In this document: in pieces, positions 1 through 64,000 of the stretch
Layout of the letters: the number at the start of each line of letters is the position of its first letter
How positions within the stretch are numbered: the stretch's first letter is position 1
Source of the DNA: Bacteroidota bacterium
GTDB taxonomy: Bacteria; Bacteroidota; Bacteroidia; JAHEXY01
Direction: 5' to 3'
Assembly (NCBI GenBank): GCA_023251875.1
Contig: JAHEXY010000004.1
Span: forward strand, 130,359 to 194,358
Length of the DNA: 64,000 nt
Translations under genes and position numbers: made by a program
The notes under the pieces: model-generated
Told to the model about the DNA's origin: nothing
Seen by the model: only the letters and a program-made list of their open reading frames with translations
The model's database searches: none

Positions 1-78
1 ATTCAAAAAATTGTTTAGGAAGTGGAAAATTAATAATAGAATAAACAAAACATAATAGTTCGGTAATTTTTAAGATCA

Positions 79-173
79 GGGCTGAAGCCCAATAATATCA
101 AAGTTTTTCAACAACCCAGCCTTAAGGCTGGGGTTAAATGAATCCCTAGTTATCAAGGGCTTTAGCCCAAACA
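79..173. repeat. Cluster of three short GC-rich palindromic REP-like hairpins (GGGCTGAAGCCC, CCCAGCCTTAAGGCTGGG, GGGCTTTAGCCC)
   Basis: Perfect short palindromes read directly in the AT-rich region upstream of the RM gene; the same GGGCTTTAGCCC unit recurs at 4429-4440 and as GGCTTTAGCC at 11049-11058. Confidence 0.6.
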
Positions 174-251
174 AGAAAAAACTACCGAACCATTGAAAAT
201 ATAAACAACATTTTAAATCGTATTTTAGCATATAAATTATAAACGAATAAA

Positions 252-3200
252 ATGTCATTGTTTCAAAAAACAGTAGTCAAAAAATATACTAAACAACTCG
301 ATTCACAAAAGATTCAAGAAGCTTATGCCCTTTTTCAAGCTTATTTTTTAAATTCTGCCATACAAGAGAACATTAGAGAAGCCAAGGAAGAACAATTTCA
401 AGAAGGATTTTTAAGAGAATTGTTTGGTAACATTTTAGGCTATACATTAAATCCCATCCCTAATTTTAATCTCACAACAGAACTCAAAAATACAGCCAAT
501 AGCAAAAAAGTTGATGGCGCTATTTTAATTGAAAATAAAGCCATTGCTGTAATAGAACTAAAAGGTACCGATACCACAGACCTTGCAAAAATTGAAGCGC
601 AAGCTTTCGGTTATAAGAATAATCAATCGCATTGTACCTATGTAATTACTTCTAATTTTGAAAAACTACGCTTCTATATCGATAATGCAATTGAATTTAT
701 AGAATTCAATTTATTTAAGCTGAATAGAGAAGAATTTAATTTGCTTTGGCTATGCCTATCATTAAAAAGTATTGAACAAAATATTCCAAAAAGAATTAAA
801 GACGAATCGGTAAGCCATGAGGATGTAATTACAAAAAAGCTATATAATGATTATTCCGTTTTTAAAAGAGAACTGCATCAAAATTTAGTGAAGCTAAATC
901 CCCAATACCAAGCAATAGAACTTTTTAAAAAATCACAAAAACTTTTAGACCGCTTTCTTTTTATATTTTTTGCCGAAGACCGACAATTACTACCCACCAA
1001 CTTGATTTTTAGAATAAACAAAGAATGGCAGCAATTAAGGCAAATGCGTATTGAAGTATCGTTGTATGATAGATATAAAATTTACTTTAACGATTTAAAC
1101 AAAGGCGCAATAGTTAAATTACCCGCTTTTAGTGAAACCGCTTCGCAACAAAAAGAAGAATTTCAAATTTTTGCTTACAATGGCGGCTTATTTGAAGAAG
1201 ATACAATATTGAACGACATAAAAATTGATGATGCCTTACTTTTTAAACATTCTGAAATTTTAAGCAATTATGATTTTGTAAGTGAAATTGATGTAAATAT
1301 ATTGGGGCATATTTTCGAAAATTCATTAAATGAATTGGATGAAATAAAAGCACAATTAGATGGGCAAATAATAGACAAAAGCAAAACCAAAAGAAAAAAG
1401 GATGGCGTTTTTTACACACCCAAATACATAACCAAATACATTGTAGAAAATACTGTTGGTAAATTGTGTGTAGAAAAAAAAGAAAGCATACAACTCATAG
1501 AAGAACAATATACCAATGATAAAAAGAAAACAAGCAAAACAAAAAAAGAACTACTTGATAAATTAAATACCTACCGCAGTTGGTTACTTCAACTTACCAT
1601 TTGCGACCCGGCCTGTGGCTCAGGCGCATTTTTAAACCAAGCGCTTGATTTTTTAATTAACGAACACCGCTATATTGATGAACTGCAAGCCAAACTATTA
1701 GGCGCATCTTTAATTTTAAGCGATATAGAAAACAGCATATTAGAAAATAATTTATTTGGTGTAGATATTAACGAAGAAAGTGTAGAAATAGCTAAACTCT
1801 CTTTATGGTTACGCACAGCCCAACCCAATAGAAAACTGAATGATTTAAGTAATAATATTAAATGCGGCAATTCTTTAATTGATGATCCGGAAGTGGCAGG
1901 GGATAAGGCGTTTGATTGGTATGCAGAGTTTCCAAAAGTATTTCCTCGTTATAAAAATAAAAAGAAAGAAAATGCCGTAGTTGAAGTTAAAAAGAATGCT
2001 GATGGAGATTCATTAGGTAAATACATTGATGATTCTCATGGATTATTTAATGAATTTCATGAACCTCCTGCACCATACTCCTATAAAGAAAATAGCAAAG
2101 GTTTTGAGAAGCATGGTTTTGATGTAGTGATTGGCAATCCGCCTTATGTGAGACAAGAATTAATAGGAAATTATAAAGATTACTTTTCTAAAAATTACAA
2201 AGTATTTAATTTTTCAAGTGATCTATTTGCTTATTTCTATGAAAAAGCATTTTCGCTTTTAAAACAACATGGTATATTGGGTTTCATATCAAATACGTTT
2301 GATAAAACAACTGCAGGGATTAATTTAAGAGGTTATTTAAAAAACAATACCCAATTTAAAAGACTTATAGATTTCACCGAAGTTCAAATATTTGAAGGTG
2401 CTACAACTTACCCGATAATATTAATTGCCCAAAATGAGGATTCAGAAAATAATACATTTGAGTATATAAAAATTCCTAGAACAACTAATACTATTACAAT
2501 TGATATTGATTTTTATTCTGCTGTTTCGGTTAAACAACAATCATTGGATAACTCTAACTGGATTTTTAAATCAAATGTGGCAAATCTCATTTTAGCTAAA
2601 ATTCAAAAGCATAAATCAATACGAGATAAATTTGGAAAATGTTATTATGGAGTAAAAACTGCCTTAAATGAAGCTTTCATTATACAAAATGACATTGAAA
2701 TTGATGAGCATGTCAAACCGATTTATGAAGGCAAAGAACTTGATAAGTGGATAACACGGCCAGCTAAACAAAAACTACTTTTATTTAAAAGTAAATGGAC
2801 TAAAGAAAAATATGGAAATGATATTAACGAAAAGCTAGCATTAGAAAAATTAAATAAAGATTATGCAAAACATTTTGAAATACTTTTACCTTTTGAAGAT
2901 CCAGCAAAAAAAAGATATGACAAAGGTGATTTTTGGTGGGAGTTACGAAATTGTGCATACTACAATTTATTTGACAAGTCTAAAATAATATTCCCAAATC
3001 TCCAGAATAAAAATAAATTTTGTTTCGATGATAAAGGTGTTTTTGTAAATGCTCCTGCTGTATTTACACCAACAGAAAGTAAAGCATTGTTAGCTATTCT
3101 AAATTCAAAATTAGTTTGGTATTATTTAACCTCTATTTGTGTAGTTAGAAATGGTGGTTATATTGAAGTAAAACCACAGTATTTTGAACAAATACCAATT

Positions 3201-3578
3201 CCTGATTTTGATTTATCAAACATGTCTCCATTGGCAACAAATGCTAATGGAATAATAGAACTAACCCAACAGCAACAAGAAATTAATACAAAATTTATTC
3301 GTTTTCTATCCTCAAAATTCATCTCAATAAATATTAATAGGAAACTTGAAAACTGGTTTACATTATCATTTAATGAATTTGCTAAAGAGATTGTAAAACA
3401 AAAATTTAAGTTAACTATATCTGAACAAGAGGAATGGCTCACTTATTTTGAAGAGAAGAAGAAAAATATGAGTGATATGCTAATTCAAATTAGAAAGAGA
3501 GAAAAAGAAATTGATAAAATGGTTTATGAATTATATGAATTATCAGAAGATGAAATTAAAATCGTGGAGGGGGAATGA
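252..3578 (+). CDS. Type IIG (MmeI-like) fused restriction endonuclease / N6-adenine DNA methyltransferase
   Basis: 1108-aa ORF. N-terminal PD-(D/E)xK-like motif VDGAILIENKAIAVIELKG (D...ExK) as in MmeI-family nuclease domains; gamma-class MTase motif I DPACGSGAFL and motif IV NPPY (VIGNPPYVRQE); long C-terminal region consistent with a target-recognition domain; no Walker A or helicase motifs noticed. Confidence 0.8.
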   Translation: MSLFQKTVVKKYTKQLDSQKIQEAYALFQAYFLNSAIQENIREAKEEQFQEGFLRELFGNILGYTLNPIPNFNLTTELKNTANSKKVDGAILIENKAIAVIELKGTDTTDLAKIEAQAFGYKNNQSHCTYVITSNFEKLRFYIDNAIEFIEFNLFKLNREEFNLLWLCLSLKSIEQNIPKRIKDESVSHEDVITKKLYNDYSVFKRELHQNLVKLNPQYQAIELFKKSQKLLDRFLFIFFAEDRQLLPTNLIFRINKEWQQLRQMRIEVSLYDRYKIYFNDLNKGAIVKLPAFSETASQQKEEFQIFAYNGGLFEEDTILNDIKIDDALLFKHSEILSNYDFVSEIDVNILGHIFENSLNELDEIKAQLDGQIIDKSKTKRKKDGVFYTPKYITKYIVENTVGKLCVEKKESIQLIEEQYTNDKKKTSKTKKELLDKLNTYRSWLLQLTICDPACGSGAFLNQALDFLINEHRYIDELQAKLLGASLILSDIENSILENNLFGVDINEESVEIAKLSLWLRTAQPNRKLNDLSNNIKCGNSLIDDPEVAGDKAFDWYAEFPKVFPRYKNKKKENAVVEVKKNADGDSLGKYIDDSHGLFNEFHEPPAPYSYKENSKGFEKHGFDVVIGNPPYVRQELIGNYKDYFSKNYKVFNFSSDLFAYFYEKAFSLLKQHGILGFISNTFDKTTAGINLRGYLKNNTQFKRLIDFTEVQIFEGATTYPIILIAQNEDSENNTFEYIKIPRTTNTITIDIDFYSAVSVKQQSLDNSNWIFKSNVANLILAKIQKHKSIRDKFGKCYYGVKTALNEAFIIQNDIEIDEHVKPIYEGKELDKWITRPAKQKLLLFKSKWTKEKYGNDINEKLALEKLNKDYAKHFEILLPFEDPAKKRYDKGDFWWELRNCAYYNLFDKSKIIFPNLQNKNKFCFDDKGVFVNAPAVFTPTESKALLAILNSKLVWYYLTSICVVRNGGYIEVKPQYFEQIPIPDFDLSNMSPLATNANGIIELTQQQQEINTKFIRFLSSKFISININRKLENWFTLSFNEFAKEIVKQKFKLTISEQEEWLTYFEEKKKNMSDMLIQIRKREKEIDKMVYELYELSEDEIKIVEGE

Positions 3579-4264
3579 AAAAGACTAATTACATATTAAA
3601 AAATCAATCTACCATTAATGTTTCATTTTGGGCTTCTAATTATATTCAAAACCAAGCACATACTGAAAAATTAAAAAATATTGCTGATACACTTGATGGC
3701 ATAATTGACGATCTTTCGAAATATGGATGGTATATTAATGCCAATTTTTCTATAAACTTTATTCTAGAGCTCGCTAATTATGTTAAACAAAAAAACGCAA
3801 AAGAATTAGAAAATGAAATAATCAAATATTATAAGCATAATATTGACGGAATAAGAAAAAATCTATTAATAAAATATAATGATAGACAAATTTTACTAGA
3901 AGAAGCCTTTAATGCTCATAAAAGAGAAATGTATTTTTCCTCAACCATATTATTCTTATCTCAAGCAGATGGGTTATGTGATGGGAATTTCTTCCTGTTA
4001 GCTAAAAACAAAAAAAAACTTAAGACTTTTCTTAACCAAAAACAAAGTCCAGATGTTGTAAATATTGTTCTTGGCAAAGAAAGCGCTATTGATTCATGGA
4101 CTGGTCATAAACAAAAATATTTTAGTGATCTAAATAGACATGATATTATGCATGGATACTGCTTTGATTTTGGCAATGAAGTTAACAGCTTTAAGGCATT
4201 ATCGTTATTATGTTTTATGTCAGATTTTATTGATAGCTATAATAAATTTGAAAAATATAAGTAG
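3575..4264 (+). CDS. Hypothetical protein, translationally coupled to the RM enzyme (ATGA stop/start overlap); no recognisable domain
   Basis: 229-aa ORF whose ATG overlaps the TGA of the upstream gene (GGGGAATGAAAAAG); no signal peptide or TM segment evident; no motif I can assign. Confidence 0.6.
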   Translation: MKKTNYILKNQSTINVSFWASNYIQNQAHTEKLKNIADTLDGIIDDLSKYGWYINANFSINFILELANYVKQKNAKELENEIIKYYKHNIDGIRKNLLIKYNDRQILLEEAFNAHKREMYFSSTILFLSQADGLCDGNFFLLAKNKKKLKTFLNQKQSPDVVNIVLGKESAIDSWTGHKQKYFSDLNRHDIMHGYCFDFGNEVNSFKALSLLCFMSDFIDSYNKFEKYK

Positions 4265-4267
4265 CTA

Positions 4268-4933
4268 TCATGGCTAAAGCCCTTTATACCCTACATTGTT
4301 TTTTTCTCCGCCATAAATGGCGGAGTTAGTTGAGCGAGAACGGTATAGTTAATGCAAATAAAGATAAATGCAGAATACCAACCCCAGCTTAAAAGCTGGG
4401 GGGCATAAGAATAAGCAAGAAGTAAAATGGGCTTTAGCCCAAAAAAATAAAATATTATGGCTTTTGTAAAAATATGGGTACACGCAGTTTGGGGCACAAA
4501 AAATAGATTTCCTTTTCTTGTTAATGGAGTTAAACAACAAGTAATTCAGCATATAAAAGAGAATGCCATAAAAAAGCAAATTTATATTGATTGTATTGAT
4601 GGCCATACAGAACATCTTCATGCATTAATAGCTCTTAATGCAGATAGAGATATTGCCAAAACAATGCAATTGATAAAAGGCGAATCTACACATTGGATAA
4701 ATCAACAAAAAATTACACGAAGTAAATTTGAATGGGCCGATGAATATTTTGCAGTTTCGGTAAGTGAATCAATGTTAGATAAAGTAAGAGAATATATCCA
4801 TGGACAAGAAGAACATCATAAAAAAACAACTTTTACCGAAGAGTATAATAATTTTATAGGCAAATATAATTTTCAAAATCATGGCTAAAGCCAATTCCAT
4901 TTTTCAGTCTATTTTAATCTCCGCCATAAATGG
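4268..4933 (+). mobile_element. REPtron-like unit: RAYT gene flanked by REP hairpins and ~55-bp direct repeats
   Basis: Left flank 4268-4325 and right flank 4878-4933 both contain ATCATGGCTAAAGCC...TCTCCGCCATAAATGG; palindromes CTCCGCCATAAATGGCGGAG (4306-4325), CCCCAGCTTAAAAGCTGGGG (4382-4401), GGGCTTTAGCCC (4429-4440) lie between the left flank and the RAYT gene. Confidence 0.65.
4457..4888 (+). CDS. REP-associated tyrosine transposase (RAYT; IS200/IS605-like Y1 HUH transposase)
   Basis: 143 aa; HUH motif HTEHLHALI; N-terminal HAVWGTKNR; C-terminal catalytic-Tyr region VREYIHGQEEHH; flanked by REP hairpins. Confidence 0.8.
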   Translation: MAFVKIWVHAVWGTKNRFPFLVNGVKQQVIQHIKENAIKKQIYIDCIDGHTEHLHALIALNADRDIAKTMQLIKGESTHWINQQKITRSKFEWADEYFAVSVSESMLDKVREYIHGQEEHHKKTTFTEEYNNFIGKYNFQNHG

Positions 4934-7109
4934 TAGGTTTATAAGTTTACTATGCATGCTTGGTATAAGCTTTTCTAGCTTCTCCCAAACCGATTCTACC
5001 TTTTTTCTCCCCAATCAACATCCCGAAATAATGCTTTCAGGATTTGGTTTTAATAATTCAGGCGGAAGTGATGTTTTTAATCATTGTGCCGGTATTATAA
5101 GCGATGGAACAAGATTATTTTTGTGCGACAGGTGGAATAATAGAGTATTGATTTGGAATACAATTCCTCAAACTAATCTTGAGCCCGATCTTGTACTTGG
5201 ACAAAAAGATTTTAATACAAACGATCCGGGATCTAAATTAGATCAATTTGATTGGCCTGGTGCTGTTTCTGTTTCAAGTGATGGTAAATTGCTTATTGCT
5301 GATACCTATAACAATCGGGTTTTAGTTTGGAATACTATTCCAACAACAAATGGGCAGGCTGCTGATTTTGCAATAACTGATAATATATCATGGCCCTGGG
5401 GGGTGTGGAGCAACGGAAAAAAACTAATTATTGTTAATACCCAGCAAACGCAATCAAATGCAATAATGGTATGGAATACTTTTCCTGCAAGCAGTTCTGT
5501 AAAATATGATTTCAAACTTACTGCCGGTGGAGATTTGGGAACACCTAGAACAATTACAACAAATGGTGATTTTTTAATGATAGGTGATCACAATTCAAAA
5601 AATGCGAATGGGCCTCAGGGAAATTATGTATGGACAACATTTCCGCAATCAGATGTTGTTTATGATTATTTTACTACTGACCCTTATGATAAAAATTATG
5701 CTTGGCTACAAGGAACTGTTACTTCAGATAGTATGCTAATTGCATTGGGCCGCCAACTGCATATTTGGAAAACACTTCCAAACACATCTTCTCAAAAACC
5801 GGATATTTCATTAAGCTATAATTTTAATGGGGGAGATGGTTCAGATGTGGCAGTAGCCGGAGGAAAAGTATTTGTCTCTTGCATGAATGACAATCGTGTT
5901 TTTGTTTTTAATAGTATCCCAACATCTTCTTCGGCCCAGCCCGATTTTGTATTGGGAAGTCCTGCCATTGACACAAACACACTTACAATAAATCATTTTA
6001 TTACCAATCCGGTTCCTGTTTCTGATGGTGAGCATTTATTTGTTTCTTCTGATTTTGATAAAACCTTAAGCATCTGGGAAAATTTACCGGATTCAAGTGC
6101 AACCCCTCCCGATACAATTATTAATCTTCAAGAAGCCCCTTGGGATAACGAACTCCATGGCGATACACTTGTTTTGGCTGGAAAAAAAACAATTTTTATT
6201 TGGAAATCACTTCCCTTAAACGGCCAGCAGCCCGATTTTACCCTTCAAGATCATATAGGATCCATTTATTTTAATGAAATTAGAGGTGTAGCTTTTGATG
6301 ATAGCTATTTTTACATTGCTGATAATAATACGGTATATGTATGGAGTGGCTTTCCAACTACCTCTTCTTATGCTGATCCTATGCTAACATTACATTTTGC
6401 AAGTGTTATGAAATTATGCAGTGATGAAGGTTATTTATCAATAACCGAAATGGAAGCAGCTCCTCCCAAAGCAGTGCTTTATAAAATTTCTAATTTTCCA
6501 AATGATACCAATCCTTATAAAACCATTGAAGGGCAGAATGGATATTATTTTAATTTACCTATGCACACCATTACTTCAAACGGGCATTTATTTTTAGCAA
6601 ACTCTATTTTTAATGTTGTGTATGCTTGGAAAGACATCAATGATGCCGGAGATTTTTCAAAAGTAATTGTATTGGGCAGCGATACAACAATAGAAACCAT
6701 TCCTTGCATTGGTGATAGTACATTATTTTGGCCTGCAAGTTTAAGTTTTGATGGCAAACACCTTTGGGTAGGAGAATTTAAATTTTCAGGAAGGATTTTA
6801 AGATACACCATTCCCTCTGAATTAACGAGCATTAAGAAAATAAATACAAAAACTAATTTAGTTTCAAATATTAAAATATATCCCAATCCTGTAAGTGATC
6901 AAATAAACATAAATTTTCCGTCTATAATAAATGAAAGTAAAGTTGAAATTTCTCTTTTCGATTACACGGGAAAATGCGTAAAAAAATATGAAACTGGTCT
7001 TTTTAAAACTTTCTCTATTGATGTGAATAGCTTTGCATCCGGACTATATCAATTAAGAATTTCAAATACAAATACTGTATTTAGCCAAAAAATCTTAATT
7101 ATTAGGTAA
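4881..7109 (+). CDS. Secreted NHL-repeat beta-propeller protein with T9SS type-A C-terminal sorting domain
   Basis: Repeated NNRVLxWNTIP-type units (DRWNNRVLIWNTIP, DTYNNRVLVWNTIP, MNDNRVFVFNSIP); C-terminus IYPNPVSDQININ...GLYQLRI typical of the Por secretion tail. First 25 codons are encoded by the right REP repeat, so the true start may be the ATG at 4956. Confidence 0.65.
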   Translation: MAKANSIFQSILISAINGRFISLLCMLGISFSSFSQTDSTFFLPNQHPEIMLSGFGFNNSGGSDVFNHCAGIISDGTRLFLCDRWNNRVLIWNTIPQTNLEPDLVLGQKDFNTNDPGSKLDQFDWPGAVSVSSDGKLLIADTYNNRVLVWNTIPTTNGQAADFAITDNISWPWGVWSNGKKLIIVNTQQTQSNAIMVWNTFPASSSVKYDFKLTAGGDLGTPRTITTNGDFLMIGDHNSKNANGPQGNYVWTTFPQSDVVYDYFTTDPYDKNYAWLQGTVTSDSMLIALGRQLHIWKTLPNTSSQKPDISLSYNFNGGDGSDVAVAGGKVFVSCMNDNRVFVFNSIPTSSSAQPDFVLGSPAIDTNTLTINHFITNPVPVSDGEHLFVSSDFDKTLSIWENLPDSSATPPDTIINLQEAPWDNELHGDTLVLAGKKTIFIWKSLPLNGQQPDFTLQDHIGSIYFNEIRGVAFDDSYFYIADNNTVYVWSGFPTTSSYADPMLTLHFASVMKLCSDEGYLSITEMEAAPPKAVLYKISNFPNDTNPYKTIEGQNGYYFNLPMHTITSNGHLFLANSIFNVVYAWKDINDAGDFSKVIVLGSDTTIETIPCIGDSTLFWPASLSFDGKHLWVGEFKFSGRILRYTIPSELTSIKKINTKTNLVSNIKIYPNPVSDQININFPSIINESKVEISLFDYTGKCVKKYETGLFKTFSIDVNSFASGLYQLRISNTNTVFSQKILIIR

Positions 7110-7192
7110 TTATTCCGGTTACACTTTTAGCAAATGCTTGATATATGCCGAAAAAACTTTATACTTGCCATCCCATTTTATTTTAAAAATTT

Positions 7193-10100
7193 ATGCAAAT
7201 GAAAAATATTTTTAAGCTCCTTTTTATAGGTACAATATTTATAAATACTAGTGTATTTTCACAAACTTCTTCTAGCTTAGAAAAAGGCTGGCAAAGTTTT
7301 TATGTTAACGATATAAAAAATGCTCGAACTTATTTTACAGAGGCTACTTCTTCAGTATCAGATAAAGCTGAGGCTTATTTGGCACTTTCATTTTTAGCTA
7401 CAGTTGATAAAAAACCCGAAGATGCTTTTGCGCAATTCATGAATTTTTATAAATCGACAGATAATCCACAGCCTTATCTTTTTGCCTTATGGACAGATCA
7501 AAATTTATTTGAAGGCTATACTAAAAAAGATAAAGATCAACTAGCTTTATTAAACACATTAGAAAAAGACCCTAGTTTAAATAGCACGCTCTTGGCATTA
7601 ACACATGCACAATTGGGTTACCACTATAATATTGTAAATGACGAAAAAACATCTCAAGCAGAGTTTAAAAAAATTGGAGCTATTGAAGATTGGCAAGTGG
7701 TGGGTGAATTTGAAAATATTTCTGCCAGCGGATTTGATAAAAACTATGATCCTATTAATTATCCAAAACAAGACCACGCCTTCGTAAATAAATACGGTGC
7801 ACAGGTATATTGGTTTGATATACCCGCCATTAAAAATGACAAATGGCTCGATTTAACCTATCACCTGCATGCTCGCAGTTCTGTTGCTTATGCTCAAACT
7901 TTTATCAATAGCCAGGCTGATCAAGCCATACAATTGCGAATGGGCAATTCCGGTTCTTTAAAAGTATGGCTAAATGATCAATTGGTTTTTTCTGAATCAG
8001 AAGAAAGAAACAATGATATGGATACTTATGTTGTGCAAACAAAACTGCACAAAGGCTATAATAGATTATTGGTTCAAGTTGGAGAAAGTGAAGTTAACCG
8101 ATCAAATTTTTTAATACGAATAACCGATGTTTCAGGTAAAGTACTTGAGGGATTAACATATTCAAAATCGTATCAAGTTTATACAAAAGAAACTGCTGCT
8201 GAAGCAAAAGTAATTCCTATAGCTGCCGAAGATTATTTTTTGAAATTAATTGAACAGTATCCTACAAAAATGATCAATTACTTATTGCTTGCTGAAACCT
8301 ATTTAAGAAATGATAAAAATTTTGAAGCACGTAAAATATTGATCAAAGCACAAAAATTTGCTCCTGAATGCAGTTATCTCTACACTCAATTAATTGAACT
8401 TTATACAAGAGACGACAATAAAACAGAACTTGCCGTTGCCTTAGAATGGATGAAAGATCATGATCCAGCCAATCCTTATTCTTTATTATTACAAATAGAA
8501 GAAGAACTAGGAAAAGAAAATTACAATGTTGCCGAAGAAAAAATTAAACTATTAGAAACTCTTTATGGTGAAGATGAGAAAACCATTGCCTACCACATTG
8601 GCCTTGCAGGTCATTATCAAAAACAAGCAGAGGTAATTGATTTAGTTGAACAAGCCTATAAAAAATATCCCGATTACTATGCTTTTGTTAATTTAAAACA
8701 CATGGTTGAATTGCAAGTAAATAAAGATTACAATGCAGCAATTGCAGTACTAAAAAAATACATGAAAAATAATAATTATGATGATGTGGCATTGTCTATT
8801 GCATCTGACTATTTTGATAAAGGAGATAAACAAACCGGTATTGAAATTTATAAAAATGTTGTTAAAAATAATGTAGCAGCTCCCGGATACCGTGATAAAT
8901 TAGCTGCTATTTATTTTCAGTTACAAGATTATACCAATGCCGAAATGTATTATAAAGAAGCATTAAAAATTGCCCCCCAAATTGACGCATACTGGTTTGA
9001 TCTGGGAAAAATTTATGAAGCAGAAAACAACACCAATGCTGCCGCAGATGCTTATAAAAAAGCCATCAATTATTCTCCCAACTATTATGAAGCAAGACGC
9101 CAATTAAGAAAACTATTGGGGCAAAAAGAAGTGTACGATTATTTTGAACAGCCGGATGTGTATGCTACTTATAAAAATGCTCCTAATAAATCAGCTTTTC
9201 CTGAAGACAACAGTTTAATCCTTTTAAACGAAGTACAAAAAGTAGTGTATAGCGGAGGAGCTTCGGAAGAAAAACACATTTTTGAAGTCAAAATTTTCAA
9301 TGCTCAAGGCATAGATGTTTGGAAGCAATACCAAATTAATTACAACTCCATGCAAGATTTATTAATTGAAAAAGCTGAAGTAATAAAATCGAATGGAAGT
9401 AAGGTAGCTGCATCAACAAAAGGAGGTACTGTTGTATTTAATTCATTAGAAGAAGGAGATGCCATTCACATTACTTACCGAGTAGAAAACTATCAAGTAG
9501 GAAAACTGTCTCCCCATTTTTGGGATCAATGTTATTTTACGCACTACTATCCTTCTATAAAAACGAAATATTCTTTACTGATTTCTCCTGACGTAAAATT
9601 TACTTATAAATTTACCCAAGAAGATATTAAGCCTATTACTTCTAAACAAGATGGTTTCGATATGTACATTTGGGAAAGTGATAACAAAGAAGGCATAAAA
9701 GAAGAAGACCGTATGCCAACCATTGCCGATGTTGCCAATGTATTGCATTTATCTTCCTTTCCAGATTGGACTTTTATTTCTAATTGGTATTACGATCTTG
9801 CTTCAACAAAAGCCAAATCAGATTTTGAAGTACAAGAAATAGTTTCTAATCTTTTTGCAGGCAAAAAAGATATGCCTACCCTTGATAAAGTGAAAGAAAT
9901 TTATAATTACATCGTAAAAAACATTCGTTATAGCGAAGTTTCTTTTTTGCAAAGCGGACTCATTCCTCAAAAAGCATCTAAAGTGTTGAATACAAAAATT
10001 GGTGACTGTAAAGATGTGTCAACCTTATTTGTTGCTATGTGTAAAGAAATTGGTGTTGATGCCACTTGGGTTTTGGTTGATACCAGAGATAAAGGAAAAA

Positions 10101-10942
10101 AAGATCTTTTTCTGCCTTCTATAGATTTTAACCATTGCATCGCCAAGTTTAAATTAGATGGAAAGGAATATTACATTGAGCTTACTTCAGATTATCTGCC
10201 CTTCAATTCTTTTTATGGAGATTTATTAGATGCTTATACAATTGATATTGTAAATGAAGCACAAAAAATAACGGTTCATCCAACTTATTTAAATCCTGTT
10301 GGTAGAAAACTAAATGTTATCCATCGTAATACTTCTATTACCATCGACAATACAGATCTAAACATTAAACAAGATTATTACAAAACAGGTGTATATGCGG
10401 CCGGCATGCGATCAACCTATAGAGATTTAGGCAAGCAAGAACAAGAAAAGAAAATGGAAAGCATTATTGGAGATGATTTTTCGCAAGTAAAATTACTCAG
10501 CCTCAATTTTAAAGGATTAAACGAACGTACAGATACTGTTTTTGCAGATTATTCTTATACGGCTTCAAATGCAGTAACTTCTGTAAGTGGATTATCTTTG
10601 TTTACTATTCCATGGGTAAGCAAAACATCTTCAAAAGATTTTATTTTTAATTCAAATCGAAAATTACCAATGGAATTTGAAAATAGTTTAGATGCTGATG
10701 TTGAAACCATGAATATTGCAATTCCTGTAGGAAAAACTTTAGCAGAAATGCCAAAAAATATTAATTATACCTGCTCTGTTGCCGACTATAATGTAACCTA
10801 TAAAATAGACAAAGGCTCCATTACTGCAACACGCGAATTAAAATACAAAAAAGACAATGTGCCTTTAACAGAAATAAATGAATTCTCTGAATTTTATAAA
10901 AAAGTGGTGGCAGCAGATTCGAAGCAGATTGCTTTTAAATAA
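7193..10942 (+). CDS. Large secreted TPR-repeat protein with C-terminal transglutaminase-like cysteine protease core
   Basis: 1249 aa; signal peptide; TPR-like helical repeats in the N-terminal half; transglutaminase-like Cys motif IGDCKDVSTLFVAMCKEIGVDATWVLV. Confidence 0.65.
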   Translation: MQMKNIFKLLFIGTIFINTSVFSQTSSSLEKGWQSFYVNDIKNARTYFTEATSSVSDKAEAYLALSFLATVDKKPEDAFAQFMNFYKSTDNPQPYLFALWTDQNLFEGYTKKDKDQLALLNTLEKDPSLNSTLLALTHAQLGYHYNIVNDEKTSQAEFKKIGAIEDWQVVGEFENISASGFDKNYDPINYPKQDHAFVNKYGAQVYWFDIPAIKNDKWLDLTYHLHARSSVAYAQTFINSQADQAIQLRMGNSGSLKVWLNDQLVFSESEERNNDMDTYVVQTKLHKGYNRLLVQVGESEVNRSNFLIRITDVSGKVLEGLTYSKSYQVYTKETAAEAKVIPIAAEDYFLKLIEQYPTKMINYLLLAETYLRNDKNFEARKILIKAQKFAPECSYLYTQLIELYTRDDNKTELAVALEWMKDHDPANPYSLLLQIEEELGKENYNVAEEKIKLLETLYGEDEKTIAYHIGLAGHYQKQAEVIDLVEQAYKKYPDYYAFVNLKHMVELQVNKDYNAAIAVLKKYMKNNNYDDVALSIASDYFDKGDKQTGIEIYKNVVKNNVAAPGYRDKLAAIYFQLQDYTNAEMYYKEALKIAPQIDAYWFDLGKIYEAENNTNAAADAYKKAINYSPNYYEARRQLRKLLGQKEVYDYFEQPDVYATYKNAPNKSAFPEDNSLILLNEVQKVVYSGGASEEKHIFEVKIFNAQGIDVWKQYQINYNSMQDLLIEKAEVIKSNGSKVAASTKGGTVVFNSLEEGDAIHITYRVENYQVGKLSPHFWDQCYFTHYYPSIKTKYSLLISPDVKFTYKFTQEDIKPITSKQDGFDMYIWESDNKEGIKEEDRMPTIADVANVLHLSSFPDWTFISNWYYDLASTKAKSDFEVQEIVSNLFAGKKDMPTLDKVKEIYNYIVKNIRYSEVSFLQSGLIPQKASKVLNTKIGDCKDVSTLFVAMCKEIGVDATWVLVDTRDKGKKDLFLPSIDFNHCIAKFKLDGKEYYIELTSDYLPFNSFYGDLLDAYTIDIVNEAQKITVHPTYLNPVGRKLNVIHRNTSITIDNTDLNIKQDYYKTGVYAAGMRSTYRDLGKQEQEKKMESIIGDDFSQVKLLSLNFKGLNERTDTVFADYSYTASNAVTSVSGLSLFTIPWVSKTSSKDFIFNSNRKLPMEFENSLDADVETMNIAIPVGKTLAEMPKNINYTCSVADYNVTYKIDKGSITATRELKYKKDNVPLTEINEFSEFYKKVVAADSKQIAFK

Positions 10943-11006
10943 TGAGCTGATTTGGTAATTAGCAAATGTGATGATTAGCTGATTAGCTGATGAAGATTTA
11001 TAATAG

Positions 11007-11058
11007 CCACGACCTTTAGGTCGTGGAAAAGGAAGACTAAGAGTAATTGGCTTTAGCC
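11007..11058. repeat. REP-like hairpins (CCACGACCTTTAGGTCGTGG and GGCTTTAGCC)
   Basis: Perfect 8-bp stem palindrome at 11007-11026 and a copy of the GGCTTTAGCC unit at 11049-11058, in the intergenic region before queE. Confidence 0.55.
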
Positions 11059-11123
11059 AAAACAAATTTAATCCAAAAACTCCCAAATTGAACATTGAAC
11101 TTATAAACTTAAAACTCCCCATC

Positions 11124-11705
11124 ATGGAACAATTCTACACCATACAAGGTGAAGGATTTAATTCCGGCAAACCGGCCTATTTTATTAGGCTTGGAGGTTG
11201 TGATGTTGGTTGTGTTTGGTGTGATGTAAAAGATTCTTGGGATATCAATGCACATCCCTTTAAATCAATTGAAGAGATTATTGAGGATATAAAAAAATAC
11301 AATTGTAAAAATGTAGTAGTTACGGGAGGCGAACCCCTTATGCATAACCTAGACGCATTATGTGAAGCATTGAAGAAAAATAATTATAATACTTGGATAG
11401 AAACTTCTGGAGCTTATCCTTTATCAGGCCAATGGGATTGGATTTGTATTTCGCCCAAAAAATTTAAAGCTCCATTAAAAGAAGTATTAGAGAAAGCCCA
11501 TGAACTTAAAATAATTGTATTTAATAAATCTGATTTTGATTGGGCAAAAAAATATGCTGTTGAAGTGTCATGCAATTGTCAACTTTTTTTACAAGCAGAA
11601 TGGAGTAAAGAAAAAGAAATGCTGCCATTAATTATTGAGTTTGTAAAATTAAATCCTAATTGGAGAATTTCTTTGCAAACGCATAAGTACATGAATATTC
11701 CCTAA
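11124..11705 (+). CDS. queE: 7-carboxy-7-deazaguanine synthase QueE (radical SAM)
   Basis: Radical-SAM cysteine cluster GGCDVGCVWCD; TGGEPL motif. The longest ORF begins at 11088, but those codons are encoded by a repeated leader motif, so the ATG at 11124 (MEQFYTIQGEGF) is preferred. Confidence 0.8.
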   Translation: MEQFYTIQGEGFNSGKPAYFIRLGGCDVGCVWCDVKDSWDINAHPFKSIEEIIEDIKKYNCKNVVVTGGEPLMHNLDALCEALKKNNYNTWIETSGAYPLSGQWDWICISPKKFKAPLKEVLEKAHELKIIVFNKSDFDWAKKYAVEVSCNCQLFLQAEWSKEKEMLPLIIEFVKLNPNWRISLQTHKYMNIP

Positions 11706-12382
11706 TTCAACTCCTTAAAAAAATCTTTATCACTAGAAACAGCATACCAGTTTTCGGCAAGTTTTCTATATTTTATTGGATAGTAAGGAAACTGCTGTTT
11801 ACGGCTAATTAATTTTTGTAAATCTTTTTCATCTTTTAATCCTTCAATATAAACAAGGCCGGATGCACGAGTATTTTGCTTAAATGTTACAAATACCACT
11901 GTTATCACTTTATCGTCATCACAAAAGCGAACCATTGAATCTGCCGACAAATTGTAATACCCTACCGGTAATTTAAGATCTCCGTTAGCATCAGTAGGCC
12001 ACTCTCTAAAATAAACTTTATCCACTACTTTTTTTCTTTGAGCCAGATTTTGTTTGAATTCACTATCAACAGAAATTCGTGTAAATGGAAAAAACAAAGC
12101 AATTAACAGTGCTACAAGCATTATTAGAACAGGCAATCCACGATAAGTATATAAATTTCTATTAAAAATAGCCATTGAAGCACTTCTTAAAAAGACAGTA
12201 AGAAAAAACAACATCAAAACAGCTATAGCAAACATAAATTCAGGTGATGCAGCTGCAAAATAATCGAGTTGCTGTGAATAAAATGCAGCAATACCAACAG
12301 CAGTTAAGGATAAAACAATAGCTGCTTTGTATTCGAAAGTAGTAGTTATTTTTTTTAAATTATTTTGAGGCATCTTGTACAA
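11702..12382 (-). CDS. Hypothetical integral membrane protein
   Basis: 226 aa with several hydrophobic helices; no assignable motif. Confidence 0.5.
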   Translation of the reverse strand: MYKMPQNNLKKITTTFEYKAAIVLSLTAVGIAAFYSQQLDYFAAASPEFMFAIAVLMLFFLTVFLRSASMAIFNRNLYTYRGLPVLIMLVALLIALFFPFTRISVDSEFKQNLAQRKKVVDKVYFREWPTDANGDLKLPVGYYNLSADSMVRFCDDDKVITVVFVTFKQNTRASGLVYIEGLKDEKDLQKLISRKQQFPYYPIKYRKLAENWYAVSSDKDFFKELN

Positions 12383-13361
12383 TATCTTTTACATCTATAC
12401 TTAAAGCACAAAGAAAATGATTTTTCGGACACTTTCTAAATCCATGCAAACCACATGGCCTACAATTGAGTTTTTGTTTGGTTTGAATAATTTTTGATTG
12501 ATCAGCCAAAGGACCAAAGCCAAAATCAGGAACCGTAGAACAAAATATAGCAGTAGTAGGAGCATTCATTGCCGATGCAATATGCAAGGGGGAAGAATCA
12601 TTCACGTAATTCATTTGAGCATTTTTCATTAATGCTGCTGATTGTAATAAACTAAGTTTACCTGCTAAACTCATCACTTTTTTTTGTGGAAATTGACGAA
12701 TAATATCATTGCATAATTGAATATCATCCGGACCTCCCAATAAATAAATACTAAGTGAGGAAGCAATTTGTTCAATCAATTCTATCCATTTTTCTTTTGG
12801 AAATTGTTTGGTAAACCAAACAGAAGCCGGTGCAATACAAATATAAGCTTCCGTTTTATATTGTTTCACTTCATCCCAATCTTGCTGAGAAGGATATAAC
12901 TTAATTGTTTTTTCAGGATTATGTACAATCCGATTGATTAACAATAAATTTCTGTCAACTTCATGTATAGGTCTTTCTTTATTACCGAGTAAGTGACTTA
13001 CTTTTTTAGAGAAGAAAAATGACAAGGGATTTTTATTAAATCCTACCTTTAATTTTGCTTTAGAGAGAATGGTTAATAATCCTGTAGAAAAAAAACGTTG
13101 AACATTAACTACAATATCATATTCTTCTTTTCGTATTTCTTTTACTACGCCAAACCAGTATTTGTATTTTCTTGAACTTTTATCCCAACTAATAATTTTA
13201 TTTACAAAAGGATTATTATTCAATAGGGATTCATTGCCCTTTCTAAGGACAAAGTCGATTTTAGTACCAGGAAATTCTTTAGCTATATTTTCAATAATTA
13301 CTGTAGCAAGAATAACATCTCCAATAAAAGCTGTTTGTATAACAAGAACTTTTTTTGCCAT
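12360..13361 (-). CDS. Glycosyltransferase family 9 (LPS heptosyltransferase-like)
   Basis: N-terminus MAKKVLVIQTAFIGDVILATVIIENI and overall length typical of RfaF/RfaC-type GT9 enzymes. Confidence 0.75.
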   Translation of the reverse strand: MAKKVLVIQTAFIGDVILATVIIENIAKEFPGTKIDFVLRKGNESLLNNNPFVNKIISWDKSSRKYKYWFGVVKEIRKEEYDIVVNVQRFFSTGLLTILSKAKLKVGFNKNPLSFFFSKKVSHLLGNKERPIHEVDRNLLLINRIVHNPEKTIKLYPSQQDWDEVKQYKTEAYICIAPASVWFTKQFPKEKWIELIEQIASSLSIYLLGGPDDIQLCNDIIRQFPQKKVMSLAGKLSLLQSAALMKNAQMNYVNDSSPLHIASAMNAPTTAIFCSTVPDFGFGPLADQSKIIQTKQKLNCRPCGLHGFRKCPKNHFLCALSIDVKDIVQDASK

Positions 13362-13362
13362 C

Positions 13363-14184
13363 TTATACCGCCACGTTGTATTCTCTTAAAGCATCATTCA
13401 AAGAAACCTTTGTATCTGTAGAAGATTTTCGTTTTCCAATAATAAGTGCACAAGGAACATGATAAGCACCTGCATTAAATTGTTTAGAATAGGATCCCGG
13501 TATTACAACAGAACGTTCAGGTACATAACCCTTATATTCAAGAGGAGAAGAACCTGTAACATCAATTATTTTGGTTGATTGTGTTAATACTACGCCAGCC
13601 CCTAAAACGGCTTCTTTTTTTATAACCACACCTTCTACAACAATACATCTTGAACCAATAAAGCAAGCATCTTCAATCACAACCGGACCTGCTTGTACAG
13701 GTTCAAGTACACCTCCAATACCCACTCCCCCACTCAAATGTACATTCTTACCTATTTGTGCACATGAGCCCACTGTAGCCCAGGTATCAACCATGGTACC
13801 TTCATCAACATAAGCACCAATATTTACGTAGCTTGGCATCATGATAACTCCTTTAGCCAAATAAGCTCCATAACGTGCAACAGCATTCGGAACTACTCTT
13901 ACTCCTAATGCACTGTAATTTTTTTTCAAAAGCATTTTATCATGGTATTCAAATGGGCCTACTTCAATAACCTGCATTTTACAAATAGGAAAATAAAGAA
14001 TAACTGCTTTTTTTACCCATTCATTTACCTTCCAAGCTCCCTCTTGAACCTGTTCTGCTACCCTTATTTCACCTTTATCCAACCATTCTATCACTTCAGC
14101 AATACTCTTTTGTGTATCAGCGTTAGTAAGTAAAGTTCTGTCGTTCCAAGCAAGTTCAATAGCCTTAATATGATTTGTATACAT
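13363..14184 (-). CDS. dapD: 2,3,4,5-tetrahydropyridine-2,6-dicarboxylate N-succinyltransferase DapD
   Basis: Left-handed beta-helix hexapeptide repeats (GAYVDEGTMVDTWATVGSCAQIGKNVHLSGGVGIGGVLEP); N-terminal EWLDKGEIRVAE typical of DapD. Confidence 0.85.
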   Translation of the reverse strand: MYTNHIKAIELAWNDRTLLTNADTQKSIAEVIEWLDKGEIRVAEQVQEGAWKVNEWVKKAVILYFPICKMQVIEVGPFEYHDKMLLKKNYSALGVRVVPNAVARYGAYLAKGVIMMPSYVNIGAYVDEGTMVDTWATVGSCAQIGKNVHLSGGVGIGGVLEPVQAGPVVIEDACFIGSRCIVVEGVVIKKEAVLGAGVVLTQSTKIIDVTGSSPLEYKGYVPERSVVIPGSYSKQFNAGAYHVPCALIIGKRKSSTDTKVSLNDALREYNVAV

Positions 14185-14321
14185 TTACAATATGTTTGTT
14201 TTAATTATCAATATTCTTCGCAAAAGTACATTAATATTGACAGAGCTCTATAGGATAAATTCAATAAATTATCAGCGAAACATAAAATCTGATATTTGAG
14301 TAATTGTGTTAGTGCTTTATG

Positions 14322-14352
14322 TTGACTATATTGCCTTAGAATGTTATATTTG
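14322..14352 (+). promoter_or_regulatory. Putative Bacteroidetes sigma-A promoter (-33 TTG, -7 TATATTTG)
   Basis: TTGAC at 14322-14326 and TATATTTG (TAnnTTTG) at 14345-14352, 20-bp spacer, ~25 bp upstream of the TTG start of the adhesin gene. Confidence 0.35.
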
Positions 14353-14377
14353 TTAAAATGGTGTAATTTTTTTCATT

Positions 14378-17300
14378 TTGAAGCAAATCAACAAAATATA
14401 TTTACTCCTTTTATTTTCTCTTGTTGCATCTACAACATCATTTGCTTCCCATTATATGGGTGGAGAAATTACTTGGACATGTCAAGGCAATGGTCAATAT
14501 GTATTCCGGTTGGTTTTATATCGCGATTGTAATGGCATTACCATTACTTCTACCAGTGAAATTATTAGTGTTGAAAATAATTCTAATTTATTTAGCATAA
14601 CAGCCAATCTTGTTTCTAAAACGGATATTTCTCCTGCTTGTGCAATTGCTAATTTAGAATTAAGCTGTGGTGGTGGTGGGCCTTATGGTGGTAATGGAGC
14701 AGGAGCTGTTGAGGAATTTGTTTTTGAATCCAATCCGGTTACCCTTTCCGGAGTGCCACCTGTTGGTGGGTGGGCATTTACTTGGAGTGGAGGAAATAGA
14801 AATGGGGCAATTATTAATTTACAAACACCAGATACATATGGAATGACATTAAGAGCGATTATGTATTCTTATAATGGGCAAAATACGGATCCTTGTTATG
14901 ATTCATCACCTGGATTTGCAGCCCCAGCTTCAACTGCATTGTGTATGGGCTATCCTTTTACCTATAATCATTTAGCAACTGATATTGATTTTGATTCTCT
15001 TTCTTATTCTTGGGCAGAACCACTTAAAGATTATAGCGGTACATTTAATCCGCCTACCAATCCTATTCCTTGTCCATTTATGGCAGGCTATTCTTATACA
15101 AGTCCTTTGCCCGGAACAAGCCAAAATGCAAATAATGTACCTGCAACTATTGATGCATATACAGGAGAAATAAATTTTACAAGTTATACAACAGGAAGTT
15201 TTGTTACCGTAATAAAAATTGAATCATGGAGAAATGGTCAATTAATTGCTGAAATATACCGTGACATCCAAATCACATTGAACGACTGTGGGGGAAATTT
15301 ACCTCCAAGTGTAACTGCACCTTTTCAAGATCCCAATACACTTTTATATACATTATATGCTGATACATTTCAGGCAGGTGATTTAATTAAATTTGATTTA
15401 ACAGCTACTGATTTTGGAACTTTACCAAATGGTAATCCTCAAACATTAAATCTTGAAGCTTATGGTATTCAGTTTGGTACTAATTATACAAGTACTACAG
15501 GATGCCTTAATCCTCCTTGTGCAACATTAAATCCTCCGCCCCCATACTCTCAAACATTTGGCTTGCAAACAACTTTCGACTGGCAAACAGATTGTAGTCA
15601 TCTTACCCTTCCGAATGGAAGTGTTAAACAATCCAATACCTTTACTTTTGTTGTGAATGTATATGATGATTATTGTCCGGCTCCTAGTATTAATAATGTT
15701 ACTTTTACAATTACAGTAATTGGGCTAACGGTAATTGATCCTCCTATAATTCGATGTGCTTCTGTAGCCAATACAGGAGATGTTGCTTTAACATGGGATT
15801 TCCCTGTTGATACCGATTCTACATTTAATAGTTATCATGTTTATGTTTCAAATAGTTTAACTGGTACATATACCGATGTAGATAGTATTTTTAATTTTTA
15901 TCAAAATACAAGCACAATTACAGCGACACAACAATCAACCTTATTTGGAACAACGGCATTAAGCGATACACTTTATTTTTACATTCAATCACGTTCGGGT
16001 TGTGGAGGCACTCATTATAGCGCATCTTCTGATACTATTAAAACTATTTTATTAAATGTTGCAAATGTTAATCAAATTGCTGTTTTAACTTGGAATGCCT
16101 TGTATTCACCTACTAATCTTCCTACATCAAGCAATTTTTATTACATCTATAGAGAATATCCTATTGGCACATGGGCTTTACTTGATTCTACATCTGATTT
16201 AACCTATTCCGACTCAATAAGTGTGTGTAATGACTCTGTTGCCTATAGGATAGAAATTTATGATTCTATTGGCTGTTATTCTTCATCCAATATTGATGGA
16301 AATTGGTTTAAAGATAATATAGTTCCGGAAATTCCTGTATTAGATTCTGTAAGTGTAGACGCTAATAATTTAGCTACTATAGGATGGGAATCGAGCACCT
16401 CTTTAGATACCAAAGGATATATTGTTTACGAAATGATTAATGGTGTTTGGCAACCTATAGATTCTGTATGGGGTATTAGCAATACATCTTACCTTAATTT
16501 AAATTCTAATGCTGCTACTACTTCAGAAAAATACAGAGTAGCCGCTATTGATAGTTGTGATAATACCAGTCCAATGGGAGATATTCACAATACGATATTC
16601 ATGACCCCCATTCTTGACGTTTGTACAAGTGAAAATACTTTAACCTGGAATGCTTATGATGGTTGGGGAAGTGGAGGTGTAGCGCAATACAATGTTTATG
16701 CATCAGAAAACGGAGTAGATACCATTTTGATTGGTCAAACAAATAGTGTTACCACTTCATTTGTTCATTCCGGCCTTACTCAATACTCAACTTATTGCTA
16801 TTATGTGCAAGCTGTTGATACCAGTGGAAACAATTCATCTTCTTCAAACGATACTTGTATTTTTGCAAATGTGCCTCAACAACCCACTTTTTCATATCAT
16901 AACTTAGTTACAGTAATGAGTCCGAATAATGTGTATGCAACGTGTTATATTGATTTAAATGCAGATGTTTTAGAATATAAAGTGATGCGTTCAACTGTAT
17001 CCATTGGCCCTTATGAATTGTTAGATTATGTGCCTGTTGATACTGTAAATAAAATTCCATTTGTTGAATATTACGATAAATCAGCCAATACTGCCGGTCA
17101 AAGCTATTACTACAAATTTATTTCTGTTGATACTTGTGGTAATGATGGGCTAGAGTCAAATATTAGCAGAACAATTTTACTTAAAGCTTATGCCGCAGAT
17201 CATGAACAAAACTATTTATACTGGAATGATTATGAAGGTTGGTTGGGTAATGTAAACGAATATAACATTTACAGAAGTATTGATGATGGTTCAGAACAAC

Positions 17301-17755
17301 TTCTTTCTTCACTTCCCTATGTTGGTACTACAACTAATAAATATACCGATGATGTGAGTGCTTATATTACATCAGAAGGAAATTTCTGTTATCGTATTGA
17401 AGCTATTGAAGGTAACGGCAACCCTTATGGTATGTTAGATACCAGTTACTCCAATTATGCATGTGCAATTCAATTGCCGGATGTATATACAGCCAATGCC
17501 TTTACTCCTGATGGCGATGGATTAAACGATACTTATATTCCTGTAGAAGCCTATGTAAGCAGTGATGGCTATAGTTTTTCTGTTTATGACAGTTGGGGGG
17601 CACAGATTTTTGCTGCTACTGATCCTAAAAAAGGATGGGATGGTTCATCCAATGGAACCGCTTCTCCGGAAGGCGTTTATCTTTATATTGTAAAATATAA
17701 AGTGATGGGAGAGACTTATGAAGAAAAACGAGGAACCATTACTTTGATAAAATAA
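14378..17755 (+). CDS. Large secreted cell-surface protein with T9SS type-B (gliding-motility-associated) C-terminal domain
   Basis: 1125 aa; TTG start followed by signal peptide KQINKIYLLLLFSLVASTTSFA; C-terminus YTANAFTPDGDGLNDTYIP...WDGSSNG...GVYLYIV matches the type-B sorting domain. Confidence 0.75.
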   Translation: MKQINKIYLLLLFSLVASTTSFASHYMGGEITWTCQGNGQYVFRLVLYRDCNGITITSTSEIISVENNSNLFSITANLVSKTDISPACAIANLELSCGGGGPYGGNGAGAVEEFVFESNPVTLSGVPPVGGWAFTWSGGNRNGAIINLQTPDTYGMTLRAIMYSYNGQNTDPCYDSSPGFAAPASTALCMGYPFTYNHLATDIDFDSLSYSWAEPLKDYSGTFNPPTNPIPCPFMAGYSYTSPLPGTSQNANNVPATIDAYTGEINFTSYTTGSFVTVIKIESWRNGQLIAEIYRDIQITLNDCGGNLPPSVTAPFQDPNTLLYTLYADTFQAGDLIKFDLTATDFGTLPNGNPQTLNLEAYGIQFGTNYTSTTGCLNPPCATLNPPPPYSQTFGLQTTFDWQTDCSHLTLPNGSVKQSNTFTFVVNVYDDYCPAPSINNVTFTITVIGLTVIDPPIIRCASVANTGDVALTWDFPVDTDSTFNSYHVYVSNSLTGTYTDVDSIFNFYQNTSTITATQQSTLFGTTALSDTLYFYIQSRSGCGGTHYSASSDTIKTILLNVANVNQIAVLTWNALYSPTNLPTSSNFYYIYREYPIGTWALLDSTSDLTYSDSISVCNDSVAYRIEIYDSIGCYSSSNIDGNWFKDNIVPEIPVLDSVSVDANNLATIGWESSTSLDTKGYIVYEMINGVWQPIDSVWGISNTSYLNLNSNAATTSEKYRVAAIDSCDNTSPMGDIHNTIFMTPILDVCTSENTLTWNAYDGWGSGGVAQYNVYASENGVDTILIGQTNSVTTSFVHSGLTQYSTYCYYVQAVDTSGNNSSSSNDTCIFANVPQQPTFSYHNLVTVMSPNNVYATCYIDLNADVLEYKVMRSTVSIGPYELLDYVPVDTVNKIPFVEYYDKSANTAGQSYYYKFISVDTCGNDGLESNISRTILLKAYAADHEQNYLYWNDYEGWLGNVNEYNIYRSIDDGSEQLLSSLPYVGTTTNKYTDDVSAYITSEGNFCYRIEAIEGNGNPYGMLDTSYSNYACAIQLPDVYTANAFTPDGDGLNDTYIPVEAYVSSDGYSFSVYDSWGAQIFAATDPKKGWDGSSNGTASPEGVYLYIVKYKVMGETYEEKRGTITLIK

Positions 17756-17774
17756 GTTTCTATTCTTCTTTCTT

Positions 17775-18482
17775 CTATTTTTTAATTGCATCTATAAAAT
17801 ATTTCCACAAATTATCGCTTGCAGGAGGCATAGCTTCAAGACTAATTAAGTTTTTAGTTACAGGATGTAAAAATTCTGCTCTGCGTGAATGTAAACTAAT
17901 AGAAGCATCTTCGTTTGAGCGTGGTGCTCCATATTTTAAATCTCCTTTAATTTCGCAACCAATATGAGACAGTTGAGCTCTTATTTGATGATGCCTTCCT
18001 GTTTTTAAAGTAATTTCTAGTAAATGATAATGATCAGAACTTGCAATTAATTTATAATCTAATTCAGCCCGTTTAGAATCACGAATTAATTTATCGTAAA
18101 CGTATGACTTATTATTTTTCTCGTTCTTTTTAAGATAATGGACTAAAGTACCTGATGGTGGTTCCGGTTTATTTTTAACAATGGCCCAATATGTTTTTTT
18201 TATTTCTTTCAAGCGAAACATTTCATTAATGCGCGTAAGCGCTTTGCCTGTTTTTGCAAAAATAATAATGCCACTTACGGGCCTATCTAAGCGATGTGTA
18301 ACACCAAGAAAAACTTCTCCAGGTTTGTTGTATTTTTTCTTTATGTATTGTTTGATGTGTTCTGAAAGAGGAGTATCACCGGTTTTATCTCCCTGCACAA
18401 TTTCCGATGGCCTTTTATTTACAATTATAAGGTGGTTGTCTTCAAATAAAATTTCAGGAATGATATCCATGTTGTTTTTCAT
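17775..18482 (-). CDS. RluA-family RNA pseudouridine synthase
   Basis: Catalytic motif HRLDRPVSGIIIFAKT. Confidence 0.85.
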   Translation of the reverse strand: MKNNMDIIPEILFEDNHLIIVNKRPSEIVQGDKTGDTPLSEHIKQYIKKKYNKPGEVFLGVTHRLDRPVSGIIIFAKTGKALTRINEMFRLKEIKKTYWAIVKNKPEPPSGTLVHYLKKNEKNNKSYVYDKLIRDSKRAELDYKLIASSDHYHLLEITLKTGRHHQIRAQLSHIGCEIKGDLKYGAPRSNEDASISLHSRRAEFLHPVTKNLISLEAMPPASDNLWKYFIDAIKK

Positions 18483-18554
18483 TATTCCAACAAATATACA
18501 AGATTAAGGTACAATTTGATTGTAATTTATAGACTAAATCAGAGGCAAGCTTTT

Positions 18555-18581
18555 ATAAAGTTTCAAAATTTGAAACTTTAT
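18555..18581. promoter_or_regulatory. 27-bp perfect palindrome ATAAAGTTTCAAA-A-TTTGAAACTTTAT upstream of higBA (candidate operator)
   Basis: 13-bp arms around a single central base, 29 bp upstream of the higB start; the same core recurs at 43154-43198. Confidence 0.45.
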
Positions 18582-18609
18582 TGCTATTTTTACGTAAAAT
18601 GTTTATAGC

Positions 18610-18918
18610 ATGAATATTATTGCAAGAGGTACTTTGTGGTATTATATGAAAAGATATTCTCTTGCAGCTAAACAATTAGAATTGTGGCACAACGATGTAA
18701 GAAAACTTAAATGGAAGAAATCAACTGATGTATTAGTTGATTATCCTAAAGCAAGAACCATAAAAAACAATAGGGTTATTTTTCCCATTTTGGGAAATGC
18801 ATATTGTTTGATAGTAGGAGTTGATTATCGTTTCGAAAGAGTGTTTATTATTTTCTTCGGCACGCATGCTGAATACGATGAAATAAATGCAGAAACAATT
18901 GATTATAAAAAGCCATAA
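18610..18918 (+). CDS. higB: Type II toxin-antitoxin system toxin, HigB family (RelE superfamily)
   Basis: 102 aa; pattern GNAYCLIVGVDYRFERVFIIFFGTHAEYDE resembles the HigB GNxYRLI...THxEYDK signature; sits upstream of an HTH antitoxin, the reversed order typical of HigBA. Confidence 0.75.
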   Translation: MNIIARGTLWYYMKRYSLAAKQLELWHNDVRKLKWKKSTDVLVDYPKARTIKNNRVIFPILGNAYCLIVGVDYRFERVFIIFFGTHAEYDEINAETIDYKKP

Positions 18919-18929
18919 ATATATAAGCT

Positions 18930-19304
18930 ATGAATATAAAACCTATAAAAAACAAAAAAGACTATACCCTTGCTTTAGAAAAGATATATGCTTTTATGAA
19001 TAAAGATGTTAAAAAAGGAAGTATTGAAGCTGACGAATATGATATCCTTTGTACGCTTGTAGAAAAATACGAAAATGAATATTATCCAATAGCTCCCCCG
19101 CATCCAATTGAAGCCATTAAATTTAGGATGGAACAATTAGATATGAAAACACAAGATTTGATTGATATAATTGGAAATAAAAGTCGTGCCTCTAAAATAT
19201 TAAATAAAAAAGAGGGCTTGACTCTTAAAATGATTCGTAAAATACATGATGCGCTAAAAATTCCTTTAGATATTTTGGTTATGGAATATGCTTTACATTC
19301 TTAA
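18930..19304 (+). CDS. higA: Type II toxin-antitoxin system antitoxin, HigA family (HTH)
   Basis: 124 aa; MNIKPIKNKKDY...PIEAIKFRMEQLDMKTQDLIDIIGNKSRASKILNKKEGLTLKMIRKIHDALKIP matches the HigA HTH antitoxin pattern; 11 bp downstream of higB. Confidence 0.75.
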   Translation: MNIKPIKNKKDYTLALEKIYAFMNKDVKKGSIEADEYDILCTLVEKYENEYYPIAPPHPIEAIKFRMEQLDMKTQDLIDIIGNKSRASKILNKKEGLTLKMIRKIHDALKIPLDILVMEYALHS

Positions 19305-19954
19305 TTTTCCGTATTAGCACTATAAGAATAACCCACTTCCACTTCTTTCGCTTTGTGTTCAAATGAAATTCTAATATAAAACTCATCGTATTTTTCATGT
19401 GGGAAAGAATAAAATTTTACATCTTCTCCTTTTGTAATATCATATTCATGCGTTTCTATATCTTTTTTCATTAGTTCATAATCGCCTTTATCAAATAAGT
19501 CTTTAGCATAGCTTAATGCTGTATTAAACCAAAATACACTATCATCAATTGAATTATCTTTCGTTACTGTTTTTAGATTAATGGAAAATTCGAAATAATG
19601 GCAACCACCATGGTGTATAGTTAAAGTATCTTTTCCATCAAGCAAAAGCACGGCTTCTTTTTGTTGGTTGTTCCATTTGTAATTAGCAAACTGTGGCTTA
19701 TCTTTTAAAAAATCCGAAGTTTGTTGTTTCATATCAAACTCACAATGCTCTATTTTTTTCTTAGGGCTAACTTTTGAAATTACTTTTTGAATAAACGTTT
19801 GCGAGCTATCTTTTATTTTTCCTGAAGCATCATTGCTTTCTGAATTTGAACTTCCGCAAGAATTAAGAATAATAGACAAAAGTATAAAGGCAAACCCAAT
19901 CCCTTTTAATTGAAAAGCAGCTAAACAAAAGCTCTTAGTATTGTTCTTTTTCAT
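19301..19954 (-). CDS. Hypothetical lipoprotein
   Basis: Signal peptide with lipobox (ILNSCGSS). Confidence 0.5.
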
Positions 19955-20750
19955 TAGGAAAATCTAGTGATTTAACATCTTTAATATACCGTTGAACGGC
20001 TCCTTTAATTTCATCATGTAAATTAAGGTAGCGTCTTAAAAAGCGTGGACTAAAATCTTTATTAATGCCCAACATATCGTGCATTACTAAAACTTGTCCA
20101 TCTATACCGCTTCCTGCTCCAATGCCAATGATTGGGATTGTTATTTCTTTTGCTACTCTAGCTGCTAATTTAGCAGGAATTTTTTCTAATACAATAGCAA
20201 AACAACCGGCTTCTTGTAATAAATGGGCATCTTCTAACAATCTTTTTGCTTCTTCTTCTTCTTTAGCACGTACCACATAGGTGCCAAATTTATAAATAGA
20301 TTGAGGGGTTAATCCCAAATGCCCCATAACCGGAATACCGGCAGATAAAATTCTAGCAACCGATTCTACCACTTCTTTTCCGCCCTCCAATTTAACGCTA
20401 TGCGCTTGAGCCTCTTTCATAATTCTGATAGATGAATTAAGCGCTTCTCTTGAATTGCCTTGGTAAGAACCAAAAGGAAGATCAACTACTACCAAGGCTC
20501 TACCTACAGCCTTTATTACAGAACTGGCATGATAAATCATTTGATCGAGTGTGATAGGCAATGTAGTTTCATTTCCAGCCATCACGTTTGAAGCTGAATC
20601 TCCTACCAATATAATATCAATACCTGCAGCATCAATAATTTTAGCCATAGAATAATCATACGCAGTAAGCATGGAAATTTTTTCTCCTTTAATTTTCATC
20701 TCTTGGAGCGTATGCGTTGTTACACGGGTAACTTTTTTGTTTACTGACAT
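19935..20750 (-). CDS. panB: 3-methyl-2-oxobutanoate hydroxymethyltransferase PanB
   Basis: Conserved N-terminal region [36 protein letters not shown]. Confidence 0.9.
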
Positions 20751-20773
20751 ATCGATGATTTATTAAAATTATT

Positions 20774-21928
20774 TTATGACTTCTTCACAGCCTTTTTTAC
20801 TTTTACTTGTATAGGTTGATTTTTATTTTTTTTTGATGATTCTACACTAACAATTGGATTTGTTCTCTCCATTACATTTGCATCCGTACTAGCTTCTATT
20901 TTATTAGGAATTTGAGTAGGCTGAGGCTTTTTTTGTTCCACATGGTTTTCTTTAGGTGCTTGAGCTTGCTCTTCTTTTTTGGTTGGTATTTTAATACCAT
21001 GTTTATTTAATTGTTGTAATAGTTCACCATTAATGGCTTGTAATTTAGAAAGTGTATCCAATAATGACTTGTTGGTGTTTTTCAAATTTTCATTTTCAGT
21101 TCGCACTTCTTCAATTTGCTTTTCTAATATTTCATTTGCGGCTACAATATATTTTGACGAATCGAGTGCTTGTTTTAATTTATTATTTTCTTCAGCAAGC
21201 AATGTAATTAATGCTGTTAATTTAGTGCTTGCATCAACTTCATTGTTTTTAGCAATTGTATCATTGGTAGCATTAATATAAAAATAATCGCATTTAGCTT
21301 TTGTAGCAGGACCAATAACAATTCCCATTCCACCAGATTTATATTCCGGAACAGCAAATGAAGTTAAATAGATATCATTAATATAAACATCATAAGTTCC
21401 TTTAAAAGCTTTTACCTCAAAAATATTGTACTCATCGGCAGGCTTAATAGCTGTGTTTTTTATCCAACCTAAATGATCTTTATCTCCCGTAATATATTTT
21501 AGATAATCACCAATAAATTGTTTTACTCGATATTGTTTAGATTTATTTACTTCAAAAACCAATGCATTTTTACCATCAGCCTGTCCCATAAATAAAACAC
21601 CAATGGTTTGTTCGTTGGTTTCAGATGGCCCTAATTTGAGAGATGTTTTTATATCAAAAGAATTCAATGCATTTGACCAACGCGGCAAAATTACATACGA
21701 AGCAGAAGTTGAACGCCTATATAAAAAATAGCTTCCTTTATCAATTAAAAATAAATTATCGGCATTGTTAATATTGGGCCACAATGACTCAACTGTTGTA
21801 CTGTCAAAATTTTCTGCCAAAGCACTTAGCTCAAATTCCTGAGTAATTTGTTGTGAATAAGAAGCTTTATATCCTAAGAGATACAACAAATAAAAACATA
21901 CAATACATCTTATAAGAAATCTTGCCAT
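20774..21928 (-). CDS. Hypothetical secreted protein with coiled-coil region and lysine-rich C-terminus
   Basis: The longest ORF extends to 22042 but overlaps the divergent gene; the in-frame ATG at 21928 gives a hydrophobic N-terminus MARFLIRCIVCFYLLYLLG. Confidence 0.5.
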   Translation of the reverse strand: MARFLIRCIVCFYLLYLLGYKASYSQQITQEFELSALAENFDSTTVESLWPNINNADNLFLIDKGSYFLYRRSTSASYVILPRWSNALNSFDIKTSLKLGPSETNEQTIGVLFMGQADGKNALVFEVNKSKQYRVKQFIGDYLKYITGDKDHLGWIKNTAIKPADEYNIFEVKAFKGTYDVYINDIYLTSFAVPEYKSGGMGIVIGPATKAKCDYFYINATNDTIAKNNEVDASTKLTALITLLAEENNKLKQALDSSKYIVAANEILEKQIEEVRTENENLKNTNKSLLDTLSKLQAINGELLQQLNKHGIKIPTKKEEQAQAPKENHVEQKKPQPTQIPNKIEASTDANVMERTNPIVSVESSKKNKNQPIQVKVKKAVKKS

Positions 21929-21989
21929 ATTTTGCCTAAATTTGCAGGCTCGCGAAGTTACAAAATAATCAAATAAGCTGCGTTGATAT

Positions 21990-22991
21990 ATGATTAAGGA
22001 TAAATTCTCTATAGTTCCATTAACTTTTTTAGTGGTTGGCATTATGCTTATTGCTTCATGTAGTACTGATGTGGATGTAATAGGTGATTGGCAAGAAACT
22101 TCGGTAGTATATGGCTTATTAAACCAAAGCGATACTGCTCATTATATTAAAGTGTCAAAGGCATTTTTAGGTGATGAAAATGCAATGGTAATGGCTCAAG
22201 AATACGATTCATTGTATTACGGAAGCGAACTTACAGTATCATTAGAAAGAGTAAAGAACGGGAATGTGCTTGAAACAATTACTTTACAAAGAGATACTAG
22301 CATTCCAAAAGAAAGTGGTACTTTTTCTTCTCCTAACCAAGTGCTTTATAAAACAACAAAAACGCTTCACGATGATAGCAAATACAATCTTAAAATTTCT
22401 AATTCAAAAACAGGAAACGAAGTAAGTGCTTCTACAACTTTAGTAAAAGACTTTACTATTGATAAACCTAAAAGTACTGAATCTATTAATTGGAATTTGG
22501 TGAATAGTGATTACAAAGTAAAATGGCAATCGCCTGTGAATGGGAAACTAAGCCAAGTCACCATCCGATTCTATTATACGGAACAAGATAAAACTACCAC
22601 CCTAACAGAAGATAAATACATTGATTGGGTATTTACTGCTCAAGAATCGGATAATACAGAAGGAGGAGAAGACATGGAAGTTGCTATTGCCGGTCAATCC
22701 TTTTATACTTTTCTTTCGAGCATGATTGAAGTAAATTCAAATGTAAACAGATTTATTGGGAAACTTGATTTTACAATAACGGTAGCCGGAGAAGATTTTA
22801 CTACCTATATGGACGTTAACCAGCCATCAACAGGTATACTCCAAGAGAAACCCATCTATACCAATATTGATAATGGAATTGGAATATTTTCTTCTCGCTT
22901 TGAAAAAAGTGTAAAGGGTTTATCTATGGTAACATCTTCTCAAGATTCCATACGTTATGGGCAGCACACAAAAAATTTAGGATTTCAATAA
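21990..22991 (+). CDS. Hypothetical lipoprotein
   Basis: Lipobox IASCSTD after a hydrophobic signal; no assignable domain. Confidence 0.5.
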   Translation: MIKDKFSIVPLTFLVVGIMLIASCSTDVDVIGDWQETSVVYGLLNQSDTAHYIKVSKAFLGDENAMVMAQEYDSLYYGSELTVSLERVKNGNVLETITLQRDTSIPKESGTFSSPNQVLYKTTKTLHDDSKYNLKISNSKTGNEVSASTTLVKDFTIDKPKSTESINWNLVNSDYKVKWQSPVNGKLSQVTIRFYYTEQDKTTTLTEDKYIDWVFTAQESDNTEGGEDMEVAIAGQSFYTFLSSMIEVNSNVNRFIGKLDFTITVAGEDFTTYMDVNQPSTGILQEKPIYTNIDNGIGIFSSRFEKSVKGLSMVTSSQDSIRYGQHTKNLGFQ

Positions 22992-23000
22992 GCAACGAAA

Positions 23001-25697
23001 TTACTCCTGTTGATCGTACCAACCTCGTTTGCGATTGAGTTTTAAATCTTGAAGCACTTGTGCTTTTACACTAATTTTAAACTCATAACTTTTATAGGTT
23101 CCAAAGGGCACTACATAAAGGCTCATCTCCCAACAATGTAGGTCTCTATAAAATGTAAAATTGGTTGGCGTTGGTTTTTTATTTTTCAAATCATATCCTG
23201 TCGCGAATGTTACTTTCCATTTTGGTGTAATACTCAGTTCTCCATTACAAGTAATGCTATGTGTTATGCTTGAATCCATTGCTCCGTTAGCTTGCCTTGT
23301 CAATCCTAATTTGTAATTATAACTGATGTTTAATTTCCAAGGAATAGTAAAATCAACATAAGCCCCAGGATTTTTATTAATATCATTTATTTCTCCTTCG
23401 GAGGCTTTTGTACTTGTTTTATCCGATTTATTTTTTGCTGATGGAGGCGTTAAATTAAGTCCAACTACGAGAGATGAACTTGAATTTGAAAACCGCGCTA
23501 GGCGATGATTTTTAGTCCACTCAAATTGATTGCTTCTCACTCCATTTGTGTCCATCACGTAGGGGTCATAACTAGCCGTATATGAAAGTTGTATTTTATT
23601 TTTCAAGAACGATGTTCTTGCATTTATTGAAATGGGATCCAAATTCAATGAATCTTTTGCCAAATCATAAGCAGTAGAAATACTCAAACTTTCAAAGATG
23701 GGAACATTAACATAAGTAGGAATAGAATCATTTTTAGTTCTTACTTTTATTTCTAACCTATTACCCAGGGAAAAACGCACCTTTCCACTTTTATATTGAG
23801 GCGCAGTACCATACAGCATGTCTGCATATTTAGAATAGGTTTCTTGTTTTACAATAACGCCCGTATCAGTATCTGTTTTTTTATTATAAGTTCCATAATA
23901 ATCTACGCTACTGTTATCTGTTCCAAATGAAGGATTGTAAGCAAAAGATAGTAAGGGTGAAATGGTATGTCTGATTCCTTTTACAACATCATTTTTAAAA
24001 ACTTTTGTACCATAAATAGTAGTAGAAAGTGAAGCGGTAAAACCATAATCATGTACATAATGAACTTCGTTTAACGTATCTGTAATAACAGAATCGGCCA
24101 AAGTATGTTTATATATTTGTTTAAAATATACCCTACCTGTATAACTAAGCCCTGAATTGAGCTTGAAATATTTAAAAATACTCAAGGTTGGCAAAGCAAT
24201 ACTTGGATTTAACTGTATTCCATTTTTAAGTTTTGACAAAGCATTTTCACTTAAAAAAGAGGGGCCAAAGCCTTTTTGAGAATCAGAAAAATAATTGAAG
24301 AATTTACTGAGTTGAAATTCCGGGTTAAACAATAAAGAATCAACAGTACTAATTTGATTTCGTGCGTTAATCGAATACCTAAACTTTACATCTTGAATGC
24401 TTGCAAGAAATTTATTTGCCGGTACAGTTTTGCTCCATTTTAAAAAATAAATGTCTTTTGTAGAGGTTAAATTAAATTCAGGCAAGGTTACATCAATTGC
24501 ATGAGTTTTGGTTATTTGATTATGCCTCGCACTAGTAGTAATATTAAACCATTGAAAATTGTGAGAATAAGAAATATTAGAAGTATAGTTATTATTTAAA
24601 TATTCCGTTGTGTTTTGAAGATTATTGGTATAATAATTACTCGTCCCAAATTTAACATCAGCCGCAAAAGTACTGTTCGGTTTGGCCTTTGAGTCTTGAT
24701 TGTGTTTCCATTGAAAAATAAAGCCGGTTGTTTTATAATAATCGGCATCTTGTTTTTCTCCAAACTGCATCGAAGTTCTACTAAAATTTACTGATCCATA
24801 ATATTTGTAACGTTTTTTATAATTGGTAAGATTACTCAATTGCCAGCTACCTTTGGTATAAGCATCGGCTGTAATGGCATCATCAAAAAAATCGCTAAAA
24901 CCAAAATAATACCCCCCCTTGCTCAAGTAATAACCTTGAGATTGAGAATACCCATACGAAGGAATTAAAATGCCGGAAGTTTGTCCTTTCTTATTGGGAA
25001 AAAACCCAAATGGAAGCGCCAAAGGTGTTGGCACATCGGCAACTGCTAAATAAGCCGGCCCCGTAACAATTTTATCATTCTTGATGATTTTTAATTTCAT
25101 GGCAAATATCTCATAATGCGGATGCTCTAAATCACAAGTAGTATATTTCCCACTTTTAATATACAAATCGTCATTACTTAATTTTTTTACTTGCAATCCA
25201 TGAATATAGCTATCTCCCTCTTTTGCAATTATTTCTTTTATTTTGCCCTTTTTAGTGGTAAAATTATATTTTAAAGTAAGCGCCTTAAAACTTTCTGTAC
25301 CCTCTGTAAATTCTGGTTTACCTGTAATTTTTCCTAGGCTGTCTGTTACACCTTCGGCATATACCGTGTTATCAATCCAGTTAATTTCAATATAGGCCGA
25401 CTTTAAAGTTATCTCTTCGTATTTTACTTGAGCATCGCCAAACAAATACACTTTTTTATTTGCCAAATCAAAGCGAATAGAATCCCTTGCCGAATATTCT
25501 ACCTTTGACTGAATGGCATCTTTAGAAATATTGATCGTATCTTTTTTTACAGAATCTGCTTTGCTAACAATACTAGTATCAGATTGGGTTTTATTTAAAG
25601 AATCATTAAGGATAACAGCCAATGAAATATGTTTGGTTGAATCAGGAGTTTGAGTCTTTGCCTCAAAAACATTTAGTAAGCATAGCCATAATGCCAT
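23001..25697 (-). CDS. lptD: Putative LPS-assembly outer-membrane protein LptD (OstA family)
   Basis: ~900-aa beta-rich protein with an OstA-like N-terminal region (DAQVKYEEITLKSAYIEINWIDNTVYAEG) and a conserved segment GKYTTCDLEHPHYEI...GPAYLAVADVPTPLALPFGFFP. Start placed at the ATG at 25697 (MALWLCLLNVFEA) because the longer ORF would read through an intergenic repeat element. Confidence 0.6.
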   Translation of the reverse strand: MALWLCLLNVFEAKTQTPDSTKHISLAVILNDSLNKTQSDTSIVSKADSVKKDTINISKDAIQSKVEYSARDSIRFDLANKKVYLFGDAQVKYEEITLKSAYIEINWIDNTVYAEGVTDSLGKITGKPEFTEGTESFKALTLKYNFTTKKGKIKEIIAKEGDSYIHGLQVKKLSNDDLYIKSGKYTTCDLEHPHYEIFAMKLKIIKNDKIVTGPAYLAVADVPTPLALPFGFFPNKKGQTSGILIPSYGYSQSQGYYLSKGGYYFGFSDFFDDAITADAYTKGSWQLSNLTNYKKRYKYYGSVNFSRTSMQFGEKQDADYYKTTGFIFQWKHNQDSKAKPNSTFAADVKFGTSNYYTNNLQNTTEYLNNNYTSNISYSHNFQWFNITTSARHNQITKTHAIDVTLPEFNLTSTKDIYFLKWSKTVPANKFLASIQDVKFRYSINARNQISTVDSLLFNPEFQLSKFFNYFSDSQKGFGPSFLSENALSKLKNGIQLNPSIALPTLSIFKYFKLNSGLSYTGRVYFKQIYKHTLADSVITDTLNEVHYVHDYGFTASLSTTIYGTKVFKNDVVKGIRHTISPLLSFAYNPSFGTDNSSVDYYGTYNKKTDTDTGVIVKQETYSKYADMLYGTAPQYKSGKVRFSLGNRLEIKVRTKNDSIPTYVNVPIFESLSISTAYDLAKDSLNLDPISINARTSFLKNKIQLSYTASYDPYVMDTNGVRSNQFEWTKNHRLARFSNSSSSLVVGLNLTPPSAKNKSDKTSTKASEGEINDINKNPGAYVDFTIPWKLNISYNYKLGLTRQANGAMDSSITHSITCNGELSITPKWKVTFATGYDLKNKKPTPTNFTFYRDLHCWEMSLYVVPFGTYKSYEFKISVKAQVLQDLKLNRKRGWYDQQE

Positions 25698-25809
25698 CAA
25701 CACCCATTTGAATAAAGGACGGATTTTAATTATTTTAGTATTTTGAGATGAAAGCAATTTATTAAATACTATTTTTGCATTAATGGTGTTTACTAAATTA
25801 TTTATTAAA

Positions 25810-25895
25810 GGCTTTCTAAAAATTACAATTTTTGTGTCCCTCTCTTTGAGAGGGATTAAGGGAGAGAACATAAATAAAATAATTTTTAGAAAGCC
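25810..25895. repeat. MITE-like element (~85 bp) with 15-bp terminal inverted repeats GGCTTTCTAAAAATT / AATTTTTAGAAAGCC and internal CCCTCTC hairpin
   Basis: TIRs read directly; core TCCCTCTCTTTGAGAGGGATTAAGGGAGAGA; homologous copies at 33954-34032 and 55910-55992. Confidence 0.6.
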
Positions 25896-25953
25896 CTTAA
25901 TAATTACGAAGATAAATTATTAAAAAGAGGCTAACAAAATAATCAGTCGTATC

Positions 25954-27252
25954 GTGAACAATTCAAACAATGTGAATTTCATTATAACAAGGCTCAAAGG
26001 CCTGTCGATACTGACATTTTTATGTTTTTTACTACTAATTGCATTAACATCATTTAACGCCCCTATAGTTGAAAGTAATAAGGTGAATACCATCGCAGAA
26101 TCATTGTTTCTTCGAATTCCCAACATGCAGGGTATAAAAAAAGTTGTAATTGATGCCGGCCATGGAGGAGGCGATTCTGGTTGTCTTGGTTCTAAAGCCA
26201 AAGAAAAGGATGTGGCCCTCTCTGTTGCCCTTAAATTAGGTAAATTGATAGAAGATAACTGTAAAAATGTACAAGTAATTTATACCCGAAAAACAGATGT
26301 ATTTATTGAACTGCATAGGCGTGCAGAAATAGCCAATGAAAATAAAGCCGATCTTTTTATCTGTATTCATTGTAATTCTGGACCTAAAACCGCCTATGGA
26401 ACGGAGTCATGGGTAATGGGCCTTCATAAAACAGAAGATAATTTAGTAGTAGCCAAAAGGGAGAATGAATCTATATTAATGGAAAGTAATTATGAAGGAC
26501 ATTATGATGGCTTTGATCCAAAATCTCCGGAAGCTAATATTATATTTTCATTGTATCAAAATGCCTACATGGATCAGAGTTTAGATTTTGCGTCTTTAAT
26601 ACAAGCTCAAGTACATGATAATTTAAAACGTTATGATAGAGGCATAAAACAAGCGGGTTTTTTAGTTTTATATAAAACTACCATGCCAAGTGTATTGGTT
26701 GAAACCGGTTTTTTAACCAATGAAAATGAACAAAAATATCTTACTTCAGTAGATGGGCAAAATCATATTGCTTCAGCAATTTTTGAAGCCTTTAAAAATT
26801 ATAAAACAAAAATGGAAGGTGGTGTAGTTGCTAATGTTACAAGTATACCTATTAATGCAAGTAATAATGATGATTCTACCATTGAACAAACAAAAGAAGA
26901 GCCTTCTTCACCTAGTAAAAATGAAAAAACAAATGAATCCTTAAAAATTGATTCTGATAACAACACTGTATCTTCTAATCAAATAATATACAGAATTCAA
27001 GTAGCTTCATCAGTAGCAAAAATTACATCCAATGCTCCAGAACTTAAGGGATTAAAAAATGTAAAAGAAATAAAGCTAAATAATTCTTATAAATATTACT
27101 TTGGAGAATACGCTAAATTTGAAGAAGCAATTGATATGCAAGCAAAAATTCGATATAAGGGATTTAAAGATGCTTTTGTAGTTGCCTTTAATAATGGAAA
27201 AATTATTTCAGTAGCTGAAGCAAAAAAATTAAATAGTAATCAAGTTAATTAA
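25954..27252 (+). CDS. N-acetylmuramoyl-L-alanine amidase (Amidase_3) with C-terminal SPOR-like domain
   Basis: Signature VVIDAGHGGGDSG; zinc-amidase core; C-terminal region resembling a SPOR domain. Confidence 0.8.
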   Translation: MNNSNNVNFIITRLKGLSILTFLCFLLLIALTSFNAPIVESNKVNTIAESLFLRIPNMQGIKKVVIDAGHGGGDSGCLGSKAKEKDVALSVALKLGKLIEDNCKNVQVIYTRKTDVFIELHRRAEIANENKADLFICIHCNSGPKTAYGTESWVMGLHKTEDNLVVAKRENESILMESNYEGHYDGFDPKSPEANIIFSLYQNAYMDQSLDFASLIQAQVHDNLKRYDRGIKQAGFLVLYKTTMPSVLVETGFLTNENEQKYLTSVDGQNHIASAIFEAFKNYKTKMEGGVVANVTSIPINASNNDDSTIEQTKEEPSSPSKNEKTNESLKIDSDNNTVSSNQIIYRIQVASSVAKITSNAPELKGLKNVKEIKLNNSYKYYFGEYAKFEEAIDMQAKIRYKGFKDAFVVAFNNGKIISVAEAKKLNSNQVN

Positions 27253-27343
27253 ATAAACATTGAAACATTCATGCGCCATTTTCACAAAGAGAGATGAAAA
27301 TAACAGGAATGTTCCATTTGACTAAAAAACAAATTATTTTCAA

Positions 27344-28306
27344 ATGAAAATAAGTAAAGAAGTTAAGGTAGGTGGGGTAATGATTTTATCATTAGCTATT
27401 CTTTTTTGGGGACTAAATTTCTTGAAAGGTAATGATGTATTTAGATCGCATCGTACCTTTTATGGAAAATACAACGGTGTTGATGGCCTTGCCGTTTCAA
27501 GCAAAGTTTTGGTAAATGGATTTAAAGTAGGTAAAGTAACCAACATTTTTTTAGCCAAAGATCAAACGCAAGTTGTAGTTGTTTTTGATGTAGATAATAA
27601 TGATTTAGTTATCCCTAAAAACACAATAGCCAAAATGATTAGCGAAGATTATTTTGGAACCAAAGCTATATCATTAATTATTGGTGATACCAATGCTACT
27701 GCTGAAAACAAAGATACTTTGCAAACAGAAGCACAATCTTCTTTAACGGATGAAGTAAACAAACAAGTTTTACCCATAAAGAAAAAAGCCGAAAGTTTAA
27801 TTAGTTCAGTTGATTCTGTGGTAATAGCTTTTAGAGCCGTTTTTAATCCTAAAACCAATGAATCAATCAGGCAGGCTATTGCAAGTATTCAATCTACTTT
27901 GAAAAATGTAGAAACCATTTCATTTGGCTTAGATACAATATTAGGTTCTAAAAATTCAGAATTAGCTCAAATTGTAAATAATATAAAAGTGGTTTCTTCG
28001 AACATTAAAAAGAATAGTTATGAGCTTTCAACCATTATAAAAAATGTAAATGGGATAACAGATTCTTTGGCTGCCTCAAATATTACCAGTGTTATTAATC
28101 ATGCGAATGGATCATTAATGGAATTAGAATCAATTATTCATAAAGTAAATAGTGGAGAAGGCACCTTGGGTATGCTTATTAACAATGATAGTATTTATAA
28201 TAATTTAGCAACTTCATCAGCCGATTTAGATAAATTGCTCAAAGATTTAAAAGAAAATCCAAGTAGATACGTGCATGTTTCAGTATTTGGAAAAAAGGAT
28301 AAATAA
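27344..28306 (+). CDS. MlaD/Mce-family protein (lipid-asymmetry ABC system substrate-binding component)
   Basis: N-terminal TM helix followed by Mce domain (FYGKYNGVDGLAVSSKVLVNGFKVGKVTNI). Confidence 0.7.
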   Translation: MKISKEVKVGGVMILSLAILFWGLNFLKGNDVFRSHRTFYGKYNGVDGLAVSSKVLVNGFKVGKVTNIFLAKDQTQVVVVFDVDNNDLVIPKNTIAKMISEDYFGTKAISLIIGDTNATAENKDTLQTEAQSSLTDEVNKQVLPIKKKAESLISSVDSVVIAFRAVFNPKTNESIRQAIASIQSTLKNVETISFGLDTILGSKNSELAQIVNNIKVVSSNIKKNSYELSTIIKNVNGITDSLAASNITSVINHANGSLMELESIIHKVNSGEGTLGMLINNDSIYNNLATSSADLDKLLKDLKENPSRYVHVSVFGKKDK

Positions 28307-28324
28307 AGCCCTAAAAAATCACCT

Positions 28325-29647
28325 ATGATTGCAAACATACTCTTCCTTATACTTCTTATTGCAGGCTCCGCTCTTTTTACTATTAATGTTCGCAAGGTTA
28401 TTCGCAATATTAACCTAGGTAAAGATATTGACAGAAAAGACAATCCCTCTAAAAGGCTTAGCTCCATGATTAAGGTAGCTCTTGGCCAATCGAAAATGGT
28501 AGTGAGGCCGGTTGCCGGAATTTTACATATTATAGTTTATGCAGGTTTTATTATTATCAATATTGAAGTAATAGAGATAATAATTGATGGCATATTTGGT
28601 ACCCATCGTGTACTTTCATTTATGGGTCCTTTGTATAATTTTCTTATTGCCTCGTTTGAGTTTTTAGGTTTTGGAGTAGCTGCAGCCTGCGCCATTTTTT
28701 TAGTGAGAAGAAACATTATTAAAATAAAACGCTTTTGGAGCAAAGAAATTACATCTTGGCCTCGTACAGATGCAAACCTTATTCTTTGCACAGAAATTGC
28801 TTTAATGACAGCTTTCTTAACCATGAATGCGGCCGATTATTTACTTCAGCAACAACATTACGAACATTATATTTCTGTAGGATCATTTCCAATAAGCTCA
28901 AGTCTTATTGCTCCACTCCTATCCGGATTTTCATTACCCACCCTTGAAATGATCGAACGTATTTGTTGGTGGTTTCATATAATAGGTATTGTTTCTTTCT
29001 TAAATTATTTACCCTATTCAAAACATTTTCATATCATTCTTGCATTTCCTAATGTCTACTTTTCCAATCTTAACAATAAAGGAAAGTTCACCAATATGGA
29101 AGCCGTAACAAAAGAGGTAAAACTAATGCTTGATCCTAATGCAAATCCTTATGCCGCTGCTGACCCTAATGCTGCTCCGGTGCATAATAAATTTGGGGCC
29201 AAAGATGTTACCGATCTTACCTGGAAACAATTAATGGATGCATACTCCTGTACAGAATGTGGAAGATGCACATCAAACTGTCCGGCTAATATTACGGGTA
29301 AATTACTTTCTCCACGTAAAATTATGATGGATACCCGCGATCGATTAGAAGAAGTTGGAAAAGGCATTGATAAAAATGGAAAAGATTTTCAAGATGGGAA
29401 ATCACTTTTAGGCGATTATATTTTAGCTGAGGAATTATGGGCATGTACATCATGTAATGCATGCGTAGAAGCATGTCCGGTAAATATTGATCCTCTTTCT
29501 CTTATTGTCGACTTACGCAGATTTTTAGTAATGGAACAGTCTGCAGCACCACAAGAATTAAATATGGTATTTAACAATATTGAAAACAATGGAGCGCCTT
29601 GGCAATTTGCTCAGGCCAATAGATTAAAATGGACGGAAGAAAATTAG
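28325..29647 (+). CDS. Membrane-anchored iron-sulfur oxidoreductase subunit (two 4Fe-4S ferredoxin motifs)
   Basis: N-terminal TM helices; CTECGRCTSNCP and CTSCNACVEACP cysteine clusters. Confidence 0.7.
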   Translation: MIANILFLILLIAGSALFTINVRKVIRNINLGKDIDRKDNPSKRLSSMIKVALGQSKMVVRPVAGILHIIVYAGFIIINIEVIEIIIDGIFGTHRVLSFMGPLYNFLIASFEFLGFGVAAACAIFLVRRNIIKIKRFWSKEITSWPRTDANLILCTEIALMTAFLTMNAADYLLQQQHYEHYISVGSFPISSSLIAPLLSGFSLPTLEMIERICWWFHIIGIVSFLNYLPYSKHFHIILAFPNVYFSNLNNKGKFTNMEAVTKEVKLMLDPNANPYAAADPNAAPVHNKFGAKDVTDLTWKQLMDAYSCTECGRCTSNCPANITGKLLSPRKIMMDTRDRLEEVGKGIDKNGKDFQDGKSLLGDYILAEELWACTSCNACVEACPVNIDPLSLIVDLRRFLVMEQSAAPQELNMVFNNIENNGAPWQFAQANRLKWTEEN

Positions 29648-29719
29648 CTGATTAGCCAATGAGATGATGTGCTGATGGATATTTAAAAACATTGAACTCT
29701 AAACTTTGAACTTATACTC

Positions 29720-30502
29720 ATGAACTTTACCGTGCCCACAATGGCTGATTTAGCTGCTAAAGGAGAATCTCCCGAAATACTTTTTTGGGTTGGATGTTCA
29801 GGCAGTTTTGATGATAGAGCAAAAAAAATTACACGTGCTATTGCCAATATTTTACATCATGTTGGAATAAAATATGCTGTATTGGGAACAGAAGAGAGTT
29901 GTACAGGAGATCCTGCAAAACGCGCGGGAAATGAATTTCTATTTCAAATGCAAGCCATGCAAAATATTATGGTATTGAATGGTTATTCAGTAAAAAAAAT
30001 AGTTACCGGCTGCCCGCATTGTTTTAACACAATAAAAAATGAATATCCAGAATTAGGTGGTACTTATGAAGTAATTCATCATACCCAATTAATTCAGCAA
30101 TTAATAAATGAAGGAAAATTAAGTGTGCAAGGAGGGGCATTTAATGGCAAAAAAATCACCTTTCATGACCCCTGTTATTTAGGCCGAGGTAATGGTGTGT
30201 ATGAAGCTCCACGAGAAATAATTTCAAAACTAGATACTGAATTGGTTGAAATGAAACGCTCAAAAGCAAATGGCCTTTGCTGTGGAGCAGGAGGTGCTCA
30301 AATGTTTAAAGAACCTGAACATGGAAACAAAGATGTTAATATTGAAAGAACGGAAGAAGCTTTATCACTACAACCTAATATTATTGCTACCGGCTGTCCA
30401 TTTTGCATGACCATGATGACAGATGGTGTAAAACACAAAGAACAAGAAAAAACAATTCAAGTACTCGATGTAGCAGAATTGGTGAATCAATCTATAAAAT
30501 AA
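29720..30502 (+). CDS. CCG-domain (cysteine-rich) iron-sulfur protein, heterodisulfide-reductase/LutA-like
   Basis: Two CCG-type motifs (GCPHCFNT...CCGAGG and GCPFCMTMM); immediately downstream of the ferredoxin-type subunit. Confidence 0.7.
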   Translation: MNFTVPTMADLAAKGESPEILFWVGCSGSFDDRAKKITRAIANILHHVGIKYAVLGTEESCTGDPAKRAGNEFLFQMQAMQNIMVLNGYSVKKIVTGCPHCFNTIKNEYPELGGTYEVIHHTQLIQQLINEGKLSVQGGAFNGKKITFHDPCYLGRGNGVYEAPREIISKLDTELVEMKRSKANGLCCGAGGAQMFKEPEHGNKDVNIERTEEALSLQPNIIATGCPFCMTMMTDGVKHKEQEKTIQVLDVAELVNQSIK

Positions 30503-30619
30503 TAGACTGTATATCAAATACTACATTCTTATTTACTCATATTTTTAAAACCTTTTGTTACCTTTCTTCGTAAGAATGATAATTAGCCTAAAGCCTATTA
30601 TTTACTTTTATCGAAATGT

Positions 30620-31102
30620 ATGGTACACTATAGTGAAATGTCGGCAGAATCTAGAGTATGGGTTTACCAAAGTAATCGAGAATTTACATCTACAGAAATT
30701 GCAGAAATAAGAAAAAAAGGTGAGGTATTTGTAAACAATTGGACTGCTCATAAGCAAGAACTGAAAGCATGTTTTGATATATACTATAATTGGTTTATTG
30801 TTCTTATTGTTGATGAGGAACAAGCAAAAGCTTCTGGTTGTTCAATTGACAAATCTATTGCATTTATGAAACAACTAGAAAAAGAATACAACATCAATCT
30901 CTTCGATCGTTTAAATATCTGCTACGTAAAAAACGAAAAAGTAACTTCATGTAAATTAGCAGATTTTGAACCCTTAATTGAAAAAGGTGAAATATCCGGT
31001 TCTACATTTGTATTCAATAATCTTATCCGAACTAAAGAAGATATGGAATGCAATTGGCGAATTCCCCTGAAAGAAAGTTGGCACAAGAAATTTGTAGACT
31101 AA
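30620..31102 (+). CDS. Hypothetical protein
   Basis: 160-aa ORF without assignable motifs; likely start at the internal Met (MSAESRVWVYQ). Confidence 0.45.
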   Translation: MVHYSEMSAESRVWVYQSNREFTSTEIAEIRKKGEVFVNNWTAHKQELKACFDIYYNWFIVLIVDEEQAKASGCSIDKSIAFMKQLEKEYNINLFDRLNICYVKNEKVTSCKLADFEPLIEKGEISGSTFVFNNLIRTKEDMECNWRIPLKESWHKKFVD

Positions 31103-31121
31103 AATTATATACTTCCAAACT

Positions 31122-31157
31122 CCCCTCTCCTTTTTCAAGGAGAGGGATGGGGTGAGG
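31122..31157. repeat. CCCTCTCC/GGAGAGGG hairpin element (member of the CT-rich palindromic family)
   Basis: CCCCTCTCCTTTTTCAAGGAGAGGGATGGGGTGAGG; related copies at 35203-35232, 37171-37208, 37330-37366, 50440-50490. Confidence 0.5.
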
Positions 31158-31242
31158 TTTCAAAATTTTATTTCCCATTATTTTTTACTCCCAAATGTAA
31201 TCCGTATTATTAGGTTTAGATCATTTTAAAAAGCACAAGCTT

Positions 31243-33321
31243 ATGAAAAAACTCATACTCCTTTTTATACTCATATCTACCATTACCAAAGCTCAAGATT
31301 ATAAATGGACCCAATCTTTTGGCGGTACAAATTCTGATTATAGCCGAGGTGTGGTTATTGATAAAGCAGGAAACATGTATATAGCAGGATCTTTTAAAGG
31401 TACTGTAGATTTTAACCCCGGCTCAGGAACCGATTCTCATACTTCAGGCACTTATGATGATATTTATATTGTAAAACTCGATGCCTCAGGAAATTTTATT
31501 TGGGCTAAAACATATGGCAGTGCCGATTACGATTACCCCAATGCTATTGCCATTGATGAATCTGCTAATCTTTATATTGCAGGAACCTTCACGGGAACAA
31601 CAGATCTAAATCCATCTTCATCCAGTACAGATGCGCATACTTCAAATGGTAGTTATGATGTTTTTATTGAAAAACTGGATAGTGCAGGAAAATTTAAATG
31701 GGGGAAATCTTTTGGTGGAACTGGCAGTGATTACGTACGTAGTATTGCATTGGATGCATCAGATAATGTATACGTAACCGGTTATTATGCAGATGAAGTA
31801 GATTTTGATCCGAGTTCAGGCACTGATAAAAATACATCAAAAGGAGGCGATGATGTTTATATTGAAAAACTGGATGCTTCCGGTAATTTTGTTTGGGTTA
31901 CTACTTTTGGCGGAAGCTCTACTGACAAAGGTTATGGCATTGCAACTGATGTTTCAGGTAATGTTTATGTAACAGGAAGTTTTACTGATACAGTAGATTT
32001 TAAACCTTTTTCTATAGTATCGTTTGAACATATTTCAAATGGAGGTACGGATATTTTTGTAGAAAAATTAAATGATGCAGGAAGTGCACAGTGGGTAAGA
32101 ACTTTTGGAAGTACTCAAACCGATTATGGTTTATCACTTGGTATTGATGCATCCAACAATATTTCAGTTACCGGATACTTTGAAGATGTGGCGGATTTTG
32201 ATCCTTCTTCATCAGGAACAGATTCTCATACCTCAAAAGGCGGATATGATGTTTTTGTTCAAAAACTAGATGCTTCCGGAAATTTTAAATGGGCGCAAAC
32301 CTATGGAGGCACGAGTGATGATTATCCTTCTTGCATTGCTACAGATTCTAAAAACGCTAATTATGTAATTGGTAATTTTAAAGGCACTGCCGATTTTGAT
32401 CCTTCCTCATCCGGTACAGATTCCCATACATCTAGCGGAAGCGCAGATATATTTATTCAAAAACTCGATAGTTTAGGAAATTTTCAATGGACCCATACTT
32501 TTGGTGGGAGCTCCGGTGATTATGGATATTATATTACTACAGATGCTTCAAACAATTTGTATTCCTTAGGATATTTCGAATACACCATCGATTTTGATCC
32601 CACATCCGGCACCGATTCCCATACTTCTAATAACGGATATTACGATGTATTTATTAGTAAATATGGTGAGGGTTGTAACAACTCTTATGGCAGTATTAAT
32701 GCAAGTGAATGTTATAGTTATGCTTCTCCAAGCGGTAATTACAATTGGACATCTTCCGGAACGTATACTGATACCATTGCCAATACAGGTGGGTGTGATA
32801 GCATTATTACAATTACTTTAACAATTGAAACGGTTGATACATCAGTAACTTTTTTAAACAATATCTTAGCTGCAAGTGCCAGTAGTGCCACTTTTCAATG
32901 GCTCGATTGCGATAATGGCTATACTTTTGTTACAGCACAAACCAGCCAAATTTTTATTCCTACCAGTTCAGGAAACTATGCTGTAATGGTTACACAAAAT
33001 GGTTGTACGGATACGAGTTCTTGTTATGCAATTACAGTAGTTGATACGGGATCAGGAAGCAGCATTCAAGAAAATAGTTTTGAAAAAAATATTACTATCT
33101 CTCCTAATCCAACAAAGGGAGCATTAAATATTTTGCTCGAAAAAAATTACAATACCATTGAATTAGAAATTCATAATTGCTTGGGTGAAAAAATAGAAAA
33201 ACAAATTTATAGCAATACCCAAACTATTAATCTTACTATTAATGCGCCACAAGGAATTTATTTCTTAATGCTTAAAAACGATCAAGAACAAAAAGCACTT
33301 ATAAAAGTACTTAAAGAATAA
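31243..33321 (+). CDS. Secreted SBBP beta-propeller-repeat protein with T9SS type-A C-terminal sorting domain
   Basis: At least eight repeats of the form SGxDxxxxIxxDxxGNxY..G.F.GTxDFxP.SG.D; C-terminus ISPNPTKGALNIL...GIYFLML. Confidence 0.75.
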   Translation: MKKLILLFILISTITKAQDYKWTQSFGGTNSDYSRGVVIDKAGNMYIAGSFKGTVDFNPGSGTDSHTSGTYDDIYIVKLDASGNFIWAKTYGSADYDYPNAIAIDESANLYIAGTFTGTTDLNPSSSSTDAHTSNGSYDVFIEKLDSAGKFKWGKSFGGTGSDYVRSIALDASDNVYVTGYYADEVDFDPSSGTDKNTSKGGDDVYIEKLDASGNFVWVTTFGGSSTDKGYGIATDVSGNVYVTGSFTDTVDFKPFSIVSFEHISNGGTDIFVEKLNDAGSAQWVRTFGSTQTDYGLSLGIDASNNISVTGYFEDVADFDPSSSGTDSHTSKGGYDVFVQKLDASGNFKWAQTYGGTSDDYPSCIATDSKNANYVIGNFKGTADFDPSSSGTDSHTSSGSADIFIQKLDSLGNFQWTHTFGGSSGDYGYYITTDASNNLYSLGYFEYTIDFDPTSGTDSHTSNNGYYDVFISKYGEGCNNSYGSINASECYSYASPSGNYNWTSSGTYTDTIANTGGCDSIITITLTIETVDTSVTFLNNILAASASSATFQWLDCDNGYTFVTAQTSQIFIPTSSGNYAVMVTQNGCTDTSSCYAITVVDTGSGSSIQENSFEKNITISPNPTKGALNILLEKNYNTIELEIHNCLGEKIEKQIYSNTQTINLTINAPQGIYFLMLKNDQEQKALIKVLKE

Positions 33322-33342
33322 GATGATAAATTTAGACTCTGC

Positions 33343-33909
33343 TTACAGTTTGTTTTTCATGAGCAATTGCATTGCTTGATAAATTGCAATTCCCACAAGG
33401 CTGCCAACAATTGCTCCTGCCAATACATCAGTAGGATAATGTACACCCAAATAAATTCTACTATAACATAAGAGTAATGCCCAAAATAGCATAGCCCACC
33501 ATAAATATTTTATTTTGTCTTTAATTTGGGGTGTAAGAAAAACCAAAATGCTAAAAGAATTAGCAGCATGCGAAGAAACAAATCCATAAGTACCGCCACA
33601 ACTATTATTTACTAAATGCAAAGAGTTTTGGATTTCAGTATTATGACAAGGTCTTAATCGCTGAACCAATTCTTTAAAAAGGTGAACTGAAATTTGATCT
33701 GAAAGTGTAATGGTAATGATTGCGAAAAAGACAATCAGAATACTGTCTTTTTTATAATGTTTAATCAGCAAAGCAACGATGAGAATATAAAACGGAATCC
33801 AGGTAAAACGTTCAGATGCCTGAAACATAATAAAATCAAGCCATTCTGTATGGAGGCCATTAATTTTTAAAAGAAGCCCAATATCGATATTTTTTAATTG
33901 TTCAATCAA
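33343..33909 (-). CDS. PAP2-family phosphatase (membrane)
   Basis: Motifs SFVSSHAANSFS and GVHYPTDVLAG. Confidence 0.75.
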   Translation of the reverse strand: MIEQLKNIDIGLLLKINGLHTEWLDFIMFQASERFTWIPFYILIVALLIKHYKKDSILIVFFAIITITLSDQISVHLFKELVQRLRPCHNTEIQNSLHLVNNSCGGTYGFVSSHAANSFSILVFLTPQIKDKIKYLWWAMLFWALLLCYSRIYLGVHYPTDVLAGAIVGSLVGIAIYQAMQLLMKNKL

Positions 33910-33953
33910 TTTCTCAATTATAACATTGAACTTAAAAACGTTGAACGACTAAT

Positions 33954-34032
33954 GGCTTTTAAAAAATTTATTATTTATTTCCTCTCCCTACCCTCTCAAA
34001 GAGAGGGACAAAAATGATAATTTTTAAAAGCC
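33954..34032. repeat. MITE-like element copy (TIRs GGCTTTTAAAAAATTT / AATTTTTAAAAGCC; core CCTCTCCCTACCCTCTCAAAGAGAGGGA)
   Basis: Same architecture as 25810-25895 and 55910-55992, in inverted orientation relative to the 25810 copy. Confidence 0.6.
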
Positions 34033-34033
34033 A

Positions 34034-35020
34034 TTATTCGTTAAGATTTTTCCAAAGTAAATCTTTTAATTCAGTAATACCCTTATCTGTAACTGCTGAA
34101 ATAAATACATGAGGAATATCCGGTAATTTTTTAGTGAGTTTTTTTACTGCTTTGGCATCAATCAAATCTAGTTTTGTGATTGCCAATATTCTTTTCTTAT
34201 CAAGCAACTCGGGATTATACTGTTCCAGCTCATTTACCAAAACCTCATATTCATGTTTGATATTTTCAGAATCAGCGGCCACCATAAAAAGTAAAATGGA
34301 GTTTCTTTCAATATGTCTCAGAAATCGTAAGCCTAAACCCTTGCCTTCATGAGCTCCTTCTATAATGCCCGGTATATCGGCCATTACAAAAGACTGAAAA
34401 TCTCTATAGGCTACAATTCCTAAATTAGGAACCAATGTAGTAAACGGGTAATTACCAATTTTAGGTTTTGCTGCAGACACTACCGAAAGTAAAGTTGATT
34501 TACCTGCATTTGGAAATCCCACCAATCCCACATCAGCCAATATTTTTAATTCTAGAACTTTCCAAGATTCTTGGCCTTCTTCTCCTGGTTGCGCATAACG
34601 CGGAGTTTGTTTAGTAGGCGTTTTAAAATGAGCATTACCCATGCCTCCTTTTCCTCCAGATACTAAAATTCTTTCTTCTCCTTCCTCTGTAATTTCAAAA
34701 AGTATTTTTCCGGTTTCAAAATCTTTAGCAACTGTACCAAGTGGTACTTCAAGAATTACATCTTCACCGGTTCGTCCGGTACACATACCGCCTTGCCCAT
34801 TTTTCCCATCTTGGGCAACCACATGTTTACGGTATTTAAGATGAATAAGCGTCCAAAGTTGTTTGTTACCTTTTAAAATTACACTTCCTCCTTTACCTCC
34901 ATCCCCACCATCGGGCCCACCTTGAGCGGTAAATTTATCTCTATACAAATGAACAGAACCTGCCCCACCCTTTCCGGACTTACAATTTATTTTTACGTAA
35001 TCTACAAAGTTTGATTCCAC
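34034..35020 (-). CDS. obg: GTPase Obg
   Basis: Obg fold N-terminus [21 protein letters not shown], glycine-rich [15 protein letters not shown]-binding motifs GFPNAGKST. The longest ORF starts at a TTG at 35071 inside a repeated leader motif; the GTG at 35020 gives a typical Obg N-terminus ([11 protein letters not shown]). Confidence 0.85.
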
Positions 35021-35221
35021 AGGTTTTAGTTCTAGGTTTAACAGTTCAAAGTTATAAAGTTCAATGTTCAATTTACCATTCTTTATAACTTATGTAAAAT
35101 AATTTATCTTGCGTTTAATTAAATGCAATAACTGAAAGAAGTTTTTTATTTTCTCTAGACTTGATAGAGTAAATATCAAAATAAATCTAAGAAGATTTTA
35201 TTCTCTCCCCTTTGGGGAGAG

Positions 35222-35806
35222 CTAGAGAGGGGTTTTACAATTATCAATTGCATTACTCAAGCGCGAAGTTATTTCTTCCACTTCTCCAATACCATTAATA
35301 GCAACATGTTTATTTTGTTTGCTATAATAATTCATTACCGGAGTAGTTTCATTGGTATAAACGTCAATACGTTTTTTAATTATGTTTTCGTCTTTATCAT
35401 CACTCCTACCTGACGACTCTCCTCTACCAAGTAATCTTTTAATTAATTCATCCCTGTCAACATTTAAAGACAATAAAACAGTAATAGATTCTCCCATTTT
35501 AGTAAGCATAGCATCTAATGCCTCAGATTGGGCCACCGTTCTTGGAAATCCATCAAAAATAAATCCTTCAGCATTTGGATTTTTCTTTACTTCTGATTCT
35601 AACATTTTAATGGTTACTTCATCAGGCACTAATTGTCCGGCATCAATAAAGCTCTTAGCTAAAGTGCCCAATTCAGTTGCTCCTTTAATATTGGCTCTAA
35701 AAATATCTCCGGTTGAAATATGTACAAGGTTATATTTAGTAATGAGAAGCGATGCTTGTGTACCTTTACCGGCTCCGGGAGGGCCAAATAGAATGATGTT
35801 CAACAT
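35222..35806 (-). CDS. adk: Adenylate kinase
   Basis: P-loop GPPGAGKGTQ; AMP-binding and LID segments. Confidence 0.9.
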   Translation of the reverse strand: MLNIILFGPPGAGKGTQASLLITKYNLVHISTGDIFRANIKGATELGTLAKSFIDAGQLVPDEVTIKMLESEVKKNPNAEGFIFDGFPRTVAQSEALDAMLTKMGESITVLLSLNVDRDELIKRLLGRGESSGRSDDKDENIIKKRIDVYTNETTPVMNYYSKQNKHVAINGIGEVEEITSRLSNAIDNCKTPL

Positions 35807-35885
35807 TGTTTTTATATGATTAAGTGAAACTTAAGCTTTATTAACGATGGCAAAGATACGGTTTTTAAACGGATATTTTTAACTT

Positions 35886-36392
35886 GTGCACCTTAATGTT
35901 AAAGCCATGATACGCAATCAATACTTAAGCTTAGTATTTTTAGTTGTTGCAAGCTTAAATGCTTGTTCTCAAGACAAAAGCAAAACAGAAACAAAACAAA
36001 AAACGGATAGCACTATGCATTACAATAAACTTACACCCGAAGAAGAAAATGTAATTATTAATAAAGGAACTGAAAGGCCTTATAGCGGTCAATATTATAA
36101 ATTTACTGAAACCGGAACTTATGCTTGCAAAAGATGCAATGCTCCATTGTATCGATCAGGCGATAAATTTGATGCCGGTTGTGGTTGGCCAAGTTTTGAT
36201 GATGAAATTAAAGGAGCAGTAAAAAGAGTTCCGGATGCTGACGGAGAACGCACTGAAATTATTTGTGCTAATTGCGGAGCACATTTAGGCCATGTTTTTT
36301 TAAACGAAGGCTTAACGGATAAAGAAACACGACACTGTGTTAATTCTGTTTCATTGATTTTTATTCCTGGGGCAAAAGATTCGGTAAAGTAA
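35886..36392 (+). CDS. msrB: Peptide-methionine (R)-S-oxide reductase MsrB (with signal peptide)
   Basis: Zinc-binding CxxC pairs ([20 protein letters not shown]); catalytic GCGWPSF. Confidence 0.85.
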
Positions 36393-36403
36393 AATATTTA
36401 ATT

Positions 36404-36551
36404 AACCACATAGATACATAGAAAATTAGAAGCTTCGCTTTACATAGATAATTTTTCAACAGTTATTATGTCGTAACCCATTTATCATTTATATATCTAT
36501 GTTTTAAAAATTTATTTCTATGTATTTTAAAAACTATGTATCTATGTGGTT
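36404..36551. repeat. 148-bp element bounded by perfect 18-bp inverted repeats (AACCACATAGATACATAG / CTATGTATCTATGTGGTT)
   Basis: Inverted repeats at 36404-36421 and 36534-36551 between convergent genes; internal CATAGATA/TATCTATG sub-repeats. Confidence 0.55.
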
Positions 36552-36562
36552 TTATTTTTTTT

Positions 36563-37150
36563 CTATTTGGTTATAAACTTAGGCTGATGAGCCGGCCTTG
36601 TATTTACATTTCCTTTTTGAATAGTTAAACGATAATTTAATTTGCCTTCTTTCTTTTCAATAATCACAGGAACAGTATCACTTACTACATCTATACCGGT
36701 TTTATAACTTTCATCATAATGCATGTGATAGCCTTCAGGATCGCAAATAAGCATAAAATAAGTATCCATTCCATCAGCACCGGGCACACCATTGGGTTCT
36801 CCCGGTTGACCAAGGTTAATCCATATTTCATAAGTACCGTACCAATATTCTTCCGGATTTACAAAATATTCAAAATTATAAGTACCGGGAGCAGTTTCAT
36901 AATAATAACCTAAATCAGGGTTATATGGAATAGACGAATTATCATCCCAATAACTATAAGGAGCATACGTTTCGTAATCAACACCAAAAAATGCCAAACC
37001 ATCACGACCAAATGGTCCCGGAGCATTGTTTACTACCACAACATCACATCCATTAAAAAAGAGCAGGCTTATTATTGATAATAAGAGTACAAGAAATTTT
37101 ATTTGAGTTTTCATAAAACAAAAATGATTGGTTCTACTGTGTAGAACCAA
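36563..37150 (-). CDS. Hypothetical lipoprotein
   Basis: Signal peptide with lipobox (LFFNGC); Tyr/Pro-rich mature region. Confidence 0.5.
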   Translation of the reverse strand: MVLHSRTNHFCFMKTQIKFLVLLLSIISLLFFNGCDVVVVNNAPGPFGRDGLAFFGVDYETYAPYSYWDDNSSIPYNPDLGYYYETAPGTYNFEYFVNPEEYWYGTYEIWINLGQPGEPNGVPGADGMDTYFMLICDPEGYHMHYDESYKTGIDVVSDTVPVIIEKKEGKLNYRLTIQKGNVNTRPAHQPKFITK

Positions 37151-37367
37151 TCATCGTGCCAGAAATTAAGCCCTCTCCCTCAATCCCTCTCCCAAAAGGA
37201 GAGAGAAGAAAGCCTTGAGCCTAGTATATATTATAACTTCTTAGACTTACTATTTTAAAAACATAAAAAAAATGAATTTTAAAAAATCAGACTTTCAAAT
37301 CAAAGTACATTCTTTAATCAGAGAACTTCCCTTCTCCCTTCGGGAGAAGGGCTAGGGATGAGGGCTT

Positions 37368-39422
37368 TTACCAAATTTTTATTCTCTTATCCTTTGGCTT
37401 ATACATCTTATCACCTTCTTTCATTCCAAAAGCTTCTTGAAAAGCATCCAGATTGGTAAGTGGAGCAAAACCTCTTATATCTTTTGGTGCATGTGGATCT
37501 GTAATAATTCTTTGTTTACGATCTTCATCAGTAGATGTATATTTCCATGAATTTGCCCAAGCCATAAAATATCTTTGCTCAGCAGAAAATCCATAAAGGG
37601 AATCTTTTCCTGCATTTGAATGTTGAAGTGCATCAAGTGCGATTGTGATACCCCCTAAATCGGCAATATTTTCACCTAATGTTAATGCACCATTTACATG
37701 AATTGTATCAAGCACCGTATAATTATTAAACTGCTCAACAATAGCTCCGGTTTTAGCAACAAATTTTGTTGAATCTTCACTAGTCCACCAATTTTTTAGA
37801 TTACCATCAGCATCAAATTGTCGTCCTTCATCATCAAATCCATGAGTCATTTCATGACCAATCACGGCACCAATAGCACCATAGTTATAGGCATCATCAA
37901 CATTCATATCAAAAAATGGTGGTTGTAAAATACCGGCCGGGAAAACAATTTCATTAAGTGAAGGATTATAATAAGCATTTACTTCTTGCGGATTCATGAT
38001 CCATTCTGTTCTATCAACAGGCTTTCCAATTTTAGCTAACTTTCTATTGTATTCAAAAGCATTCGCTCTCATTACATTTATTACATAAGCTTGTGTTGGA
38101 TCAATTTCAAGACTTGAATAATCTCTCCATTTATCTGGGTATCCAATCTTAATTAAAAATTTATCCAATTTCGCAATAGCTTTTTGTTTTGTTGCATCAC
38201 TCATCCAATCTAAATTCTGTAATCTGGTTTTAAAAGTAGCCTGCATATTTTTTACCATATCAAGTACTCTTTGTTTAGCTTCTGGGGTAAATGATTTTTC
38301 AACAAATAATTTTCCTAATGCCATCCCTAAATTTGCATTAATGCTTAGCATTGTTCTTTCCCATCTTGGTTTGTTTTCCTTTTGACCTTGCAAAATTGAT
38401 CCATTAAAATGGAAGAACTCGTTTACAAAATCATCACTTAAAGCACCCCCGAAATTTGAAACTACCGCCCATCTTAAATATGTTTTCCAGATATCAAGAG
38501 GTTCTGTTTGTATTAATTTATCTAGTCCTTTAAAATAATCTGGTTGAGAAACAATAACAGTATCAACTAATGGAAGTCCAATTTTAGAATTCACCTCAAG
38601 CCAATTAATAGAAGGGGTTATTTTGGCAAAATCTTTTACTGAATACTTATGATAGGTTGCATAAGGATTTCTCATTGTTAATCTATCCATAGAAATTTCA
38701 GCCATTTTAGTTTCAAGTGCAAGAATAGTTTCAGCTTGTTTCCTAGCCGTAGCAAATGCATCTCCCATTAATTGAAACACATTAGTCATGTGTTTTACAT
38801 ATTCATCACGTATTCTTTTTGAGTCCTCATCATTTTTCAAATAATAATCTCTGTCAGGCAAAGAAATTCCTCCCTGATAAAAATATGGTACAATGGCATT
38901 ACTGTTAGTTTGATCTTGATCTGCATAAACACCAAAAACAATTTGAATAGCCTGAGACTGAAATGCTGTAATTATATCTACCAATTGTTTTTTATCATTG
39001 ATATTTTTTATTTGATCAAAAAATGGAGTAAGTGGTTGTACGCCTAATTTATTAATGGAAATAGAATCCATCCCACACTTATAAAAATCTCCTATTTTTT
39101 GTTTATCACTCCCTTTAGGAGAATTAGAATTTGCAGCTTCTTCTAATATTTCCTTCAAAATAATTTTATTGTTTTCATTTACCTGGTTAAAACTTGTCCA
39201 TGAAGATTCAGTAGAAGGAACCGGATTATTTTTTAACCATTTTCCAACAGCCCATTTATAAAAATCATTAGCAGGAGATTCAGAAGAATCAATATAGGAT
39301 AAAAATACAGGTAGGGGTTTATCTGATTTTTTTTCTTCTTTAGTTTGATTGGTGCAAGAAATAATGAAACCACTAACTAAAAAAGCTAGAAGAAATAATT
39401 TAATCGTATTTTTTTTGTACAT
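37368..39422 (-). CDS. M13-family zinc metallopeptidase (neprilysin/PepO-like)
   Basis: HExxH zinc motif VIGHEMTHGFD, ENIADLGG, NAYY motif; lipoprotein-like signal. Confidence 0.85.
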   Translation of the reverse strand: MYKKNTIKLFLLAFLVSGFIISCTNQTKEEKKSDKPLPVFLSYIDSSESPANDFYKWAVGKWLKNNPVPSTESSWTSFNQVNENNKIILKEILEEAANSNSPKGSDKQKIGDFYKCGMDSISINKLGVQPLTPFFDQIKNINDKKQLVDIITAFQSQAIQIVFGVYADQDQTNSNAIVPYFYQGGISLPDRDYYLKNDEDSKRIRDEYVKHMTNVFQLMGDAFATARKQAETILALETKMAEISMDRLTMRNPYATYHKYSVKDFAKITPSINWLEVNSKIGLPLVDTVIVSQPDYFKGLDKLIQTEPLDIWKTYLRWAVVSNFGGALSDDFVNEFFHFNGSILQGQKENKPRWERTMLSINANLGMALGKLFVEKSFTPEAKQRVLDMVKNMQATFKTRLQNLDWMSDATKQKAIAKLDKFLIKIGYPDKWRDYSSLEIDPTQAYVINVMRANAFEYNRKLAKIGKPVDRTEWIMNPQEVNAYYNPSLNEIVFPAGILQPPFFDMNVDDAYNYGAIGAVIGHEMTHGFDDEGRQFDADGNLKNWWTSEDSTKFVAKTGAIVEQFNNYTVLDTIHVNGALTLGENIADLGGITIALDALQHSNAGKDSLYGFSAEQRYFMAWANSWKYTSTDEDRKQRIITDPHAPKDIRGFAPLTNLDAFQEAFGMKEGDKMYKPKDKRIKIW

Positions 39423-39626
39423 AAAGAGAATTTTATTTGTTAAAGGGGCAAAGATAAAGATTTGGTTGGAATTTTAACTATGAAAGTTGGAAGTCAGAAG
39501 ACGGGAGACAGAAGTTGGAAGTTAGAAGAACGTGTTAATTTATTTTCTAAGAATGAATCTTATTAAAAACACAAAAGCACGATAACCTTTGGCTACCGTG
39601 CTTTGTGAAGCTTTTAACTTTGCTAA

Positions 39627-39710
39627 TTACTTCTTTTTAGAAGTTTTCTTAGCAGCAGTTTTTTTAGCAGCTGGTTTTTTAGCTGCAGCTTTTTTTGTTG
39701 TCTTTGCCAT
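39627..39710 (-). CDS. Candidate small lysine/alanine-rich basic protein (27 aa, histone-H1-like tail composition)
   Basis: Own translation of the minus strand gives MAKTTKKAAAKKPAAKKTAAKKTSKKK; a hairpin (AAAGCACG...CGTGCTTT) followed by TTGTGTTTTT lies immediately downstream on the same strand; not present in the ORF track because of length. Confidence 0.3.
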   Translation of the reverse strand: MAKTTKKAAAKKPAAKKTAAKKTSKKK

Positions 39711-39846
39711 AGTTGTAAAATTTAATTGGTTAATAAAAAACTTTAATTAATTTATAAAAGTTTTGATAAAAATACAAATTAATTTTCATGTATGTCAACA
39801 AATAAATGTCGAAATTTGTTAACAATAAAAATCTAATACGACCTGA

Positions 39847-40893
39847 ATGCCTGTAAAAACAATAGATTGCGATATGTTAATAAGTGTGAATAACGTTTCG
39901 ATAATTGATGTACGTTCTCCTAAAGAATTTTTTCAAGGACATATTTTTGCTGCGCACAACATTCCTCTTTTTGAAAATGAGGAAAGAGAAGAAGTCGGAA
40001 AGGCCTATAAACAAAGGGGAAGAGAAGATGCAATTGAATTAGGATTAAAAATTGTTGGATCAAAACTTCACGAATTTATTTCTCGCACAAAAAAAATTTC
40101 ACCAGAAAAAAAAATAATTATTCATTGTTGGAGAGGAGGAATGCGATCAGAAAGTTTTGCATGGCTTTTAAATTTAGCAGGATTTGAAGTTTACAAATTA
40201 CATAAAGGATATAAAGCATACAGAAATTTTGTTCTTCAAACTTTCGAAAAAAAAATCCAAATAATTATTCTTGGTGGAATGACGGGAAGTAGGAAATCAG
40301 AAATTTTAAAATCAATTGCAGATGCGGGAGAACAAATAATAGATCTTGAAAGCCTTGCCAATCATAAAGGTTCAGCATTCGGGCAAATAGGAATGCACCC
40401 TCAACCAACACAAGAACAATTTGAAAATAATTTATCTCATGCTCTAAATAAATTAGATGTAACCAAACCTATTTGGGTGGAAGACGAAAGTCATGCCGTT
40501 GGATTGGTTAGAATTCCCAACGCATTATTTTCTCAAATGCGAGAGGCGCCTGTTGTAAAAATTGAAGTAAGCAAAGAAGAAAGAGTAAAACATCTTATTA
40601 ATGGATATGCATCTGCGCCTTATGGAGAATTAAAAAATGCATTGGAGAAAATTCAAAAACGCTTAGGCGGATTAAATACATCATTAGCACTTGACGCATT
40701 AGAAAAAAAAGATTTTGCCGCTGTTGCATCATTATCATTGGAATATTATGATAAAGCATATAATTTTGGCCTTGCTAAACGATCACCATATAATATTTAT
40801 AATTTAGCACTTGAAAAAATTTCAGATAAAGAAAACGCAAATAAAATAATTGAATATGCCTACAACAACATTACCTACAGAAAAAGAAGTTAA
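39847..40893 (+). CDS. mnmH: tRNA 2-selenouridine synthase MnmH (rhodanese + P-loop domains)
   Basis: Rhodanese active-site region [13 protein letters not shown]; P-loop-like [10 protein letters not shown]. Confidence 0.8.
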
Positions 40894-41914
40894 ATTAACA
40901 CAGTATAGTCATGGTGCGGGCTGTGGATGTAAAATTGCCCCAAAAATTCTAGATCAAATTCTACAATCGAATTTTAGTTTTCCGGATAATGATAAACTCC
41001 TTGTTGGTAATTCTACCAAAGATGATGCGGCCGTTTATGATATTGGAAACAGACAGGCTATTATAAGCACTACTGATTTTTTTATGCCCATTGTTGATGA
41101 TGCATTTGACTTTGGCAGAATAGCCTCTGCCAATGCAATCAGTGACATTTATGCTATGGGAGGAAAACCATTGCTTGCCATAGCCATTCTTGGATGGCCT
41201 ATTAATAAACTTACACCGGAAGTTGCTCAAAAAGTAATTGAAGGAAGTAGAAAAATTTGTAGTGAAGCAGGTATACCACTTGCAGGCGGACATAGCATTG
41301 ATAGCCCCGAACCTATTTTTGGTTTAGCCGTAACCGGAATTATAGAAAAGCATAAAGTAAAAATGAACAGTACTGCTACCGAAGGCTGCAAATTATTTTT
41401 AACCAAACCAATTGGGATAGGCATTCTTACAACAGCACAAAAGAAAAATGTATTAAAGGACGAGCATAAGTTTATTGCCCGTGATCAAATGATTAAGCTC
41501 AATGCCATTGGTGAAAAAATTTCTCAATTTGATTTTGTAAAAGCAATGACTGATGTTACAGGATTTGGATTACTAGGCCACTTAAGTGAAATGTGTGAAG
41601 GAAGTAATCTTTCAGCAGAAATTTATTTTGACGCAGTTCCTACATTGCCTTATATTAATGAATACATTGCTCTAAATTGTATTCCGGGAGGAACCAATCG
41701 AAATTGGGATAGCTATGGACATTTAATAGACACGATAACCGAAGATCAAAAAAAGATTTTATGTGATCCTCAAACCAGTGGAGGTTTATTAATTGCTGTT
41801 TCTCCCGAAAGTGAAAACGAATTTCTTACTTTTATGAAAGCAAATGACTTTGATTTAAAAGCTATTGGAGTATTGAAGAAAAAAATGGGAGAAAAATTAA
41901 TTAAAGTAAATTAA
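40850..41914 (+). CDS. selD: Selenide, water dikinase SelD (Cys-type)
   Basis: N-terminal [11 protein letters not shown] motif with Cys at the catalytic position; AIR-synthase-like fold segments; overlaps mnmH by 44 bp. Confidence 0.85.
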
Positions 41915-41972
41915 CCACAGAGACGCGGAGACACAGAGTATTCTATTTCTCTGTGTCTTTGTGCCTCTGTGG
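41915..41972 (+). terminator. Long imperfect hairpin downstream of selD (CCACAGAGACGCGGAGACACAGAG ... CTCTGTGTCTTTGTGCCTCTGTGG)
   Basis: Nested complementary 8-bp segments read directly after the selD stop. Confidence 0.45.
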
Positions 41973-41987
41973 TTGCAATTATTAAAT

Positions 41988-43106
41988 TTGAAAAAAGTAA
42001 TCATATCCGTATCAAACGACCTTAGCACCGACCAACGGGTTCATAAAGTTTGCATAGCTCTTTCTCAATGGAATTGTGATATTTTATTAGTGGGTTGTTT
42101 TCGCGAAACAAAAATTCCACTTGAAAGAAAATACAAGATACATCGACTTTCTCCTGTTTTTAAAAAGGGTCCATTTTTTTATGCTGAATTTAATATCCGA
42201 CTCTTTTTATTTTTGCTTTTTCATAACGCAGATTTTATTGTAGCCAATGATTTAGATACTTTACTTGCAAATTATCTTGCATCTAAACTAAAAAGCATCC
42301 CTGTAGTTTATGATAGTCATGAATTGTTTACTGAAGTGCCTGAATTGGCCCATAGAAAATTTGTGAAGAGTATTTGGGAACGTATTGAGAAATTTATTTT
42401 CCCAAAACTAAAATACGTTTATACCGTTAATAATACCATAGCCAATATATTTAAGCAAAAATATAATGTAGAGGTAAAAGTAATTAGAAATGTATCTCAT
42501 AAAAATATGGTAACAAAATTTGATTCGAAAAATGAATTAGGATTGCCTACTGATAAAAAAATTATCATTTTACAAGGAGCTTTTATTAATGTAGAAAGAG
42601 GTGCCGAAGAAGCTGTGCTTGCCATGCAATATGTCGAAGGCGCTATTTTATTGATAATTGGAGGCGGTGATGTATTTAATAAATTGAGAAAGATGGCTGT
42701 TGATTTAGACTTAACGCCTAAAGTAAAGTTTATTGATAAAGTTCCATATAATCGCTTAATGCATTATACCGCTAATGCAGATATTGGATTGTCTCTCGAT
42801 AAAGACACTAACTTAAATTATAAATATAGCCTACCCAATAAATTATTCGATTACATACAGGCAGGAGTTCCTGTTTTGGTTTCCAACTTGGTTGAACCAA
42901 AAAAAATTATTTCGGAATTTAACATTGGCGAAATTATAGAGAGCCATAATCCCAAACACATTGCTGAAAAAATAATGCACATGCTTTCAGCTACTGATAA
43001 GATTGAATTATGGAAAACCAACCTAAAAAAAGCTGCTGAAGTATATTGCTGGGAAAATGAGGAGCAGAAGTTAAAGGAGATTTATAAAAAAGTAATTGAA
43101 GATTGA
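41988..43106 (+). CDS. Glycosyltransferase family 4 (group 1)
   Basis: GT-B fold C-terminal half. Start uncertain: the track ORF begins at a GTG at 41961 inside the selD hairpin; the TTG at 41988 gives MKKVIISVSNDL. Confidence 0.65.
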   Translation: MKKVIISVSNDLSTDQRVHKVCIALSQWNCDILLVGCFRETKIPLERKYKIHRLSPVFKKGPFFYAEFNIRLFLFLLFHNADFIVANDLDTLLANYLASKLKSIPVVYDSHELFTEVPELAHRKFVKSIWERIEKFIFPKLKYVYTVNNTIANIFKQKYNVEVKVIRNVSHKNMVTKFDSKNELGLPTDKKIIILQGAFINVERGAEEAVLAMQYVEGAILLIIGGGDVFNKLRKMAVDLDLTPKVKFIDKVPYNRLMHYTANADIGLSLDKDTNLNYKYSLPNKLFDYIQAGVPVLVSNLVEPKKIISEFNIGEIIESHNPKHIAEKIMHMLSATDKIELWKTNLKKAAEVYCWENEEQKLKEIYKKVIED

Positions 43107-43153
43107 AAATTGGGAAATTAGATATATATGTTGGCTAAGGCGCTAAATGTTAG

Positions 43154-43198
43154 TTTGCGGTGATAAAGTTTCAAAATTTGAAACTTTATCACCGCAAA
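43154..43198. promoter_or_regulatory. 45-bp perfect palindrome containing the same core as the higBA-upstream palindrome
   Basis: TTTGCGGTGATAAAGTTTCAAA-A-TTTGAAACTTTATCACCGCAAA between convergent genes; core identical to 18555-18581. Confidence 0.45.
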
Positions 43199-43214
43199 TA
43201 CAAAACAACATAAT

Positions 43215-43877
43215 TTAATAAAGATTTGAATTCCCGAAAGGCAAAACTGCTTCTACATTTTTTAAAGAAATATATACAGTATCTGCTAAAGACGCATCAT
43301 AATAAAACAAATTACAATCAAATTGAACTTTAACTTTTCGCATGCGCTCTGACTCTTCCTTTTCATCAACATTGTACCATTCATAGTAATCCTCTACTGA
43401 TAAAATGGTAAATGAGTTTCCACTTTGATTCGTTATTGAACGATATTGATTATAATTTTCATCATAATATGTTATTTCAATTTTTCCATAAGGATTTTGA
43501 TCGGATTCAGCAATTTGATAATTGCCAACTCTCAAAACAGAATCAATGTTAGAAGAAGGTATACTATCATCATTTATATCCACATATATTCCATTTCTAT
43601 ATTCGTATGTTATTCCGGTATATTTTGCTGTTATCATTTTTGAAACAAAAATTTCTGATCCATAATATAAATGATTATTTGGATCAAAGGCATCAACCGT
43701 ATTGCTATAAGATTCAAATCCATTAACCCCAGCTGTATAATCAAAACTTTCACTTCCAATTTCTCCTCTTATATAAAAAACAGGATCAATTGGTAAATCT
43801 ATTGTTACATCTTTTTTACAAGACATTTGTATCATAACTATCGCTAACAATACAACTAAAATGTTTTTATTTTTCAT
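43215..43877 (-). CDS. Hypothetical lipoprotein
   Basis: Signal peptide with lipobox (IQMSCKKD). Confidence 0.5.
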   Translation of the reverse strand: MKNKNILVVLLAIVMIQMSCKKDVTIDLPIDPVFYIRGEIGSESFDYTAGVNGFESYSNTVDAFDPNNHLYYGSEIFVSKMITAKYTGITYEYRNGIYVDINDDSIPSSNIDSVLRVGNYQIAESDQNPYGKIEITYYDENYNQYRSITNQSGNSFTILSVEDYYEWYNVDEKEESERMRKVKVQFDCNLFYYDASLADTVYISLKNVEAVLPFGNSNLY

Positions 43878-43897
43878 AGTAAGGTGGAGTAAATGGT

Positions 43898-45253
43898 TTA
43901 ATAAATTCTACATTTTATATAAGCTTGCAAGGGTGAATTAAATTGATTAAGTGCAGCATACCAAGATGCAAAGTCATCATTAGATAAATCTCTAAGGCCG
44001 AGGCAATATCTTGCTCCAAAAGAAATTCGCTTATTCAATGTAATTTCATACCCTAGCATTAGACCTATATCTAGTTTTGGAAATAATCCATCATGAGAAA
44101 GCTTTTCTCTTAAATCAGTAGATAGCACTAGTATCTCATTTCCATCCTTATCCAATAAACAATCTCTCCATGGGCTAAATAAGTAACCTAATCTTACGCC
44201 AGCTTGAAAAGCATTTCGCATCCCTACTTTTCTTTCTAACAAAATTGGGAATTGCAAGAAATTTAATCTTGGCGCATTGATTATGTATTCTTGTGTTCCG
44301 TATACAGGATAACTAAAGTCCTGGCCAACTTTAACATATTGATATTGAAGTTCTGCTAATAGGTTAAATTGTTTGCCCAATTTATATTTCACAAATATTC
44401 CGGGTAAAGGCGTAATAGATGCATCCCAATTACCGAGATCATTTATATAATTTACCCCGGCTAAAATCCCGATACTAATTCGGCTGCCCTTCTTAGAAGT
44501 AGAATCAATTAATCCGGGAGATGGGTTAGTAATTACACCTGCATTAGCTAATGAGATATTTTCTCCACTTATATTTATTCCATTCTCATGGTCTTTATTA
44601 TTAATCTCATTAGATTTCGAGTTGTTATCATTTGAAATAATATCTTCTTGCGGAAGAGATGACCCTACTTCATTATTATTTTCTAATTTGCTTAAAGATG
44701 CTTGTTTGCCAATTATTAAATCATCTACAATAGCAAGATCATTTTTGGTTTGGTTAACATCATTATTTGAATTTGCTTGAACGCCAGCAGATGTTGCAGC
44801 ATGATGGCTGTTATTTTTTTCTGTAGCAGATTTTTTCTTTTCTAAATATTTTTTTGCTTTGTTAAAGGCTATAGGTTTTGACGCATTCTCTTTTATATTA
44901 CTTTTTTTATTTTCTTTAAGTAAACCGGATAAATTTGTAGTCACCACTTTTTCTTGAATAGGAATTTGGGTATTCTCTACAATATGTCCTTTTTCTTCTA
45001 CTTGAATTTGTGCTTGAGTATTAGCTTTATTAAAATGTAAAAATGTAAACAAAGTGACTACAACACTCAGTACCGCTATGCCCCCTTTAGCAAACCATGA
45101 ACTTATGGCTCTTTTAAATAAAGATGGTTTCACAAGCATCTTTTGATTCAATAAATTTTCCATCCCATTCCAATCTTCATCAGAAAATTGGGTGCTTACA
45201 TCTTTAATTTTTCTATTAAAGATGTTTCTTAAATTTTCGTCATTGTTGCTCAT
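43898..45253 (-). CDS. Hypothetical membrane protein; possible anti-sigma factor with C-terminal outer-membrane beta-barrel-like domain
   Basis: Single TM helix (GGIAVLSVVVTLFTFLHF) after a cytoplasmic N-terminus; C-terminal beta-strand-rich region; located downstream of an ECF sigma factor on the same strand. Confidence 0.5.
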   Translation of the reverse strand: MSNNDENLRNIFNRKIKDVSTQFSDEDWNGMENLLNQKMLVKPSLFKRAISSWFAKGGIAVLSVVVTLFTFLHFNKANTQAQIQVEEKGHIVENTQIPIQEKVVTTNLSGLLKENKKSNIKENASKPIAFNKAKKYLEKKKSATEKNNSHHAATSAGVQANSNNDVNQTKNDLAIVDDLIIGKQASLSKLENNNEVGSSLPQEDIISNDNNSKSNEINNKDHENGINISGENISLANAGVITNPSPGLIDSTSKKGSRISIGILAGVNYINDLGNWDASITPLPGIFVKYKLGKQFNLLAELQYQYVKVGQDFSYPVYGTQEYIINAPRLNFLQFPILLERKVGMRNAFQAGVRLGYLFSPWRDCLLDKDGNEILVLSTDLREKLSHDGLFPKLDIGLMLGYEITLNKRISFGARYCLGLRDLSNDDFASWYAALNQFNSPLQAYIKCRIY

Positions 45254-45310
45254 ATATTTTATTTTTTACAGTTAAATATTTTTACCTCTTAATTTATCCG
45301 CGCTTCTATT

Positions 45311-45558
45311 TTGCTCAGCCAATGTCATTTTTTAAGCCCGAAAGGGCTTGAATTTTAATAACCTCTAGTGCAACTAGAGGAGAAATAAACTATTTTTTTA
45401 CAACCCTGAAAGGGTTGAATGCACTAGAAATTAAACCCTTTCAGGGTTACACTAATCTTGACTTACTTCCCCCAATTTTATTGGGGGTTATTAAAATTCA
45501 AGTCCTTCGGACTTTTTTTCCTCAGCATGGCAACACTCAAAACAGGCTGAGTCGAAGG
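45311..45558. repeat. Hairpin-rich ~250-bp repeat element (paralogue of 54292-54565)
   Basis: Shares GCTCAGC...ATGTC(A/G)TTTTTTAAGCC(C/T)GAAAGG(G)CTT and a terminal GGCTGAGTCGAAGG with the 54.3-kb element; internal stem-loops AAGCCCGAAAGGGCTT, CCTCTAGTGCAACTAGAGG, AACCCTGAAAGGGTT, ACCCTTTCAGGGT, CCCCCAATTTTATTGGGGG, AGTCCTTCGGACT. Confidence 0.6.
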
Positions 45559-45574
45559 ATATACAAATGCGTTT

Positions 45575-46201
45575 CTAGTTCTTTTTAAATTCAGCCATTG
45601 CCAGTATTGCTTTAGGATAGCTTTCAATCCTTTCATAACGAACTACCCTCCGAGACTCAACATCAAATTCCTTTTTCAAAATCTCTTTTAATTTTTTCTT
45701 TGCATTTAATAAATGCCATTTCGAAACACCTTCCGAAATATTTAATAATTCAGCTATTTCTTTATGAGAATAGCCTTCTATGATAAATAGCGTAAAAACA
45801 TGTCGGCTTGGTAATGAAATTTGCTGTACTAGTTTTAAAATATCTTCACCACTCATTTTATTAAAAATTTCAGGTTCAATAGTAATGTCATCATCTAAAT
45901 CAAATTTCATAATGGACTCATAATGCACTTTACTTTTTATATAATTCAAAGCTGTATTGATCACAATTTTTCTGATCCATCCTTCAAAAGAGCCGGCCCC
46001 TTTATAAGTTTCAATTGCTTCAAATACTTTAAAAAATGCATTGTTCAACACTTCTTTGGCTTCTTGTCGATCTTTTGTATAACATATAGTGGTTCTAAGC
46101 ATATCTTCATAAAACTTAGCATACAAATATTTTTGCGCCATTCTATCGTTCTTAATACACCCTTGTATAAGTTGGGGATCTGGGCTATTTTTGCTGTACA
46201 T
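45575..46201 (-). CDS. RNA polymerase ECF-type sigma-70 factor
   Basis: Sigma-70 region 2 and region 4 HTH (HKEIAELLNISEGVSKWHLLNAKKKL). Confidence 0.8.
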   Translation of the reverse strand: MYSKNSPDPQLIQGCIKNDRMAQKYLYAKFYEDMLRTTICYTKDRQEAKEVLNNAFFKVFEAIETYKGAGSFEGWIRKIVINTALNYIKSKVHYESIMKFDLDDDITIEPEIFNKMSGEDILKLVQQISLPSRHVFTLFIIEGYSHKEIAELLNISEGVSKWHLLNAKKKLKEILKKEFDVESRRVVRYERIESYPKAILAMAEFKKN

Positions 46202-46434
46202 AAGCTAATTTAATTTGGCGTTTGTGTTGGCTTTCTGTTTATATAGACAGTTCAAAAACCAGAAAGGTTAGTGAGTATTATAAATTATTTTTAGAATAAT
46301 TAAAATGACAACAAAAAAGGGAGATTATTAGGGGCTATAAAATTAAGAAAAATATACCTGAAATTTAGTTCTAATTATTACATTGCCTCATTAATCAATA
46401 AATTTATATTTATTGCAAATATTCTTATAGTAAT

Positions 46435-47283
46435 ATGAACCTCATCGAATGCCCACGTGATGCCATGCAAGGAATAAAAGAGTTTATTTCTACAGAGCAA
46501 AAAATTGAATACATCAACCTATTATTAAAGGTAGGTTTCGATACTATTGATTTTGGAAGTTTTGTTTCTCCACAAGCCATTCCTCAATTAAAAGATACCG
46601 CTGAGGTAGTAAAAAAACTCGATCTCCATAATTCTAAAAGCAAACTACTTGCTATAATTGCTAATAAACGAGGCGCAGAAGATGCTGCTAAATTTGAAGA
46701 AATAACTTATTTAGGTTTCCCCTTTTCGGTTTCAGAAACTTTTCAAAAAAGAAATACCAATTCAACTATTGAACAAGCTTTACAAACCGTTCATGAAATT
46801 CAAAATATTTGTGTAAAAAATAAAAAGCAATTGGTGTTGTATTTATCAATGGCATTTGGCAATCCTTATGGAGATGAATGGAACACGGATATAGTTGCAC
46901 ACTGGGCAATGAAGATGGTTGAAATGGATATTAAAATTATTTCTTTGGCTGATACCATTGGTGTTTCAACTCCAGAAAATATTAATTATTTATTTTCTCA
47001 TCTTATTCCTCAATTTAAAAATATAGAATGGGGAGCTCATTTACATACAAGGCCTGATAATTGGCAAGAAAAACTAGAAGCAGCTTATACTAGTGGATGC
47101 CGAAGATTTGATAGTGCACTAAAAGGATTTGGAGGTTGCCCAATGGCTAAAGACGAATTAGTAGGAAACCTAGCAACAGAAAACCTCCTTCTGTTTTGTG
47201 AACAAAAGGAGGTTCGCATACATGTTAACCAAAACATATTAAATCAAGCCATGGCAAAAGCTGATGTTATTTTTAGTTGGTAA
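46435..47283 (+). CDS. Hydroxymethylglutaryl-CoA lyase-like (HMGL family)
   Basis: N-terminal MNLIECPRDAMQG and TIM-barrel aldolase-like segments; conserved Cys in GGCPMA. Confidence 0.75.
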   Translation: MNLIECPRDAMQGIKEFISTEQKIEYINLLLKVGFDTIDFGSFVSPQAIPQLKDTAEVVKKLDLHNSKSKLLAIIANKRGAEDAAKFEEITYLGFPFSVSETFQKRNTNSTIEQALQTVHEIQNICVKNKKQLVLYLSMAFGNPYGDEWNTDIVAHWAMKMVEMDIKIISLADTIGVSTPENINYLFSHLIPQFKNIEWGAHLHTRPDNWQEKLEAAYTSGCRRFDSALKGFGGCPMAKDELVGNLATENLLLFCEQKEVRIHVNQNILNQAMAKADVIFSW

Positions 47284-47284
47284 A

Positions 47285-47551
47285 TTAATTTAAAATTATT
47301 TTATCAATACTTTCTAGCAAGTCAACTTCAATAGTATGTGACGAAACATTTTCAACCTTTACAGATTTAAATAATGTAATTTCATCTTCCGCTACCATTT
47401 CTACAATTGACCCTGTTTTTAAATAATCTTCAAAGCTTGCTTCAATTAAAAAAGTATCACTATCCTGCATATCACGAATAACGGTTAAACGACCATTATA
47501 AATTACTTCGTCTCCTATTTTAAACTGAGTGTCGTATTTAATATTTTTCAT
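47285..47551 (-). CDS. Hypothetical small protein
   Basis: 88-aa ORF, acidic; no assignable motif. Confidence 0.4.
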   Translation of the reverse strand: MKNIKYDTQFKIGDEVIYNGRLTVIRDMQDSDTFLIEASFEDYLKTGSIVEMVAEDEITLFKSVKVENVSSHTIEVDLLESIDKIILN

Positions 47552-47817
47552 ACTCTATTAATGGGGATTAATTTGTTTACTCTCCTAAAATACTACCTAG
47601 TTCAAGTTAGTAAAAGAACATTTTTTATACAATAATCAGGCGTTCTTATTGGAATTAAAATATTAACCTCAATTTGTTGAGAAATATTAAATCGCTAAAA
47701 ATCAGAATATTACATTCAATTATAGTCTTAAATAACAGGTGGTTAAATACAGAAATTTATCAAAATAGATAATTCTATTATTCTTATTAATTTTACTTCC
47801 TAAATTTCAAAAATACT

Positions 47818-48570
47818 ATGAAACGTAAATATTTTACATTTATCACACTACTATTATTATACAGTCTTACTTCCTTTAGCCAAGCCGACACTACCAATAA
47901 AACAGACTTAAATGGCTTAAAACAAGGTCATTGGGAAGAAAAAACGGGTAATGCTAAATTTGCCGGTAATTACGTTAATGGCAAAAAAGATGGAAATTGG
48001 ACAAAATATTTCGACAATGGCTTTCTTAACACATTAACTTGCTTTAAAAACGATCAAAAAGATGGTATATACCTCGAAATAAATAATAAAGGCAACCTTG
48101 TAACGGAAGGTAATTACAAAGCAAACATGTTGCATGGTTCCTACAAAACTTACTATAATGGTATTCGTGTAAAGTCAGAAGATAATTATGTTAATGGAAT
48201 ACTTAATGGCCCATCAAAAAAATATTATGCCAATGGCGTATTGCAAGAAGAAACTTTTTTTAAGAATGGAAAACGAGATGGAGTAACAAAATGGTATGCC
48301 GAAGATGCAAAACTTTCTATTGAATACAATTATAAAGATGGAAATTTTGAAGGACCCAAAATAACTTATTATAAAAATGGAACGGTACAAACAAAAGGTG
48401 CTGCAAAAAATAATTTAGACGAAGGTGATTATACTGAGTTTTATGAAAATGGACAAATTAAATTAGGTGGTAAATATGTTGATGGAAATAAAGATGGGGA
48501 TTGGAAAGAATACGATGAAACTGGAAAGTTGACAAAGACTACTAAATATAAAAACGGTAAAGAGAAATAA
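47818..48570 (+). CDS. MORN-repeat (MORN_2 variant) protein with signal peptide
   Basis: Repeats of the form G.YK.G..DG.W..YY.NG.L...G.Y.NGKKDG. Confidence 0.7.
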   Translation: MKRKYFTFITLLLLYSLTSFSQADTTNKTDLNGLKQGHWEEKTGNAKFAGNYVNGKKDGNWTKYFDNGFLNTLTCFKNDQKDGIYLEINNKGNLVTEGNYKANMLHGSYKTYYNGIRVKSEDNYVNGILNGPSKKYYANGVLQEETFFKNGKRDGVTKWYAEDAKLSIEYNYKDGNFEGPKITYYKNGTVQTKGAAKNNLDEGDYTEFYENGQIKLGGKYVDGNKDGDWKEYDETGKLTKTTKYKNGKEK

Positions 48571-48584
48571 ATATATTAAATAAC

Positions 48585-49478
48585 ATGAAAACAATTGGAG
48601 TTATAGGGGCAGGAACCATGGGCAATGGCATTGCACATACATTTGCTCAATATGGATATCAAGTTGCATTAATTGATGTAAGTGAAGAATCATTAAAAAA
48701 AGCAATTGCCACTATTGGTAATAATTTAGATAGAATAATTGCAAAAGGAAAACTTACAGAAGCTGATAAAACTAAAACACTTTCTCGTATTAAAACATTT
48801 ACCAAATTAGAACAAGCTATTGGTAATTGCGATTTAGTTATTGAAGCCGCTACTGAAAATATGGAAATAAAACTTAATATTTTTCGTCAGCTTGATCAAT
48901 TGTGTTCTTCTCAAACTATTTTAGCGAGCAATACATCTTCTATTTCTATTACTAAAATTGCTTCGGTAACCAAGCGAGCTGATAAAGTTATTGGCATGCA
49001 TTTTATGAATCCCGTTCCGGTAATGAAACTGGTAGAAGTAATTAGAGGTTATAAAACATCTGATGCTACTACTGAAACCATAATGACACTTTCTAAATCT
49101 CTTGAAAAAACTCCCGTTGAAGTAAATGATTATCCCGGTTTTGTAGCCAATAGAATTTTAATGCCCATGATTAATGAAGCTATTTATTCATTATATGAAG
49201 GCGTTGCCGGTGTTGAAGAAATTGATACTGTAATGAAATTGGGTATGGCTCATCCAATGGGCCCTCTACAACTTGCCGATTTTATTGGATTGGATGTATG
49301 TCTTTCTATTTTAAATGTTTTACATGATGGTTTCGGAAATCCTAAATACGCTCCATGTCCTTTATTAGTGAATATGGTAACAGCAGGAAATTTAGGTGTA
49401 AAAACCAAAGAAGGATTTTATGCTTACCAAAGTGGGACAAAAGAATTAAAAGTAAGTTCTTTATTTTTACACAAATAA
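48585..49478 (+). CDS. 3-hydroxybutyryl-CoA / 3-hydroxyacyl-CoA dehydrogenase
   Basis: NAD-binding Rossmann motif IGVIGAGTMGNGIA; conserved C-terminal dimerisation region. Confidence 0.85.
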   Translation: MKTIGVIGAGTMGNGIAHTFAQYGYQVALIDVSEESLKKAIATIGNNLDRIIAKGKLTEADKTKTLSRIKTFTKLEQAIGNCDLVIEAATENMEIKLNIFRQLDQLCSSQTILASNTSSISITKIASVTKRADKVIGMHFMNPVPVMKLVEVIRGYKTSDATTETIMTLSKSLEKTPVEVNDYPGFVANRILMPMINEAIYSLYEGVAGVEEIDTVMKLGMAHPMGPLQLADFIGLDVCLSILNVLHDGFGNPKYAPCPLLVNMVTAGNLGVKTKEGFYAYQSGTKELKVSSLFLHK

Positions 49479-50435
49479 TTGATCTACAAAACCAGTAAAA
49501 AGTTCTGTAAGATCAATACCGGCAACTTTTGCTTGTTTGGGAAGAATACTTGCAGGACTTAAACCTGGCAATGTATTTACTTCAAGTAAAAAAGGCACAT
49601 TATCTTTTATAATAAAATCAATACGCGACATATTTCTACATCCCAATAATTTAAAAACCTTTACAACTGTTTCCTGAATTTCTTTTGTTATTGCAGAAGA
49701 TAAACGAGCAGGAGTAATTTCATCGGCACCATTGGCAGAATATTTTTGTTCATAATCAAAAAAAGCAGTTTTAGGAACAATTTCAGTAATCGGCAATGCT
49801 CTTATTTCTCCTTTAAAATCAACAACTCCGCAAGTAACTTCCGTACCCGCTAAATATTCTTCTATGATAATTTCAGCATCAACTGAAAAAGCTTTTTCAA
49901 TGGCAGCATTTAAATCATTTCGAACATTAACTCTAGAAGCCCCTACACTAGATCCTCCGTTATTAGGTTTTACAAAGCAAGGAAAGCTTAATTGATTTTC
50001 TATACTACTTATAGCATCTCCTTTTTTAAATAAAAAAGAGTTGGCTGTTCGAATTCCAAATTGATTCAAAAAGCGATTGCAATATAATTTACTAAAGGTT
50101 AAAGCTGATACAAGAACGCCACATGATGTATAAGGTATACCCAATATATCCAAATATCCTTGAATTTTACCATCTTCACCCGGTGTACCATGAATGATGA
50201 TAAAAACTGCATCAAATTTTATTTTTTTATTATTAGATGTAAATGAAAAATCATTTTTATCAATAGCATGCTCTTTTTCATTTTCAAGTACATTCCATTC
50301 TTTACCATTAATAAGCACTTTAAAAGTATTGTACTTATTGGTATCAATATGATTCAAGATAGTTTGAACGCTTTTTAAAGAGATTTCTCTTTCTCCTGAA
50401 GTTCCTCCTGTTATAACGGCTATGTTTTTTTTCAT
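49467..50435 (-). CDS. ddl: D-alanine--D-alanine ligase
   Basis: ATP-grasp motifs; N-terminus MKKNIAVITGGTSGEREIS. The track ORF starts five codons earlier (50450), but those codons overlap a CT-rich repeat element. Confidence 0.85.
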   Translation of the reverse strand: MKKNIAVITGGTSGEREISLKSVQTILNHIDTNKYNTFKVLINGKEWNVLENEKEHAIDKNDFSFTSNNKKIKFDAVFIIIHGTPGEDGKIQGYLDILGIPYTSCGVLVSALTFSKLYCNRFLNQFGIRTANSFLFKKGDAISSIENQLSFPCFVKPNNGGSSVGASRVNVRNDLNAAIEKAFSVDAEIIIEEYLAGTEVTCGVVDFKGEIRALPITEIVPKTAFFDYEQKYSANGADEITPARLSSAITKEIQETVVKVFKLLGCRNMSRIDFIIKDNVPFLLEVNTLPGLSPASILPKQAKVAGIDLTELFTGFVDQLFV

Positions 50436-50567
50436 GATACCTCTCCCCAACCCTCTCCAAAACTTGTCCCGATTTTTCGGGAGGAGAGGAAGATTATATA
50501 TTAGTTTATAAAACTAAACTTAAGATAATTTTATAATTCCACAATACAAAAAGATGTTTTGTTCAAA

Positions 50568-51287
50568 TTAATTCACATTTAAAGTGGTATTGCTTATACC
50601 TGCTTCAATAAAATTATTGAGTTCTTTAAGAAGATTAAGGGATGTATTCCCAATTTTTTTATTTGTAGATTTTGCCATTTTATTTAAAATCTTCTTCATA
50701 TCGTCTGCATGTTCATACAAAACAGCAAAATTTTCTATTTCATTCAATTCATTTAAGGCCTCTTGAAGTTTTAATATTAAAGCATCAAATTCATTAAAAT
50801 CATAAAAAGCCTCACAATATCTAATCAGCCATACCAATTTGGTTTCTTTAGGAGCATTAATATACAAACCTCTTAATGAATAAAGTGTTGAATTTTTAAG
50901 CTGCAGTGTTTTTTGATTCATTTCTGTTTTCAAGGCTGCGCTATGTTCTGCAAACTTTTGATCGAGTTCGTTATTTTTTTGGTTCAATATTTTTTCTGTT
51001 TTGCTCGACAAATTATTATAAACAGCATAACCCAGCCCTAGCATTAAAAAAAGCACTACAATAGAAAATAAAAACAAATTATTCGACATTATTTTTTTCT
51101 CAGCCAAACTTTGAATACTTATTGCATTCAATTCCTTATTTCTTTGACTTAGTTTGTTTACATCCAATTTTAATTGCTCAATTTGTTTGGCTTGGTTTTC
51201 TGTACGCAATGAATCATTAGTTTGAGAAAATAATAAAATACTTTTAAGACTAATAAATAATGTAATGATGAATAGTTTGGCGTTCAT
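50568..51287 (-). CDS. Hypothetical protein (signal/TM plus coiled coil)
   Basis: Two hydrophobic segments and a coiled-coil-like region; no assignable motif. Confidence 0.45.
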   Translation of the reverse strand: MNAKLFIITLFISLKSILLFSQTNDSLRTENQAKQIEQLKLDVNKLSQRNKELNAISIQSLAEKKIMSNNLFLFSIVVLFLMLGLGYAVYNNLSSKTEKILNQKNNELDQKFAEHSAALKTEMNQKTLQLKNSTLYSLRGLYINAPKETKLVWLIRYCEAFYDFNEFDALILKLQEALNELNEIENFAVLYEHADDMKKILNKMAKSTNKKIGNTSLNLLKELNNFIEAGISNTTLNVN

Positions 51288-51354
51288 TTGATTGCATTTT
51301 AAAGTATTGGGGGAATAATAATTTTTGCAAAGGTATTTTTAATGCATGGGCTTA

Positions 51355-51573
51355 TCAACAGAAAATATTTCTTTTTATTAACAAAATAATGATGTAAGAT
51401 TTGATAGGCTCAACAATAATTTTATTGTTTACATAATCAGAAACTTGATATTTTTTTGAATCAGGTGCCTCTAGAAAATAAGCTCGTTCTTTAAAAATTA
51501 TCTCAGCAAAAAATTTGATACGATAATTGTCATATTCAAATTCATGACTCTCCGAATAATTTGCGCCTTTCAT
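51355..51573 (-). CDS. Hypothetical small protein
   Basis: 72-aa ORF; no motif. Confidence 0.3.
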   Translation of the reverse strand: MKGANYSESHEFEYDNYRIKFFAEIIFKERAYFLEAPDSKKYQVSDYVNNKIIVEPIKSYIIILLIKRNIFC

Positions 51574-51642
51574 ATTATTGATTAAGAAATATATTCATCA
51601 GTGCTAATCTTAAAAATCCGCATTATCCGAGTTTCAATATAT

Positions 51643-51720
51643 TTAAATCGTCTCTGGCAACGTATATTTTCTTCCTTTATTTTGCTCTTTTAAATATTGC
51701 ATAAGGGAAGCAAAATATCT
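51643..51720 (-). pseudogene. Displaced duplicate of the 3' end of the M2 peptidase gene (encodes RYFASLMQYLKEQNKGRKYTLPETI-stop)
   Basis: Own translation of the minus strand: this fragment encodes the same 25 C-terminal residues (one P/S change) and stop as the intact gene at 52332-52406, with differences mostly at synonymous positions. Confidence 0.7.
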
Positions 51721-51721
51721 T

Positions 51722-52099
51722 CTATGCAACCTTTAATTTAAATTTTGTATAAATTTCATCCGCTATTAAACCATGCAAAGAAATATCTGCTTGCGGTATT
51801 TCTTTCCACAAGATGCCTGTACCCATATTTTCATAATTATTCAGTTGCTCCATATTTGCATTTGCTAGACCAAGTATATCTGTAATATTTTTTTCAATTA
51901 TTGTTCCATTATTTAAAACAAACAGAATTCTATTTACATTTTTTTGAATCACTAAATGTGTAATTTCAAGTTTATTTGATTCAATTGCATCATCAATGGG
52001 ATCTATATCTTTAGAATAAAATTGAACCGTTTCATTTTCATTTTTAGTTTCAAGATTTTTCAAAAAATCTTCAGTTTCTTTATTTATTAAAGGTTTCAT
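51722..52099 (-). CDS. DUF2442-like protein (partner of DUF4160)
   Basis: 125 aa; C-terminal W...ADISLHGL segment resembling DUF2442; overlaps the upstream DUF4160 ORF by 20 bp. Confidence 0.55.
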   Translation of the reverse strand: MKPLINKETEDFLKNLETKNENETVQFYSKDIDPIDDAIESNKLEITHLVIQKNVNRILFVLNNGTIIEKNITDILGLANANMEQLNNYENMGTGILWKEIPQADISLHGLIADEIYTKFKLKVA

Positions 52100-52316
52100 T
52101 CCATTTGTTTATTAAAAGTTCATAATTTAAAATCACTATTTCTACTATTTGTTTAAGTTCTCTTGGTTTAAAATTACTGGCTTTTATAATTTTAATATCT
52201 GGCACTAAAATAATTTTAGCTTTACCACTAGCCTTTGCCACATGAATATGAATAGGTTCATGTTCATTCATAAAAAAATAAAATCTATATCCATTTATTT
52301 CAAATATTGTTGGCAT
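52080..52316 (-). CDS. DUF4160-family small protein
   Basis: 78 aa; MPTIFEINGYRFYFFMNEHEPIHIHV matches the DUF4160 signature (MP.I....G.RF.FY.NDH.P.H.HV). Confidence 0.7.
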   Translation of the reverse strand: MPTIFEINGYRFYFFMNEHEPIHIHVAKASGKAKIILVPDIKIIKASNFKPRELKQIVEIVILNYELLINKWNETFNK

Positions 52317-52331
52317 ATATATATAACAAAT

Positions 52332-54239
52332 TTAAATAGTTTCCGGCAAGGTATACTTTCTTCCTTTATTCTGCTCTTTTAAATATTGCATAAGCGGTGC
52401 AAAATAATCCATAATGGCTTTAGCACTCATTTCAGAACCTAATTCATCTTTTAAAACCAATCTCCAATCTTTAGAAGCTCCTGTACTCATTACTTCTTTT
52501 AAAAAGTTTCCAATTTCTTTGTTGCCGTAATAATTGGTTGAATGCGGATCTTGATGTAAAATATCTTTTGCGATGTGCTCATGAAATTGAAAAAGCAACA
52601 CATTAGCAATAGCATAATCATAATACTGTGCAGGATCATCATTAATATGTGTTTTAGAAGCTGCATCACAAAATTCTTCACCTCTTGTTGATGGAGGAAC
52701 AATACCTTGGTATTTTAATGCTAATTCCCACCATTTTTTGTTATACTGATCTACAGGTAAATTTTGTGCATATAAATTGTATTCGAACTCCGTCATAACA
52801 CCTGCAGCCCATGGAAGAACAACAACATAACTCAAAGCTTCTTTTAAAAGTTTTTGTGTATCATCTGTTTTTGTATTGGGATCTATTAATCCAAAATTGG
52901 CTAAGAAAGGTTTTTGCATAGAGGCTAATCCCATCATGGTTCCGAAAGCTTCATGAAAACCACGATTAGCGCCTTCTCTTAAAATAATAGGTACTTGTGG
53001 TGTTGAATAAGAACGGTAGTAATAAATATGTCCTAATTCATGTAGTGCAGTTTCCCACCAACGAGAATTAGCTTCAATGCTCATTAATGAACGTATATCA
53101 TCATCATGATTAATATGCCAAGCCGAAGCATGGTTATTTTTTTTGTAGCCTGCATCAAGCGGAGCGGGATACAAACTTGATTTTTCCCAGAAAGATTTTG
53201 GTAATGAATCAAAACCTAGGCTTACATAAAAACCTTCTGATTGTTTAATAATCCACTCCGGAGTTTTTTCTTTTAAAGCAGAATCAACGTTTAATCCCTT
53301 TACATCAACCAAATCATCCCATGATTGCCCCCAGCGATTAGGTAGCCAATGCGCAGGAAGCATATCCGGTACAGGTTGCTTGTATTTATTTGCCAATTCA
53401 TATCGGGCCCAGGTATGCAATTCACGAAAAAGCGGCCAAATGTCTTTTACCATATCATGGCAAACGTTCATCATTTCATCAGTAGTCATATTATAATCAG
53501 AAACCTGATACGAGAAAAAATCTTTATAACCCAATGCTTGCACCGACTGGTTTCTCAATTGTTGCAAATTTGCAAGCCCCGGTTTTAAACCTACGCCCAC
53601 TTCTTTACTGGCTTCCCAAGCTTTTAATCTTTCATTTAAATTATTAGATGCACCAAGAATAGAATCAATTTGGTTTACACTTACAGATTTGCCATCAATT
53701 TTAAAATCGTAACCAAATAGTTTTTCTGTTTGCTCATTATTGGCTTTAATAAGAGATTTTATTACGTCTTTTATGGTTTCAGGTCCACCGGCTGCAGAAT
53801 ACAAAACAGCATTGAGTTGACGAACCTCTATATCACTCAACTCATCTTTATGTTTTAAATATTCCGTTGCTTTATTAATATTATAGGCACTTCCACTAAA
53901 ATGATTATAAGCTTCACTTGCTACTTGAGCATTGTGTTTGGCAACAGTATCTCCTTCAACAATATGTGTATTCAATGCCCAATCTGCTTCTGATGATGCA
54001 TTGAGCAATTGTTTCATGGTATCATTATAAGCAACTAGATATTGATCTACTTCTTCTTTAATACTTTTTTGTTGGGTAGATGTTCCGCAAGCTGCAAATA
54101 AACAAATAGAGCTTAGAATTAAATAGTTTTTAAAATGCATACTATAAATTTTATGGTTAGAAATAAGAATGCAAAAGTAGGGAAAAGAGATGAAGCTTGA
54201 AAGGAGTATGAGAATATGAAAATCCGTTTTGCTAATCAA
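52332..54239 (-). CDS. M2-family (angiotensin-converting-enzyme-like) peptidyl-dipeptidase with signal peptide
   Basis: HELGHIYYY...LREGANRGFHEAFGTMMGL parallels the ACE zinc-binding HEMGHIQYY...LRRGANPGFHEAIGDVLAL region. Confidence 0.8.
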   Translation of the reverse strand: MISKTDFHILILLSSFISFPYFCILISNHKIYSMHFKNYLILSSICLFAACGTSTQQKSIKEEVDQYLVAYNDTMKQLLNASSEADWALNTHIVEGDTVAKHNAQVASEAYNHFSGSAYNINKATEYLKHKDELSDIEVRQLNAVLYSAAGGPETIKDVIKSLIKANNEQTEKLFGYDFKIDGKSVSVNQIDSILGASNNLNERLKAWEASKEVGVGLKPGLANLQQLRNQSVQALGYKDFFSYQVSDYNMTTDEMMNVCHDMVKDIWPLFRELHTWARYELANKYKQPVPDMLPAHWLPNRWGQSWDDLVDVKGLNVDSALKEKTPEWIIKQSEGFYVSLGFDSLPKSFWEKSSLYPAPLDAGYKKNNHASAWHINHDDDIRSLMSIEANSRWWETALHELGHIYYYRSYSTPQVPIILREGANRGFHEAFGTMMGLASMQKPFLANFGLIDPNTKTDDTQKLLKEALSYVVVLPWAAGVMTEFEYNLYAQNLPVDQYNKKWWELALKYQGIVPPSTRGEEFCDAASKTHINDDPAQYYDYAIANVLLFQFHEHIAKDILHQDPHSTNYYGNKEIGNFLKEVMSTGASKDWRLVLKDELGSEMSAKAIMDYFAPLMQYLKEQNKGRKYTLPETI

Positions 54240-54291
54240 ACCTCTACGAGCAATGTCATTAAGTTAAGGAGAAAATTAAGCCAACGCGCAT

Positions 54292-54565
54292 GCTTCGACT
54301 TCGCTCAGCACGACCTTTGCTCGGCTGTCATGCTGAGCGAACTATGTCGTTTTTTAAGCCTGAAAGGCTTTAATATCAATAGCCTCCGATTTTATCGGAG
54401 GTAAGAGTTTGATTGTTGATTATTGAACCCCTACGGGGTTCAACTGATTTGTTTGCATTTCCCCCTGATTTCATCAGAGGTTATTCAAATTTAATCCCTT
54501 CGGGATTGGGTGAACAACAAAGCATTACTCCTTAAAAAACGACATTGGCTGAGCGAAGTCGAAGC
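54292..54565. repeat. 274-bp hairpin-rich element bounded by perfect 18-bp inverted repeats (MITE-like or structured RNA)
   Basis: GCTTCGACTTCGCTCAGC (54292-54309) and its exact reverse complement (54548-54565); nested GTCGTTTTTT / AAAAAACGAC; internal stem-loops AAGCCTGAAAGGCTT, CCTCCGATTTTATCGGAGG, GAACCCCTACGGGGTTC, ATCCCTTCGGGAT. Confidence 0.65.
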
Positions 54566-54942
54566 GTCCAAAAAAAATCCTTTTGGTACCTTAAATAATG
54601 ACATTACTCTACGAGGTATGAATACGAACGGCCTTGCGTTTCTACAATACTATATGCCCTACAGGCAATTAATTAAAAATACGACATAGGCGTTAAAGTT
54701 TTGTAGAAGGCTATAGGTTGGGCATTAACACTTCCCGTAGCAATTTCTGTAGCGGCTGTTGTAATAAAACTTTACCATCATAAAGATATTATTGCAGATT
54801 TTAAAATATTTGCCATTCCAATCTTAATTGGAATTTGTTTAGCCGTACCATTAATGTATGTTACCTACAGAAACTTATATGAAAAAAACATGGATGAAGT
54901 AAAATCTATGTTAGAAGATTTAAAAGAATAATATTACAAAAT

Positions 54943-55103
54943 GGCTTCGGGAGCCTCAGCCATCGATGTAATTGGCAACTGAGGCTCTCGAAGTCACAAA
55001 AAACAAATCCTTCAAAGTTTAAAAAACCTTGAAGGATTTTTATAGAACTTGGCTTCGAGAACCTCAGCCAACATATACAAGGGTGCCTGAGGTTCCCGAA
55101 GGC
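54943..55103. repeat. Two paralogous ~52-nt hairpins separated by a perfect terminator-like hairpin
   Basis: Unit 1 54943-54994 and unit 2 55051-55103 (GGCTTCG(G/A)GA(G/A)CCTCAGCC ... CTGAGG(C/T)TC(T/C)CGAAG), with a G-C to A-T compensatory change in the stem; middle hairpin AAATCCTTCAAAGTTTAAAAAACCTTGAAGGATTT (55005-55039). Confidence 0.6.
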
Positions 55104-55112
55104 ACAACTAGA

Positions 55113-55751
55113 TTAATGTTTTCCGTTACCATTCATTTTCATACCCGCATTTACCAAAGCCATTTCAGGCTTATAACGTAAATGCGTTACTGATTTATAT
55201 TGTTTGCCTGTACTAGTAAAAGTGCGAAGTTCTTTTTGTGTTTCTTTATCCACAAATTTCATAATGGGTTGAGCAACCGTTTCTGATTTTAAAATAATTT
55301 TCTTTAGTTTTTTATCCCAGTCTTTATAATACGTATCAAAATCAGTTATACGTAAACGTTTACGGCAATTTTCATATCCGCAAGAAAGATCCATTTCATA
55401 TTCAACATTAAACAAACCGTATTCATCGGTAATTTGTTCTCCCGGAAAAATATCTCGGGTGGCAATTTCAAAACCATAGCCGGTACTCATGGTATTGCAA
55501 TTGCAGCAGTGATTTACATATTTAGCAATATCCCAACTAATGATTCGGTTTCCTTTATCATCAATAAAAGAATATTTGTCAATGATTTCTCGGTAATTGT
55601 TATCCAGAATAAGATAATTATCGGGTGAGATACTCACCTCTAATTGATCTTTTACATATACTATTGTTCCTTCAGGTATTAGATTGGTGGCGAAAACTCC
55701 GTATCCAACTGTGGAGTTCACCCATCGCAGTTCAGTGTCTGGATGTATCAT
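55113..55751 (-). CDS. SET-domain protein (putative protein-lysine methyltransferase)
   Basis: SET signature motifs YVNHCCNCN (NHxCxPN-like) and EQITDEYG (ELxxDYG-like), followed by a Cys-rich post-SET segment CGYENCRKRL. Confidence 0.7.
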   Translation of the reverse strand: MIHPDTELRWVNSTVGYGVFATNLIPEGTIVYVKDQLEVSISPDNYLILDNNYREIIDKYSFIDDKGNRIISWDIAKYVNHCCNCNTMSTGYGFEIATRDIFPGEQITDEYGLFNVEYEMDLSCGYENCRKRLRITDFDTYYKDWDKKLKKIILKSETVAQPIMKFVDKETQKELRTFTSTGKQYKSVTHLRYKPEMALVNAGMKMNGNGKH

Positions 55752-55909
55752 GACGGCTTAATGAGAAGATTTAAATGGTTATTAAATAATGTTGATTTGT
55801 AATTGAATTCTAAAATATGAATTATATATATAAACGACTGCAATTTACGAGCTATTTTTAAATAATTGTTAATTTTTTAGGTTAAATGTTAAGATCAAAA
55901 AGAATTTAA

Positions 55910-55992
55910 GGCTTTCAAAAAATTATATTTTTCTATTCCTCTCCCTTAATCCCTCTCTAAAGAGGGATACAAATTGTAATTTTTAAAAAGCC
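55910..55992. repeat. MITE-like element copy (TIRs GGCTTTCAAAAAATT / AATTTTTAAAAAGCC; core CCTCTCCCTTAATCCCTCTCTAAAGAGGGA)
   Basis: Third copy of the ~85-bp element seen at 25810-25895 and 33954-34032. Confidence 0.6.
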
Positions 55993-56008
55993 TTAAATAG
56001 ATTACAAC

Positions 56009-57442
56009 TTAATTCCATCCCCCGCCTAATGCTTTATATAAATTGGTTATTGAATTGTATTGGCGTTTTTTTGTTTCTATTAATTCTAATTTTGAATCCA
56101 AGGCTTCACGTTGTACCATTAACACTTCTAGATAGTCTGCCTTTCCCGACTTAAAAAGATCATTCGATATATCAATGGAATTTGTTAATGCATCAACCGC
56201 TTTCATCTTTTGATCGTATAACTTTTGTAAGTTAGAGATGTTAGACATTTCATTTGAAACTTCTACATATCCGTTCAGAATTGTTTTTTGATAATCGTAC
56301 ATTGCCTCCAATTGATAAGCTTTCGCTTTATTAAATTCTGCTTTGATGGCGCTTCGATTGATTAGGGGGGCTGTTAAATCTCCCAATATAGAATAAATCA
56401 TAGATTCAGGTGTAATAAATAGATAGGAGGGTTTAAAACCTTGAAAACCCAATGCACCCGTAATACTTATAGACGGATAAAATTCTGCACGCGCAACTTC
56501 TACATCACATTTAGTAGCATACAATTCTAACTCTGCTTGTTTGATATCAGGCCGATTCTTTAACAATTGAGAAGGAATACCTGCTTTTACCTGCATAGGC
56601 AATTGATCCTTAAAAGCTGTTGCATCACGAGTAATGGGTTGAGGATATCTTCCTAATAAAAAATTCAATTTATTTTCGCTTTCAAGAATCTGTTGCTGTA
56701 TATCGTATTCCATACTTTGCGTATTGAACACTTCTGCTTCAAATTGTTTAACGGCTAATTCCGTTGCCAATGAGGCCTCTTTTTGAATTCTTACAATTTC
56801 CAAAGCATTTTTTTTCAACTGAATCATTTGTTGAATGTATTCCAGCTCATTATCTAGCGAAAGCAATTCATAATACGTGTTAGCAACTTCTGCAACCAGA
56901 TTGGTAAGTACAAAATTTTTACCTTCAATGGAACCTAAATACCTTGAAAAAGCAGCCTTTTTAGCATTGCGCATCTTAGCCCATACATCAACCTCCCAAC
57001 TCGTTTGCAAACCCAGGTAAAAATCACTGAGATTTTCGGGTACCTTTTTTCCAGGGATGATATCAGCAGAAGCATCTCCTGCTCCTTGACTCGTATATAG
57101 ACCCACTTTTTCTAGTCCTGCTCCTACTCCAGCTGAAACGGTTGGGAATAATAAACCTTTCCTAAATTTTACATCACTTTTTGCAATTTCAATTTCTTGA
57201 AGGGTTATCAAAAGCTCCACATTATTTTTTAAAGCAGTATCGATAAGTGCAACCAAATACTTATCAGCAAAAAAATCTTTCCAATTTATCTCTGCCGAAT
57301 TGATGGAGTCTTTTGAGGTAGTATAGGATGACGGTAAGGATTTAACCTCGGTTTGTTGCATAGGTGCAATGGTTTTACAACTTGCATAAACTATGCATAT
57401 CAATAAAACACCAATCCTTTTATTTTTTCTAAATAAGTTCAT
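56009..57442 (-). CDS. TolC/NodT-family outer-membrane efflux protein
   Basis: Two tandem coiled-coil/beta-barrel repeats typical of outer-membrane factors; lipoprotein-like signal (VYASCK); last gene of the RND operon. Confidence 0.8.
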   Translation of the reverse strand: MNLFRKNKRIGVLLICIVYASCKTIAPMQQTEVKSLPSSYTTSKDSINSAEINWKDFFADKYLVALIDTALKNNVELLITLQEIEIAKSDVKFRKGLLFPTVSAGVGAGLEKVGLYTSQGAGDASADIIPGKKVPENLSDFYLGLQTSWEVDVWAKMRNAKKAAFSRYLGSIEGKNFVLTNLVAEVANTYYELLSLDNELEYIQQMIQLKKNALEIVRIQKEASLATELAVKQFEAEVFNTQSMEYDIQQQILESENKLNFLLGRYPQPITRDATAFKDQLPMQVKAGIPSQLLKNRPDIKQAELELYATKCDVEVARAEFYPSISITGALGFQGFKPSYLFITPESMIYSILGDLTAPLINRSAIKAEFNKAKAYQLEAMYDYQKTILNGYVEVSNEMSNISNLQKLYDQKMKAVDALTNSIDISNDLFKSGKADYLEVLMVQREALDSKLELIETKKRQYNSITNLYKALGGGWN

Positions 57443-57470
57443 GTTTACTATTTGTAATTATAAATTGGTA

Positions 57471-60400
57471 TTATTCATCAATTTCTTCAGTTAAAGGATT
57501 TTCTTCTTCATTTTCAACTATAGGATGTTTTTCAGAAATGCTTGCAAAAATGAAATACAGTCCGGGAATGAGCATTACACCAAATAGAGTTCCAAACAAC
57601 ATTCCTCCTGCTGCTGCAGATCCAATGGTTCTATTACCAATTGCACCAGGACCTGTTGCAAGCATAAGAGGAATTAATCCGGCAATAAAAGCAAAGGATG
57701 TCATTAAGATTGGACGCAACCTCACTGCCGCACCTTCAATTGCTGCTTTAAAAGGAGTCATTCCTTCGCGGTGTTTCTGAACAGCAAATTCAACAATCAA
57801 TACGGCATTCTTGCCTAACAATCCAATTAACATTACCATCGATACCTGTGCATAAATATTGTTTTCAAGGCCCAACATTTTAAGAAAGAAAAAAGCCCCA
57901 AAAATTCCGGTTGGTAGTGACAGGATTACAGGAAAGGGTAAAATAAAACTTTCGTACTGAGCAGCTAGAACGAGGTACACAAAAATCAAACAAATGAGAA
58001 AAATATAAATAGCCTCATTTCCTCTTCCTACTTCATCTTTTGATATTCCGGCCCAGTCAATTCCAAAACCTCTTGGTAATTTTATTTTTGCTTCTTCCTG
58101 AATAGCAGCAATAGCTGCTCCACTACTATAACCAGGTGCTGCACTACCACTAATTTCAGAAGAATTATACATATTGTGTCGGGTAATTTCTTCCATTCCG
58201 TATACTTTATCAACCGTCATAAATGCTGAATAGGGAACCATTTCATCCTTATCATTTTTCACATAAAGTTTCAAAATATCCTGAGGCTGTTCTCTGTATT
58301 GAGGCAATGCCTGCACCATTACTTTGTACTGGCGGTCGTACTTAATAAAGTTGGTTTCATAATTACTTCCAATAAGTGTTGACAAGTTATTCATTGCATT
58401 ATCGATGGTTACTCCTTTTTGCTGCGCTTTATCATTATCAATATTTAGCATGTACTGAGGAAAGCTTGCGCTGTAAAAAGTAAAAACAGATGAAAGCTCA
58501 GGTCTTTTATTTAATTCTTTTACAAAGTCCTTATTCACCGTTTCCATTTTTTTGTAATCACCACTTCCACCTTTATCTAATAAACGCAATTCAAACCCAC
58601 CTGCAGCACCATAGCCTGGAACTGCAGGAGGAGGGAAAAACTCAATATTGGCACCTTTAATATCTTTTGTTTTTTCTTCTAGCTCTTCCATTACTTCAGC
58701 CGTTGAATGTTTTCTTTCATCCCAACTCTTGAGGTTAATAAGACAGGTTCCGGAATTAGCTCCTTCACCTTCTGATAAAATTTCAAAACCCGCCAAAGAT
58801 GAAACAGATTTTATGTCTTCTAATTCTTCTGCAACTTTTTGAATCTGAAAAGCAACAGCATTAGTTCTTTCTAATGTTGAACCCGGAGGCGTATTAATAA
58901 TAGCATAAAAAACGCCTTGATCTTCATTGGGAATAAATCCGGATGGAATAACAGTATTTAAGCCCCAACTGGCGATGCAGAAAATGATCAAGGCTAAAAA
59001 TGTAACCGCTCTTTTATTTACAATTACATTCAATACTTTTTTATACTTGCCTAATATGCGACCAAACCAGTTATTGAAAGCATCCAGAAAACGATTGATT
59101 GGCGTTTTTCTTTTTTCAATTCCGTGCATATTTTTTAACATGATGGCACACAATGCAGGAGTTAATGTTAAAGCAATAACACCCGATAAAATAATGGACG
59201 TTGCCATGGTTACAGAAAACTGTCGGTAGAAGATTCCTACAGGTCCGGTCATAAATGCAACAGGAATAAATACTGCAGCCATAACTAAAGTAATAGCAAT
59301 GATGGCCCCACTTATTTCGTGCATGGCTAATTCTGTTGCTGCTTTTGGATCTAGATTTTTTTCTTCCATTTTTGCGTGAACGGCTTCTACCACAACAATT
59401 GCATTATCCACCACAATGCCAATAGCAAGCACTAGCGCAAACAAAGTGATCATGTTAAGCGTGATTCCAAAAAATTGCATGAAGAAGAATGTTCCTACTA
59501 AAGATACAGGCACGGCAATAGCGAGGATAAGGGTAGAACGCCAGTCTCCTAAAAATACAAATACTACTAAGCCCACTAATAAAAATGCTTCTATTAATGT
59601 GTGAATTACTTTATCGATAGAAGCGTCTAAGAATTTGGATACATCATAACTTATTTCATAATCCATTCCTTTAGGAAATGAATTTTCTTTTATTTCTTCC
59701 ATTTTCTTTTTAATCTTCTTGATCACATCGCTTGCATTGCTGCCATACGATTGTTTAACCATTATCGCAGCAGCCGGTTTTCCATTGAGCGTTGAATAGA
59801 TATCATAATAGGCAGTACCGAATTCAACTTGAGCAACATCTTTAATCCGAAGTATTTCTCCATCAGGACTCGATCTCAAAATAATATTCTCGTATTGCTC
59901 CTTGGTAGTATACCTACCGGGATATTTTAATACATATTCAAAAGCTTGTGATTTTTTTCCGGAGCTTTCACCTGTTTTTCCCGGTGCAGCTTCTAAACTC
60001 TGTTCGTCTAATGCTTTTAAAACATCATCTGCTGAAATTTTATAGGCTAACATTCTGTCCGGTTTCAACCAAATACGCATCGCATATTCTCTGTCTCCAA
60101 GAATATCAGCAAATCCAACACCATCAACACTTTTTAATTCAGAAAGTATATTTATATCAGCAAAGTTGTAAATAAAATTTACATCAGAACCCTTGTCTTT
60201 ACTATACAAATTAATATACATAAGCATATTTGATTCTTCTCTGCTGATTTTAATACCTTCTCTAACAACAATGGGAGGTAATTTATTGGTTACTGCTGCT
60301 ACCCTATTTTGAATATTAACAGCAGCAATGTTAGGATCTGTTCCTAACTCAAAAACTACGGTTATTAAACATTCTCCATCGTTACCGGCATCAGAGGCAA

Positions 60401-60632
60401 TATATTTTACTCCGGGTGTTCCATTTATAGCACGTTCCAACGGAATAACCACGGCTTTAATCATCAGCTCTCCATTTGCACCCGGATACTCTGCATTGAT
60501 ATTTACTTTAGGAGGAGATATGGATGGAAATTGAGTAACGGGTAATTTTATTAATGCTAAAATACCCAACAGGGAAATTATCAAGGAAATAACAATAGCT
60601 AATACCGGTCTGTGTATGATTTTTTTGAACAT
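57471..60632 (-). CDS. RND-family efflux transporter permease (AcrB/CzcA-type)
   Basis: 1053 aa with 12 TM helices in a 1+5/1+5 arrangement and two large periplasmic loops. Confidence 0.9.
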   Translation of the reverse strand: MFKKIIHRPVLAIVISLIISLLGILALIKLPVTQFPSISPPKVNINAEYPGANGELMIKAVVIPLERAINGTPGVKYIASDAGNDGECLITVVFELGTDPNIAAVNIQNRVAAVTNKLPPIVVREGIKISREESNMLMYINLYSKDKGSDVNFIYNFADINILSELKSVDGVGFADILGDREYAMRIWLKPDRMLAYKISADDVLKALDEQSLEAAPGKTGESSGKKSQAFEYVLKYPGRYTTKEQYENIILRSSPDGEILRIKDVAQVEFGTAYYDIYSTLNGKPAAAIMVKQSYGSNASDVIKKIKKKMEEIKENSFPKGMDYEISYDVSKFLDASIDKVIHTLIEAFLLVGLVVFVFLGDWRSTLILAIAVPVSLVGTFFFMQFFGITLNMITLFALVLAIGIVVDNAIVVVEAVHAKMEEKNLDPKAATELAMHEISGAIIAITLVMAAVFIPVAFMTGPVGIFYRQFSVTMATSIILSGVIALTLTPALCAIMLKNMHGIEKRKTPINRFLDAFNNWFGRILGKYKKVLNVIVNKRAVTFLALIIFCIASWGLNTVIPSGFIPNEDQGVFYAIINTPPGSTLERTNAVAFQIQKVAEELEDIKSVSSLAGFEILSEGEGANSGTCLINLKSWDERKHSTAEVMEELEEKTKDIKGANIEFFPPPAVPGYGAAGGFELRLLDKGGSGDYKKMETVNKDFVKELNKRPELSSVFTFYSASFPQYMLNIDNDKAQQKGVTIDNAMNNLSTLIGSNYETNFIKYDRQYKVMVQALPQYREQPQDILKLYVKNDKDEMVPYSAFMTVDKVYGMEEITRHNMYNSSEISGSAAPGYSSGAAIAAIQEEAKIKLPRGFGIDWAGISKDEVGRGNEAIYIFLICLIFVYLVLAAQYESFILPFPVILSLPTGIFGAFFFLKMLGLENNIYAQVSMVMLIGLLGKNAVLIVEFAVQKHREGMTPFKAAIEGAAVRLRPILMTSFAFIAGLIPLMLATGPGAIGNRTIGSAAAGGMLFGTLFGVMLIPGLYFIFASISEKHPIVENEEENPLTEEIDE

Positions 60633-60655
60633 AATTTTATTGTTTGATATTAAAT

Positions 60656-61762
60656 TTATTGTTCAATTAGCTGTAAATGGTCAATTACTTGCTTGGCCGG
60701 AATAAATTCTGAATGAATCGTATCATCCTCTTTTACACTTTGAAGTCCTTCGAGCAGAATTTTATCCTTTTCTGAAAGATCGTTTTCAATAACGTATATA
60801 TTCGATAATTTTTGTTTGACGGAGATATTTTTTGATTTCACAACATTGTTCTGATCCACCCCATATACATAGATTTTATCTTGTATCTCAAATGTTGCTT
60901 TTTGAGGAATAATTAAAGCATTTTTGATATCCATAATTAATCGCACTTTTCCTGTTTCACCATGTTTCAATAAAAGATCAGGATTAGGAAATTTGGCTCT
61001 GAATGCAATACTTCCCACTTCTTTATCAAATTCTCCTTCGATGGTTTCAATGGTACCTTTATATTTATGTTCTTGGCCATTTGCTAAAATGAGTGCAACA
61101 TTGTTTTTATTATCTCCTGCATTGCGAGCCTTATAATCTAAATACTCTGCTTCAGAAACATTAAAATAAGCGTAAACTTCTTTATTGTTTGAAAGAGAAG
61201 TCAACAATGAGCCATCATCTATAAGACTTCCAACTTTAAAATGAATTCTATCAATAATTCCTTCGAAAGGAGCCCTTACTTCAGTATAAGAAAGATGTAA
61301 TTCTGCTATTGCTTGTTCGGCTTTTGCCTGATCCAGCTTTGCTACCGCCAATGCCAATTCGGTTTGAGAAACAATATTTTTATCGGCAAGAATTTTTGTA
61401 TTCTGCATTTCAAGCTCAGCCGTTTTAGTTTCTGCTTTGGCTTTTGCCAATTCAGCCTCATATTCTCTTGGCCTTATTGTAAAAAGAAGTTGACCTTCAT
61501 TTACATGCTGCCCTTCATCAACATTTATGGTTTCTATGTATCCATCAACCTTTGCACGTATCTCAATATTTTGTAACGATTGTATCTCGGCAACATATTC
61601 CTTTGTATAAGAAGTATCAATTAAAATTGGATTCGTAACAGGAAATTTACCCTCTTCACTTTTTTCTTCTTGTTTTGAAGTACAAGCGGTAAAATTAACT
61701 ATGGCATATATGCTCAATAGTAATGCTGTTTTGTTCATTGGATATGAATATTTGAGAAACAA
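60656..61762 (-). CDS. Efflux RND periplasmic adaptor subunit (membrane fusion protein)
   Basis: Lipoyl/coiled-coil hairpin (AELAKAKAETKTAELEMQNTKILADK), beta-barrel segments; upstream of the RND pump on the same strand. Confidence 0.8.
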   Translation of the reverse strand: MFLKYSYPMNKTALLLSIYAIVNFTACTSKQEEKSEEGKFPVTNPILIDTSYTKEYVAEIQSLQNIEIRAKVDGYIETINVDEGQHVNEGQLLFTIRPREYEAELAKAKAETKTAELEMQNTKILADKNIVSQTELALAVAKLDQAKAEQAIAELHLSYTEVRAPFEGIIDRIHFKVGSLIDDGSLLTSLSNNKEVYAYFNVSEAEYLDYKARNAGDNKNNVALILANGQEHKYKGTIETIEGEFDKEVGSIAFRAKFPNPDLLLKHGETGKVRLIMDIKNALIIPQKATFEIQDKIYVYGVDQNNVVKSKNISVKQKLSNIYVIENDLSEKDKILLEGLQSVKEDDTIHSEFIPAKQVIDHLQLIEQ

Positions 61763-61828
61763 AAATTATTGATTAATTAATTTTGCATGAGAAAAAAACT
61801 ATTTCCACACAGTATTAACAAAGCAAAA

Positions 61829-62191
61829 TCAGAGTCTAAATACTCTTAGGGAAATAAAATAAGAAGGGAGAAGGTGAAATATAAAGCTGGTATACGAGGG
61901 CTTTTTAAAAAGGTCATCAAAAAAATTAGTTGATGCAAACAAAAAAGCTTTGAAAGCTGTTTTTGCACTAGAAAAATTTTTTCTTTCAGAATCATTTACG
62001 TCTTCATCTTCGATATCAATTAGAAATTCATCAAAAAGAAGTTTTTCGCCTTGTATATAATAATTAGGGTAAATCTCAGATTCCTGCTGAACAATTTCAA
62101 TATGATAAATAGATGTCGCCTTTAAGGCGCAAGAATATGTTGGATGAAAGAATACCAACACAATACTAAGGATGAAAAATATTTTTTTCAT
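61829..62191 (-). CDS. Hypothetical secreted/lipoprotein
   Basis: Signal peptide with Cys (HPTYSCAL); no assignable motif. Confidence 0.4.
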   Translation of the reverse strand: MKKIFFILSIVLVFFHPTYSCALKATSIYHIEIVQQESEIYPNYYIQGEKLLFDEFLIDIEDEDVNDSERKNFSSAKTAFKAFLFASTNFFDDLFKKPSYTSFIFHLLPSYFISLRVFRL

Positions 62192-62281
62192 AACACCGAC
62201 AAAAATAATATGGAGATTATTAATCTTACACCTTGTTAGTAATATTTAACATTTTTTTAGAATCAAATAAATATGCTTGCA

Positions 62282-62935
62282 TTAAGCAATAAGATAGCCA
62301 TCTTGCATAACCAATTTTCTATCAGCCATAGTTGCAAGCTCAGCATTGTGAGTTACAATTACGAAAGTTTGTTGAAATTTTTCTCTTAAGGAGAAAAATA
62401 AATCATGTAATTCTTTAGCATTTACCGAATCAAGATTACCTGAGGGTTCATCGGCTAAAATAACAGAAGGGGCATTTATTAATGAACGAGCAACTGCAAT
62501 ACGCTGTTGTTCACCACCCGATAATTGAGAGGGTTTGTGATGGGCTCGTGCTGATAAATTCAAATAACCCAATAATTCTTTTGCTTTTTCTTCGGTTTCC
62601 TTTTTATTTTTTTTAGCTATAAATGCAGGAATACAGATATTTTCAAGAGCTGTAAATTCTGGTAACAGATGATGAAATTGAAAAATAAAGCCAATGTGTT
62701 TGTTTCTAAAATCAGAAAGTTGATTGTCGTTTAATTTCTCAAGGCTAGTGTTGTTTATTTTTACAGAACCATGATCTGCTTTATCAAGGGTGCCTATTAT
62801 TTGCAACAATGTACTTTTGCCGGCACCTGATGCTCCCACAATAGAAACTACTTCAGCTTTTTTAATGCTTAAAGTAATTCCTTTCAGTACTTGAAGTGAG
62901 CCGTATGATTTGCTTATATTTTCTGCAGTAATCAT
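62282..62935 (-). CDS. ABC transporter ATP-binding protein (LolD/MacB-like ATPase)
   Basis: Walker [13 protein letters not shown] signature LSGGEQQR, Walker B ILADEP. Confidence 0.85.
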
Positions 62936-63828
62936 TTATTATTTTGTTTTATCCATTCTAACACCATTTTAAAATGATCATTAATAGCATTGGGATGCGT
63001 TAACAAATTGATGTGATCATAATCGTGTAAATATCCATTTTCTTTTCCAATTATTTTATATTCTTTAGGGTGATGTTCTCCAATTTCATTTATTAATAAT
63101 TGCATATCTCTTGGATGGCACAAAACATCATCATTTTTACCTGTTAAATAAAGAGTGGGAGGTAAAGTAATATTTTTTAATTGTTCATTATAATTAAATC
63201 CGTCATCAGTATCCATCCAATTTTTCATTTTTACCCATTCTCGTGATTGCCTATGTGATTTATTAGTTTCATTATCAGAACCCATTTTTAATTCTGATGC
63301 AGGCAAATAACCTACAATTGGTTTTATGATACGGGGCATAAAATTCCACATGAGATCGATCATGTAAATTTTTTTGAAACTTTTTACGCTAATTCTTCTT
63401 TTGGTGCCAAAAAACACCATTGCTTTCACTTCATTCACCAATTGGGTTCTTGCTAAATAAGAAAGTAATAAAACACCTCCCCATGAATGGCTCATCCAAA
63501 TTTGTTTTACATTTCCCTTTATTTCTTTTATTTTTTTTATAAAAGCAGGAATCTCATAAATTATACTTTCTGTTTGTCCGTATTTTGAATGGCGATTAAT
63601 TTTAGGAGAACTTTGTCCGCGGCCTCTTAAATCGGCTACAAAAACATCATATCCATTTTGTGCAAGAAATGGAGCTAAGCCTTTTCCTGAATTTGAATAA
63701 AATATTTTTCCATTTTCGATGGCTCCATGAAGCATAAATACAGGAATGCCATTGGGGTTTGTATAAAAGCGTTTTAAATGCAGTTGGTCGCTTTTATCAA
63801 AAGGTATGTATAAGGATTCTTGAGTCAT
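62932..63828 (-). CDS. Alpha/beta-fold hydrolase
   Basis: Nucleophile elbow MSHSWGG (GxSxG-like), HGA oxyanion region, C-terminal His; 4-bp overlap with the downstream ABC ATPase. Confidence 0.6.
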
Positions 63829-64000
63829 TTTTAATTACTTCTTGCTTTAGGTTTAATTCTTTTTCTGCAATAGTTCTAAGTAAGCTAAGTAATTTATTTC
63901 TATCATCAATATTATATGAATTTGTATCGACTATTTTATCATAAATTAAATTAATTTTTCCGGGTTTTATTTTCCAACTACCATAAGGCATACATTCATA

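Follow-up and report, generated by a model that had tools for sequence, protein, structure and literature searches.

A second copy of a putative HigA operator within a 45-bp palindrome between two convergent genes of a Bacteroidota bacterium

Why does the palindrome that precedes a higBA toxin-antitoxin (TA) module recur, perfect and longer, between the 3' ends of two convergent genes? The question is raised by positions 43154-43198 of the window, by which we mean the whole stretch of 64,000 nucleotides that was analysed.

A 45-bp palindrome containing the higBA-upstream core

The sequence at 43154-43198 reads TTTGCGGTGATAAAGTTTCAAA-A-TTTGAAACTTTATCACCGCAAA and forms a perfect 45-bp palindrome, in which two 22-nt arms with 100% complementarity flank a central A. 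Its 27-bp centre (43163-43189) is identical at 27 of 27 positions to the palindrome ATAAAGTTTCAAAATTTGAAACTTTAT found at 18555-18581. We refer to the latter as copy 1 and to the longer palindrome as copy 2. The first-pass annotation had described copy 2 as a perfect 45-bp palindrome with the exact core of 18555-18581, and reading of the sequences and matching of the arms confirmed this description. A 23-mer of the core, searched with up to 3 mismatches, was found in the window at the two copies only, against 0.00 sites expected from 100 dinucleotide shuffles; the common core is thus not due to chance. In arm length, copy 2 (22 nt) exceeds all other hairpin-type inverted repeats of the window; the longest arms obtained in 20 block shuffles measured 9-14 nt.

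Copy 2 is located in a 108-bp spacer that separates the stop codons of a glycosyltransferase gene (+) and of a convergent lipoprotein gene (-) (Table 1). Among the open reading frames of the window, none that resembles a TA gene lies in or beside this spacer, so that the site is indeed, as previously noted, placed between convergent genes without adjoining TA genes. Having no TA genes downstream, copy 2 is operator-like in sequence but is no operator functionally. Alignment of its flanks with the higBA locus revealed no similarity past the 27 bp, and no coding remnant of higA or higB was found there. A 7-mer, TTAGCGC, is common to the flank of copy 2 and to the higA end of a related contig, L124; its strand is the wrong one, and it was taken as a chance match. 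Copies 1 and 2 are both unchanged in independent contigs of the same species obtained from other samples (L006-L009 and L010-L013). The lipoprotein has no homologue except itself among the clusters of a collection of 5.8 billion proteins, and the sequence on the right-hand side of the palindrome may be restricted to this lineage.

Table 1. Coordinates of the two palindrome copies and of the genes around them
Feature	Position in window	Strand	Remarks
Copy 2, whole palindrome	43154..43198	.	47 nt past glycosyltransferase stop, 16 nt past lipoprotein stop
Copy 2, 27-bp core	43163..43189	.	Includes the 17-bp putative HigA site GTTTCAAAATTTGAAAC
Copy 2, left 9-nt extension TTTGCGGTG	43154..43162	.	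Pairs with 43190-43198; not in copy 1
Copy 2, right 9-nt extension CACCGCAAA	43190..43198	.	Pairs with 43154-43162; not in copy 1
GT4-type glycosyltransferase	41961-43106	+	Pfam Glycos_transf_1 and Glyco_transf_4
Predicted lipoprotein, 220 aa	43215-43877	-	Convergent with the glycosyltransferase
Copy 1, putative HigA operator	18555..18581	+	-55 to -29 relative to the higB ATG; directly 5' of the Bacteroidota-type -7 box
Candidate Bacteroidota -7 box TATTTTTA	18585..18592	+	Inferred by sequence inspection
higB toxin, 102 aa	18610..18918	+	Pfam PF09907 HigB_toxin, E = 3.7e-23, 82 bits against a cut-off of 27
higA antitoxin, 124 aa, HTH	18930..19304	+	Assigned by homology; starts 11 nt after higB

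The higBA module and the operators of its family

As in HigBA type II modules, the operon at 18610-19304 encodes a RelE-fold HigB toxin first and an HTH (XRE-type) HigA second. HigA has 1871 homologues, the majority of which carry PF01381 and several of which were named HigA by their sources. A family profile built from 17 homologues, including the protein of the window, matches the E. coli/Shigella HigA structures 5IFG and 5YCL (E ~5e-9). Searched alone, the window HigA gave no Pfam or NCBIfam match at E <= 0.01. A palindromic operator adjoining the higBA promoter is represented by copy 1, as judged from its position-homology with about 50 homologous loci and from its conservation in two close relatives, L193 and L126. 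The consensus of the Bacteroidota -7 box is TAnnTTTG, and the homologous loci show TAtcTTTG, TAttTTTG, TAtaTTTG or TActTTTG at the same distance from their palindromes.

In four Bacteroidota loci whose HigA is ~60% identical (L032, L034, L037 and L040), a palindrome of the GTTCCC-N5-GGGAAC type lies directly 5' of the TAnnTTTG box. At the equivalent position the window has GTTTCA-AAATT-TGAAAC, followed by TATTTTTA. Around 45 distinct higBA loci from IMG/VR carry one or, in some cases, two TCCC-N5-GGGA palindromes at a distance of 17-60 nt upstream of higB. PF09907-type HigBA modules of many phyla (L043-L122, together with the four Bacteroidota loci) follow a common operator rule, TCCC-N5-GGGA, often present in two copies.

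The clade of the window departs from this rule in both the site and the protein. Its half-site is TTTCA-N5-TGAAA instead of the TCCC type, and TTTCA-type sites were seen in this clade only. The recognition helix of HigA has a lysine (RASKIL or RASKVL) in the window clade only, the glutamate being invariant in the other ~95 aligned sequences of the family (RVSEIL, RVYEVL, KVSEVL). The recognition-helix region also contains KKEG in place of K/R-K-R-x (e.g. KKRK). The change from Glu to Lys in the helix and the change of half-site represent a single evolutionary event, and so are consistent with copy 1 being the HigA operator without proving it. The operator rule and the paired switch of helix and half-site are the most useful by-products of this analysis, and they are directly testable.

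The region upstream of the cassette was available in the two close relatives. Both keep the window-type core GTTTCAAA-W-TTTGAAAC while their flanks diverge: the L193 cassette is 84% identical to that of the window at the nucleotide level and its core matches at 26 of 27 positions; the L126 cassette is 77% identical and matches over 26 consecutive core bases. Copy 1 is most likely the HigA operator, because its position is homologous to that of the family operators, its core is kept in relatives, and protein and site have changed together.

The palindrome of L193 is extended, with outer bases (AGCA...TGCT) unlike those of copy 2. At L193:1519-1553 it reaches 35 bp, AGCAATAAAGTTTCAAA-A-TTTGAAACCTTATTGCT, with one mismatch. 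Operators in the window clade may thus tend to grow into longer palindromes. The cassette of L126 (L126:95-735) is in decay, higB and higA each being interrupted by in-frame stops, yet its operator core is intact.

Origin of the second copy

Relatives of the region around copy 2 (L123-L125) were found through homology to the glycosyltransferase. Two of them come from independent assemblies, L124 from ENA (ERZ27254836) and L125 from JGI (3300045502), and their glycosyltransferase orthologues are 78% and 89% identical in amino acids to that of the window, respectively. In both, a convergent higA whose product is 87-89% identical to the window HigA lies 50-60 nt past the glycosyltransferase stop, that is, in the same spacer that holds copy 2 in the window. 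Each contig breaks off within higA, before the operator side of the cassette. The third relative, L123 (glycosyltransferase 81% identical), has neither cassette nor palindrome, and its glycosyltransferase gene overlaps a convergent decarboxylase gene. The higBA cassette is found in at least four contexts among close relatives: the rluA site of the window, the glycosyltransferase site of L124 and L125, L193 (JGI sample shared with L125), and L031. The latter contains the closest relative of HigA; its contig begins inside higB, which leaves no operator in view, and the neighbouring glycosyltransferase is unrelated to that of the window. These several contexts show that higBA moves, or is gained and lost, within the group, with the glycosyltransferase-side spacer among the places where it resides.

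The identity of the two cores, the position-homology of copy 1 with the family operators and the presence of higBA in this spacer in relatives are direct observations. Since the core is identical and relatives carry higBA in the same spacer, copy 2 can be read as a leftover operator. Its core would then be a second, promoter-less HigA operator, most likely the remnant of a higBA cassette lost from the glycosyltransferase spacer, an interpretation to which we give slightly better than even credence. If a genome is assumed to have a few thousand intergenic spacers, an unrelated element would only seldom land fortuitously in one of the three further spacers in which relatives carry higBA. The first-pass annotation had offered, as one of three readings among which it did not choose, an orphan HigA-type operator or a decoy site, and it is the orphan operator that we favour, on the strength of the 27-bp identity, the operator position of copy 1 and the higBA genes in the spacer of relatives.

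The loss of the cassette, the binding of HigA at copy 2 and any regulatory consequence are what we infer from these comparisons. A higBA cassette would once have occupied the spacer downstream of the glycosyltransferase; its genes would have been lost and the operator left behind. This route would need a deletion of ~0.75 kb, with one end at the -7 box and the other in the glycosyltransferase-proximal spacer, because the higA end of the cassette and not its operator end faces the glycosyltransferase in L124 and L125. Copy 2 should be bound by HigA or the HigB-HigA complex, given that its core matches the autoregulatory site at 27/27 positions. Bound there, HigA would occupy a passive extra site, with slight titration of the repressor, and might also serve as a protein roadblock against read-through from one convergent transcription unit into the other. 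With the nine palindromic bases added at either side, both transcripts would contain a 21-22-bp hairpin, which may define, protect or stabilise their 3' ends.

Some features of copy 2 sit uneasily with a relic. The loss event is deduced from synteny alone, the flanks being devoid of residual similarity to higBA. Instead of the decay expected of a relic, copy 2 shows no mismatch and carries 9 additional palindromic bp per arm. This suggests that the hairpin is under selection or that the copy arose very recently. Both copies of the window have an A on the + strand as their asymmetric central base, which would weakly fit a direct rather than inverted relation of copy 2 to copy 1; this base is free to vary, since L126 has a T at the centre.

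The spacer folds strongly when considered as RNA, with -38.1 kcal/mol on the + strand (z = -7.3) and -36.1 kcal/mol on the - strand (z = -8.5) for its 108 nt. The palindrome might therefore act primarily as RNA, as a bidirectional hairpin that terminates or stabilises both convergent 3' ends, its identity with the operator being functionally meaningless here. The hairpin begins 47 nt (+ strand) and 16 nt (- strand) past the stop codons, and the 9-bp extensions of its arms are G+C-richer (GCGGTG/CACCGC), resembling the base of a terminator stem. An intrinsic terminator combines a stable hairpin after the stop, which is present, with a U-rich tract after the stem, which is absent from copy 2: the tails that follow the stem, TACAAAAC (+) and CTAACATT (-), also read as TACAAAACAAC and CTAACATTTAG, contain no T-tract. 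The T and A runs are even placed opposite to the arrangement of a bidirectional terminator, with TTTG at the 5' end and CAAA at the 3' end, and a terminator scan flagged copy 2 on neither strand. The absence of a T-tract does not disqualify copy 2 in this organism, since other gene-end hairpins of the window (31123, 37329, 11007, 4382) also lack one; those hairpins, however, have G+C-rich stems of 9-14 bp, as against the 22-bp A+T-rich stem of copy 2. No Rfam match in the whole window reached the threshold, the sub-threshold ones being generic hairpins such as miRNA precursors. An RNA function also leaves unexplained both the 27/27 identity with the operator and the presence of higBA in the spacer of relatives, and we consider it rather unlikely as the primary role of copy 2. 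Of the bidirectional terminator happening to share the core, as proposed in the first-pass annotation, the chance sharing of 27 bp is excluded, while a hairpin at both 3' ends may well coexist with the operator reading and may explain the G+C-richer 9-bp extension.

The remaining explanations invoke mobility or selection. The cassette occurs in at least four contexts among close relatives and copy 2 is found at one of these sites; palindromes, furthermore, are hot spots for rearrangement. The palindrome could on these grounds be a recombination or mobility site, an att-like target of which copy 2 is an empty or solo instance, or else one copy of a small REP/MITE-like palindromic repeat. Both versions appear improbable. 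The core is present only twice in 64 kb, relatives show it only attached to higBA, and no recombinase or transposase gene adjoins either copy. Homology upstream of the cassettes fades gradually and does not stop at the palindrome edge. At the higA-distal junction, no second palindrome or half-site was detected within 100 nt past the higA stop in the window, L193, L031, L125 or L124, the best candidates being at the level of shuffled sequences. A 21-mer of the core gave 5 single unrelated matches and no multi-copy genome among 185,579 species-representative genomes, a set that does not include the source genome, and 16 unrelated matches in JGI metagenomes, where no contig was multi-copy except L020, a simple repeat. 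Two JGI metagenome contigs, L015 and L017, match 25 nt of the core and have no higB nearby; the 17-mer had 66 matches in IMG/VR, all of them away from HigB and HigA homologues. A small palindromic mobile unit, as once suggested for this site, is thus not supported by the window, in which no further copies exist, by the 185,579 representatives, in which no genome is multi-copy, or by the JGI metagenomes and IMG/VR. Selection offers another route: copy 2 could be maintained as a genuine HigA target, either a HigA-dependent roadblock or insulator or a decoy setting the level of free HigA, and not be a relic at all. It is perfect, with an extended palindrome, where a relic would decay; it is identical across samples of the same species; and antitoxins have been reported to regulate genes outside their own operon. 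Against this, copy 2 does not lie in a promoter and is a single such site in 64 kb, and more distant relatives either lack the site (L123) or have the cassette there instead. All available same-species contigs being identical, their conservation is uninformative on selection. We see little prospect for this explanation. It is likewise a long shot that HigA-bound copy 2, or its cruciform or hairpin, forms a switchable barrier between the convergent units, or that the operator palindrome is a breakpoint of higBA gain and loss. In the case of a barrier, cell-envelope genes would be coupled to the TA state; in the case of a breakpoint, antitoxin operators would be agents of TA mobility.

A sharp cassette boundary at the palindrome edge, suggested by BLAST, was ruled out by alignment, which revealed weaker homology further upstream. 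No related site is present at both cassette junctions in five contexts, which disposes of an att-site model. Inspection of the palindrome ends found no GTTRRRY core sites of the kind expected for an integron attC.

Known systems and neighbouring features

HigA of P. aeruginosa binds a higBA-like palindrome, TTAAC-GTTAA, in the mvfR and pelA promoters (PMC6987408), and MqsA of E. coli binds mqsRA-like palindromes at rpoS, cspD and csgD (PMC4894380). Antitoxin-binding palindromes outside TA loci are thus already known, and copy 2 would by analogy be a further case: here too, the antitoxin's own operator palindrome recurs elsewhere in the chromosome. Those sites measure 10-15 bp and are found in promoters of regulated genes, whereas copy 2 lies between two stop codons, contains the exact 27 bp of the operator inside a 45-bp perfect palindrome, and has a plausible origin as a cassette remnant. 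P. aeruginosa HigA and MqsA also belong to antitoxin families other than that of the window HigA. Closer to the latter is the YgjN/YgjM-type HigBA of E. coli (PF09907; 5IFG, 5YCL), with which the module of the window shares a toxin-first operon, an HTH antitoxin and a palindromic operator adjoining the promoter. It differs from this family by its TTTCA half-site in place of TCCC, accompanied by the Glu-to-Lys change in the recognition helix, and copy 2 differs from the operators of the family in having neither promoter nor TA genes beside it.

Copy 2 resembles bidirectional intrinsic terminators as a strong symmetric hairpin within 16-47 nt of both stops, but it is devoid of a T-tract on either strand and its stem is 22 bp long and A+T-rich. 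It also resembles extragenic palindromes of the REP/BIME type, being a ~40-bp palindrome in the spacer of convergent genes; unlike these, it has no multiple dispersed copies in the collections scanned, and its core accompanies only higBA in relatives.

If HigA binds copy 2, the site would be a natural example of an antitoxin gaining sites outside its own operon. The route would in that case be the loss of a cassette that leaves its operator, and not the evolution of a site de novo, and it would suggest where the contested 'global regulator' functions of antitoxins, MqsA and HigA among them, may have come from. The understanding of TA systems is unchanged by these data, which represent a modest, testable addition.

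Several other hairpins are located at gene ends in the window. Those at 4382-4401, 11007-11026, 31123-31146, 37329-37351 and 54423-54443 mostly have 9-10-bp G+C-rich stems and no T-tract. The one at 37329-37351 is perfect, with 10-nt G+C-rich arms, and is in tandem with a perfect hairpin at 37124-37154 (14-nt arms, ATGATTGGTTCTAC/GTAGAACCAATCAT), likewise without T-tract, downstream of an M13 peptidase gene (37368-39422, -). Hairpin-only 3' ends may be common in this organism.

Directly upstream of the glycosyltransferase, at 39847-41914, are overlapping selU-like (Rhodanese + AAA_SelU) and selD-like (AIRS) genes. L123 has the same block in synteny, with a DinB-family gene inserted after selD and before the glycosyltransferase. 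A long imperfect inverted repeat, beginning AACCACAGAGACGCGGAGACACAGAG, occupies the short gap between the selD-like gene and the glycosyltransferase at 41913-41974, with 26-nt arms that are 85% complementary and a 10-nt loop. The called GTG start of the glycosyltransferase falls within this repeat, and homology with L123 starts at 41988.

On the other side of copy 2, a 51-bp stretch (46227-46277) upstream of an ECF sigma-factor gene (45575-46201, -) is 84% identical to L031:689-739, which is intergenic and lies in an unrelated context, upstream of a glycosyltransferase gene. In this stretch TTTTGAAC precedes TATA-rich sequence, and the two loci could have an ECF-type promoter in common.

Follow-up and report, generated by a model that had tools for sequence, protein, structure and literature searches.

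A putative DhiT/DhiA-type toxin-antitoxin operon between two copies of a peptidase gene's 3′ end in a Bacteroidota genome

Introduction

Chromosomal toxin-antitoxin (TA) operons are patchily distributed and usually have no mobility gene alongside, and their arrival is rarely visible. At one locus in a low-G+C Bacteroidota organism the junctions are still legible: two small genes lie between the 3′ end of an M2 peptidase gene and a second copy of that same 3′ end. How did the pair arrive at this position, and where did the second copy of the gene tail come from? A sequence-only reading of the locus had proposed site-specific integration of mobile cargo into the end of the gene. Here we analyze the locus within a 64,000-nt stretch of DNA, hereafter the window, and compare it with related loci, which are referred to by L numbers where they must be told apart.

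Results

The 3′ end of the peptidase gene is present twice

The features of the locus are listed in Table 1. The peptidase ORF ends on the minus strand at 52332-52406 as ...YFAPLMQYLKEQNKGRKYTLPETI-TAA, and the minus strand at 51643-51720 reads R-YFASLMQYLKEQNKGRKYTLPETI-TAA. The two sites form a direct repeat of 82 nt with 87% identity and a spacing of 689, which was the sole repeat of its kind in the window (E = 9e-20 by blastn-short within the local flanks). The displaced copy noticed in the sequence-only reading is thus real, but it consists of 24 codons plus the stop codon rather than 25, because the 25th codon is mismatched between the copies (Asp versus Arg). It starts 4 nt past the stop codon of the antitoxin gene, is out of frame with that gene and belongs to no long ORF.

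Independent metagenome assemblies reproduce the structure: three from the same organism (L023, L024 and L026) are 99.9-100% identical across it, and a fourth (L025) matches at 99.9-100% across its upstream part. Because independent assemblies agree to this degree, an assembly artefact is very unlikely. The peptidase gene was called as 602 aa in L023 and L026 as well. It has more than 6000 homologues, the closest of which are 78% and 77% identical.

Table 1. Features of the peptidase-TA locus (window coordinates)
Feature	Position	Strand	Evidence or remark
M2 family (ACE-like) metallopeptidase gene, 602 aa, lipoprotein-like signal peptide; gene with the duplicated 3′ end	52332..54140	-	Pfam Peptidase_M2, E 1.5e-102
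Resident repeat copy: last 24 codons, TAA stop and ~7 nt, part of the functional peptidase gene	52325..52406	-	Repeat search and alignment
Putative TA operon promoter, TAAATTTG	52327..52334	-	Read from sequence; matches the Bacteroidota -7 consensus TAnnTTTG
DUF4160 gene, 78 aa, putative DhiT-type toxin	52080..52316	-	Pfam PF13711, E 3.2e-19, 69.3 bits, profile positions 1-65 of 65
DUF2442 gene, 125 aa, putative DhiA-type antitoxin	51722..52099	-	Pfam PF10387, E 7.7e-7, 29.7 bits (gathering cutoff 23.9) over residues 55-115
Displaced repeat copy (peptidase 3′ end): 24 codons, TAA at 51643-51645 and ~7 nt	51636..51717	-	Repeat search and alignment
72-aa ORF, no family match, first gene beyond the displaced copy	51355..51573	-	Context

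The insert is a putative minimal TA operon

Between the repeat copies lie only two genes, which are on the same strand and overlap by 20 nt. Profile matches supported their earlier assignment to DUF4160 and DUF2442; the DUF2442 match was weak yet above threshold, and was stronger in the partners at related loci. The toxin gene starts 15 nt past the peptidase stop codon. With this margin and the 4 nt between the antitoxin stop and the displaced copy, the insert amounts to the operon alone.

Upstream of the toxin gene, TAAATTTG matches TAnnTTTG, the -7 promoter consensus of Bacteroidota. This box is made of the peptidase stop codon and the first bases beyond it, and its last base lies 10 nt ahead of the toxin ATG. 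Related cassettes have comparable TAnnTTT[GA] boxes ahead of their toxin start codons. Operator-like palindromes beside the box are obvious in other subfamilies, but none is evident in the window.

A DUF4160/DUF2442 pair forms the experimentally validated type II TA system DhiT/DhiA (dhiTA) of Dickeya dadantii 3937, in which the toxin gene comes first (PMC8198452); the suggestion that the pair is TA-like therefore held. The same toxin-first order, with a DUF2442 partner after the DUF4160 gene, was found at nearly all of 80 related loci. The NCBIfam model toxin_DhiT (NF048015) matched the toxin with E 8e-5 and 23.2 bits, under the model cutoff of 100; the toxin shares a superfamily with Dickeya DhiT and is not its orthologue. 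The AlphaFold2 model of the toxin (mean pLDDT 88.5) has five strands followed by two helices, with neither an HUH nor a recombinase fold. PADLOC gave no match for the window. Taken by its domains and gene order, the insert appears to be a minimal type II TA operon of the DhiT/DhiA family; we infer the toxicity of its first product and the use of its promoter.

The TA pair is accessory to the peptidase locus

At the 77% identical peptidase orthologue, this position is taken by a HipBA-like module and the repeat is absent, while the contig of the 78% identical relative ends 37 nt past the stop codon. The TA pairs closest to it, at 53-58% identity, lie behind unrelated genes (thiH-like, galM-like and S9 peptidase), and relatives of the pair are found on 45 plasmids. 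These comparisons support an accessory and mobile nature of the pair, in line with its earlier description as mobile cargo. The G+C content of the cassette is 0.22-0.28, against 0.31-0.39 for the peptidase gene, and a stretch of lower G+C (0.22-0.30) runs from ~50500 to 52300. Beyond the displaced copy and the 72-aa ORF lie a 239-aa ORF without a family match and then ddl.

Two tests proposed with the sequence-only reading came out negative. No empty site was found for the peptidase locus in related genomes, the nearest peptidase relatives being only 77-78% identical, and none of 87 related TA loci had an M2 peptidase gene beside the pair. A scan of genome collections with the peptidase returned relatives of at most 67% identity, none with the TA pair or a duplicated tail. 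When the toxin, the antitoxin and the 72-aa ORF were looked up as exact proteins, the only hits came from this same organism, with an unchanged arrangement, and a donor-type arrangement (M2 peptidase gene followed by the TA pair, without a displaced copy) was not found for this organism.

Both copies of the gene tail diverged as coding sequence

Nine nucleotide differences separate the copies over the 24 shared codons, eight of them at third codon positions. The third-position differences comprise seven synonymous codons and CCG/TCC (Pro/Ser), the sole amino-acid change; this agrees with the earlier remark that the copies differ mainly at synonymous positions. The Pro-to-Ser change is in the displaced copy and affects a position that both of the nearest relatives conserve. 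Synonymous differences per synonymous site amount to ~0.58, and the differences are spread along the whole repeat around a 23-nt identical block in its middle.

A duplicated tail could arise in place, if insertion of the operon just past the peptidase stop codon, whether illegitimate or of unknown mechanism, copied ~80 nt of target in the manner of a very long target-site duplication, and the copies then diverged in situ. We simulated such a duplication, with the displaced copy drifting neutrally and the resident copy drifting at synonymous sites only. At most one amino-acid change occurred with P = 0.0002-0.003 and eight or more third-position differences with P = 0.002-0.005, a statistical case that for the window rests on 24 codons. 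In a neutral copy with an equal number of changes, ~5 amino-acid changes are expected, and a stop codon appeared in 32-44% of simulations. Because duplication in place followed by drift is this improbable, both tail copies evolved as coding sequence, in separate lineages. The pattern fits the claim that the incoming DNA supplied a replacement 3′ end. Comparison with the two nearest peptidase relatives favored neither copy as the native one: of 75 nt, one relative shares 61 with one copy and 60 with the other, and the second relative shares 57 with each. A search for a mosaic breakpoint in the M2 peptidase gene revealed none.

The synonymous bias also speaks against a local tandem duplication of the gene tail plus TA, in which a second TA copy would have been deleted and no tail imported. 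Tandem duplications are frequent events in bacteria, but this route requires a second, precise deletion, and no remnant of a second TA lies past the displaced tail. The 72-aa ORF was rejected as a degraded toxin copy (hhalign probability 0.4%). The related locus L072, whose repeat takes in the last 11 nt of the antitoxin gene, has what a remnant of a duplicated unit would leave; for the window, we consider tandem duplication highly improbable.

Target-derived repeats flank a fraction of related cassettes

At 11 of 60 non-redundant DUF4160-DUF2442 loci, part of the upstream flank recurred as a direct repeat within the first 70 nt past the antitoxin stop, compared with 3 of 279 ORF-anchored controls (Fisher P = 6e-7). 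All 11 positive loci scored at least 17, whereas mismatched pairs reached a maximum of 14. The repeats range from 21 to 107 nt and derive from unrelated targets, including the tail of an S9 peptidase gene, terminators, the tail of engB, sequence downstream of tRNA-Pro and the tail of a convergent gene.

The gene-tail arrangement itself recurs in Spirosoma. In L036, the last 9 codons and the stop codon of an S9 peptidase gene recur 4 nt past the antitoxin stop, and all three differences between the copies are synonymous. In related Spirosoma genomes, the same S9 gene is followed by the TA pair without a displaced copy in L037 (donor-type), and has no TA in L116 and L117 (empty). Such a patchy distribution at one target is what homology-anchored spread predicts. 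The L036 S9 gene showed no breakpoint, and no recent transfer tract could be discerned in the Spirosoma case.

At other loci the repeats are better suited to duplication in place. Near-identical intergenic or terminator repeats directly abut the cassette at L064, L089 and L055, and look like a duplication made upon insertion; with L073 added, the repeats at these loci are 93-100% identical and abut cassette boundaries that were set by comparing related cassettes. In both the window and L036, the repeat also reaches to the stop codon or a few bases beyond it. Against these points stand the rejection of drift in the window (P ≤ 0.005) and the purely synonymous differences in L036, and we know of no prokaryotic insertion mechanism that makes duplications of variable length between 20 and 110 nt. 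Duplication in place is thus quite unlikely to account for the window. The antitoxin-gene end in the L072 repeat is predicted by none of these simple models.

No recombinase or attachment site was found near the cassette

The sequence-only reading favored site-specific integration, while noting that the 0.7-kb insert holds no integrase. Indeed, only the two TA genes are there. No integrase was found among the genes identified within ~10 kb either, which are housekeeping genes or lack a family match, and ten further ORFs of 320-440 aa sampled across the window contained no recombinase domain. Neither an att-like nor an attC-like structure was present, and the 4 nt between the antitoxin stop and the displaced tail leave no room for an attC site. 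The predicted RNA fold of the displaced copy was not significant (z = -1.27), the copy contained no terminator-like site, and a search of the window against Rfam at gathering thresholds was negative.

Near the insert ends, a 19-nt inverted repeat with 84% complementarity (51736-51754 and 52319-52337) was evaluated as a pair of terminal inverted repeats and judged a chance occurrence: it centers on an A+T-rich palindrome, ATTTAAAT, and is one of 53 such pairs in 1.2 kb. It does not coincide with the boundaries of the direct repeat. The features of a transposon, IS or MITE (terminal inverted repeats with a short, fixed-length target-site duplication, or a transposase) were likewise missing, and the flanking repeats vary in length (21-107 nt) among loci.

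Site-specific integration would call for an element with an attachment site resembling the peptidase 3′ end, with a tyrosine or serine recombinase acting in trans or since deleted, leaving a CIME-like insert flanked by attL and attR. Replacement tails with mainly synonymous differences are the classic signature of integrases at gene 3′ ends, and the target-derived direct repeats do flank the insert. Differences across the whole repeat around the 23-nt identical block are also what reciprocal attL/attR chimeras would show. Two related cassettes lie just downstream of tRNA-Pro genes, but there the repeat starts past the tRNA and excludes the tRNA 3′ end. A single attachment specificity would not yield so many unrelated targets and such a spread of repeat lengths, and the decay of a larger island is not expected to leave exactly one operon with margins of 4 and 15 nt. 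With no integrase in the insert, among the identified neighbors or in the sampled ORFs, we regard site-specific integration as unlikely, and variable-length repeats at many targets fit host-mediated, homology-anchored recombination at least as well.

Discussion

For the origin of this locus, we see about an even chance that a gene tail plus TA operon was acquired horizontally through recombination that had its anchor in the peptidase gene and left one tail copy displaced. The donor arrangement and the route, which we infer, would be as follows. The cassette would have entered on DNA of a diverged relative that already carried the TA directly behind its M2 peptidase gene, and homology within that gene would have anchored the recombination. 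One possibility is homologous exchange on one side and an illegitimate join on the other (homology-facilitated illegitimate recombination, HFIR); the alternative is a Campbell-type crossover with a small circle that included the gene tail. In both cases, the gene would be completed by one copy of its last 24 codons, and the other would be pushed 689 nt downstream, where it would be non-functional and, with the Pro-to-Ser change, would have begun to decay. A dedicated integrase would be unnecessary. The coding-type divergence that HFIR-type displacement requires of the displaced copy is present both in the window (8 of 9 differences at third positions) and in L036 (3 of 3 synonymous).

The flanking repeats would permit scarless loss or re-circularisation of the cassette. 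An empty-site or excision junction would join the peptidase gene to the sequence past the displaced copy (...GACGATTTAAATATATTGAAACTCGG), and the junction of a circle would read antitoxin stop, AAG, repeat and then TTGTTATATATATATG. Spread by homology does not explain how the cassette first arrived at each new target. We propose that the cassette behaves as a selfish, addictive accessory unit.

A broader interpretation, which we offer as doubtful, is that DhiTA-like operons constitute an integrase-less class of mobile cassettes with a characteristic insertion footprint. The minimal unit would run from the operator and -7 box to the antitoxin stop, would land at gene ends, terminators and tRNA flanks, and would generate or carry target repeats of ~20-110 nt. 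If so, the repeats would preserve the target gene and could afterwards act as portable homology arms, both in excision and in transfer to relatives. If the footprint proved specific to the DhiTA-like family or to TA cassettes, and not a feature of illegitimate insertions at large, it would point to an undescribed insertion route that might involve the cassette's own proteins. We found no description of target-repeat-flanked DhiTA cassettes in the literature, which is weak evidence of novelty given the incomplete coverage.

The footprint, present in about one-sixth of related cassettes, which come from unrelated bacteria, and in ~1% of control genes, offers a testable handle on the integrase-independent spread of addiction or defence cassettes, whether by one-sided homologous recombination or by a new insertion route. 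Homology-anchored acquisition at the peptidase gene would also extend C-terminal displacement, hitherto a matter of polymorphic toxin loci, to ordinary housekeeping genes, and short orphan gene 3′ ends could mark recently acquired small cassettes.

Comparison with known systems

C-terminal displacement at Rhs, CDI and T6SS effector-immunity loci, for which HFIR has been proposed (PMC5361080 and references cited there), is one close parallel. There, as proposed for the window, a new 3′ end comes in with one or more downstream companion genes and the old end is orphaned downstream, without an integrase and with the conserved upstream part of the gene as the anchor. At those loci, however, the new end is a different toxin domain and the companion encodes its immunity, whereas in the window the new end would specify the same 24 residues and be functionally neutral, and the cargo, a self-contained TA operon, has no relation to the host gene, an ordinary peptidase.

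Integrase-dependent elements provide a second comparison. The elements e14 and phage 21 in icd, and ICESt3 and the integrase-less CIMEs at fda, supply replacement gene tails; they are at least 10 kb or deletion derivatives of such elements, and each depends on a cognate integrase with one attachment specificity. They resemble the window in having direct repeats of the target 3′ end, an intact gene and copies that differ mostly at synonymous sites. In contrast, the insert in the window spans 0.6 kb, comprises one operon and lies near no identified recombinase gene, and the footprint of its relatives occurs at many unrelated targets.

TA cassettes of integrons are likewise little more than ORFs, with boundaries tight on the stop codon, and three of the related DUF4160-DUF2442 pairs (L056, L067 and L068) belong to arrays in which an inter-cassette repeat occurs three or four times. 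Unlike in integron cassettes, the repeat in the window is target coding sequence rather than a recombination site, and the cassette apparently has its own promoter.

The cargo itself is most like dhiTA of Dickeya dadantii 3937 (PMC8198452), with which it shares the Pfam pair and the toxin-first, overlapping bicistronic organization, as well as a chromosomal location and a patchy distribution, with relatives common on small plasmids. The two systems are nevertheless very distant. The antitoxin in the window has an N-terminal extension of ~50 aa, and no HTH domain could be detected in it; its host belongs to the Bacteroidota and has a low G+C content, and the pair is known here from sequence, whereas dhiTA has been validated by experiment.

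A DhiTA-family toxin–antitoxin operon lies between two peptidase gene tails

The sequence-only reading had described a duplicated M2 peptidase tail around a two-gene insert. Direct reading of the sequence confirmed this arrangement, and a repeat search of the window returned the two tails as a direct repeat of 82 nt (87% identity, spacing 689) but no further repeat of this kind in the 64 kb. Because independent assemblies from several sequencing runs were 99.9-100% identical over the parts of the structure that they covered, an assembly artefact is very unlikely. The displaced tail, reported as 25 codons, comprises 24 codons and a stop; the 25th codon (Asp versus Arg) does not match. The insert contains the toxin–antitoxin (TA) operon alone and, as had been noted, no integrase. 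Its G+C content is 0.22-0.28, compared with 0.31-0.39 for the peptidase gene. Low G+C (0.22-0.30) continues unbroken across 50500-52300, with the peptidase gene and ddl on either side (about 0.31-0.39 each), and takes in the cassette, the displaced tail and two further ORFs, so that the accessory region may be bigger than the cassette.

Positions of features in the window (no prefix) and in comparison loci (L-numbers)
Feature	Position	Strand	Description
M2 peptidase gene	52332-54140	minus	Pfam Peptidase_M2, E 1.5e-102; ends ...YFAPLMQYLKEQNKGRKYTLPETI-TAA
DUF4160 ORF	52080-52316	minus	78 aa; start 15 nt past peptidase stop
DUF2442 ORF	51722-52099	minus	125 aa; 20-nt overlap with 78-aa ORF; TAG stop
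Displaced peptidase tail	stop 51643-51645	minus	YFASLMQYLKEQNKGRKYTLPETI-TAA; begins 4 nt past antitoxin TAG
72-aa ORF	51355-51573		no family match; inside low-G+C stretch
239-aa ORF	50568-51287		no family match; inside low-G+C stretch
Inverted repeat near cassette ends	51736-51754, 52319-52337		19 nt, 84% complementary, A+T-rich
Non-coding stretch	54240-55112		~870 nt, rich in hairpins, G+C up to 0.42; between SET-domain and peptidase genes
692-aa ORF	31243-33321		repeat-domain protein; six tandem copies of 198-nt (66-aa) repeat, 67-76% DNA identity
L028 HipBA-like module	3800-5598		HTH_3, Couple_hipA, HipA_C
L036 repeat	4 nt past antitoxin stop		30 nt, last 9 codons + stop of S9 peptidase gene; 3/3 differences synonymous
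L045 repeat			33 nt of gene tail, flanks single insertion
L055 repeat			107 nt; likely gene tail + own terminator
L064 repeat			41-50 nt; terminator hairpin directly past tRNA-Pro gene
L072 repeat	3859-3915, 4662-4718		57 nt; takes in convergent engB-like GTPase gene tail; displaced copy on promoter side
L073 repeat			about 50 nt, flanking, gapped
L089 repeat			21-24 nt, flanking
L056 array	2252-4966		cassettes roughly 0.7-1.4 kb, repeat 70-160 nt
L067 array	3716-5652		as L056
L068 array	3691-6491		as L056
L110 direct repeats	about 790-2050, 5500-6900		38-385 nt, 93-95% identical
Operator-like palindromes, L071-L076, L082	about -70 to -25 from toxin ATG
Operator-like palindromes, L077-L098	about -50 to -25 from toxin ATG

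Profile searches upheld the proposed family assignments: the 78-aa product is a full-length DUF4160 protein (Pfam, E 3e-19) and the 125-aa product has a DUF2442 domain (Pfam, E 8e-7, above cutoff). The best NCBIfam model for the former was "type II toxin-antitoxin system toxin DhiT", with a score far under the equivalog cutoff. The dhiTA operon (DUF4160/DUF2442) of Dickeya dadantii is an experimentally demonstrated, toxin-first, autoregulated type II TA system (PMC8198452), and by family the cargo is therefore a TA module, as suggested earlier. In a later comparative study, DUF4160 proteins typically had a DUF2442 protein next in order, and no confident structural homologue of the fold was known (PMC12065111).

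The peptidase stop codon and the next five bases, TAAATTTG, end 10 nt ahead of the toxin ATG. TAAATTTG fits the Bacteroidota -7 promoter consensus, TAnnTTTG. Because of this fit, and because related cassettes have comparable boxes ahead of the toxin gene, the operon probably carries its own putative promoter, made in part of the peptidase gene tail. In two cassette subfamilies, operator-like palindromes (GGTCTAAAAAATTAGACC and GTAACAAATTTGTTAC) are perfectly conserved directly ahead of a TATATTTG -7 box and are likely sites of TA-operon autoregulation; no equivalent palindrome was evident in the window's cassette.

The two tails probably diverged as functional gene ends

Across the 24 shared codons the tails differ at nine nucleotides, eight in third position. 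The differences are synonymous in seven codons; the single amino-acid change replaces Pro with Ser in the displaced tail, at a position that both of the nearest relatives conserve. Synonymous divergence was high (~0.58 per synonymous site), compared with ~0.017 for non-synonymous divergence. Long duplication of the target in place could also yield two tails, and we simulated this process with a resident copy that took synonymous changes only and a displaced copy that drifted freely. At most one amino-acid difference was seen in 0.02-0.3% of runs and at least eight third-position differences in 0.2-0.5%, while a stop codon arose in the displaced copy in 32-44%. With the observed pattern in ≤0.5% of runs, in-place duplication is statistically disfavoured for the window. 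The simplest reading is that functional gene ends of two diverged lineages were set side by side, and the replacement 3′ end proposed from sequence alone is thus likely. The nearest relatives lie at equal distance from the two tails, so that either may be the native copy.

These data fit an import scheme in which a diverged relative supplied the peptidase tail together with the TA operon. Recombination would be anchored within the peptidase gene and could be finished either by homology-facilitated illegitimate recombination, with the illegitimate join placed 24 codons ahead of the stop codon of the other lineage, or by a single crossover with a small circle bearing the tail. By either route two tail copies would remain, and their differences would stem from donor–recipient divergence.

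The cassette is accessory

Among thousands of M2 peptidase homologues, just two exceeded 70% identity (78% and 77%). The contig of the former stops 37 nt past the stop codon. The latter (L028) has a SET-domain gene upstream, as in the window, and a three-gene HipBA-like TA module directly behind the peptidase gene, without a duplicated tail; from this locus, the peptidase 3′ flank seems to be a recurrent landing site of TA modules. The DUF4160-DUF2442 pair was sought at M2 peptidase 3′ ends elsewhere and was not found: none of 22 more distant peptidase loci had the pair or a second tail, and none of 87 related TA loci adjoined an M2 peptidase. The closest toxin relatives (53-58% identical) lie directly behind thiH-like, galM-like and S9 peptidase genes. 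The window's cassette is accessory.

Only 35 nt separate the SET-domain and peptidase genes in L028. The non-coding stretch in the window resembles a REP or MITE cluster: short perfect stem-loops are numerous, and the halves of an inverted pair of 18 nt (cgcttcgacttcgctcagc / gctgagcgaagtcgaagc) lie ~230 nt apart. Rfam gave nothing meaningful for it, eukaryotic miRNA models matching only below threshold.

Spirosoma S9 peptidase loci supply the comparative series that is missing for the window's M2 peptidase. The S9 gene of L036 is 84% identical to that of L116, which has no TA behind it, and 79% identical to the Spirosoma radiotolerans gene (L117). In L117 the genes found downstream in L036 follow directly; the TA, the displaced tail and a 175-aa ORF are all lacking. 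In L037 the TA lies behind the S9 gene at the L036 spacing, without a displaced copy. One genus thus holds the empty state, the occupied state without footprint and the occupied state with footprint of a single target gene. At the two variable codons, L117 has the allele of the L036 resident copy and L116 that of the displaced copy. No recent transfer tract was detectable in this comparison.

Long target repeats recur across the family

The toxin was aligned with its four closest relatives, and a metagenome contig scan with this alignment gave 80 loci, nearly all with a partner ORF; the partners tested were DUF2442 proteins. When related cassettes (80-94% nucleotide identity) in unrelated contexts were compared, similarity began about 45-75 nt ahead of the toxin ATG, in a stretch with an operator-like palindrome and a TAnnTTTG box, and ended 0-10 nt beyond the antitoxin stop. 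Because similarity ends just outside the operon, the mobile unit is the minimal operon.

We then asked whether the 70 nt that directly follow the antitoxin stop occur again in the 400 nt ahead of the toxin. Repeats scoring at least 17 were present in 11/60 non-redundant loci, compared with 3/279 ordinary ORFs of the same contigs (Fisher P = 6e-7); mismatched pairs reached a top score of 14 in 360 trials. A cruder random-placement test (E < 1e-4) gave 9/50 loci and 11/590 controls. Three positive loci (L056, L067, L068), on contigs that are probably Bacteroidota, are arrays with three or four inter-cassette repeat copies; the repeat contains a hairpin and, in L067, also a TAnnTTTG promoter-like box. 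L036, L045, L055, L064, L072, L073 and L089 are instead lone insertions, each with a copied piece of its target at the flanks. In control scans, L110 showed long direct repeats around other small ORFs, which suggests a further repeated-cassette array near its own DUF4160-DUF2442 pair. The L072 repeat extends over the final 11 nt of the antitoxin gene as well; it fits no simple insertion model and may have been left by a tandem or sequential cassette replacement.

The near-identical repeats that abut the cassette in L064, L089 and L055 are most naturally read as in-place duplications. Because it is disfavoured in the window, more than one insertion route may be at work.

No recombinase or recombination site was detected

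Integrase-mediated, CIME-like tail replacement has classic cases in icd and fda, and a trans-acting site-specific integrase acting on such an element (integrase-less, flanked by attL and attR) is a possible alternative for the window. However, no dedicated recombinase was found in the insert or among the genes identified within about 10 kb (SET-domain, a TolC/RND/MFP efflux system, two ORFs without family match, ddl, 3-hydroxyacyl-CoA dehydrogenase and similar); ten ORFs from other parts of the window, each as long as a typical integrase (320-440 aa), were housekeeping or had no family match. The targets and repeat lengths of the relatives are also diverse, and on both counts this alternative is disfavoured. 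The interpretation first offered was partly supported: the TA cargo stood and the replacement tail is likely, but site-specific integration was not shown.

There was no room for an attC site behind the antitoxin gene, and the region past it showed no significant fold or terminator. The sole terminal inverted repeat centres on the palindrome ATTTAAAT, which also ends both peptidase tail copies, and in our judgement it arose by chance, the DNA being A+T-rich.

Comparison with known systems

In the literature searched, we found no description of an integrase-less, operon-sized insert with recurrent long target repeats across the DhiTA family. The window locus brings together two things of known kind, gene-tail displacement and a TA operon of the DhiTA family, and the L056, L067 and L068 arrays resemble integrons in their inter-cassette repeats. 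The logic of our import scheme is the one put forward to explain C-terminal displacement at Rhs loci and at T6SS effector-immunity loci (PMC5361080); in the window it would act on a host gene of housekeeping type, with a replacement tail that is functionally neutral.

Follow-up and report, generated by a model that had tools for sequence, protein, structure and literature searches.

Nested miniature elements with IS4-like ends as the probable source of a hairpin-dense intergenic region in a Bacteroidota-like genome

What packs a series of hairpins between two perfect 18-bp inverted repeats, and where does such an element begin and end? The question is raised by a 274-bp intergenic stretch (54292-54565, locus A) in the 64,000-nt stretch of DNA analysed here (the window), which is Bacteroidota-like in its type IX secretion sorting domains and has a G+C content of 32.4%. 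A first-pass annotation had taken the 18-bp repeats as the ends of a MITE-like non-autonomous element, with a structured non-coding RNA family as the alternative, and had pointed to a paralogue at 45.3 kb (locus B). Our analysis indicates that the region very probably consists of non-autonomous DNA transposons (MITEs) of a single family with IS4-like ends, nested in one another, and with equal confidence we read the hairpin-rich 274 bp as an IS4-type MITE inside a REP-like palindrome, which itself lies inside an older MITE copy of the same family. The annotation was thus right about the kind of element; its limits were misplaced, and the outer element was overlooked. On this reading, locus A is ordinary selfish DNA and not a new RNA gene, and it is an added member of an already known class of MITEs.

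Boundaries of the nested elements at locus A

The outer 18-bp arms, GCTTCGACTTCGCTCAGC (54292-54309) and GCTGAGCGAAGTCGAAGC (54548-54565), are 100% complementary, and an inner inverted repeat is a perfect 15-mer, ATGTCGTTTTTTAAG / CTTAAAAAACGACAT (54344-54358 / 54531-54545), which matches at 16 of 17 positions when extended. The inner repeats enclose five local stem-loops, at 54353-54373, 54383-54401, 54423-54443, 54461-54480 and 54493-54507, so that the nested repeat and the five stem-loops described in the first pass were all found. Compared with dinucleotide shuffles, the segment 54285-54575 folds far more stably than expected on the two strands (z = -10.9 and -9.9).

Examination of the flanks placed the true termini at the inner ATGTCGTTTTTTAAG block and not at the outer arms, since a 10-bp target-site duplication lies alongside that block. 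The inner element, X_A, is delimited by the 17-bp terminal inverted repeats (TIRs) CTATGTCGTTTTTTAAG / CAATGTCGTTTTTTAAG, and its interior, which contains the five stem-loops, is as a whole one long imperfect palindrome. Read base by base (^ marks the junction), the left junction is ...TGTCAT GCTGAGCGAA ^ CTATGTCGTTTTTTAAG... and the right junction is ...CTTAAAAAACGACATTG ^ GCTGAGCGAA GTCGAAGC... In the window, chance alone would place a direct 10-mer repeat of fixed spacing at about 2.5e-5 of positions, and the duplications of X_A and of the outer element Y are each the sole or nearly the sole repeat of their own length at their own spacing in the 64 kb. When X_A and one copy of GCTGAGCGAA were removed in silico, a 58-nt hairpin with a 19+3-bp stem was restored, with a folding energy of -25.1 kcal/mol as DNA (z = -8.4). 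Because X_A split this palindrome, the two halves of its stem now bracket the insert and pass for a perfect 18-bp "terminal" repeat. The perfect 18-bp repeat of the first-pass annotation is therefore present in the sequence, but it is the stem of the target palindrome and not a transposon terminus. A perfect "terminal" repeat can thus be an artefact of insertion into a palindrome, and element boundaries should for this reason be set by the duplication and not by the longest inverted repeat.

The palindrome with its insert is enclosed by the second element, Y, which ends in CAATGTCATTAAGTTAAGGAG (54251-54271) and, reverse-complemented, TAATGTCATTATTTAAGGTAC (54586-54606). These two ends agree with each other at about 17 of 21 positions with one gap and resemble the ends of X_A, and the 9-bp pair of CTCTACGAG around them is the only 9-mer direct repeat at its spacing in the whole window. 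Further to the right, a solitary end-like sequence, Z, appears from its resemblance to the X_A end to be left over from another family copy; a partner end was looked for and none was found. With X_A, Y and Z, at least three insertions of the same family are thus nested in the 970 bp between the genes. The coordinates of all features are collected in Table 1.

Terminal inverted repeats and abutting exact duplications were found for X_A and for Y, and a small non-coding body for these two and for the corresponding insert X_B of locus B, which has lost one end. Their sizes are 206 bp (X_A), 197 bp (X_B) and 140-356 bp (Y), and their open reading frames, all of at most 62 aa, lack domains and homologues; Pfam found no domain-bearing frame in X_A, and exact look-ups of two internal frames returned nothing. 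The 62-aa frame called at 54216-54404, already suspected to be spurious in the first pass, proved so, because it spans three different repeat junctions; the Pfam scan found zero domains in it, and zero relatives sharing words with it were found among 5.8 billion protein clusters. This spurious gene is removed from the annotation.

Table 1. Positions of the elements, duplications and palindromes in the window
Feature	Position	Strand	Description
Inner MITE X_A	54342..54547		206 bp; TIRs 54342-54358 and 54531-54547, 16/17 matches
10-bp target-site duplication GCTGAGCGAA, left copy	54332..54341		Exact direct repeat, abuts TIR
10-bp target-site duplication GCTGAGCGAA, right copy	54548..54557		Exact match to left copy
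REP-like head-to-head palindrome, major part	54292..54341		Left arm, 12-nt loop and first part of right arm; target of X_A
Leftover 3' end GTCGAAGC of palindrome right arm	54558..54565		Joins 54292..54341 to give the 58-nt hairpin
Outer MITE-like element Y	54251..54606		356 bp, 140 bp without the inner insert; encloses the palindrome
9-bp target-site duplication CTCTACGAG of Y, left copy	54242..54250		Exact repeat of 54607-54615, directly abuts Y terminal repeat
9-bp target-site duplication CTCTACGAG of Y, right copy	54607..54615		Exact match to left copy
Solitary end-like sequence Z CTATGTCGTATTTTTAA	54673..54689	-	93% to 54342-54355
Palindrome h1 GGCTTCGGGAGCCTCAGCC...CTGAGGCTCTCGAAGTC	54942..54997		Intact, insert-free; hairpin with 17-21-bp stem, z = -6.3
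Palindrome h2	55050..55107		REP-like, uninterrupted; with h1 brackets the terminator-like hairpin of the SET-domain gene
Degenerate REP-like arm GCTTCTATTTTGCTCAGC of locus B	45302..45319		Last 10 nt, TTTGCTCAGC (45310-45319), are the left duplication copy
X_B	45320..45516		197 bp; left end CAATGTCATTTTTTAAG intact; six stem-loops; right end gone, T run instead
Right flank of locus B	45517..45558		Right duplication copy TTTCCTCAGC and rest of palindrome CCTCAGCATGGCA...GGCTGAGTCGAAGG

A second copy at 45.3 kb and the case for a structured RNA

The paralogue is genuine and extends over 45302-45558. Matches between the two loci were obtained by blastn in both orientations with E values down to 3e-8, the block ATGTC(A/G)TTTTTTAAGCC reported in the first pass is common to both, and a 36-nt stretch is 89% complementary between them. 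Locus B also folds well beyond its shuffles (z = -8.4 and -7.8 on the two strands). No further composite copy was found by blastn in the 64-kb window, in which only A and B match each other. The layout of B is GCTTCTATTTTGCTCAGC ^ CAATGTCATTTTTTAAG - six stem-loops - TTTT ^ CCTCAGCATGGCA...GGCTGAGTCGAAGG, the outer parts being those of the palindrome. The flanking 10-mers, TTTGCTCAGC and TTTCCTCAGC, match at 9 of 10 positions, and the duplication overlaps the T run. Because its right terminal repeat is missing, B is immobile. The left junction of B, GCTCAGC^CAATGTC, is the same as the corresponding junction when A is reverse-complemented, and the segment 45517-45558 lines up base by base with 54292-54341 read on the opposite strand. 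The interior of B aligns to X_A about equally well in either orientation because that interior is itself palindromic; an argument from a single deletion favours an arrangement in which the inserts of A and B have the same orientation and the palindromes around them opposite ones. Judged from this alignment, two independent insertions at the same 10-bp site are favoured for A and B.

The two copies also share the order of their five and six hairpins and the unpaired linkers between them, for example AATA[AG]CCTC and GGTTATT[AC]AAATT. This bears on a BIME-like mosaic, in which independent small palindromic units would have piled up between genes, in permissive DNA, without making up one transposable unit. 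Such a mosaic would accommodate the 970-bp intergenic region with its at least four kinds of palindromic unit and a genome abundant in such hairpins and repeats, but the common order and linkers point to descent from one element and not to accretion, and exact duplications abutting terminal repeats are not expected from accretion either; we regard the mosaic as highly improbable.

Within the stems, 7-9 base pairs are kept between A and B through compensatory double substitutions; two sequences do not suffice to tell selection apart from palindrome-correcting mutation. Compensatory stem changes of this kind are not predicted by the neutral decay of selfish DNA, and they count against the MITE reading.

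They are also what would be expected of a structured non-coding RNA family, cis-regulatory or small, in which the multi-hairpin fold would be the product and the repeats its helices. The extremely stable folds (z = -8 to -11), several loops of the RNA-typical UUCG and GAAA kinds and the position of B, which would be transcribed as part of a probable sigma-factor operon, speak for such a family, but the covariation between A and B carries little weight because it comes from only two sequences. The strands fold equally well, so that neither is singled out, and the orientation to the flanking genes is inconsistent. The covariance-model search proposed in the first pass gave no Rfam match in the whole window at gathering thresholds and, at permissive thresholds on the A and B loci, only microRNA-like long-hairpin noise; zero Rfam families were thus found at either setting. 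Conservation outside the strain was not found in scans of GTDB and JGI, locus A lies upstream of a promoter-like site and downstream of a terminator-like hairpin, and the ends are explained by terminal repeats and target duplications, which are transposon hallmarks. Taken together, these points make an RNA family very improbable and leave the MITE reading as the one that we follow.

As to the surroundings, the terminator-like hairpin that precedes A belongs to the SET-domain gene (55005-55039, minus strand), and the promoter-like site that follows it belongs to the M2-peptidase gene, with a Bacteroidetes-type -7 motif, TACTTTTG, readable on the minus strand at 54177-54170. Lying between these two sites, A is therefore placed in what is presumably a neutral spacer. 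Locus B lies in the 322 bp that separate the gene for an ECF sigma factor from the one downstream, which encodes a 451-aa outer-membrane beta-barrel protein, and it contains four terminator-like sites against 0.2 expected; B may affect read-through to the gene downstream of the sigma factor. For the 451-aa protein, no relative was found at E <= 1e-10, and the lineage appears isolated. Two other genes of the window, encoding 1053-aa and 477-aa proteins, were considered as SusC/SusD, but this was rejected, since they belong to efflux systems as AcrB-type and OEP components. Small GC-rich hairpins abound in the genome, which also holds another palindromic repeat family.

The target palindrome and its REP-like relatives

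The restored target hairpin has relatives in its own neighbourhood: h1 and h2, 400-500 bp to its right, are of the same design, with the pattern GGCTTCG..CCTCAGCC - loop - CTGAGG..CGAAG. The 17-mer CTTCGACTTCGCTCAGC was found on 61 IMG/VR contigs of very different base compositions, often in head-to-head pairs 20-35 nt apart, and a similar pair is also present in Sphingomonas plasmids. The hairpin with GAGCGAAGTCGA accordingly occurs in the Bacteroidota-like window, in Sphingomonas plasmids and in both GC-rich and AT-rich viral contigs. Covariation was assayed on 76 distinct units collected with the 12-mer GAGCGAAGTCGA as the search anchor, so that the invariance of the GAGCGAAGTCGA apex is by construction. 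To each side of GAGCGAAGTCGA, 4-6 bases pair and covary, within stems of 4-7 bp: the covariation score was 0.516 compared with 0.164 after shuffling, 0 of 500 shuffles reached the observed value, and sliding the partners by 1-3 columns lowered the score to 0.07-0.19. Short heads stand 5' of the stem, with CGTTC, TGTCA, GCTCA and CGTCA common, and no CCA tail was seen in the REP-like units. On account of the shared design, the head-to-head pairs, the covarying stems and the heads, we assign these units to a REP-like hairpin family. No Rfam family covers the unit in gathering or permissive searches of 11 loci carrying it, and literal literature searches for the motif GAGCGAAGTCGA and its typical translations returned nothing. 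The motif is possibly undescribed and cross-phylum, and with its GAGCGAAGTCGA apex and covarying stems in unrelated genomes it may outrank the insert in interest.

The REP-like character of the arms raises a REPIN-like alternative, namely that two inverted REP-like units with a 238-bp structured spacer form one non-autonomous unit, which a REP-associated tyrosine (Y1) transposase would copy entire and without duplicating the target. The 18-bp arms are indeed head-to-head units of the REP-like hairpin family, A and B carry REP arms and insert in the same register, a Y1 transposase gene is present in the window (4457-4888; Pfam Y1_Tnp, E = 2e-23), and REP dimers with structured spacers have been described (Di Nocera et al. 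2013, PMC3733652). Against copying as one unit, the insert has its own 17-bp TIRs and an exact 10-bp duplication, which Y1 transposition does not make, and under single-deletion parsimony its orientation to the REP arms seems to be reversed from A to B, in favour of independent insertions. Moreover, the Y1 gene is flanked by the unrelated hairpins GGCTAAAGCC and CTCCGCCATAAATGGCGGAG and not by GAGCGAAGTCGA units, and its motif Y---Q--HH is that of subclass 1.2, which is reported not to be REP-associated (PMC6006769). Neither the units, which do not flank the Y1 gene, nor the insert, with its TIRs and duplication, are thus those of a RAYT-mobilised REP or REPIN, and this alternative is quite improbable for the composite. 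The 58-nt target palindrome itself, which has neither TIRs nor a target duplication, could be a REP dimer.

With the palindrome read as the target of a MITE, the fact that a REP-like palindrome was hit twice at one and the same 10-bp site gives a hint, from just these two events, of specificity for hairpin-forming repeats. We consider two further possibilities rather unlikely: that the insert family is site-specific for the GCTGAGCGAA core of the REP-like hairpin, and that the compensatory changes in A and B reflect selection on the stem-loops. The former would mean a transposon that has specialised on a structured DNA/RNA motif shared across phyla and possibly undescribed, and the latter may mean, for example, that B has been exapted as an attenuator within the operon, ahead of the gene that follows the one for the ECF sigma factor.

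IS4-like ends, proposed history and comparison with known systems

The six end-like sequences share the pattern C[AT]ATGTC[AG]T...TTAAG. For the IS4 family, duplications of about 10 bp are reported family-wide, with an end signature of -AATR--------WTW---- and duplications of 10-13 bp for the IS4 subgroup, and CA------T and 8-10 bp for the IS4Sa subgroup (PMC2266710, Table 1 for the subgroups); some IS4-subgroup members show marked target specificity (PMC2266710). The left end of Y matches every specified position of the IS4-subgroup signature and is the only end with a full fit, whereas the ends of X and that of B conform to -AATR / CA------T with WTW off by one base (a 1-nt shift is needed), and two ends begin CTATG. 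Compared with the E. coli K-12 IS4 ends, TAATGCCAGTCAGTTAAGCAAC and TAATGCCGATCAGTTAAGGATC, the left end of Y matches each at 15 of 21 positions ungapped (P ~1.5e-5 against random 21-mers of the window). The duplications, 10 bp for X_A and 9 bp for Y, fall within the 8-13 bp of IS4-type elements. From the end signature and the duplication length, the elements are therefore placed with the IS4 family, a placement that fits by these two features only. A match to a known insertion-sequence end, which the first-pass annotation had set against its own reading, is thus present.

No full-length IS4-family element or DDE transposase was found in the window by tblastn with InsG, by Pfam or in the gene tables, the Pfam scans covering open reading frames of at least 170 aa not already in those tables. 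The window holds no transposase gene of theirs, and the elements are non-autonomous. Two further end-like matches, at 250 and 2697, fall within the coding sequence of a type IIG restriction-modification enzyme and were rejected as chance.

In the 64 kb, two elements are complete, one copy has decayed and one end stands alone. Short-read (k=31) assemblies of the same strain break off at 54277, 54644 and 45479-45496, where the elements lie; these breaks fit repeats elsewhere in the genome, or polymorphism, and the nested MITEs would explain why the contigs stop there. Pattern searches for other copies returned two chance matches in coding DNA and no real copy among the GTDB species genomes (GCTCAGCCAATGTCNTTTTTT), zero matches in JGI metagenomes for each of ATGTCRTTTTTTAAGCCNGAAAGG and ATGTCRTTTTTTAAG-N157-187-CTTAAAAAAYGACAT, only unrelated terminators or coding matches without an inverted partner in IMG/VR (TCGCTCAGCCAATGTC and CAATGTCRTTTTTTAAG), and chance matches only in plasmids (blastn). 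No empty site was found among contigs with the flanking genes, which are all of the same strain and identical in sequence.

From these observations we propose a history in which Y would first have inserted into intergenic DNA between the SET-domain and M2-peptidase genes, with duplication of CTCTACGAG; the 58-nt REP-like palindrome would then have arrived in the centre of Y, or would already have been part of it; and X_A (206 bp) would finally have inserted into the right arm of the palindrome, with duplication of GCTGAGCGAA. Locus B would have arisen likewise, from an insert of this kind at the matching 10-bp position in a palindrome copy that has diverged. An IS4-family DDE transposase, of the kind marked by the YREK motif and supplied by a full-length element elsewhere in the genome, may bind both TIRs and excise the element, which would be joined to target cuts staggered by 9-10 bp, and repair would yield the duplication. 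The targets are short palindromes (GCTGAGC, CTC-TAC-GAG), which suggests that sites with symmetry or the ability to form hairpins are preferred. The interior, rich in hairpins, would provide a fold-back structure that may help to bring the ends together, and where it is transcribed it may partly terminate transcription or stabilise the RNA. The predicted empty sites would read ...TGTCATGCTGAGCGAAGTCGAAGC... / ...GGCTGTCATGCTGAGCGAAGTCGAAGCGTCC... without X_A and ...AAACCTCTACGAGGTATG... / ...ATCAAACCTCTACGAGGTATGAATACG... without Y.

Among known systems, the elements are like those of the IS4 and IS4Sa subgroups in TIRs that start 5'-CA/-AATG, with TTAAG about 14 nt in, and in duplications of 9-10 bp, about one helical turn, which stand at the short end of the 10-13 bp range of the IS4 subgroup. 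They differ in that no transposase gene or cognate full-length element is in view, in their host, which is an uncultured Bacteroidota-like lineage, and in an interior that is a palindrome of smaller palindromes. The IS231-derived MIC231 cassettes of Bacillus cereus are miniature IS4-family derivatives. In enterobacteria, IS1397 and ISKpn1 insert specifically into REP (BIME) palindromes; they are autonomous IS3-family elements with 3-4-bp duplications. The likeness to them lies in the REP palindrome as the target and in an insert that ends up bracketed by the palindrome arms, whereas the insert here is non-autonomous and has IS4-like ends and 10-bp duplications.

As a head-to-head pair of REP-like units, the target palindrome is like the REPINs and REP dimers of Bertels & Rainey 2011 (PMC3116915) and of Di Nocera et al. 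2013 (PMC3733652). The CGTC-tagged REPs described in PMC3733652 have a CGTC/TGTC head, an 8-9-bp stem starting with AT, a 4-5-nt loop and a CCA tail; the heads TGTCA, CGTTC and GCTCA recall this "CGTC/TGTC" tag, whereas the unit here has a 4-7-bp covarying stem and a 12-nt apex (the search anchor) in place of the 8-9-bp stem and 4-5-nt loop. Since the comparison is with a text description and not with a consensus sequence, the resemblance is a lead and not a membership. Unlike in REPINs, the unit here flanks no RAYT gene, and the hairpin-dense insert has TIRs and duplications of its own.

MITEs themselves are already known in Bacteroidota, from Porphyromonas gingivalis (PMC4596501) and Cardinium (PMC9769881), and an IS4-type MITE family is now documented in a poorly sampled Bacteroidota-like lineage. 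No sequence similarity links the present elements to known hairpin MITEs, from which they also differ in duplication length and end signature and in having 2-4 copies or fragments visible here. Correia/NEMIS, BOX, RUP and ERIC are modular hairpin-forming bacterial MITEs. With such elements the family shares its small size, intergenic position, non-coding character, terminal repeats, predicted stable folds and a location that is often co-transcribed with its neighbours.

Distribution and form of the REP-like hairpin

The REP-like hairpin, a palindrome family with copies in the window, in IMG/VR loci and on Sphingomonas plasmids (table), is characterized by the apex GAGCGAAGTCGA, by covarying stems of 4-7 bp and by heads of the CGTTC/TGTCA type. 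Single copies, tandem copies and head-to-head pairs all occur, on GC-rich as well as on AT-rich contigs, and at the IMG/VR locus L029 the hairpin sits between phage structural genes. G.T pairs weakly favour the GAGC strand (25 vs 13), and no Rfam family was found for a hairpin with this apex.

In two sequencing runs, Logan contigs (k=31) of the same strain ended exactly at 54277/54278, 54643/54644, 45479-45496 and 55965, leaving 54278-54643 unassembled, a region that the k=141 assembly (L066) spans with identical sequence. The contig ends stem either from repeats, 31-140 nt long, in other parts of the genome or from a presence/absence polymorphism.

Positions of the features described in this part
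Feature	Position	Strand	Details
REP-like hairpin	54292-54341, 54942-54997, 55050-55107		also IMG/VR loci L005-L065; Sphingomonas plasmids NZ_CP155750/52/55
Third palindromic intergenic repeat family	25799-25906, 33935-34051, 55904-56002		~100 nt, 3 copies
Hairpins related to third family	31123, 35203, 37329		CCCTCTCC/GGAGAGGG
Long-stem hairpin	43154-43198		intergenic
82-nt direct repeat	51636-51717, 52325-52406		87% identical
DUF4160/DUF2442 gene pair	52080-52316, 51722-52099
Open frame	54706-54932	+	75 codons
Tandem repeats	31360-32630		6 repeats of 195-198 bp
692-aa gene	31243-33321
Type IIG restriction-modification enzyme, large	252-3578	+	Eco57I/MmeI-type methylase and TaqI_C specificity domains
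IS200-like Y1 (HUH) transposase	4457-4888	+	143 aa; Pfam Y1_Tnp, E = 2e-23
Y1 transposase gene flanks	4267-4452, 4878-4935		direct repeats and small GC-rich hairpins

Other repeats and small genes

The third repeat family has the layout TTAAGGCTTTCTAAAAATTACAATTTTTGT, a CCCTCTC/GAGAGGG hairpin and ...AAAATAATTTTTAGAAAGCCCTTAA. Separately, the long-stem hairpin pairs perfectly over 21 bp (TTTGCGGTGATAAAGTTTCAA AAT TTGAAACTTTATCACCGCAAA), and its central 27-mer has a palindromic second copy at 18555-18581, which is also intergenic.

The copies of the 82-nt direct repeat enclose the DUF4160/DUF2442 genes, and the M2-peptidase gene, at its 3′ end, overlaps one of them; together, pair and repeats resemble a small cassette of two genes whose insertion duplicated the end of the peptidase gene. 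Beside the solitary MITE-end-like sequence at 54673-54689 begins the open frame, the N-terminal half of which is hydrophobic (KAIGWALTLPVAISVAAVV...) and the sole standard start codon of which leaves 25 codons; it is possibly the remnant of a gene for a small membrane protein that an insertion cut short. The tandem repeats within the 692-aa gene are no mobile element but coding sequence: they specify SBBP beta-propeller repeats, in a protein with a type IX secretion sorting domain at its end.

The Y1 transposase gene

Directly downstream of the type IIG gene lie two genes, one for a 229-aa protein of unknown function and the other for the Y1 transposase. The latter gene is flanked by direct repeats (ATCATGGCTAAAGCC..., 4267 and 4878) and by the hairpins CTCCGCCATAAATGGCGGAG, CCCCAGCTTAAAAGCTGGGG and GGGCTTTAGCCC, the last with further copies at 157 and 11048. 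The tyrosine motif of the transposase, YIHGQEEHH, fits the Y---Q--HH signature of "subclass 1.2", whose Y1 transposases are reported to occur without REP association and in low copy number in Bacteroidetes and Cyanobacteria (PMC6006769).

Follow-up and report, generated by a model that had tools for sequence, protein, structure and literature searches.

Two 52-nt hairpins beside a SET-domain protein gene of a Bacteroidota bacterium are two partly decayed hairpin doublets, passive insertions around a pre-existing terminator in the 64,000-nt stretch of DNA that we analysed (the window). What was described as one 52-nt hairpin is in each case a doublet, in which two ~23-nt hairpins stand in opposite orientation on either side of a short spacer. 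The same hairpins recur in other contigs, where they bracket a small gene for a GIY-YIG domain protein. We consider it probable that the doublets are non-autonomous DNA repeats of the REP/REPIN kind with this nuclease as their partner enzyme; both the action of the nuclease on the hairpins and the manner of their spread are what we infer from these comparisons. The preliminary description had proposed a REP or small-RNA element, of which the REP-like neighbourhood was right, while a small RNA found no Rfam match.

Two hairpin doublets flank the terminator of a SET gene

The doublets occupy part of an intergenic gap of about 870 nt; the genes on either side, both on the minus strand, encode a SET-domain protein and a peptidase M2 (Table 1). 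The window is AT-rich (about 32% G+C), and the true start of the peptidase M2 gene is probably further downstream than that of the ORF listed. The arm sequences quoted for both units in the preliminary description are present at the positions in Table 1, and the 19-mer GGCTTCGRGARCCTCAGCC gave four matches at ≤3 mismatches in the window, with 0.00 expected and none in 100 shuffles. Short inverted repeats bracket the four 15-mers, and all four fit the family motif with at most one change (a G at position 6, rare in the family and present in H1). All four hairpins have 4-bp closing stems, one only via G.U pairs: the lower stem of H2 (GUGA/UUGC on the minus strand) needs two such pairs to form, and H2 is therefore the most decayed of the four. 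The window holds only these four 15-mer hairpins. Units 2 and 1 flank the SET gene terminator, one on either side, and H4 ends 8 nt past the SET stop codon and thus lies within the 3' untranslated region of that gene.

Table 1. Positions of the doublets and surrounding features in the window; the 15-mers of H1 to H4 are written in a common sense
Feature	Position	Strand	Description
Peptidase M2 gene	52332..54239	-	635-aa ORF
MITE-like multi-hairpin element	54292..54565		274 nt; perfect 18-bp terminal inverted repeats GCTTCGACTTCGCTCAGC
Hairpin H1 (left half of unit 1)	54941..54963	+	ATGG - CTTCGGGAGCCTCAG - CCAT
Unit 1 arms	54945-54959 with 54979-54993		CTTCGGGAGCCTCAG pairs with CTGAGGCTCTCGAAG
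Hairpin H2 (right half of unit 1)	54975..54997	-	GTGA - CTTCGAGAGCCTCAG - TTGC
SET gene intrinsic terminator	54998..55039	-	stem 55005-55020 / 55024-55039, 16 bp, 3-nt loop; tract GTTTTTTG at 55004-54998 (minus strand)
Hairpin H3 (left half of unit 2)	55049..55071	+	TTGG - CTTCGAGAACCTCAG - CCAA
Unit 2 arms	55053-55067 with 55087-55101		CTTCGAGAACCTCAG pairs with CTGAGGTTCCCGAAG
Hairpin H4 (right half of unit 2)	55083..55105	-	GTGC - CTTCGGGAACCTCAG - GCAC
SET-domain protein gene	55113..55751	-	212 aa

The hairpin between the units had been described as perfect, which does not hold for the plus strand (15/16 pairs, one A.C) and holds for the minus strand, with 16/16 pairs including one G.U, followed by GUUUUUUG. 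A terminator scan accepted only this central hairpin in the region, and the two units, which have no U-tract, failed the criteria for intrinsic terminators.

Orthologous sites were located through homologues of the SET protein from Bacteroidota. Behind the SET gene of the closest informative relative (L266, 87% identical protein), the stop codon is followed by 26 nt and then by AATCCTTTAAGGGTT-CAAAA-AACCTTGAAGGATT-TTTT, a homologous terminator without doublets, indicating that the terminator is ancestral and stands outside the repeat. In a second relative (L267, 79% identical) the peptidase M2 gene follows 35 nt after the SET gene, compared with about 870 nt in the window, and a third (L268, 83% identical) carries only a decayed copy of unit 1. 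Two close contigs (L001 and L002) were 99.9-100% identical to the window and hence uninformative for this comparison. Judged from these sites, unit 2 inserted between the SET stop codon and the terminator, and unit 1 directly past the terminator on its far side. The 0.9-kb gap without genes consists of repeat debris that has built up. A single composite MITE made of unit 1, terminator and unit 2 was rejected, as the terminator occurs alone in L266 and unit 1 alone, in decayed form, in L268.

Within the 274-nt element in the same gap lie five or six small hairpins whose loops are of the GAAA, UACG and UUCG types. The element folds at -116 kcal/mol (z = -9.9), and a diverged second copy occupies 45303-45540. 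The signature that the units were said to share with these two elements (54292 and 45311) was borne out, in that a variant 16-mer, CTTCGACTTCGCTCAG, stands at their ends. Further partial inverted repeats occur within 54240-54930 (for example, 54233-54261 with 54596-54624), an interval in which no ORF of 60 aa or more was found and which looks like more repeat debris.

Conserved pairing resides in short stems around each 15-mer

The units had been put forward as under selection for a 15-bp stem because the pair at position 9 changes from G-C in unit 1 to A-T in unit 2. The pairs are as described; as evidence for a selected 15-bp stem they fail. At position 6, unit 1 has G.T and unit 2 the mismatch A.C when each folds on itself; G-C and A-T result only when unit 1 pairs with unit 2. 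Across the four arms, positions 6 and 9 occur in all four combinations (GG, AG, AA and GA), so that there is no net covariation within the window. Over all 181 nt, the minimum free energy fold pairs unit 1 with unit 2 in a single long hairpin, at -84.5 kcal/mol on the plus strand and -85.0 on the minus strand (z about -11), compared with a sum of -74.9 kcal/mol for three separate hairpins.

Larger samples gave the same answer for position 9. Among 107 distinct doublets of the window type (AGARC), the two arms read GG in 47, GA in 23, AG in 31 and AA in 6, with a Fisher odds ratio of 0.40 (p = 0.07) and a direction opposite to covariation; among 119 distinct doublets of a sister type (ACARG), the counts were AA 34, AG 16, GA 35 and GG 27 (odds ratio 1.6, p = 0.24). 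Position 9 thus combines freely from arm to arm, indicating that the 15-bp helix is not selected for pairing there, and the proposed compensatory change does not survive as a sign of selection on that helix. In several contigs the loop bases of one arm differ throughout from those of the other, as in L192 and L015 with AGTGC against AGAAC. Position 9 is a free R/R polymorphism in the predicted apical triloop of each small hairpin. The helix noted earlier comes about because each 15-mer of a doublet is the reverse complement of the other, which also allows pairing between the two; this arm-to-arm pairing is a by-product of the inverted arrangement and not the conserved feature.

The unit hairpin consists of a variable lower stem of 4-7 bp, which depends on lineage and closes the conserved 15-mer CTTCGAGARCCTCAG. 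Within the 15-mer, ViennaRNA predicted the pairs C1-G15 and U2-A14, a UC bulge, the pairs G5-C13, A6-U12 and G7-C11, and the triloop A8-R9-C10. The flanking bases are complementary (for example, GTTGC-[15-mer]-GCAAC ... GGTGG-[15-mer']-CCACC), with at least 4 contiguous flanking pairs at 241/419 15-mers against 29/419 when partners were shuffled, and pairing of spacer ends or outer flanks reached 4 bp in only 1-7%. We then scored a 7-bp flanking helix in an ungapped alignment of 143 distinct single hairpins from other contigs. Paired cells amounted to 65.9%, compared with 42.6% in shuffles, and the covariation score of the flanking stem was 0.538 against 0.188 in shuffles (reached by 0/500) and 0.13-0.19 in slid controls. 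The two innermost pairs were standard in 126/143 and 125/143 hairpins, with CG, GC, AU and UA all common. Covariation across further copies, which had been suggested as a check, is accordingly strong in the short flanking stems and missing from the 15-bp arm-to-arm helix, and the claim of selection on secondary structure holds for the former only.

Variation inside the 15-mer, tallied over 165 copies outside the pattern match by which copies were ascertained, fits the predicted small hairpin. Changes at the predicted loop positions 8, 9 and 10 numbered 28, 49 and 17, variation at position 6 was A to G with a G.U pair retained, and among transitions at paired positions 34 kept a wobble and 11 made an A.C mismatch. 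For the window itself, forced local folds of the lower stems gave -0.9 to +2.5 kcal/mol for the stem alone; with 4-bp stems and such weak local folds, the arm-to-arm helix would dominate as RNA.

These data bear on the reading of the units as structured RNAs, either a small RNA or a cis-regulatory element, selected for the 15-bp stem. Their folds are very stable (z about -10 to -12), each unit shows compensation at position 9 and unit 2 sits in a 3' untranslated region, all of which such a reading would explain. However, in the window that helix is interrupted at position 6, position 9 does not covary between arms in either set of distinct doublets, copies elsewhere lie inside ORFs, in arrays and in either orientation to genes, and the orthologous site of the closest relative has no doublets. 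At the gathering threshold, Rfam matched nothing but tRNAs in the window and 18 related loci, and at E = 10 the window gave only microRNA-precursor models, generic long-hairpin models that scored far below their cut-offs. We regard a selected RNA of this kind as highly improbable. No tRNA or tmRNA was found at the site, and a hammerhead or other ribozyme reading of CUGAGG...CGAAG was rejected on a misfitting core, and no ribozyme model gave a score. As a stem-loop of the SET 3' untranslated region (-25 to -29 kcal/mol), unit 2 may incidentally stabilise the mRNA.

Doublets are dispersed across phyla as multiplying units

With a broad pattern in which only CTTCG...CTCAG and its complement were fixed, we recovered at least 120 loci from public one-genome-per-species contigs. 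The dominant core among the matches listed was CTTCGACARGCTCAG, on contigs labelled Actinomycetota, Alphaproteobacteria, Chloroflexota, Bacteroidota and others, and the AGARC core of the window was a minority among them. A pattern based on the window core, which left positions 6 and 9 of either arm unconstrained, gave at least 120 loci and at least 126 doublets in metagenomes, on contigs of 27-70% G+C. A core of 15-16 nt, CTTCG-N5/6-CTCAG, is conserved across phyla, and by contig labels the family ranges over Bacteroidota, Alphaproteobacteria, Cyanobacteria, Planctomycetota, Spirochaetota, Chloroflexota and Actinomycetota. The fetched loci contain hundreds of copies with hairpins of about 23-29 nt, and the "+-" arrangement was present in 79 loci. 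Within a contig, as in L148, L165, L225 and L239, the two lower stems of a doublet differ from each other yet stay constant from copy to copy, indicating that the doublet is the unit that multiplies.

Searches for the doublet in mobile replicons gave 0 doublets among 2.9 million viral contigs and no blastn match of a consensus doublet to plasmids, for which the query was probably too short. Among the fetched loci, we found no filled-versus-empty pair differing by one doublet only, the single match of the junction search being a difference in array length. Mobility of the doublets is suggested by their dispersal together with the more distant orthologous comparison at the SET gene.

Placement was examined for 89 isolated doublets from contigs whose G+C content did not exceed 55%. 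Of these, 72 lay outside any ORF of at least 100 aa, and 17/89 fell within ORFs of 100-1469 aa by crude ORF calls (e.g., L128, L175 and L179), which suggests in-frame insertions in protein genes; further loci with doublets in ORFs include L186, L167, L200 and L214. The non-ORF doublets have the 3' end of a gene next to them in 67 instances and a 5' end in 47, at median distances of 43 nt and 118 nt, respectively, and where genes stood on both sides the spacer was convergent in 9 cases, tandem in 30 and divergent in 3 (3/42). The clustering at convergent gene ends that had been put forward for checking was thus not seen; copies are not especially convergent, and instead keep near 3' ends and avoid divergent (promoter) spacers. 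No target-site duplication was detected at the borders of 71 isolated doublets, where direct repeats of ≥3 nt numbered 9 against 8.6 in shuffled sequence and those of ≥4 nt 3 against 2.3. Origin as a classical MITE, a derivative of a DDE transposon, was rejected on this match to shuffled expectation.

This placement also raises the possibility that the hairpins are host-beneficial 3'-end elements, acting as terminators or mRNA stabilisers, and that their association with a GIY-YIG gene (described below) is secondary. Some REPs have become extra terminators or mRNA stabilisers. A position 43 nt (median) past stop codons and away from divergent promoter spacers would suit such a role, as would the nearly constant sense orientation of the first hairpin after the GIY-YIG gene, and the 34 to 11 preference for wobble-compatible changes on the sense strand fits a single-stranded form that could be RNA. 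Purifying selection against harmful insertions would, however, leave the same 3'-end placement, and the 17 doublets inside long ORFs and one in-frame insert in an hsdS gene are at odds with a 3'-end function. In the window, moreover, the units lack a U-tract, the scan calls the central hairpin only and the SET gene is already served by a conserved terminator of its own. We therefore judge a host-beneficial function to be unlikely as an account of the family, and favour repeats that spread with a nuclease.

A small GIY-YIG nuclease gene is bracketed by the hairpins

Between hairpin arrays, a small ORF encodes a GIY-YIG domain protein of about 95-113 aa, which matched Pfam PF01541 at E = 5e-16 to 5e-18 and has the UPF0213 proteins BH0048 (1zg2) and EF2693 (1ywl) as its closest solved structures. 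Tyr, Tyr, Gly, Thr, Arg, His, Glu and Lys are invariant in these proteins, many of which end in a C-terminal LPxLAxAYRD motif. By tblastn, the gene was found in 19 hairpin-selected loci, 15 of them within 0.53 Mb of metagenome loci. At 18/19 of these the gene has hairpins no more than about 145 nt away, with 12 loci having them on both sides, and the hairpins occur singly, as pairs or, often, as arrays.

We also ran the test in reverse, starting from six homologues in the protein database that were chosen regardless of their DNA (from Maribacter, Empedobacter, Chryseobacterium, Kuenenia, Salinivirgaceae and one metagenome protein). Hairpins stood just upstream in 6/6 loci, and 5/6 had in addition a hairpin 6-14 nt after the C-terminal ...AYRD... 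motif; this 3' hairpin is CGGTGG-CTTCGAG[AT]GCCTCAG-CCACCG, directly past the coding sequence. In these loci of 20 kb, hairpins are roughly 20-fold denser in the 600 nt around the gene than in the remainder. The association extends to variants of the motif, since the homologue of Sphingomonas parapaucimobilis (L255) is bracketed by the 16-mer CTTCGACTTCGCTCAG known from the ends of the 54292 element, and that of Planktothrix by CTTCGTTTCACTCAG, both being variants of CTTCG-N5/6-CTCAG. At the homologues of Methylobacterium, Sinorhizobium, Novosphingobium and Shinella, the flanking hairpins are of other types, particular to the lineage. Flanking repeats were absent at the UPF0213 homologues of B. 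subtilis (yazA), Salinivibrio, Cupriavidus and Legionella, so the hairpin association belongs to part of the UPF0213 family only. The 64-kb window itself contains no GIY-YIG homologue, and the partnership is known from other loci and not from the source organism.

Several further features of these loci were recorded. In three loci of Rhizobiales and Sphingomonadales (L254, L256 and L257), the bracketing hairpins are of another kind, with centres that share a CTTGWC / GWCAAG core (for example, CCTCGGGCTTGACCCGAGG and CCCCGTGCTTGACACGGGG) and resemble the middle of the CTGAGCTTGTCGAAG type. The cassette of GIY-YIG gene and hairpins is often located between the hsdM, hsdS and hsdR genes of type I restriction-modification operons, and elsewhere adjoins other defence genes such as MmeI, DISARM drmA and GmrSD (L243, L244/L245, L246, L247, L132, L260 and L250). 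An hsdS gene of Empedobacter (L244, 9150-9270) carries an in-frame insert of hairpin elements (...DASSASASVNEETSETERSRSLPEGDALSLPK...) within the linker that joins its two target-recognition domains; the sister strain (L245) has a short linker, and the two hsdS genes differ in their variable domains too. Many database GIY-YIG proteins owe a length of 130-250 aa solely to an ORF that reads into the downstream hairpin array and yields repeats such as PEALEGN or ASRASATGASEPEV (L015, L124, L132, L149, L237 and L239; P0006 and P0057), and these tails are probably annotation artefacts.

Genes for Y1 transposases (PF01797) share restriction-modification operons with the cassette in three loci (L243, 12649-13101; L247, 7418-8344; L132). 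CTTCG...CTCAG hairpins do not flank these PF01797 genes, and a Y1 transposase was rejected as the partner on position, since it is not the hairpin-bracketed gene there.

A different relation between gene and hairpins would be that the GIY-YIG gene is a homing-type parasite, which inserts into pre-existing hairpins that spread by other means or are host elements. GIY-YIG homing endonucleases are an established class and IS elements target REPs, and in two loci (L140 and L168) the gene splits a doublet (A - gene - a), as an insertion would; the frequent lodging of the cassette in defence islands and type I restriction-modification operons is likewise in keeping with a parasite. Against this, no other candidate enzyme recurs beside the hairpins, the Y1 genes of L243 and L247 being unbracketed, the type of hairpin changes with the lineage of the protein, and the 20-fold enrichment around the gene is what REPs show around RAYT genes. 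A parasitic GIY-YIG gene thus appears quite improbable to us, and the nuclease as partner of the repeats remains the preferred reading.

Proposed mechanism and implications

Under the preferred reading, "home" loci are those in which small (~95-113 aa) UPF0213/YhbQ-type GIY-YIG genes are bracketed by the same hairpins, often as arrays. The nuclease would recognise upper stem, bulge and loop, the conserved part of the hairpin, in DNA that is single-stranded or extruded, and would nick it there; replication or repair might then copy the element. Copying of this kind could give rise to local arrays and to dispersed copies without target-site duplication.

Taken further, a large clade of small UPF0213-type GIY-YIG nucleases and the bulged hairpin doublets could form a second, undescribed REP-RAYT-like partnership, in which a nuclease of a different fold maintains or spreads the repeats; we put this forward tentatively, at somewhat less than even confidence. 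If the partnership is real, REP-like repeats are not exclusive to Y1 transposases, and a second, unrelated nuclease fold would have evolved such a lifestyle too. It would also explain spurious "hypothetical proteins" of many genomes as translated hairpins and as GIY-YIG ORFs that read into arrays (...ASRASATGASEPEV...), give the uncharacterised UPF0213 family a testable function, and offer tool builders a nuclease of roughly 100 aa with a sequence- and structure-specific hairpin target. For annotation of the window, the two hairpins count as inserted repeats on either side of a genuine terminator, with no small-RNA gene.

We found no paper on the element or on a link between GIY-YIG/UPF0213 proteins and repeats in a literature search that covered subscription journals thinly, so an earlier description is possible. 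The only mention found was one paper in which Caulobacter has three small COG2827 genes whose role is not known. The hairpin family and its GIY-YIG partner deserve dedicated study.

Comparison with known systems

Several classes of palindromic element share single traits with the doublets. Rickettsia palindromic elements (RPE) are likewise small palindromic repeats able to sit in frame in protein genes, and the 274-nt element at 54292 resembles a classical MITE in its terminal inverted repeats; unlike RPE and classical MITEs, the doublets combine the lack of target-site duplication with a wider taxonomic range and an associated nuclease gene. The subterminal hairpins of IS200/IS605 elements and of their miniature derivatives (PATEs) are likewise imperfect hairpins with extrahelical bases, presumably recognised as single strands, and leave no target-site duplication. 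Their enzymes are of another class, the gene here has only about 100 codons, and we identified no IS-like left and right ends with a cleavage tetranucleotide.

On the enzyme side, the GIY-YIG homing endonucleases (I-TevI and the Seg proteins) and the Slx1/UPF0213 nucleases have the same catalytic fold and residues as the hairpin-associated proteins. Slx1-type enzymes cut branched or stem-loop DNA, and homing enzymes spread their own gene via break repair. The proteins described here differ from both in having no separate DNA-binding domain, and from homing endonucleases in being accompanied by dispersed non-coding copies of the flanking hairpins, which to our knowledge have not been reported for that class.

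The closest parallel is with REP/REPIN-RAYT systems. Like those repeats, which are 20-40 nt long, the hairpins are short imperfect palindromes in many copies, mostly extragenic; they form inverted doublets that are copied as one, gather on both sides of a small, apparently low-copy gene, leave no target-site duplication and are placed near gene 3' ends. The two systems differ in several respects. REP/REPIN hairpins carry a GTAG or CGTC tag, which was absent from the alignment of 143 hairpins here, where the flanks instead follow CGNTNN / NNANCG. REP sequences are species-specific, whereas here the upper stem, bulge and loop are conserved across phyla and the lower stem is variable, and the two hairpins of a doublet, in contrast to those of a REPIN, usually have different lower stems. 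Finally, the bracketed gene encodes a Y1 HUH transposase (PF01797) in REP/REPIN-RAYT systems and a PF01541 GIY-YIG protein of the UPF0213 type in the loci described here.
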